64,000 nucleotides of DNA, taken from positions 2,656,342 to 2,720,341 of the forward strand of contig CAVNZM010000005.1 in the NCBI GenBank assembly GCA_963693365.1. The letters run 5' to 3'. The position numbers were made by a program, and so were the translations under genes. This document shows positions 1 to 64,000 of this stretch, piece after piece. Below the pieces are notes generated by a model. It was not told where the DNA came from. It did not search any database and saw only the letters and a list, made by a program, of their open reading frames with translations. Position 1 is the first letter of the stretch. The number at the start of each line of letters is the position of its first letter. This DNA is from Amoebidium appalachense (Eukaryota; Protista; Ichthyosporea).

Positions 1-331
1 CCCCCCCCCCCCCCCCCCCTCCCTCCTTCCCCAAACACATACACACACACCCTCCACCCACCTCCACCCACACTGCAATCAGGCCCCGTTCTTCACCACT
101 ACAAAATATGCCCGAGGAGTGAAAATTATTACAAGTCCACACACTAGGAGTGTATCAACAAACACATTAGGTATTAAGAGTGCAAGCAACTAACCTAGCC
201 AAAACACGCTAGGAGATCAACAACTAACAAACTACACACTAAGGACATAAAAACAATACTGGTGGAAGAGTTTGGCCGACGGAGGTGAGACATTGTTGCA
301 GTGTGCATGTGGTTGTATAGTGTGTGGACGG

Positions 332-364
<33 letters not shown>

Positions 365-505
365 GGGGGGGGGGGGGAGGGGAAAGCAGTGTTGGACGTT
401 ATTGGTGGTGGTGGTGTGTGTGAGCGTGTGTGTGTTCGGGGGGGGGGGGGGGGGGGGGGGGAGGGGGGGGGGAGGGAGGGGGTGGAGGGGGGGTATAGCA
501 CTCAC

Positions 506-6802
<6,297 letters not shown>

Positions 6803-7269
6803 ACCCCGCTGAAAAAAAAAAGGCGGGGAAGGGGGGAGGGAGGGTTCGTATGCAACGTACACCGGACACCGGTAGGTACAGTAGGCGGACTCAGAAGTAG
6901 GAACGATTGCTATCAGCTAAAGTGTATGCGCATATATTGCCTCATTCCCTCTCCTGACCAGGGCAGAACAGCTTTGGAAGCAAAGGCGTTGCACCTCACA
7001 TCACTACGCGAGAGGCCGTCAAAGTTTCCGGTAATGTACGCCGGAGGATGGTAGAGTAAAAGCACAACACGCACACACACTTTAACACACACCCGCTTCT
7101 GTTACCATCCGACGTGTTCTCAGTGATGGCTCGACTGTGCACAAGAGTCAAAAAGTGCAAAGGTCGAACAGTCGTCAGCTCTGAGAGCCACTTCCAAGGT
7201 TGAGTCTACGTGGCGGAGACTTTTATGTAAGCCTGTCCATGTCAAGCCTGGGACCAGAGGTCAGCAGCA

Positions 7270-7302
7270 TGAGAAACACGTCATTACAAAATATGTATTA
7301 AT

Positions 7303-7345
<43 letters not shown>

Positions 7346-7601
7346 AGCCCGGTTTCCAAGGGAGCCCGTAAAAAAAAAAACTATAAAAAAAAAAAACGGG
7401 AAACCCAACTAATTGATTTTCTTACTACTAGTAACAGTTTTTTTTAGGTGCTTCGTAGAGTAAGAAAACCCTGATACATATTAGCACCCGACATCTATGT
7501 ACTTGATCATGATATACCGCTGAGGGGATATTCCGAGCAAAACCCCCCCATACCTGAGACTGGTCTCTCTTTGCCTCGAGTAAATAACAGCGTAAACCCC
7601 C
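7270..7601 (+). mobile_element. 5'-truncated LINE copy related to the element at 52661-57533
   Basis: tgagaaacacgtcattacaaaat matches the end of ORF2 (tgagaaacacatcactacaaaat). It is followed by (CA)n, an A-tract and the same ~200-nt tail ending cagcgtaaacccc. Confidence 0.9.
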
Positions 7602-7987
7602 TGACATACATACACAGCGTCACACAGTTACTGTGTACACGTGTATAATGCTGGAGCTGAGGGTACGGTGGGGGGGGGGGGGGGGGGGGTAAGGTAGGGA
7701 GATCTTGATTCTGGTCTGAGTTTCGCAAACGCTGTTAGCCTGCACTTGGCCTCGAATAATGAAGACCATATGATGTTTTCTTATTGAGAGGGACAAAGTG
7801 AGGAAGACTGCACTGCAGAATCCCATCACTGTCCCGTTGAAAGCCATCTCAGACTGCGCGGGTAACGGCTACTGCCGGTCATACCATGTGTAGCAGAGTG
7901 ATGATGTTGGGGGAGTAGGCGTAACTACACTGTATGGTACTGTAGGTAAATCTACACACACACACACACACACGTGCACACACACGT

Positions 7988-8040
<53 letters not shown>

Positions 8041-8318
8041 CTCTCTCTATCTCTCCTTTTCCTGTTCTCTCACCATCTAGTGGCACCCACCAACAAACAC
8101 ACATATCCAACGTCACCAATCAAGTCACACCAACCTGTACCAGTTCAGCTCGGGATAAAGCAACCAGGAAATTCCAGTTCACCAAAAGTTGAACACTGAC
8201 TGGCAGCTCTAATATAGCAGGTGCAAACAGAAAACCCCCTAGGCTAAGCATGTTCTCGTATGCCATCGAGGGGAAAAGAGAGTCACAAGATTGAGCGAGA
8301 ACGACGTGCATGTGTAGT

Positions 8319-8476
8319 TGAGTGAGTGAGTGAGTGAGTGAGTGAGTGAGTGAGCGACTGAGTGAATGAGTATGTGGGTGAGTATGTGAGTGAGCGAGTG
8401 AGCGAGTGAGCGAGTGAGTGAGTGAGTATGTGAGTGAGTGAGTGAGTGAGTGAGTGAGTGAGTGAGTGAGTGAGTG
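8319..8476. repeat. (GAGT)n microsatellite
   Basis: Seen directly in the sequence. Confidence 0.95.
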
Positions 8477-8601
8477 TGTGTTTACATACGTGGGCATGCG
8501 TGTGTGTGTCTGTATGCCTGTGTGTGTAGTGTGTGCACACAAAGGTTGGGTTGTGGTGGGGTGGGTGGTGGTGGTGCTCGGGGTTGAGGGGCAAGGGGGG
8601 G

Positions 8602-8636
<35 letters not shown>

Positions 8637-8717
8637 GAAGGAGGGTTGATATGATGATGTTTGAGACACCACAAGCAAAGAAAACAACAAGGGACCCACA
8701 GAGACGTAAAGCGACAC

Positions 8718-8754
<37 letters not shown>

Positions 8755-9319
8755 TTGAATCGCTCCAAACTTCAACAGCGGGACTTCTCGTATGCCTTGA
8801 CGTGTGCTCTCAGTTCATCCACTGCACGCAGGTGGTCCATGTCGTAGCGGCCACGGCAAACAATACAATATAGACGGATGCCAGTTTTGATGGCCAAATG
8901 AAAGAGATAAATGTAAGAGAAAAAAAAAGAAAAAAAAAAGGAAAAGGTGTAAGGATGTCGGGGTGTTTTCGGTGGGGGCGAGAGGAGTCACGGAATGGAA
9001 GAAAGGATGTAAGGAGCCCTGTGTGCATCTATGTGTACATGAAGAAAAAAAAAAGGTGGGGGGGGGGGGGGGAGGGGAGGGGATGGATCTGGGAGGTGGA
9101 GGTGATCACGTATGTGCACTTTGTATGTGCGTGTGTGTGTGTGTATGTGTGTGGGTGCAGACGCAGACCCTTTTTGTGTGGCCAACTGAAAGAGACGAGT
9201 GTGAGGCAATACATTAAGGGTGTTAATGTGTAAGGAAGTCTTCCCGATTGGTAGGGGTGAAAGAGGAAAGAGATAGGGAAGAGGGTGTGAGGCGCCCTGT
9301 GTACATTCATCTGTACACA

Positions 9320-9359
<40 letters not shown>

Positions 9360-12267
9360 TCTGACGCGCGCGCACACGCACGTATGTGCAAGTGTGTGTG
9401 CGAGTGGGTGTATGCGGGCACATGCTGGTGATGGTTGTAGGATTAGCGAATTTTTGAAGCTACCTTCGAATGCACGAGCTAGTGATGAACATATCATTGC
9501 ACAAAGGAGAAGTGTGAATGCATACGAGAATAACGAAGGGAAAGGCCCACGGTGAGTTACTCATAAGCAGTCCACACTCTTGGAGCGTGTTCCGGGGGAA
9601 GGGGAGGGGGGGGGGGGGGGGAGGGGGAGGAGGAGGGGGGGGGGGGGGGGGGGGGGGGGTTGCACCTCAATCGGATTGCTCAGGCATGGGCTAGCACACA
9701 GCCAATGACCCAGTCCCTTGGCACACTGAGCCCTCGCACCATCCTTTGCCTGGCATGCAACACACGGTGACGGCTGATTGGTTGGTGGGGGGAGGTGGGC
9801 AAAAGTAGTGGAAAGACAGGTCCTATCCAGGACATTGACTGAGAGGGTATGTGTTGAAACGAGTTGGCGGTCGTGGTAGCTTTCGGATGCGCATGCACGC
9901 GCGCACTGGGGAAGGCCTGTTTCGACTCCATGGGGAAAAGGCTCGGAAAGACGGGTGTCCACTGTGTGATGTATAGGTTAGTAGTTGATGCTGTACCAAG
10001 TAAACAGGATTAATATACATGCTCAAGTGCATACAACAACCTGTGCGCATTTCCCTATGTTTGGGCAAACGAGCATGTGTTCTTTTGAGGTTATTCACGT
10101 GAGAAAGAAAGGGAGGCCGACCTATGCACTGCCAGGACACGAGTGGGTTCTTTTGCAATATTCCAAGATACAAAAAGACCAAACAATTGAGGTACACAGC
10201 GAGGTGCCGGTGAATCTGTGCACCCATGACATAGGCCCAAGAAGCAAGAAGACCGGGATCCAGACGCGGTAATCAGCGGTGCAGGGGTCTGAAAAGCATT
10301 GGAAGAGGGGGACAGGGGTGTGGGGGTTGGGGTTGGGGTGGGCGGGGGGATGTGATGCAGAGTACGAAGTACACACACGACGTACATCACCAGGCGGGGG
10401 AGGAGGGGAAGAAGGTACCTTCAATGTCAAATTGAGGGGGAAGGGGGGGGGAGGGGGTTTGCAAGTACCTTCGATGTCATAGTTGAGGCCAGCCCACTGC
10501 TGTATGCTGTATTTTGTCAATCCTCTGGCGCAAATCACGACCGAGTTTCCCACTGAGCACGGAGGGCACCACCGCCCCGAATGAGTAGCTGTCGTGGTTC
10601 CGGTCGTACGCCGGCCTGTCCTCTATCACATGCACGAGGGTGGGGCATGTATACCCGGCGGTTTGCAAGCTTGGCTGAACTTCGTGTGCCCATCGGTCGA
10701 GAGCCAATCCGATATCAAACAACTTTGGGACCCAATCAGGTGTGACCACGACGTTGATTGGGCGTATATCACCGTGGAGTATGTTGTGAGAGTGCAAAAA
10801 GGACAAACCACGTGCCAATCCGGTGACGACACGAACTCTCAGCGACCAATGAAATGCGACGGAAGCGATGTCAATTTTCAGAATTTGTTCGAGGGTTCTA
10901 TACTCGGTGATATCGTAGACTAGGGTGCCCGGTACCCCACCCACTTTGCTGTAGCCAAGAACTCTTGCAATATTCGGATGGGTTAGTCCCCCTATCATTG
11001 GGTCCCTGTGTGCGTCATCAGTCAAATTTGTCACCCGTAGACGGTTGAGAATACATATTTCCCCCGAATCCGGCTTCTTGTACTTGAAAATAAGCCCAAG
11101 CTCACACTTCCCAACCTTGCACTCCTGCGACTAATTACCCGTCCCCTTGCGCAAAATCTCCTCTGTAAATTCCTTTCCATCGTCCATCGAGCCCTCACAC
11201 TCACCATATGCTCCGGTTCCTGCGATTGGCTGCTTCTGCTCGATTTCCACATTTCCGATTGGCTCATTTCGCTCTTCCTCATGACCATCATGATTGGTGT
11301 TCTGCGATTGTGCAGGGCACAACATTTCTCGATTGACTTCCTCTGCTTCCGCCATTTCATGTTCGCTGTCGTTTTCTATTGCACGCTGCCCTGGCGGCTT
11401 TCCTTTCTTGAAATTGGTGAAGGGACAGGAGTGGTCTGTATTGTTTTCTTTCGGATCACCAACAGATGCGGGGATGCTTGCGTGTGAAGCCGCAAGTGAA
11501 AGTATCGGAGTGAAATATTGTGTGTTAGGCAAATCGAACGAAGATGAGCCATTCTGCCGTTTCTCTTTACGATGGTGTTCTTCCTCTTGGCGTTCTGACT
11601 CTTCTCTTTCCCTCTCCTCCTCCCGCCTTCGTCTCTTTTCCTTCTCTTGCTTCTCCCCTTCTGTGTCCTCCTCCCCCTTTTTCCTCTTTTCGAACTCTTG
11701 TTTCTCCCTTTCTCTTTCTTCTTCAAAGCTCCGCTTCTTTTCATTCTCCTGCTTTCCCCTTCTAATTCCTCTTCCGTCTTTCGTTTCCTTTCATTCTCAC
11801 TGCTATAGCCTCTTTGATGTCTTTTGTTTTGTTGCGTACTGGCGTGGTAGGTACGCCTTTTTCTTTGCTTTGATTTGTCAGTCCGAACCTTCGTGATGTG
11901 CGCCGCACAACAGCAGAGGGTGCAGACTGTGGCTTTGCTTTCGGTTCACGTGATGCCGGCTGTGGATTAAACAATGTCATAAATGGGGACTACACAACAT
12001 GCACAGCACACAGACAAGTGTGGCGATGTTGGCAAAAACAAACGAAGACGGATTAGGAGTTGGGGGTTTATAACGCAACTTTTTTCCCCTCCTTCCTTCA
12101 TCTCCTGCTTCTTCTTTTTTTTCTTGTTGTTCTTCTTCGTCTTCGTCTTCTTGCTCTCCATCCATTGTTTTCCTCCCCACCCACCCCCCATCCCCTCCCT
12201 CTTTTTTGTGTGTGTGTGTGTGCGCGCGCTCGTGTACGCGCGCGCGCGTGTGTGTGGTGGTGGTGGT

Positions 12268-12318
<51 letters not shown>

Positions 12319-12838
12319 GGGGGTCACCTTGCAGGCACTCATCCAGTCGTCAACCATTTTCAGCACGGCATCATGGTGCTGGGCAATAGCACGCACCCTG
12401 TGCTGAAGGTATCATCATTATTAGCTTAGGCCCTTATCATATATATTATTACTTAGTTATATATGCCTCATCCCCTTACTAAATCTCAACCAAGCCCCTC
12501 CTTGCCATAGTTGGTCTGGCTCTCGGCTGAGGCAGATGCATGCACACACGCTACCAGACGGTCATGCCCATACGAATATCTTTACAGCTTCATCGGTCAA
12601 AAAAGAAAGAAAAAAAGAAAAAAGGTAGATTCACGTACCATGCATGTGTATATTGTGTGTGCACATGTATGCATATGTTCACACGCCAGCCATACATCGC
12701 CCTCCCTTATTGCATAGATCCCCTTCTCCAAAGTTCCCTCCCTTTTTGTATGTTTATGTGTGCCTTATGCACACGTGTGCTCGTGTGGACGGAAGGGATG
12801 TGTGCGCACCTCCATCCATATATGTACCCGCGTCCTTG

Positions 12839-12917
<79 letters not shown>

Positions 12918-13955
12918 TCTGTGTTTTGTGTGTAGGTGTGCAAGTCTGATTCGTTATGTCGTGAGTGAAGTAGGAAGATAATGCAGCTTTGTAGGAACTC
13001 GGCATGAGGAGTATAAACGGGATGCACGAGATATGGAGGGAGAAACAATTGTGTTTGCACAAAAGTAACACCCTTTGCAACTCGTAGCCGTACTTAGGTT
13101 AATGAAACCTACCGGACTGGCACCCTTGTCCAGAAACATACGAACAATGCCTGCCTGCCCGTCCTTTGCTGCAACGTGGATCGGTGTCATCTGTATGGGA
13201 TGAAATTTTCACCAACACATCATCACCCCCCCCCCCCCCCCCCCCCCCGGGGGGCTCCCCACGCCAATTGTAGTGATTCTACCTTGGGCACTATAATGAT
13301 AAATGTGGGCTGCCGTGTGGATCTGCTTGCACTGACAAATGTCACCTTCACATCGTCACGTTCCCTGCACACCGAAATGCAGGCAGGCAGGCAAACATTC
13401 TCCTGGTACCCTCCCCCCCCCCCCCGGTTTTTGCACACATTTAGGCTTGCAAAGGCTGTGATGTGCACACAATTGATACCGCAAAGGCATGTGTGTCACA
13501 TTCTCAGGTAAGCTCCCTCTGATTTGTGACCACCTACCTTGTCCATGTTTCGTTTTTTGAGCAACTCCTTGACCACATCTTGCTCAAGAAGGACACCCAT
13601 GACGGCCCCTTTCTGGTTCGTGCCGAACTCGGGTGGTACGCTTGCAGCAAAGTGGAGAACATTTTCCTATGAAAGAACGAGAGGAGGGCGCGGGGGGGGG
13701 GGGGGGGGGGGGGGGGAGGGTTAGAACCAGTAAAATAACAGTCACAGGGAGACGTATGAGTAAGGAGTTGAGTGAGTCCAACTGATGAAAACAAGGGGGG
13801 AGGGGAGGGGAGGGTGGGTGGGTGGGTGGGTGGGTGGGGGTGGTGTGTGTGTGTGTGTACGCGCGCAAATGTGTGTGTGTGTGTGTGCGCACATGCGGGT
13901 GAGTGGATGGGTGGGTGGGTGGGTGGGTGGGTGGGTGGGTGGTTGGGGGGAAGAA

Positions 13956-13986
<31 letters not shown>

Positions 13987-14934
13987 AACAAAAGATGGAA
14001 GGAGTTGACCGGGGGTCGAGTTTATGATTTTAAAAGAACAACTGAAATGAATATATGGAAGTACAGGCTCAAACAGAACTACCACTGCTATTATCATTCT
14101 CTTCCGGCACACGGGATGGGGTGGTCGTGATGTGTCTGTGTGCGTATGCATGTGCATGTGTGCCCGGCACATGTATGTTGGTGGGGGCAGGGGAAGGGAC
14201 CGAGCACGTCAGGGCGAGAGATTAGGAGAGAGGGTGAGAATGAGTGGTAGAAAAAGAGAGAGAGAGAGAGCAAAAGCGAGAGAGGAGAACGAGAAGGGGG
14301 GAAGGGGCGGCCGCGTGAGGGGGGGGGGGGGGGGGGGAGAGGAGAAAGGGCGAAGGAGGGGGGTTTGACGATCAAACTCACTCCATCAATGTTGACAATG
14401 TCCATGCGTGCACCTCTCCCAAGGAGCATTTTGACCACCTCTGCTTTGTCGTAGTAGGCTGCATACATCAGTGCCGTGTTCTGGCCACACACACAGTGTT
14501 AGCACTTAGCACAATACATGGTGGCAACAATGCACCAATGCCCCCATACGATCCATGAGCATGCATGCATAAGGCCAAAAAATATGCCGTCACAGGCAGA
14601 TGCACACGTGCACGGCCAAATCACACACATACATCCTTACACACGCACCAAATACACTGGCACGCATGCAAGTGGGCGTACGCGGCCGCGAACGCGTACC
14701 AACCCACTCATCCATACACGTGTGCGTGGCGTGCACATGCATTCAGGCACACACCAACACAAGCACGCACTCACACACACGTACAGGTATGCACGCACAG
14801 GCACACATGTGCAGGTGTACATGCACATTGTGCTGTAATCAGAGGTGGAGCTGGGAGGATACAGACCATAAAAAAAAAGAGAGAGAAATAACGAAGGGTG
14901 GGGTGGGGGAGAGGGAGGGAGAGGAGGGGGGGGG

Positions 14935-15115
14935 GGGTTGGAAATATGGTGCGCAGTGAGCGTCAAGTACAAGGATAGACAACGGAAATGACGGGGCACA
15001 ACAACGTGTAGCAGGGTTGTGCGTTCACTTTTTGGCACTCAAGTAAGGGAACACAGAGATGGCAGAAAGCAGGTGGGCTGCGGCTTGTGTACGATTGATA
15101 GAACTGCCGAAATAG
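14935..15115 (-). mobile_element. Possible divergent or deleted relative of the structured repeat family
   Basis: Shares ccatatttccaaccc with the 3' region of subfamily C and contains acaaccctgct. No ribozyme core is visible. Confidence 0.35.
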
Positions 15116-15167
15116 TTCCTCCCCCCCCCCCCCCCCTCCCCCCGTCACCCCCAACCACCACCCCCCC

Positions 15168-15198
<31 letters not shown>

Positions 15199-16168
15199 AA
15201 AACCACTCCCGGCTTCCCCTCTGTCCCCCCCCGATCACGCCCACAACATCCTGCGAATCAACCCGCACTTCTCTACCGTTGCCCATCTGCTATTGTTGGA
15301 ATACAAAACAACAGCTATCCTTACCACAAACACACCCAAACTAGCAACGTGTAGCCTCTTTTAGCTTGTTATCGGTGTGTTTGAAGCCATGCACGGATAC
15401 ATGTGAAAAATCATCCACCGACACTTCTTGATTCTGTGCAGGAACACCTACCCCGCTTTCATTGGCGTTTTGATCAATGTCAAACCCTTGCTCGATCGGG
15501 AGTTCCACTGCATCAACATGGCCATTTCTAGCAGCAAAAGACAGTGGAGAGCACTGAGGAGGGCAAAAAAAAAAAAAAAAAAGAGAACGGAAAGGGCATG
15601 GATTGAAGCGGGAGAGGGGGGAGAGAAGAGGGGAAGAGGGGAGGAGGGGAGGAAAGGCTCGGGAAGTGAGGGAGGCATGGAGAGGAAGAATGGGGGAGGG
15701 GAGGGGGACGGTGTGACAACGAGGCGAGGGAGAGGGTGTGAGAACGAGGCGAGGGAGAGGGAGAGAGGATTAATGGATGGAGGGAGGGCGGGAGCGAAAG
15801 AGGGAGGAGGGGAGGAGGGAGGAAGTGAATTAGAGAGGGAAAAAGGGAGGAAGAGAGGGAAGAAGGGAGGGAGGCAGGGAAAGTTAAGCTGCTATACACA
15901 TAGAAAATTTAATCATTTCAATATATTACATATATCTATGATTTTCAGGTAACACATGTGCTGATCTGTAAAGAAAAATGGGCAAGAGGGAAGGGTTGGA
16001 GGTCACCTCCTATTTTTCAATTCTAACCCATTATCCATATTTGTAACCCAAACTCAACGCTACATAAAGTGAGGAGGGGTTCAACCAAGCATATCACAAG
16101 GAGCCTTGCCCTTCATGTACTCCGCCCTCCATAGACAAGCATTAAGGACTAACACTAACGGTTCAATA

Positions 16169-16520
16169 CAGACTACGTACGCTGTCAGACTACAAAAATT
16201 TACCGCCGTCGGCTATAATCGTTATGGCATGTGACGCCACACTGAGATACTTCCATATACGGACGTATCTCAGTGTGACGTCATTTTGAATTGATATTAT
16301 CCCGGGAGTCTGTAGTCTGTGGGATACGTAGGGGGCCCCCCGGCAGATTCGGCCTTCTTCCACAACCGGGCCGTTTGGTTGGCTGGCGCGGGGCCGGGGT
16401 TACGTAAGGCGGTGGGGTCGGGGGAGGCCAGACCACGATATGGAGGTTTGGGGGGAGGCCTGCGCAGGGCCTTACGTAAGCCTTACGTAAGGCGGTCAGG
16501 CGGGGGCGGGGCGTAGTCTG
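16169..16520. mobile_element. MITE, Tc1/mariner-like, with nested inverted repeats
   Basis: TA|CAGACTACG...CGTAGTCTG|TA termini. A second pair, CAGACTACA (16186) and TGTAGTCTG (ends 16319), encloses a hairpin of about 19 bp (16232-16283). Confidence 0.65.
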
Positions 16521-17259
16521 TAATGAACTATTAGCCGTTAAGCTTCAGAGAATAGGGGTACACATACGTTTTCCGAGCCGTGAATGATATCCACTCCCAT
16601 CGACCTTGCTCTCTCCAACAAAGTGTTGATGGTGTCAACACAGCCGCTCTGGGCTGCAGCCATAAGCGGCCCAAGCTGTGTGCAGCAGGTGCTTAGATCC
16701 ACAATATGCCATCTCAAACACAAAACATAAACAGACATACACATCAACCCCTGTTTTTTATGTTTATTCAGAAGTCAGATTGTGGGTTAAAAGAGACCTG
16801 GCAGGTTGTCGTGAAATGGCATGAGGTTTCACGTTGAACGGGTGGGGTTTTGACTAGTCAATGCCTATTTTTCAATTTCACTTCTATGACATGGGGTTCG
16901 TGTGGTCTAAAAAGTTAGCATCTGATTTATAGGGGCTAAAAGAAAAAGGATCACTTAAACAGTGGGACACAACATTCCTGAAGAGACTAACGTCACCAGC
17001 ACATAACTTGATTGACCGTACACCATCTATTATGAGCCGAGTATATGTATGTGATATGTGCAATGCTTATTTTGTCAATGTGAGAGAGGGGATGGGGGAA
17101 AAGGCCTCCAGTCTCACGTAAATAGGACTTGGAAAGACGGTGGAAGAAGGGAAAGGGGAGGGGGAAGGTGGGCAGGCAGGGGGTGGGGGGCTTTCTCTGC
17201 TGCTAATGAATGTACCATGGTCGGGCTTCAAAGTGATCTATGCCTCATAAGATCCGATT

Positions 17260-17296
<37 letters not shown>

Positions 17297-17585
17297 ACCC
17301 CCTCCCCCCCCCCCCAAAAAAAAAGAAAAGAAAGCGGCAACCTATCCCGTCCGCTTGCACAGCCCGAATATTGGCATCCTTTTCCAGCAGAAGTTTGACA
17401 ACATTTGTGTGGCCTCCAATTGCGGCCTGGTGAAGGGGAGTCCCCTGCAGAAAAGAGAGGTGTCAATGGGCATCAGAACGTGGTGGCAATGCTCCTGTTG
17501 TCATTAAGAAAAAAGGAAGAAAGACAAGCAACACTCACACAAAAACCAAAAAAAAAAACAAACAAAAAAAAACAAATTACAATAA

Positions 17586-18260
17586 CGGCGCCGGATCTGT
17601 GGGGCTTGTGTACTATGTGGGTGCGGTTGCTAAATGGCTAATCAATGATCTGATCGGCGACCAATCAACCGTTACGTTATTGATCGAGTGGCTCACCAGA
17701 TTACGTAATATATGTGAATTTGCTCCAATCGCTCAAACCACGAAACAACTCCCGTGTGTCCGATTTCGCTTGGTCCCCCACGCGCAGACTTGGGTACTTT
17801 TCACTAGTAAACCCCTCCTGAAAATTGGCAGAAGTGGTTTTCCCGTTAGGATAAAGGCTTACACAGAGCCGTTTTGTTCGCCTCCGAGTATTACCTATGC
17901 TTCCCTAATACACTATGCTAGCCAATACATAGACATACCCTTAGAATCATAGGCGAACAGAACGGCTCTGTGTAAACGTTTGAATTAGTGAAAAAAACGT
18001 TTCTGCCAATTTTCGAGGGGGGTTTACTAGTGAAAAGTACCGAAGTCTGCGGGTGGAGGATTATGCCGGCGGCTCAAAAACGGTTACTCGGGCGATTTCG
18101 TGTTTTGCCCGATTGGGCTAAAGGCTGATGATTACGTAATCCGTGAGCCACGAAATTTGATCCAGTCAAATTTTAGATTGCGATTGGCCATAGATCAGGG
18201 ACTTCTGTTACTTATAGCGAGGCCGCTCAAATAACTCCAAAGCCCACAGATCCGGCGCCC
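17586..18260. mobile_element. Foldback MITE, possibly PIF/Harbinger-like
   Basis: Terminal inverted repeat ggcgccggatctgtggg/cccacagatccggcgcc. Internal inverted blocks at 17783-17833 vs 18001-18051 and 17859-17883 vs 17951-17975. Flanked by TAA and TTA. Confidence 0.75.
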
Positions 18261-18499
18261 TTAGAGAAAAAAAGAACACGCACAATGGTCCCCCCCCCCC
18301 CCCCCCCCCCCCCCCACCCACCCACCCACACATAAAAGAAAGGCACAACCAAGAAACTACTACCAACCAAAACCATGCATCAACCGAAATAAAGCATCCA
18401 CACACACAAGACAGCGACAGGCATATCTGTTGATAACTAAAAGCAAGCTGCGCACGCTTAGCAGAGTGACACCTGCATTCACCCATACACGCCTGTGGA

Positions 18500-18548
<49 letters not shown>

Positions 18549-18703
18549 GGACCGGGCGCCAAAAACAACAAACAAAAAATGAAAAAATAAAAACTACCAC
18601 CACATACCACCAGGACCTATTCCAGCCTCTCCCGCCGCCACCACTTTTAACTATTCCCCCCTTCCCCAAATGCACACAACAGTGATCATGCGAAAAGCAT
18701 TTT

Positions 18704-18752
<49 letters not shown>

Positions 18753-18791
18753 CGTGTGTGTGCCAGTGTGTGTGCCCGTGCCTGTCGAAGT

Positions 18792-18835
<44 letters not shown>

Positions 18836-19045
18836 GGATGTATGTACCAATGTGTCTGGTTGACATCGGATTGTATTTTGTTTCTACCGTTTTATTAACG
18901 TATTCCAAAAGTCCGTTGAGTGGTTACATTGGTTGGCCATCTGATTTGCTTTCTTCTTTCTTTTCTATTTTTTTCTTCTATTTTCTTTTTCTATTTCTTC
19001 TACTTCTACTTCACCTTTTTTTTGTTTTTGTTTTTTTTGGATGCC

Positions 19046-19091
<46 letters not shown>

Positions 19092-20799
19092 GAAGAGGGG
19101 AGTTATGGTCTTCTTACCCCATACGTGTTTGTTGCATTCACACTTGCACCAGCAGCAAGCAGCATCTTTGCAGCCTCCAGGTGTCCATTATATGCTGCCA
19201 GATGCAGCGGGGTGTTATCCCACTCCCCAACGCTGCTACCCCCTTCTTCAACTTTGGCAACCTGTGATTGATGTCAGGGTGCGGCAAGGAAACAGTAACA
19301 CTTGTCTTAAACAATACCTGGCCTGTAAACAAGTAGAAAAGTTTTCTCCTGCATGCTTTTTTCCAAGCGTACCGTTGAGTGCTACTCTCACACCCGTTCA
19401 GGTAGCTTATCTCGTGGCACTATTTTGCAGATTTGTGATCAATGAGGTGATTGGTTATCTATTCTTGATTATCCTGCTGTGTGAGCATGGAACTCAGGCT
19501 TGTTGAAATCAAGAGGAAGAAAGTCGGCTGGTGAGATGGGACCCAGTCTAAAAGCTACCATAAGACCCCACAACACCCTTGTTCAACAGCAACAAAAAAA
19601 AAATTGGAAGAGGAAAAAAAGAGAAAGAAAGAAACAGGCACATGATGTCGTGAAAAAGCGGCACGGCATTAGCTAAACTACATTGAATAAATATAACTTA
19701 TCTACAGGTTCAAACGGATACTTTCTACACACATGCACGTTGGTGCGGGCGCTGGGGTCAGCACGACGCTGTAGCAATATTTCAACGATTCGTGTGCACC
19801 CTTGGTCTGCTGCGTCATGGAGAGGCGTGTACTGTGGGCAATGAAAAAGTTGTGTTGGGATCTATGCCGAAACAACAAACCATATGTTACATTTTGTGTT
19901 TCAGGAAGTGCATCCTTGCAATCGTTGTCTATGTGTGTGTGTGCACGCATGGTTACCGAGTAGCAAATCATCGGCTTTTAACAGTGACCATATCTGGTTA
20001 ATCCGACCTAACCGGCCCGACAGCACTATGCGTGCAGGCACCATTTGCTATGGGTATGAGCTATGTATGTCTACATGGACGTATTTCATATGACAGTAAA
20101 AATCTAGGTCTATATAAGTTGGATTCAAATGCATCATGGCGACGTCTGACAGTTGAGCAAAAGCACCACGCACAAATCTGTTAGATTTGGGAGCTGAAAC
20201 CATTAGTGACATAGCGTTTAAACATCCACATACCCCTTCGTGGTTGGCGACAGTGGCACTCGCTCCCCTTGTCAACAATAGCCCTGCCAGGTCTTCATGC
20301 TTGCTGCCGATTGCCTTATGCAGTGCTGTGTCCTACGAAGGACATAAACATTTCAAAACAACACAACTTTCACTGTTCAAATGTGAGGACCTGTCCTCTC
20401 TCTTCCCTCCTCCCCCCCTCCACCCACCCACGCACGCGCGCACACACACACACAGGACAAGGTACAGGAATCCGTCAATCGTATGGCAGATTTCATCTAC
20501 CCCACCTCAACTCTGCATCTTCGAGTTATCCCACTTCAACGCTCAGCTTGCTTCCGTACACTATGTACTTCAAAACAAAACACAACATGCACCCCTCCAG
20601 AATTTGGAAGAACACGAAATGATATGATTTGTAGAGAAAAGAAGGTGGAGGGCACAGGTGCAGGGCCGGAGATGAAGGGGGAGAGGAAAAAAGGGGAGGG
20701 AGGGAAGGGAGAGATGGAGGGGAAGATATGCATATCATTAAATATAGATATATAGCTATATGGAGAAAGTGTAGGTTGAAAAAGAGAGCAAGAGAGAAG

Positions 20800-20906
20800 G
20801 GGAAGGAGAGGAGGAAAGGCAAAGAAAGAGGGAGAGAGAAAGAGATAGAAAGAGATAGAGATAGAGAGGGAGGGAGAGGGGGGGGGGGGGGGGGGGGGGG
20901 GGGGAG

Positions 20907-20961
<55 letters not shown>

Positions 20962-21017
20962 ATGGGGGAGAGAGGGAGAGAGAGCGAGAAGGCCGGGGTG
21001 TGTGAGAGAGGGGGCTG

Positions 21018-21048
<31 letters not shown>

Positions 21049-21058
21049 AGAGAGCGAG

Positions 21059-21130
<72 letters not shown>

Positions 21131-21145
21131 GGAGAGAGGGAGAGA
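20800..21145. repeat. (GA)n-rich tract
   Basis: Seen directly in the sequence. Confidence 0.9.
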
Positions 21146-21719
21146 AAGTATTACTCTCTCTCACCATAGGTGTGAAAACTGGGGCCGATAGAAATGCAGA
21201 ACCAGCGGTGCTTTTTTCATAAGTCAGCAAGTGACAGCGCGCAACTACAAACAATCTGCCAGATTTGTCAATATATTCTTAGATGCAGGCCTTACCCCCT
21301 CTTTGCCCCTGGCATGCAAGTGTGCTCTCCGCCTCAGGAGGCACTCCACCACTTCAACATGACCTCTTTCTACAGCTTAGTGTAGTGCCGTGTTTCCTTC
21401 TTGGTTTGGCTGCAAGTGGTTTGAAAGATTATTACCTAGAAAGCCCATGATTGAAAGCATGCGGCACTCAGTTTGAAAACAGAGCACGAACTCACACAAC
21501 GAGACGTCTAGGAGCGCTCTCAAGACTCATATATCCTGTTCACATGCCCAAGTATCGCAAGCCACTCCTCGCCTCCTCTTCCTCCCGGCTCTCACGCTGC
21601 CCCCATTCTTAACGCCTACTTGCGCCCAGCCTCCCTCCCTCCCCTCCCCCCCCCCCCCCCCCCTCGCCCCCTCCCCCCCCCCCCTCCCCGCCCCGTCCTG
21701 ACCGTCCCCTTCCCTACAG

Positions 21720-22250
21720 CCAAGACAGGTGTGGACAGTCACTCACGGTTCTAAATACGACCAAGAGGAAGCTTCAGGCACTTACATCATTGACACCGCA
21801 TCTCCCTTCATCCAGAAGTCGTTCAACCAGGGCGACATCACCGAGGGTCGCGGCTACTTGGATGGAGACAGGGTGGGCTCTGCGCTCAGATGCCATTTTT
21901 CAAAGATGTTGCATGGCGCTGGCGAGTGAATGTGGCACGTGTCAAAGATGCACAACCAAAGGTCGGGAGGAGGTTGATCGTAAAAAGAGAGATCTGAGAG
22001 TCTGTCAGCAGTCTGCAGGAGAGAGAGAGAGAGCCTCGAGCTCGGCCGCGGGCAGGGATCCGGGAGGGACGTCGGAGAGCCTGGGAGAGTTCGAAGCATC
22101 TGGCGCAATGATAACGCAAAATGAAAAGGCGCACTCCTTGCCAGTGTTTGTGGCGACAGTCGCCGGCGTCAGTCGCGGTCGCCGAGCAGTCCGACTCAGA
22201 AGCCGGCCGAGCATGGTCAGCGCAAAAAACCAAAATAACGGAAACTAGGA
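21720..22250 (+). other. Degenerate coding-like fragment, possibly a retrotransposon gag relic
   Basis: High-complexity segment broken across frames. EEVDRKKRDLRVCQQSAGE loosely resembles the gag L..L.Q..GE motif. Confidence 0.25.
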
Positions 22251-23054
22251 ATTTGTTGTACAACACACACATATATATCTTGAAACAGTAGTTTTATACA
22301 GGGTTCGCGTACTACGCACTTTGAAGTGTGGCGTACAGCCACTTTGATATGGATTCTCTCTACAACCGCCGGCCTGGGGTGACCATTCCTTGCCCTATTT
22401 CCAACAGCTCACCGTCACACACACACACACGCACGCGCACACACACGCACGCACACCCACCCACCCACCCACCCACACCCACCCACACACCCACACACCC
22501 ACACACACTCTCTCTCTCGTCCCCATCCCCCCCCAACACCCCCCCCCCAACACCCCCAGCCCCCTCTCCCTCCGTCTTTCTCCCTCTCCCAACAGCAGCT
22601 AAAGAAACAACATTCGCGCCTGCACCTTGGAGGGGCCAATGATGCGTTCATAGCAGAAGCAGGAGTAGGAAAGTTAGTGTGAATCGCATGTTAACATTGT
22701 CGTTTTGCTTTCTGGTGAATTCCATGGGCCATCTCACCTCGTTGTAGACTGCTGCAATGTTGCAAGGCTCAACCTGGTTTGTTACAACAACTTGCAGTTG
22801 CCTACTGTTCTTCCATCTAATCACTCTTCAACTCAAGGTTCTTAACTTCTTCTGAGAGGCTGTTTACTTCCAGGTACCCCGTTGCTACCCTTTTGAACCC
22901 CTTCCAACACGAACTCTACTTGCCCGGAGCACCATCTGAGTTGCTAAGCTAGAATGTAATAGTAACTTTGCCTCCAGCCAACTAAAACGGCTTTCTACAG
23001 CCCCCAAACCAGGGTCCGCCGCCTCAAGCTGGCTCGGGGCGCGAGTTTGGCAAC

Positions 23055-42826
<19,772 letters not shown>

Positions 42827-43164
42827 TGCCACGTGGGATTTAGAAAGAGGTGATAGTTGCATTGAACTAGTCGAGGTGTGCGGGGGTTGGAAAACGTAAC
42901 AGCACAAATCGGCTTTGCGTTTTTGTTTGTTGTTGGACTTCACATTCAGTTGTTGTTGTTGTGTGTGTGTGTGGAGAGGGTGGGAGACTTATGTAGTCTC
43001 CAATATGCAAGAGAGTGAGATTGAACATGCGAATGAAATGAATCAGTATTACTGGGGGTGTATTTCAGCTTCCTGCATCTGTGTGGATATTGGCACAAAA
43101 GGAGGGAATGTTTGTGTGTGTGTGTATGTGTGTGTGTGTGTGTGGTTGGGTGGGGGCAGAGGGA

Positions 43165-43207
<43 letters not shown>

Positions 43208-43680
43208 TGGGGGAGAACACAACCTGTCCATCAGCATTTCTTTGTGGTTCTTAGCTTTTTCTTTTCTTTTTTTTTTTTTTTTTTTTTTTGCTTTTCTTAG
43301 CAATGTCCTGCAACCAACGGTACGACATGCACCGAGAACCACACACGAGTTATAAGGGTTGCCTGAGTGCACGTGTCTGGCATAGTGCATATGATTGGAT
43401 GCTCCCCAATATCTGCCTTTATAACATATATCACATGGGTGGGACTTATACTTACTCCCACTAATAGCAGAGAAATGGTTTGCAGGTTCTGAAATTAGTG
43501 ACGCTTTACCCTTGAAGGAGGACATATTGTCTTGTGGTGCAATGCGCATTGGAAAGTAATCAATAAGACGAATAAAGCACACAGCGAGCGACTACAGACT
43601 TCTCATACACGATCATCAATCATTCTTGCAACAGGAAAGTTAGAGGTTCGAGTTCACCGTACTCTTTGTACAGCACGGTA

Positions 43681-43721
<41 letters not shown>

Positions 43722-43819
43722 TCCGTGACGTGCGGAGACCAACGTTTGTGCGTACATTCCCGCAGCCACTTACTTTGTCGCCAGCACTAGGCCCTATGGT
43801 GTCATATCTTTCTGTGCCT

Positions 43820-43853
<34 letters not shown>

Positions 43854-44056
43854 CACACACACACACACACACACACACAGTACCACCACTACCTATGCAC
43901 GTTTTGACGTTCGGGACTCTCAGCCTACACAGATACATAAACATAATTATCGAGCCCGTGCGCACGCGTCTACATCCACTACTACACACACACGCATGCA
44001 TGCTCACAAGCACCTGCACACCCAACCCACACCTACACACTTTTGCCTTTGTACAT

Positions 44057-44329
44057 CTATGTTGCCGCATCTGCCGCCTTCCCATTCTCCTGTGGCACTT
44101 CGATCATTTTCCTCCTCAACTTAGCCTGCTCCAACTGCTCGACCTTCTTAGCAAGTGCCTGTTGTGCCTGCAGTAGGCGGGTAAACAGAGCAAAGGCCTC
44201 CCTCAGTATGCCCTGCAGCTGGGCACTCACGGCACTAGCAATGGCTGCTGACAGCATGCCCGCAAACCACCTGCTGACCGTGTTGAGCAGACGCTCGTTG
44301 CGCACGTCCTTGTGGAATTGCACCTGTGT

Positions 44330-44384
<55 letters not shown>

Positions 44385-44963
44385 GATGTATGCGTTAGAG
44401 GGTTGGAAATATGGAGGAGACAACAAAGAGCAAAAACAAAACGTCACAAACGTGGGAAATCCAAAATCAAAACAATCAAGCGTGCAGGCAGAAGACACTT
44501 GAACAGAGCCATCATCAGGGGGGTTCCTATGCCTCCACAAAAGCATGGGTTTCGACTCTTTAACCTCTCGCGTGTGGTTCCCAAACCATACTTTGTTTCA
44601 ACAGCAATAGGCGAGTCCACCCGTCTCGGCCAGCAACGAGCAGGGTTGTTCAAGGACCAGCAATCTAAGAAAACGGGGGGGAGGGGGGGGGGGGGGGTAG
44701 GTAAACGAAGTGAGAACAAAGCATTGATAATCTGCCCTTGTCCTTTACCTTGCCCCCCCCCCCCTGTTCTTTCTACCTCGAATTGGTTGCCTACACACAC
44801 ACGTGCACACACCTGGAACGTGTTGAAGTGGGTCTTGAAGTCGCCGGCATCGAATATGGGGCACGAGTCTGGGCCGGGGGGCTGCATGACCCGCATGGCC
44901 ACAGACAGGTCCAGTCCCGGCTTAAGAATAGTCACATCAAGGTGCCCGGCATCCTGGGAGGGA

Positions 44964-45005
<42 letters not shown>

Positions 45006-46402
45006 TGAATGCGTCAAAAAGTACGAAGTACACAAGAACAAACGGATAACACGATGCAGAATGCAAGCCATACATAAAGAGTATGCATAATAAGCAGAGC
45101 CCATCCTCAGGGGGGGCCCACGTCATCCACAGTACCCGAGTTTCGACCTATTCCCCTCGTTAACGAAACCCAACTCAGATACTGTTTCACTTGAACATGA
45201 GTAGGTCACCCGTCTTGATCAGAGACGAGCAGGGTTGCTTATGCAGGCAAGGGCAGTGGGAAAGGCCGGGGGTTAAAGTTGCAGCAGTAAGCAGAAGCAA
45301 GAAAAATATAGATAGGAACTCAGGAGACGGGGCTTCTAGGAAGCTCCCCCGTCGATACCTAAGTCGATACTTCCCTGGCTAACATACTACACCAGCTGAA
45401 AAGAATTAAGTCCCGAAGGCCACAGAATTCGTAATCAGAGGGGAAAATATGAGATTTGACCCACGCCGCAGGGTAGTAACACGCTTACTAGGGCGGAACT
45501 TTATCGTCTTCGAACGGAAAGCTATGCCCCCGGATGTCAGCCGGAAATATGGTATCACCCATTGCTTTGGGCTTGAAAAAAGCCAAGGGGGGGGGGGGGG
45601 GGGGGGGGGGGGGTTTGAATGCGGAACACAGTACGAAGTACGCATACACGATGAGAAGCATGGTGCAGGACACATGCAAAGGCAAACATTCAACTATGCA
45701 GCATCAGCCATGCGCACAGTATGCGTCATAAGCAGAGCCCATCCTCAGGGAGGGGGGGGGGGGGGGGGGGGGGGTTAGTACAAAGAATAAACACAATGCA
45801 CACACAAAAAATGCAACATGATTAGCGCTAGTCGAAGGGGTGTCCAAGTCAAATCCTCCCCCGGAAGAGGGGGGGGGGGGGGGAAGGTGGAGGGGGAGGC
45901 AAGAACCCATGTGAACACGAACGAGCACCACGAGTGTGCTGTGAACTTTAAGGTTGGGTGGGTGGGTGGGTTGGAGGTGGTGGTGGTGGTGGTGGTGGGT
46001 TTTGTTGGGGGGGAGGGGGGGGGGAGAGGGGCTGCAGAACATACCGAGAAGGAAGGGAAAGACTTTTTGTCGTAGACGAAGTGGATGGGGTCTGTTACAG
46101 CCCCAATACCCCTGGCCACTATAGTGATCACCATCTGACTGCCCCCATTCGTTAAAGAATCCTCGTCTATCACTAGGTCCATCGTGCTCTGCATCAGTAG
46201 CTGCAGCCTCTCCGGCAGCTCAACCACCCGCACCACAATGTTGTCGATCACGTACGTGTCTTTGGATTTGAGCTCTTTAACGTCTGGTACCTGAGGAGGG
46301 AAAAGGTTGAGAGGGATTAGCAAAACAAAACTTAGGCTGAGTTGTATGGGATACAGGGGATTGCAACTGACGGTGGGGGGGAGAGAGAGAGAGAGTGGGG
46401 GT

Positions 46403-46436
<34 letters not shown>

Positions 46437-46597
46437 GATGTATGCGTTAGAGGGTTGGAAATATGGAGGAGACAACAAAGAGCAACAACAAAGCGTCACA
46501 AAGGTGGGAAATCCAAAATCAAACAACGTGCAGGCAGAAGACACTTGAACAGAGCCCATCATCAGGTCTCGCGCGTGGTTCCCAACCCATACTCTGT

Positions 46598-46648
<51 letters not shown>

Positions 46649-48761
46649 TTTTGAATGCGGAACACAGTACGAAGTACGCATACACGATGAGAAGCATGGT
46701 GCAGGACACATGCAAAGGCAAACATTCAAGTATGCAGCATCAGCCATGCGCACAGTATGCGTCATAAGCAGAGCCCATCCTCAGGGAGGGCCCAAGTCAT
46801 CAATTGCGTCTGAGTTTCGACCCCTTAGCCCGCGTATATACGACGCTCCAACTCAGACAGCAGCATCAACTGAACTTGGGTGGGTCAACCCGTCTTGATC
46901 AAAGACGAGCAGGGTTGCTTATGCAAGCAAGGTGAGCAAAACGGTGAAGATGTATGTGCAAACTAATGCAGTGCAGCGACAAACGCGTATGTGCTTACAG
47001 ATGCACGACACAGAGCAACCATGCCCGGTTGCATGGAAGTAAAGATGTCTCCACACAGTGGTCTGTCCTGAAAGGACACCTCTGAAAGAAGACAGGGGGG
47101 GTTTTGAATGCGGAACACAGTACGAAGTACGCATACACGATGAGAAGCATGGTGCAGGACACATGCAAAGGCAAACATTCAAGTATGCAGCATCAGCCAT
47201 GCGCACAGTATGCGTCATAAGCAGAGCCCATCCTCAGGGAGGGCCCAAGTCATCAATTGCGTCTGAGTTTCGACCCCTTAGCCCGCGTATATACGACGCT
47301 CCAACTCAGACAGCAGCATCAACTGAACTTGGGTGGGTCAACCCGTCTTGATCAAAGACGAGCAGGGTTGCTTATGCAAGCAAGGTGAGCAAAACGGTGA
47401 AGATGTATGTGCAAACTAATGCAGTGCAGCGACAAACGCGTATGTGCTTACAGATGCACGACACAGAGCAACCATGCCCGGTTGCATGGAAGTAAAGATG
47501 TCTCCACACAGTGGTCTGTCCTGAAAGGACACCTCTGAAAGAAGACAGGGGGGGTTTTGAATGCGGAACACAGTACGAAGTACGCATACACGATGAGAAG
47601 CATGGTGCAGGACACATGCAAAGGCAAACATTCAAGTATGCAGCATCAGCCATGCGCACAGTATGCGTCATAAGCAGAGCCCATCCTCAGGGAGGGCCCA
47701 AGTCATCAATTGCGTCTGAGTTTCGACCCCTTAGCCCGCGTATATACGACGCTCCAACTCAGGGGGGGGGGGGTGAGATGGGGCACAAGCGGGATGGGAG
47801 CCGGAAGAAGGTTGGGTCTTATACTAACTATGCCACACAGTGTGGAATATCAAGAAACAATACAAAAACTCAAGGTAGGACACGGAGTTATGTACGAAGA
47901 TAGACAAGGAGGGTGCCACATAAGCAAAGCTCACCCTTATTCAGAGAGGGGAAAAGGGGGGGGGGGGGGGGGGGGGGGGGGGGGAATGCAAGAAAGAAGG
48001 CAGGCCAGTTAGGAAGTTCTGTGACGTCCGCACCATCAGGTTAACCCCCCCCCCCCCCCCCCCCCTTTCCCCTCCCCCGGCTTTGTAGTTGCATTCTCCT
48101 GTGTCAATATACGAGATCCATGAGAGAACCAAAATGCATGCACCATTTGGAAGGAGCGGGGGCGGGGGGGGGGGGGGGGGAGGGGGGGGGGGGGGGGGGG
48201 GGGGGGATTAAGAGAGAGAGAAGGGAGGGTTCAAGCAGTGAAGGGAAAGTTTCGGCGCCGGGAGAGATGGGGGGAGAGCAGGGGGCGCGGGAAGGGGGTT
48301 CCAGACTGTTGGCCACACCTCGATACGACTGAGCCTCTTGGACAGGACGGGCCAGACAATGGCCCTGATCATAGTGGATGCGAAATTCATGGGGTCCTTT
48401 GTGAGCTGGCCAATCAGATCCTCCCCGCTCTCCTGCACGTGCTTCTCCACCCTCTGCAGCATCTCGCTCACCATAGACCCCTCACTGTTGAGTGGCTGCA
48501 TGGCCCCGTGCACCTCCACAGCCGCAGAGATGATGCCCTAATATGGAAATGAGGGCGAGTTTAGTTGAATTTGGAAGGGGGAGGGGTGGGCCGGGAGAGG
48601 GGAAGGGGGAGGGGGGGGGGGGGGGGGGGGTTGCAGAGTACGGTAATTGGAGTTCACATTCATTGCGGATAGCACCTTGCAAATTTGCCAGAGCCCATAT
48701 CCTCTGGGGAAAGTGTGTGGGTGTGTGGGTGTGTGAGTGTGTGGGCTGGGGGGCCAGGCGG

Positions 48762-48798
<37 letters not shown>

Positions 48799-48876
48799 GT
48801 TCACGGTGGTGAGGCTGACATAGTAAGGTAAAAGTGCACAGGGAGGAGCAAGAGAAAGAAGGCAAGATGTGTGTGT

Positions 48877-48909
<33 letters not shown>

Positions 48910-48933
48910 GGGGGGGAGGGAGGGGGGGGGGGG

Positions 48934-48967
<34 letters not shown>

Positions 48968-49087
48968 TATCACTCAGGGCAAGACAAGGAATTGTGGAGT
49001 CCATTATATTTATGCACTTGCAAGTAAACGCAAACAAGGCACGGATCTATTCCCTTCTTTTGGCTCTCGGCAAGGGAGGTGGGGGGA

Positions 49088-49166
<79 letters not shown>

Positions 49167-50247
49167 GAGCCTCCAACAATAATTACACCCCTACACTAAG
49201 GCCAGTCCCTCCTCCCTTCCCCCGAAAGTGGTACCTAGTGTGTAGATTACAGCTTCTGTAAACACATAAATTTAGCATTAGCAAGAGCCCAGAGTGTGCA
49301 AAATTACAAAAAGAGAGAAAGGGGCCAGGGGGAAGGGGGGGAGGGGGGGGGGGGGGGGGGGGGGGGATGATAGAATACTGCGGCAACCGTGGTGGTGCAG
49401 TGTATACACGCAAACAGACCTACAGAAAAACATGCTCTAGCTCTCAGGTCTCTTACACTCTCGCAAAACACTTTGTCACACTTGCGCTTAATCTCTCGGT
49501 TTCTTTCTCTCCCGTCACACACACAGTCTCTCTCTCCCTGCCCCCCTTCCCCCCCGAAAAAACTACCCTATCTCACTCTCAGCCTCTACCTTCCCTACCC
49601 CCTGCCCCTCACCCTTCGTGATACACCAACAGAGACTACAAACCCCATTCCCCTCCAACCTGCCCTCCCCCCAAACCCCCACCCCCCTTCACCCCCCACA
49701 CCTGCTGCTTCTTGAGAGCCTCCACCACATCATCGAAGTCCTTAGCCAGTTGCTCCTTCTCTGTGTTTCAACACAATAAATCAGCTGGAAAGTAACTGAA
49801 AACTACTCCGTGCTTCACTCAAGAGCACCGTCATCCAAGCCTACAGATGCCACAAGTAACAATTTGTTCTCCAAGTATATCTGCACCTTCAAGCAGCACA
49901 AAAGAAGAATGAGCCTGCCCTAATTGCTTATTCGAACACAACCACTGTGTTTGGCAAAGTAGACCTCGAAAACTTCACAGACGCTGTTCGGTTAACAAAC
50001 ACAGCCCCAAAGGACTAAGGCAAGAATCTGGCCTTACCAGCAGGCACAAATATTCTGAAAATGCTAGGACCTTTGAAAATACAAGTTGCCCGAAGAAAGA
50101 TGAAGGTGTAGGAAGCAGTGGGGCAGGCAGGGTTTCATAGGGAGGGAACAAGGGGGAGGGAAAGGGGGAGGAGGGAGGGGGGGGGGGGGGGGGGGGGGGA
50201 GGAGAGGCAACGGGCAAGAACGAGAGTGAGGTAACGGGAGAAGGCAG

Positions 50248-50291
<44 letters not shown>

Positions 50292-50838
50292 CGGGGGAAA
50301 GCAAAGGTGGAAGGGAAGTGGGGGAGTGGGAAGAAGGGAGGGAGGGAGGGGGGAGGAGAAGGGGGAAGGGGGGGGGGGGGGGGGGGGGGGGGGGTTGTAA
50401 CCACTGACCTATGGGCTTGTCGGACTCTGCGGCACCCAGCGAGTTTGCCAGCCTGCCCAGTGCGCTGTGAACCGTCTCGTCTCTTAGAGCCTCCACCAGT
50501 GCATGGGCACTCTCGTTGGTGCCAAACCCACCAATCTCAAGCAGAGCCCTAAAGAACTCTTCCGCTTCATCACCATCCCTCGCTGCCTCCAGGAAGAGGA
50601 TGAGCTTAAGAAGTGCCAGCTTGGCGACGCGCGCATCTTTCCCCTCCAGCTTGGCAAGTGCATCTATCCATTTCTCCTGTGATGCAAGCCCATCTACTAT
50701 GCTCTGGCCTGCCGTTTTGGGGTCTGCTGCCAGCGCACCAAAGAGCTCTTGAACGGCTGTGCGTGTGTGCTGCGAGGTGATGATATCATGCAGTAGCCCT
50801 ACAGCGCTGCTGTTGCTAACTTCTTCGTCTGCCGTCAT
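44057..50838 (-). CDS. Hypothetical multi-exon protein; helical N-terminus, possible C-terminal coiled coil
   Basis: High-complexity exons with GT-AG ends at about 50409-50838, 49700-49760, 48640-48703, 48318-48537, 46065-46290, 44813-44953 and 44057-44323. No family recognised. Confidence 0.7.
44384..44674 (-). mobile_element. Structured repeat subfamily C
   Basis: Lies between two G-runs. An internally deleted second copy is at 46436-46599. Confidence 0.85.
44498..44654 (-). ncRNA. Predicted atypical hammerhead ribozyme (subfamily C)
   Basis: Closing helix CUUGAACA/UGUUCAAG, GACUC/GAGUC-GAAAC, CUGAUGA and a k-turn. This copy reads UUU at the cleavage triplet; the 46436 copy retains GUU. 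Confidence 0.65.
45004..45279 (-). mobile_element. Structured repeat subfamily A; may extend to 45586
   Basis: Inverted near-identical match to 33248-33523. Ribozyme core at 45090-45243. Confidence 0.9.
45614..45751 (-). mobile_element. 5'-truncated subfamily B copy
   Basis: Matches about 46650-46787. Long G-runs on both sides. Confidence 0.9.
46436..46599 (-). mobile_element. Truncated, internally deleted subfamily C copy
   Basis: Matches 44384-44519, then jumps to the match for about 44566-44598. Confidence 0.85.
46763..46923 (-). ncRNA. Predicted atypical hammerhead ribozyme (subfamily B, unit 1)
   Basis: CAUAAGCA/UGCUUAUG, GACCC/GGGUC-GAAAC, GUU then GGA pairing with UCC before CUGAGGA, and a k-turn with a U.U pair. 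Confidence 0.7.
47216..47376 (-). ncRNA. Predicted atypical hammerhead ribozyme (subfamily B, unit 2)
   Basis: Same sequence as unit 1, shifted by 453 bp. Confidence 0.7.
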
Positions 50839-51966
50839 TTTATTGTTGCATACAGCAAGGAAAATCGCACTGGTTTGTGGTTGCCTGTAGCCTCAGGTGA
50901 GGGCCTCGATGGAGAGAAAAAAGACGAAATGAAAACTGAAAAAGTTGGTCTGGTTGAAATTTTTGTGAGATGCCTTCGATCTCTTTGGAATGCGATCCTG
51001 CATTCCAGAAGAACAAAATCTCTGATTACACGCATCTGATTGGTGTTGCCAGGCTAATTGCGTTTGCGCAAACCACATATATCGTCCATAAGCCTTGAGC
51101 CAAGCTGGGTGATAAGGAGGCCTTGCTTAGAGCCAGCCAGAGGCTGAAGCACAGCCCTCTTCGTGGAGTGCCGCCCCGAGTGGGTGGTTGCGTAACTTGT
51201 GCGTATATAGTGTGCCCAGCAGTGCCCAGCACAACAGCTTTATCCCGATAAAAAAATTAGGGAACGGGCTGGTGCCACGTGATATGCACCCAGAGTGGAC
51301 AAATTGTAGTATTGAACATGATTTATTCAGCACGTACATGCAGAAACTGCAGCACTATTGTCCCTATCAGATGGTGAAGCCACCAGACGGATGAACCCAT
51401 GCCTGCAATAAGCCCTCACATAATACCACGAAGATTTACCAGTGAAGCTAGCTCTACTGATCAAGATCAAGAACACAAGCACACAAGCCTAAAGCATGCA
51501 CCCTAGCGGTACCGCAGCTGAGCTCCGCAGCTGGAGTGATCTTTCACGTCAAAGGCTCAGCCTACTGCCCAGCATATGCACACAGCCTATCATTGAAGGC
51601 GTACACATAGGGGGAGTGCTGCAAGGACTTGCACGATAAAGAGAGCTCAGCGTAAAAAAATGCCACCGTGACAGCTTGTCTAATAAGGCCGATGTGGCTT
51701 ATATCAAGACATCTATGTATGTTAGGCCTTGCTCTGAGAGCAGGTACCAACCCAAACGACAGTGGTATGGAATATGAATAAGACGTTATTAACCACCAAA
51801 ACGGTCAGAAGTGCACTTATACGTAGGTTGCAACCTGGAGTCACTTCACCACATACATTACGTGCACCTCCATGTTCCATCGCCTATCCGTCAACATATA
51901 CACACAATACACACACACGTGGGCGTATCAAAATAAATTATCGCTAGTGTATGTTTACGTATGATC

Positions 51967-52069
<103 letters not shown>

Positions 52070-52169
52070 TGTGCACGTGTGTGTGTGTGCGCGCGTGCGT
52101 GAGTGTGTGTAACGATGTGTGTGAAATAAGGTGTCACATGTATAACGTAACGCATGATTCACAGCGCGC

Positions 52170-52216
<47 letters not shown>

Positions 52217-52808
52217 GTGTATGTGTGTGTCTGTGTGTGTTTGTGTGTGTGTATGAAGACGTATGTGCGCTTACGTGTGTGTGCAGGTGTGTGCGCATAT
52301 ACACTCTTTTTATGTGCGTGTTCGTGTGTGTGTTCGCGCATTTGTGCGTGTGCGTGTTGCAGTGTGTGTGTGCATGTAGCCTTCAGAGTAGCCAGCCTTT
52401 TGCCGAAAGGCGTTTACTGAACAAAAAGCTGGCTCCAGAGATAACTTCCGGAGCGCCGTAATTTTTTTCACATTGAGCCCATCAACTCCGCTTGCTAGCG
52501 CACGGGGAGGGAGACGCACAAGGCAGAGATGCCGTTTTTGCGCCATTACCTCACACATCGTTAAGGAACCAGGCTAGGCTACCTGTAACCCGAATACTTA
52601 GGTCACAGTGACACAGAGCCTTTGTCTGTTTTGTCTGTGGCACAGGACAGGTGACGTATGAAATAGATACTTCACACAAATAGATACTTCACACATCGAT
52701 TCAAATGTCGCTCTTTATTATCTGCTAATAAATAGTATCCTTCGCGCATCCACCCCTAAACCAGGCCATCCGTGGCCCTAAGGGCCGGGGAACACCCCCA
52801 TCCATGTC

Positions 52809-53993
52809 ATGGCACATGCCTATAATCGTTTCAGAACCTCTTTCAAAGTTCCATCTACACCCATCACACATGTGCGACCATTAAAACGTCCAGCAGATAC
52901 ACCTACCACAGATGCACAACCAGAAAAACATCGCCTTAGACTAAGCGCAACACCTATTTACAATACACTACCCATTCAGAATAACACCACACCACTCCGT
53001 AGAAACACAATAACAACCATGCCGAAACTTTCGGTTGATACAGTACTGGCAGAACTTGCCCTCGTTAAGAAACAGCTAAATGAGCTGTTACCACTCAAGA
53101 ACATGATAGAAAAACTCCAAACAGAAAATACCCAACTCAAGCTCACCATTGATTCACTCACAGCCCAGCTAAACATTAGTGGATCGCAAAACCCCAAAAC
53201 TCATGAGCAAACATCTCGCGACGGAGACATTTCCACCCCAACACAAAACAACACAGGACCGGAAGCACAGCTCCCGGCAGAGTTCCTAGAATATGCGAAC
53301 TCTCGTAAAACACCCGAGCTCCGCCAAATTGCCAAGGAAACATATGCCAGCATTCTTGCAGGCAACGAGTACCGCCGCAACTCCCCTCCCAAACCGCCGG
53401 CTAAGGGGAACACCCAAGCAAACGGTAACATCAACATCCCACCCAAATACGAGAGGGTGTATTTCAAAGTCAAGCACGGCAGACGCCCACACAGGGCCAT
53501 GTGGTCCATCTTCAAGGCTCTCGGCTTCCGGTGCTCTCGCATCCTTTGTCTGTCCTTCATTGGATACGATGTGCTGGAAGTAGCAGTACGGGGCGACTAT
53601 AACCGTGCGTTCATCCGTGACGCGACAAAGGGGTGTGGAAGCTTCTTCACCCACCTCCCAAGCTACGACCCATGCGCGCCGGAAAACATTCAGAAAGCAG
53701 ACAAAGAACGTAAAGTGTCTGCTAAGAATGCGTGCGCCACACGTTGTCGTGTACGCATCAGCAAGGCAAAAGAGTTCCTCGCAAAGTTGGAAAACGATGC
53801 TACGAGCGTGATAGACACGGACACGAAGGAACCAATGTTTTCTGGTGAGAAACTGCTCGAGCGCAAACGCCGATGCGAGATGGAAATCGAGCTCTTCTGC
53901 GAACTGTTCGCGCTGGCGGAAGGTCGTGCATACGACCCCGTAAGCGACAAGTGGGAACCAACCCCACAGGTGTCGGACCAAACCGATGCCTAA
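52809..53993 (+). CDS. LINE ORF1 protein (coiled coil + conserved C-terminal domain)
   Basis: 394-aa intronless ORF with a heptad-rich segment (LAELALVKKQLNELL...LQTENTQLKLTIDSL). Overlaps ORF2 by 8 nt (ATGCCTAA). Confidence 0.85.
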   Translation: MAHAYNRFRTSFKVPSTPITHVRPLKRPADTPTTDAQPEKHRLRLSATPIYNTLPIQNNTTPLRRNTITTMPKLSVDTVLAELALVKKQLNELLPLKNMIEKLQTENTQLKLTIDSLTAQLNISGSQNPKTHEQTSRDGDISTPTQNNTGPEAQLPAEFLEYANSRKTPELRQIAKETYASILAGNEYRRNSPPKPPAKGNTQANGNINIPPKYERVYFKVKHGRRPHRAMWSIFKALGFRCSRILCLSFIGYDVLEVAVRGDYNRAFIRDATKGCGSFFTHLPSYDPCAPENIQKADKERKVSAKNACATRCRVRISKAKEFLAKLENDATSVIDTDTKEPMFSGEKLLERKRRCEMEIELFCELFALAEGRAYDPVSDKWEPTPQVSDQTDA

Positions 53994-56900
53994 TTTATCC
54001 TTCTTCTTCTGGAATGCTCGGACACTGGGCCCCCAAAAGGGCCTCCCCCCCGGGACACTCGACGATAAAATCAGCTACATACAACAACAGACAAACAACC
54101 ACACGTTTACAGTGATTTGCGAAACACAGTTTAAAAACCACCACAAATTCAACTCTACATTGGTCGACACATCCACACACCCCGGTTACGCGAAAAACCG
54201 AGGCATTATTGTACTTGCCGCACCACACGTGAGAGTGAAGTGCAAACCGGTAGCAAAAACGGAATTCTCGGTTTCTATAGAGTTTCTTTCTAATGTTTTT
54301 ACTTTTGTATATTACCCACCATCTATGTCGGTTGTCGAATTGACTCACGAGTTGTCACAGTTACCAATGTCCACTGTTATTTTAGGTGATTTTAACACGC
54401 GACTCCACCACACAGACACACTGCAAGTGAGTGTCGGGTACCCATCTAAGCCCCCGGAGCGTGCTATCCCTTTAGCAAGGTATGTCCAAAGTCACACTTT
54501 GCGGTTCCCTCAAATATCCCATGCCCACAACACCGACTGGGGAGTGGCCTTTTGGCCATCAACCATGTCAAAACTCTCTCTCCCTCCTAACCTCTCTAGG
54601 TCATCTGACCACTCTCCTATCCTTTTCCTACCTAAGATCTCCCTTGATCTGCTCCCCCCTCCCCCTCCCACCTTTCGCCTCCGTCTATCCCAGCTTAAGT
54701 CACAGTGGGGTAGAGTTGATGTATGTGTATGCTATGCTACGAAACACCCTATATATATGCGCCTATTAGAATCTGCACAAGCCAGGCCAGATTCACATCT
54801 CGTACTAGATACATGCACTAACTTTATTGTTGATGATTTGATAGATCTCGGTGATTATGCTGGCGGTGGTAGGAAGGAATATCCCGATGCTCTCTTGTTA
54901 CCAAACACCACTCCCGCTAGACTAGGTGAACCCCTGTCTCAAAAGGAAAGCTTGCGCCGGCTTGCTAGTATGAATCGATTTGGCCCCCCTGCTCGTATTA
55001 TTGGTGATACCACTGGAGACCCCCTCATAGACTCTGATAAGTATTTCTCGGAACTGTTTAAAGATAGGACCCCCGCTCAGAAACCTATTGTGTGGCCTGT
55101 AGACCCATCTATCCCCATAGAATCGATCCTCCCCTTTTTCAGTCCCGATGCCATATGGTCTGTGATATCTAGTTATAGCTCTAGTAAGTCTTGTGGACCT
55201 GATGGACTCCCTGCTGGGTTTCTTAAAATCCTTGTTCCCTCCTACCCACAAAAGGAAAGTGATCGTGCTATTAAACCTGATCTTACTATCATGTTAAGCT
55301 CTCTCTTTTCTTGGTGTGTTAAATGTGGACATGTCCCGTCATCTTGGTTAGATACCTTAGTGATCCCCATAGTTAAGAAGGACTCTGAGGGCCCCATATC
55401 ATCCTTTCGCCCCATTACACTAACCCAGGTTGTTCGTAGATTCTTTGAAGCTTGCTTACTTAGGTTATTTGCACATCACCCTAGGTTTCAATCTATTCTT
55501 CACATACACCCATGCCAATCCGCTTTTCGTAAAAACAATTCATGTTATGTTCAAATAATGGCACTGCACGATTCTATGCAAGTTGGTGCACAATATGTTG
55601 GCTTTATTGATTGGAAAACTGCTTACGATTCTGTCTCCCCTGGTCTCCTATGGGAAAAGCTTGCTGCACGGGGTGTACCACACTGCATTGGTGTTCTGTT
55701 AGAAGCACTCTTGTCTCAAACCTATGGTAGAGCTGTGGTTAATGGGCATCTTTCATATGGTTTTGCTCGTACTAGAGGTCTCTTGCAGGGCTCATTGCTT
55801 AGCCCCTTTTTGTTTAACCTATTTATAGATGATTTGGCTGTCAAGATTTACGCCGAAAACGATGACCCTATTAATAACTTTCCGCCTGCACTTCTCTATG
55901 CTGATGATCTGTCCCTCCTTGCCCGTACCCCTAGACGCCTGCAAAGATTGTTCGATGTAGTGTCAGAGTGGTGCAAGGCAAACCTTATGATCCTTAACAT
56001 AGACAAATGTGGTGTTCTTGTACCTGATATAGCTAACAATTTACACACATTTACATTATCATCTAAACCTGTACCTATAGTTCCAGAATACAAATATCTT
56101 GGTGTTCCGGTTGATTCTGTTGGTGTTATGTTTCCCCATATGGTCGAAAAGAGGGTAGAGTTGGCTCGTAAGCGGTTAGCTTTCTTCTCGGCTAATATTT
56201 TTAAAGACACACCCCTCCATCCTTCTATTAGACTTACATTTATTCGCACTTTTGTCTTCCCGGCATGTGAATATGGTTTACCCCTTCTCGCCGCTTGGAT
56301 CAAGAAAGAGAGAACTAGAGCGCTTAAACCCTTGGCAAATTTCCTTGAAGCAGAAGTTGCCTCCTTTCTATCTAACAACTGTTGTAAACCTGGGCCTGTA
56401 ACGCTCTCGATATATGGTCTGGTCCCAATAGCTGCTAGAGTATCCTATCTCGCGCTGAAATTCAATAAGCACATAAGCCGCTTAAAGAAGTATTTGCCCT
56501 CCCACCCTCTCTTCTCTATCCGACCTGTCCCCTCCTCACCTCTCCCCTCTTTCCTCCCCTCTCTCTCCCCTTCTCCCCTGGGCACAAATACAAATAAACC
56601 CCGCAATAGTGTGTGTGTGACTTTGGACTGCCACTTACTTATTAAACATGTACACAATCACAAGATAATCACGCAATATAACAAATGGAAAAAGATACCA
56701 AACGACACTAGACCCGATGAAAGCATACACCTTGAAAAACTAAGCCTTATGTCTCGTTTTATATATACTGACCGCCTCAACCATATTGCCAAATATGGCA
56801 CTCGCAAGTGTATAACACCTAAATACATATTACCTTCCTGTAGAACTGGTCTTTCTCTAGCTGATGGTATTATTGATCAATTACCACGCTTTTACTGTAC

Positions 56901-57180
56901 ACGTGCTATACAGTGGAGATCTAATAAGTATAAGGTGGCATCATTTGCATGCCCAAACAACACACACACACACCAGTTTAACCGGTCATGTATCGCCAAA
57001 TGTAGTTTGATAGACCACATAATACCGCAACACACACACGTCACATTCACAACAGACACCCAGAAAGATAGCCTACCTGTAAATTACAACATCCTTGATT
57101 TTATACTAAACACGCGTAACTACGACCTGTTTATTAGATGTATTGATTGGCTTGAGAAACACATCACTACAAAATTATAG
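53986..57180 (+). CDS. LINE ORF2: AP-endonuclease + reverse transcriptase
   Basis: APE motifs WNARTL, CETQ, GDFN, SDH. RT motifs GPDG, FRPITL, QGSLLSPFLF, YADD, YKYLG. Confidence 0.97.
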   Translation: MPNLSFFFWNARTLGPQKGLPPGTLDDKISYIQQQTNNHTFTVICETQFKNHHKFNSTLVDTSTHPGYAKNRGIIVLAAPHVRVKCKPVAKTEFSVSIEFLSNVFTFVYYPPSMSVVELTHELSQLPMSTVILGDFNTRLHHTDTLQVSVGYPSKPPERAIPLARYVQSHTLRFPQISHAHNTDWGVAFWPSTMSKLSLPPNLSRSSDHSPILFLPKISLDLLPPPPPTFRLRLSQLKSQWGRVDVCVCYATKHPIYMRLLESAQARPDSHLVLDTCTNFIVDDLIDLGDYAGGGRKEYPDALLLPNTTPARLGEPLSQKESLRRLASMNRFGPPARIIGDTTGDPLIDSDKYFSELFKDRTPAQKPIVWPVDPSIPIESILPFFSPDAIWSVISSYSSSKSCGPDGLPAGFLKILVPSYPQKESDRAIKPDLTIMLSSLFSWCVKCGHVPSSWLDTLVIPIVKKDSEGPISSFRPITLTQVVRRFFEACLLRLFAHHPRFQSILHIHPCQSAFRKNNSCYVQIMALHDSMQVGAQYVGFIDWKTAYDSVSPGLLWEKLAARGVPHCIGVLLEALLSQTYGRAVVNGHLSYGFARTRGLLQGSLLSPFLFNLFIDDLAVKIYAENDDPINNFPPALLYADDLSLLARTPRRLQRLFDVVSEWCKANLMILNIDKCGVLVPDIANNLHTFTLSSKPVPIVPEYKYLGVPVDSVGVMFPHMVEKRVELARKRLAFFSANIFKDTPLHPSIRLTFIRTFVFPACEYGLPLLAAWIKKERTRALKPLANFLEAEVASFLSNNCCKPGPVTLSIYGLVPIAARVSYLALKFNKHISRLKKYLPSHPLFSIRPVPSSPLPSFLPSLSPSPLGTNTNKPRNSVCVTLDCHLLIKHVHNHKIITQYNKWKKIPNDTRPDESIHLEKLSLMSRFIYTDRLNHIAKYGTRKCITPKYILPSCRTGLSLADGIIDQLPRFYCTRAIQWRSNKYKVASFACPNNTHTHQFNRSCIAKCSLIDHIIPQHTHVTFTTDTQKDSLPVNYNILDFILNTRNYDLFIRCIDWLEKHITTKL

Positions 57181-57200
57181 CGCACGCGCACACACACACA

Positions 57201-57261
<61 letters not shown>

Positions 57262-57293
57262 CCAGCTGATACCGAGTGTCCCGAGGGGAGCCC

Positions 57294-57338
<45 letters not shown>

Positions 57339-59225
57339 GGGGAACCCCAACTAATTGATTTCTCCTTGTAGTCTTTATGGTGTCTCGTAGAGAAAGTAAA
57401 CCCTGATATATAGTCACCACCCGACATCTATGTACGTGATCATGATATACCGCTGAGGGGATATTCCGAGCAAAACCCCCCCCCCCATACCTGAGACTGG
57501 TTCTCTTTGCCTCGAGTAAACAGCGTAAACCCCAAAAGTTTCTGAGCTCATTGGCTTATCATCTCTGTCACTTTGCTATGATTGGCTGCTCTCAGGATCC
57601 AGGTTTTGCAACCCCGCTACCACAATTACGGGTATTTTCAGACGTATCCGTAATTTGGTTGGGCGGGTGTTTTACAGTCAAGATAAGCGTTTTTCAAAAG
57701 TTTTTGCTTTTATGTTTCTTACTTTATTTAAAACATTTATTAACTAGGTGTGCTGATTACTTTTGCTATGACTTTTTGTACCTGTCTACTTGAAAGTGTT
57801 TTAAGTCAGCAAAGTAGAAGAAACTGTGTATTTGCGAAATTCTACATTCGTCAAGATTTATGACATTTCATGGCTACTTTGTAGGCCAATCAAATAACTG
57901 TGAGACAATTAACTGCAGTTACTGTAGTGTATTGATGTGACTAAATTTGATAACAAATGCATCTGCCTGTTGCATTTGTTGTGTGATTTAAATTACACCA
58001 TGTATTGTTTCAATATGCAAACGATTTTTGCCGTTTGCTTGATTAATGAACACAAGACATGTCATTATATCAATACCAGGTGTGAAGCCCAGCTGCCCGC
58101 CTTCTTTGAAACCCTGGGTAGCCAAATTCAAAGCTTGAACGGTTGTGTCAACACTCCCACTCAAGTTTCCGTATAAATACGTTAAAATCTAGGAAACAAT
58201 TATAATTGAAGCTTGAAGCAGAATACTAATTTTAAATCAGTTTATTCAATAGTCATCACGGAAGCCTTTGTGTACATTTTAAACCAATCATCATTGAACT
58301 CGAGTCAACTGAATAGTTTGGATTGGTCTACAAGGAGCACTGCAAAACGGGTTAACCAATCGGAAACTGACGGAATGTTGGAAATACGACGATGTCATTT
58401 GCTGCGGCCCCTGAAGCAGGAGCGTGGCAAAGCGCTCTATTCCCACAATAGATCGATTCGTCTATAGTTATTTGTTTCATAGCTTTCGCGTATAAATCTA
58501 TCATTGTGCAGTTTTTATACTTCTATATATTACAGGAATGCTTAAAGCTGCAATATAATACTATTTTTCGGCTTTCCAAGTATATAAGAACGTTGTTTGG
58601 AATCGATTATTCTCATTTCCACAACCCTCCTCACTATACGCCAATTATAACTCTTTCCACACCCCAATCTGACCTCCGCAAAAATGCCCATATGCTTCTT
58701 TCACCATAGCAAGCGGCCACACGACCAGTCAAGAAACAAGAAAGAAACGAGAAACGGACGCTCCCCTTTTGGGTTTACTACCGTGCGTGTTACCGAAAAA
58801 ACAGTGCAAAATTGTTAGCTAGGGGCTGTAAGCTGTCAGTATTGTTATGACAAGTTCTCTCGTTAAGGGCGTGGCAGTGTCTGTAGGTGTCGCTTGTTGC
58901 GTAGTGTTTTTTCAGACAACAGTGTGTTTCTAACAGCTGAGTACTTCCGACGGACCTAACGAGCAAGCGAGATAAGAGGTGAGTGTGCCGTTGAAGGAAA
59001 ACAGTTGTTCAAGTTGCTTGTTTATTTTTATGCTTTATTTACATATATTTGTGAAAGGCACTCTTGTTTGTTCTTCCTTCCATTTACGCACTGTTCAATT
59101 TTTCAAAACCCTGTGGTTTCTTACTGGGCCTTCACGGCATTTTTCTCAAGTTAACGCTTTGCTCTTATTTTCTTGTTGCTGATATTCCGAAACTCCTCCC
59201 CCCATAACCGCAGGCTTGCGCCGGT

Positions 59226-60343
59226 ATGCATAGCTGGCGAAACCAACAGGGGCCAGTGGCTTCGGAAATGCCACCCCAACCCCACCCTCTTGGGGGGCCG
59301 TCACACAACATGAACATGTATGCCCCACAACCCAAACTTGGCATGCCACTGTCACAGCCCGCGCCCTATGGTCCGCCCCCAACAAACTTTTCCCGCCAAC
59401 CCCCGACGCTTCCCCCCCCCTGGCCCGCCCACAAAGGGGAGAAAGGGCTCGCCTAAGGCAAGTAAAAACCACGGCCTACAGAGCCCGCCGACCCAGGCCC
59501 TCCAGGCTCAACTCAACAACCCGTACTCCCAGCCGGCCCCAGGCCTTGCGCCTCATCCCTATCAGCCCGCGCCGCAGCTATTCCGTGGTCCCCCTGGGCC
59601 GGGCCCACACAACGTATACAGCAAGCCACCCATGCAGTTCGAAGCAGGGCCACAGGGGCCTGGTCGGTCGGACCCATACATGGCTAGCTACATGGCTCGG
59701 GGCCACATGGGCCCACCCTCCTATATGACCGTACCGGCACAGCCGCCCCCAGTGCTCGCAGGCCAACCAGGTTATCGCCACGTGAGCTTGGCTGAGAGCG
59801 GAGAAGAGGAGCTGAGGGCGGCTGAGGCCCTTCTGGAGATAGCAACGTGCCCACCGCGGTTCGGGCCCATCAGCTCACCACCCACCAGCCAGATGGGACA
59901 AGTACACAGGTAGGCTGAGCCTTTGGGTATATGTGTTGGTTTTCACCGTGGTTGTGGTGCAGCTTCTTACTGTGGGTGCCTTTGGATGGAACTGTAGAGT
60001 GTTTGAGTGTGATCACATGTTCGTGGGATGTTCTGTTTTGTGTTCACTCTAGGTCTGCAACATGATCCCTGTCATGGCCCTCTCATGACGTGTAACAGCT
60101 GTTCTTTTGTCCGTTGTGTGAAAGATTGTTCAGTTAGTAAGGGCACTCTAATTTGAAATTCTGATAAGTGTTTTCAGCAGAAAGGACAGTGGACCAGCAG
60201 TGTCCTTCCCAACACCCCCTCTGTCACCGCCAGAGGTGAAAGACGATATGAGCGCCGGCAAGAGGAGTAGTTCAGTGGGGCAGGAGCCAGAGAAGAAGAA
60301 ACGCAGCACCAAAAAGCCAAAGGTAGCGCAGCCACAAGCATAG
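59226..60343 (+). CDS. Proline-rich hypothetical protein, probably nuclear; frameshift at a C-run near 59412-59420
   Basis: ORFs 59226-59456 and 59320-59913 join at the C9 run. Donor at 59910. The last exon (~60178-60343) gives PTPPLSPP...KKKRSTKKPK followed by a stop. Confidence 0.65.
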
Positions 60344-62597
60344 AAAATATGTGTTTTTTTTCGATTAGTAGATGTGATATGTATGGTTTAAACTAGGTGG
60401 TTGGCTTAGAGTGTTTGGTGAAGGGGGGCTATGTCTCTCACGTGTTTTTGACCGCTCCCGTGCTTTTAACCGAGGAGGTTAAGAGGCTTGAGGATGGGCA
60501 CTGCGCCGCCCAAGACGGAGAGAGGTGTTTGGGGGGGGGGGAGGAGAAGCTCTTCGGCGGTTGCTTATGTATAGTTCCATAGAAATCGTGATGTTCGATG
60601 CGACTATATGTATAGGCTTAATACAGGCCATAGTTATACCTATTGAAGAATCCGTAGTTTTCCGGTTTGGAATACACGTACACACATAGGGAGACATATC
60701 GCACACCGATACGTATTGATCAAACCATGCTGATTTTCTTTTGTCTGGAACTGCCTGGTCGCAGTAGCTGATCCATTTTGTAACCCTCTGGGGCTCCTTC
60801 AGGCCGAACCACGGGCTAACGTATGAAGCAAATACGAATATACACACAAGAATACACAAGCCGTGTCGTACGTTTGTTCCGGCCACCGATGTTGCCAAAC
60901 CCACCCAGGAGGGGGGAAGTGCATACACACATACGTGTGGAAGCTGGTGACCCTCTCTTTCTTGCACGCTTTAGGGTACCGTATGTTGAGGGGAGATTCA
61001 GTGTCCCACTCGTGAGTGGATGGCAAGCGCTGAGCATAGTACGGGGCTCAGCTTGTTCCAAGAGCTACAAACAAAGCTAGACATCTTCTATTTTTGTGGC
61101 GGAGGGGTACTAGTCTTCTGAATTGAATGGCTCTGGTTACAAATTTTTCAAGGTTCGGCATCGACCTGCTACCTTTGGAGGCGCAGCTCTTATTTTTCAA
61201 TGATGGAGTCTGCGTAGTCCTGAGGATCGCTTCTCCTACTTCTGAAAACTAGAATACTCCACCATAGTACATCTGTTGCTACGACGGCTGGAGGCCACAG
61301 TCAGGACGTGGTCAGGGCATCGTTCATGTTGAAAGTTCGTGTTGAAGCCGCAAGGGCACACGAGAACTTGACCACGGTGATTCAGATCCGATCAACTCGA
61401 GAACGAGGCCTTCTTTGCATGTGATGGGCTGAATCCGAATCGGCTGCTTGCATCCCATGACGTACATGTGTGAGTGTGTATACTGTGTGTGTGTGGGGGG
61501 GGGGGGGGGGGAGGGGAGGGGGGAGGGGGGGGGGGGGGGGGGGGGGGGGGGAGGAGGAGGAGGGGGGGGCGTACTGGCTGAGCTGAGGAAGACAAGACCT
61601 TTGCTACATGTACAGCAGAGTTTACTTTTGGAAGGCTTACACTAATATTCCTACTTTTTTTGTGGTTTTTTTCAAAAGTTCGCAACAAGCTGCAGCTGAC
61701 GAAATCTCTAACCTATTTAGGGCTTCCCGCATAGCAAATGTACAATCTTAGAGTATCAGCTTTGGACTACTCAGAGCTATCTCCTCAGCTGCAGTGCCAG
61801 AAAAAAAAACACATCAAACGAAAAAAAAGCGCGTAGGTTTTGCACGGGCAAAAACGTCGTCCAAGCAAGTAGGTTCGGGTGTCAGAAAGAGATACCCTTT
61901 GGTCTGTAGAAGGTGGATAGGAGACTAGTTCTGGATAACGTGAGAGTTGGACGGGTTGGTGTGTTACCAAGTTTGTGTGTGTTCGGAGTGAGAATCTTGA
62001 GGGGGAAAGGAGACAAGGAAAGATGCGGTAATACACTTACCAAGCAGGAAGTTTTGAGGCGCATCCAAAAGAAGCAAGAGCCAAATAGCGAAAAGAAGGT
62101 TGCCTTCGGTGTAGCTGTCAGAGGGAAAGTGGGATCTATTTTGTGTGTGCGTTAAATGTAAGTGATTATAGTGATGTCCTGCTGTGCAGATCTTAGGATC
62201 GGTCAAGTTCTATATAGAAACATGTGTTTTCACTGTTAGCATTGTATTATCTTATTTAAATTCCGTGCTTTCTTATGTTTGTAGATAAAGACGGTTCATG
62301 CTCACAGAAGGAGTTAAACATTTTCGCCGGGTTTTTTTAAAGGAATGGGCCCCTTTTCGAGCTGCAAACCAAGATCTTTGCTCACGATCTGGGTCTTTTC
62401 TGTTTTCACGTTTCTGGCCTTTTGTAACAATGTGAAGCTGATGTTTGTTCACCTTCACAGTAACACATGGGTGCCATGGTGTCAGCATGGGATCGACCGT
62501 GATGGAGGTGGGATCCCATCTCCCCTGTTTCTTCTGTTTCTTGGTGATTTGGTTCCGTCTTATATAACCTTTTGGTTTCTTGGTGTCCAAGTTGGGG

Positions 62598-62638
<41 letters not shown>

Positions 62639-62865
62639 AGATCTCGCGCCGTTCTCCTTTCCACTGTGGTCTGGACAGAATCCGGCAGCAGTTTGTCTAC
62701 CCCGAGAACATTTCTTTTCCTTTTCTTGAAGCGGATCTTGGGTGCAACACAGTTATCCCCTATTGTCCCCTGAACAACCAACAAGGTTGGGTTTTTCCAT
62801 AACGCACGTGTAGAACTGAGCACATACTTGCTTCTATATAGGCACACACAAAAGAGCAACATACA

Positions 62866-62975
62866 TGAGAAACAAATACAGGTGCAAAACATGCTCTCAC
62901 GCAGGCGCGCACGCACGCACGTGAGAAACAAATACAGGTGCAAAACATGCTCTCACGCAGGCGCGCACGCACACA
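62866..62975. repeat. Tandem duplication with a ~56-bp period
   Basis: tgagaaacaaatacaggtgcaaaacatgctctcacgcaggcgcgcacgcac occurs twice. Confidence 0.9.
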
Positions 62976-62983
62976 CTCACGCA

Positions 62984-63037
<54 letters not shown>

Positions 63038-63338
63038 AGTGTGTGTAAATAGACTCACAGATCTCACGCACAAGCACACACAATGTGTCCTCAAACGTTA
63101 TCTTTTCCTCGGCATCGTTTTGAAATCTCCTTACCTCTTCCTGCGTCCATTCTTACATTATCCCAACTCTGTATAGTAAGCCTATTAGCCAAGGAGCCGA
63201 GACATGTGGTACCGAAACATATGGTGTGTGTGTGTACGTGTGGGTGGACGGGTGTGTGTGTGTGTATGGGTCTGTGTGTGTACGCCCACACGTGCATGCG
63301 TGGGAAAGTGGTTAGGCGCTCTGTCTGTGGTCTTCGGC

Positions 63339-63369
<31 letters not shown>

Positions 63370-63553
63370 GCCCAAACCACCACCACCACCACCACCACCT
63401 CTCCTTCTTTCTGGCTTGTCTGTATGCATGTGCGTGTTGGTGCCGATGTACGTGTGCGTGTGTGTTTGTGTATACATGTGCATGCGTGTGTGTGTTTTTG
63501 TACATGTGTGCTCACGCGCTGCCTGTGTGTGGCTGTGTGCGCAGGGGGGCAGT

Positions 63554-63712
63554 ATGGATGGTGCTGGGCAGCTCAGTGCGGCGGCAGCACGGTCACTGCT
63601 AGCCGAGGCACCCCAGCGCTATGCCGAGAGACAGAAGGCACAGAAGGACCTGCTGAGAGCTGCAGCCCTGGGCCACACAGACCACCTCAAGACACTGCTG
63701 GAAGGCCCTACG
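63554..63712 (+). CDS. Coding exon of a probable ankyrin-repeat protein; continues beyond the window
   Basis: MDGAGQ...DLLRAAALGHTDHLKTLLEGPT followed by a gtgagc donor, with a cag acceptor at ~63544. Confidence 0.6.
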
Positions 63713-63717
63713 GTGAG

Positions 63718-63925
63718 CACGTGTGTACGTGTGCACGTGTGTACGTGTGTGAAGGGTGTGGGTGTGCACGTGTGTGAAGGGTGTGGGTGTGTGTGCACGT
63801 GTGTGAAGGGGTGTGGGTGTGCACGTGTGTGAAGGGGTGTGGGTGTGCACGTGTGTGAGGGGGTGTGGGTGTGCACGTGTGTGAAGGGGTGTAGGTCTGC
63901 ACGTGTGTGAAGGGGTGTGGGTGTG
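63718..63925. repeat. ~26-bp intronic minisatellite
   Basis: gtgcacgtgtgtgaaggggtgtgggt units. Confidence 0.9.
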
Positions 63926-64000
63926 ACGGGTGAAAGCACTGCTAACTAGATCTTGGCGTGTTGGTGGTGTTGGGGATGGAGGTGGCGGTGGGATGGAAAT

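Follow-up and report, generated by a model that had tools for sequence, protein, structure and literature searches.

A non-coding repeat that inserts into G-runs and is predicted to give rise to a self-cutting minus-strand RNA was found in the Amoebidium appalachense DNA analysed here, a stretch of 64 kb hereafter called the window. We hold, with a probability of roughly 0.55, that this RNA is cut by a hammerhead of type SGC, likely passes through a 453-nt circle and likely returns to DNA by means of a borrowed, probably Penelope-like reverse transcriptase. The tandem array from which the analysis started is real, recently inserted and part of a large mobile family.

A tandem array within a dispersed family

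As assembled, the array comprises 2.46 units of 453 bp with a GC content of 50.8% (Table 1), in agreement with the preliminary description of this DNA, which had counted about 2.5 identical units. Comparison of the sequence with itself at a lag of 453 gave no mismatch from 46649 to 47309, position 46648 being the sole mismatch before the G-run, and this identity of the units backs the recent insertion already proposed. The absence of a credible ORF was likewise borne out, as stops are present in all six frames of the circularised unit and the longest stretch free of stops, 104 aa on the minus strand, is without Pfam match and carries a 1-nt deletion in one RNA contig. An endless ORF, for which the unit has a suitable length (453 = 3 x 151), is ruled out because every frame has a stop. 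Nothing convincing in the way of Pol III boxes was found in the element, and the monomer is not unusually stable, its fold being only slightly better than that of shuffles (z of -1.4 for the circular form and -1.55 for the linear one).

Table 1. Features of the array, of its predicted ribozymes and of related insertions in the window
Feature	Coordinates	Strand	Remarks
Tandem array, subfamily A	46649..47762	-	2.46 x 453 bp; minus strand is RNA sense
Predicted cut-to-cut monomer 1	47303..47755	-	453 nt
Predicted cut-to-cut monomer 2	46850..47302	-	453 nt
Internal C7 run	47548..47554; also 47095-47101	-	presumed priming site, judged from insertion starts
G48 run at cDNA start	46600..46647	+	target
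G12 run, far junction	47762..47773	+	junction in X1 and X4 contigs
Hairpin region 5' of ribozyme	47341..47370	-	holds 13-nt motif invariant in A, B and C
13-nt motif copies	47358-47370; 46905-46917; 45225-45237; 44636-44648; 33290-33302
Type-SGC hammerhead, first copy	47671..47762	-	predicted cut 47756/47755; array end shortens stem III to 6 bp
Type-SGC hammerhead, full copy	47218..47312	-	predicted cut 47303/47302, after GUU
Full copy, 5' part	III-a 47312-47304; I-a 47302-47299; II-b 47277-47272	-	linker hairpin follows I-a
Full copy, middle	GAAA 47271-47268; III-b to 47260; joining helix 47247-47243 with 47222-47218	-
Full copy, 3' part	I-b 47241-47238; CUGAGGA 47237-47231; II-a 47228-47223	-	UG insert between CUGAGGA and II-a
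Type-SGC hammerhead, third copy	46765..46859	-	predicted cut 46850/46849
Host intron containing the array	46291..48318	-	GT-AG; spliced RNA contigs in X12 and X13
Subfamily A copy	45614..45754	-	5'-truncated, inside G-run; 1 mismatch in 141
Subfamily B copy	44989..45279	-	complete SGC motif, predicted cut 45172; may extend to 45587
Subfamily B copy	33248..33538	+	complete SGC motif, predicted cut 33355
Subfamily B copy	4046..4198	-	truncated within ribozyme
Subfamily C copy	44384..44678	-	CUGAUGA core; cleavage triplet UUU, one substitution
Subfamily C copy adjoining the array	46437..46599	-	GAAA block deleted

A unique local duplication was one outcome that would have spoken against the preliminary description, which had called for a search at other loci. 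The window holds seven insertions belonging to three subfamilies (A, B and C), which speaks for a mobile family with dispersed copies and against a unique duplication. In all seven, the cDNA strand starts at a G-run matching the unit's own G7 (a C-run in RNA sense), against a background in which GGGGG precedes just 2.4% of positions, and all seven are followed by a G-run as well. This start lies 168-200 nt downstream of the predicted cut in the three subfamilies, where measured. The far ends, corresponding to the 5' end of the RNA, are scattered, and no target-site duplication beyond the G-run is visible at any of the seven insertions.

The informative end of the array is therefore the fixed start at the internal C-run and not the 5' end, on which the preliminary description had leaned. 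The RNA-sense 5' end does lie close to the predicted cut (47761/47762, 6-7 nt upstream), but a cleaved template would end exactly at 47755. This closeness is poor evidence for the model because its chance is 8/453 per copy, with seven copies to draw from, and because the six other insertions end elsewhere.

Several further features of the window deserve mention. It contains 125 G or C runs of at least 10, which make up 4.8% of bases and are regionally strand-biased. The 308 bp at 45280-45587, unique in the window, stand between a B copy and the short A copy, end at a G-run and may complete a longer B element. The 13-nt motif listed in Table 1 has five exact matches in the window for 0.09 expected, is located 55-60 nt upstream of the predicted cut and is possibly a protein-binding or promoter signal. 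Elsewhere, a 33-bp tandem repeat of about 13 copies with an in-frame Met/Gly/Gln/Pro-rich reading occupies 23178-23610, and an imperfect, MITE-like inverted repeat of about 460 bp occupies 17688-18151.

Duplication of a single copy in place within the DNA, or a unit number created by the assembly, would also account for units that are 100% identical, and short-read contigs cannot count array units. However, an RNA contig with other alleles runs through the junction between units, which means that tandem or circular forms are also present outside the array locus. Furthermore, the array departs from the family majority at 47407, 47547 and 47643, and since it bears minority alleles at these three sites it was not polished to the majority sequence. 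We therefore consider a local duplication or an artefact highly improbable. The right-hand junction of the array was found in contigs of both DNA runs examined (X1 and X4, both possible sources), the element side being covered for just 25-29 nt.

The family extends well beyond this locus, as 20 public runs, filed under five organism codes and none of them on record as RNA, contain half or more of the unit's words. Five run rows are flagged as possible sources, and outside their two studies, five further studies hold the unit. In the DNA run X1, 14,486 contigs fall on a 631-bp stretch versus one on a host exon stretch, which indicates a large family, contig depth being taken neither as an expression level nor as a copy number.

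The array resides in an intron of a gene whose transcript maps in six pieces on the minus strand (44060-50838). The protein deduced from the exons near the array has a match at 100% to a EukProt transcript and at 58% to a single further protein; the latter bears the label Ihof, which we take to be Ichthyophonus hoferi and which places the host among the ichthyosporeans. In contigs of X12 and X13, exons 3, 4 and 5 of this gene are joined, which identifies these contigs as RNA and indicates that the array intron is spliced out in that sample. Five insertions occupy three successive introns of the host gene, all five in host sense, and the 4 kb copy, beside an exon with a CG-1 domain, is in host sense too; the tally is made up of these six copies, as the gene strand at the 33 kb copy is not fixable. 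On the plus strand of the host gene span, 24 G-runs stand against two C-runs, and this local strand bias would explain why copies land in host sense. In the one gene that is fully mapped, the C-runs are on the sense strand. The CG-1 exon (4990-5325, minus strand, E 1e-15) is that of a CAMTA-like transcription factor.

A predicted type-SGC hammerhead in each unit

Each unit contains an intact hammerhead core in which the blocks follow the non-circular order S-G-C (cleavage site, GAAA, CUGAnGA). On the minus strand, the subfamilies have in common a GUU-GG site, then GUCGAAAC, then CUGAnGA. A descriptor that covers the six possible orders of the hammerhead blocks, applied to each strand of the window, returned five matches, all of type SGC and all in subfamilies A or B, with predicted cuts at 47756, 47303, 46850, 45172 and 33355; it agrees with the single ribozyme-like motif per unit and the cut at 47756/47755 announced beforehand. 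Among 3000 shuffles of the unit, two gave any descriptor match and none an equally strong one, and in phage contigs the descriptor picks up many ordinary type II hammerheads, which serves as a positive control. Rfam returned no match at gathering threshold for the window and none at E<=10 for the array, and neither Rfam nor the six-order descriptor detected a type I, II or III hammerhead in the window. The opposite strand yielded no ribozyme. A reading as a twister, hairpin, pistol or HDV-like ribozyme was set aside, since comparison by eye with the consensus motifs showed no fit.

The core reads CUGAGGA followed by a UG insert (or a U and a bulged G), with a GUU triplet at the cleavage site. 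It thereby combines CUGAnGA, GAAA, the G10.1-C11.1 and A15.1-U16.1 pairs and an NUH triplet with at most 2 inserted nucleotides. In subfamily A, stems I, II and III have 4, 6 and 9 bp and the joining helix between stems I and II has 5 bp. When the sequences are anchored on the motifs, all four helices are kept in B and C with different letters. Stem III then has 9 bp in A, 13 in B1, 13 in B2 and 11 pairs plus one mismatch in C; in the same order, stem I has 4, 3, 3 and 3 bp (with an A-U to G-C change), stem II 6, 4, 4 and 6 bp (U-G to U-A) and the joining helix 5, 6, 6 and 4 bp (G-C to A-U). The G-U pairs of these helices work only on the minus strand, which is therefore the RNA strand.

In the MAFFT alignment, 92.5% of 93 cells pair versus 31-54% in slid controls, and two-sided changes affect four of the nine stem III pairs. 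The three pseudoknot helices show no two-sided change in that alignment, partly because gaps are misplaced; one such change each in stem I and in the joining helix appears only with motif anchoring. Judged from this set of four sequences and three subfamilies, covariation appears clear in stem III, itself a plain hairpin, and modest in the pseudoknot helices.

Whether this fold is active bears directly on the nature of the element, which could also be SINE-like and move without self-cleavage, the hammerhead-like fold being a relic that is silent or weak. Stem I is short, with 3-4 bp, a hairpin lies in the long S-G linker (20-21 nt), and a strong local hairpin that would compete with the fold and bury the core has a predicted energy of -14.2 kcal/mol for A and -12.0 for B. 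The lack of an Rfam match and an RNA contig that spans the cut site uncut point the same way. However, RNA crossing the cut is also expected from a religated circle, and the core motifs are both intact in the five complete A and B motifs as well as in the C copy at 44.5 kb. The helices, moreover, are kept although the 3' arm has diverged to 53% identity between A and B (79% across the ribozyme). A relic is thus an improbable explanation, and real cleavage by the predicted SGC hammerhead is in our opinion likely.

Transcripts and proposed route of copying

Four RNA contigs from X12 tile the whole unit in a closed loop, with the cut site lying inside one of them and the C7 junction inside another. 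X12 and X13 represent one sample, and as contigs cannot show circles or ends, this loop is equally compatible with a circle, with uncut multimers or with DNA carried over. Differences from the array at 47407, 47547, 47555, 47572 and 47594 show that the X12 contigs derive from sister copies, so that this RNA is not tied to the array locus. No weight is given to absent cover, be it of the intron flanks in X12 and X13 or of the exon in X10.

On the reading that we favour, copies in host sense would be transcribed along with the pre-mRNA, successive predicted ribozymes would release a 453-nt monomer and a host ligase would close it into a circle. The 3' end of a genomic G-run would then pair with the internal C7 run and serve as primer for cDNA synthesis, short runs of reverse transcription giving truncated copies and 2.46 turns of the template giving the array. 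Cleavage, ligation, priming and the identity of the enzyme are steps that we infer. Priming would be internal, as on a circle, because the cDNA start keeps its distance from the cut in three subfamilies, and the fixed start fits a template without a free 3' end at that point. One template read 2.46 times explains why the units are identical while bearing minority alleles.

The copying enzyme is probably Penelope-like. No autonomous partner element, which for a Chlamys/Naiad element would share the 3' end and encode a reverse transcriptase and an N-terminal GIY-YIG nuclease, was found in the window, and neither of two candidates found support. A 59-aa stretch (45409-45585, minus strand) upstream of the 45 kb copy, considered as a possible tail of a Penelope reverse transcriptase, has no database match. 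The apparently intact LINE at 52782-57330 (plus strand) shares no sequence with the element and has a poly-A tail. This LINE encodes an ORF1 of 403 aa and an ORF2 of 1078 aa with RVT_1, is 98% identical to a transcriptome protein and has many relatives in which an APE endonuclease domain is present; the sequence at 7305-7600 is similar to the 3' end of the LINE.

A working ribozyme could also belong to a non-autonomous Penelope element of the Chlamys/Naiad type, similar to MRC1, whose tandems would derive from linear read-through multimers or from template jumps by the reverse transcriptase, circles being absent or a by-product. According to the accessible parts of Craig et al. 2021, non-autonomous Chlamys elements have (C)n targets, frequent 5' truncation and head-to-tail multicopies and lack a canonical hammerhead. 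Furthermore, the S-G-C order, with stems I and III and a stem II of just 2 bp, can be recognised by eye in two octopus Naiad consensus 3' ends of the supplement, and the competing hairpin would leave many multimers uncut. On the other hand, identical units with the minority allele at several variable sites point to one template that was re-read, and no Penelope-like partner was detected in the window. The sole difference from the circular route is the shape of the template, and we regard a linear one as rather unlikely.

Comparison with known ribozymes and retroelements

In the literature searched, the type-SGC hammerhead is described only by Eckert et al. 2023 (PMC10085705). According to the portions of that article at hand, a fourth helix, which joins stem I to stem II, is required in SGC, this type was found only in metatranscriptomes (an SGC variant being listed as RNA only), and, save for one type-GCS candidate, the RNAs were not found in the genomes of known organisms. 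The motif described here shares with the published one the S-G-C order, CUGAnGA, GAAA, stems I-III and the joining helix, and its GUU triplet, CUGAGGA core and U after the core all occur among the variants in those portions. It differs in its location in a mobile repeat of eukaryotic genomic DNA and in that cleavage is here predicted. Its stem I (3-4 bp instead of 5-7) and its S-G linker (about 3 nt in the published motif, here 20-21 nt including a hairpin) are also unlike the published ones, and it has an extra G after the U. It has neither the fixed 5-bp stem I sequence nor the linker of about 3 nt by which the same portions define the narrow HRIMA-1 family and is assigned to the SGC topology, not to HRIMA-1.

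The literature searched, to which subscription journals are mostly external, holds no report of an SGC ribozyme in a unicellular holozoan, nor of ichthyosporean hammerhead ribozymes, permuted hammerheads in retrotransposons or Penelope retrotransposons of Amoebidium. Among the matches listed for non-circularly permuted hammerheads (including PMC13725137), no title concerns genomic retroelements, and the words ribozyme, Penelope and SINE are absent from the main text of PMC11244446. A strict pattern of the element had no match in metagenome contigs. Relaxed patterns gave at least 119 metagenome loci (28/64 parts) and at least 123 viral loci (53/64 parts), and none of these 242 loci matches the units by BLAST. 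They were rejected as relatives, being ordinary type II hammerheads together with a few minimal-stem SGC-order matches treated as chance. Phage contigs (L005, L121-L242) contain many of the type II hammerheads, in which a U follows the core, and four loci (L005, L143, L176 and L241) have several per contig.

The resemblance to Chlamys (MRC1) and to Naiad/Chlamys elements, as far as the accessible text of Craig et al. 2021 (PMC8557442) goes, extends to fixed 3' ends and to the lack of a discernible target-site duplication; a circle is not shown there for the head-to-tail (C)n insertions. A permuted ribozyme, unlike here, is not described in that text, and ichthyosporeans are absent from its main part. 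An exact-word search of the supplement, limited by line breaks and word choice, gave no SGC-like motif among the Chlamys passages displayed. Surveys for retrozymes would miss elements such as the present one because their descriptors are of type I or III, and the "lack of canonical hammerheads" in Naiad/Chlamys elements may share that cause. We propose, as a tentative extension, that SGC hammerheads might be the standard, overlooked ribozyme of Penelope-like elements with an N-terminal endonuclease and of their circular-RNA dependants since before animals. The ichthyosporean family would then be an active, intron-riding, poly-G-primed circle retrozyme linking retroelements of genomes to the viroid-like RNAs with SGC ribozymes known from metatranscriptomes.

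A high-copy genomic family gives the type-SGC hammerhead, known earlier only from metatranscriptomes of unknown host, a host and a likely function. Fixed priming at an internal C-run makes the debated step from circle to cDNA directly testable, and sense ribozymes in a spliced intron offer a test of host tolerance to the cutting of pre-mRNA.

The preliminary description had recognised the signature of a non-LTR retrozyme, and this holds for the tandem, non-coding and dispersed character of the element and for its ribozyme-like motif, whose type is SGC instead of I. As far as can be judged from the parts at hand of the work on animal non-LTR retrozymes (Cervera and de la Pena 2020, PMC7229834; Li et al. 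2026, bioRxiv 10.64898/2026.07.22.740005), both consist of short tandem repeats that are non-coding, carry one hammerhead in each unit, are dispersed and transcribed and presumably depend on Penelope-like elements. The unit length and GC content are at or just over the ranges published there (repeats of about 150-450 bp). The family differs from those of animals in its hammerhead type, its unicellular holozoan host and its G/C homopolymer targets. It is not filed as a non-LTR retrozyme because its hammerhead is not of type I; it works like one, with a different type of hammerhead.
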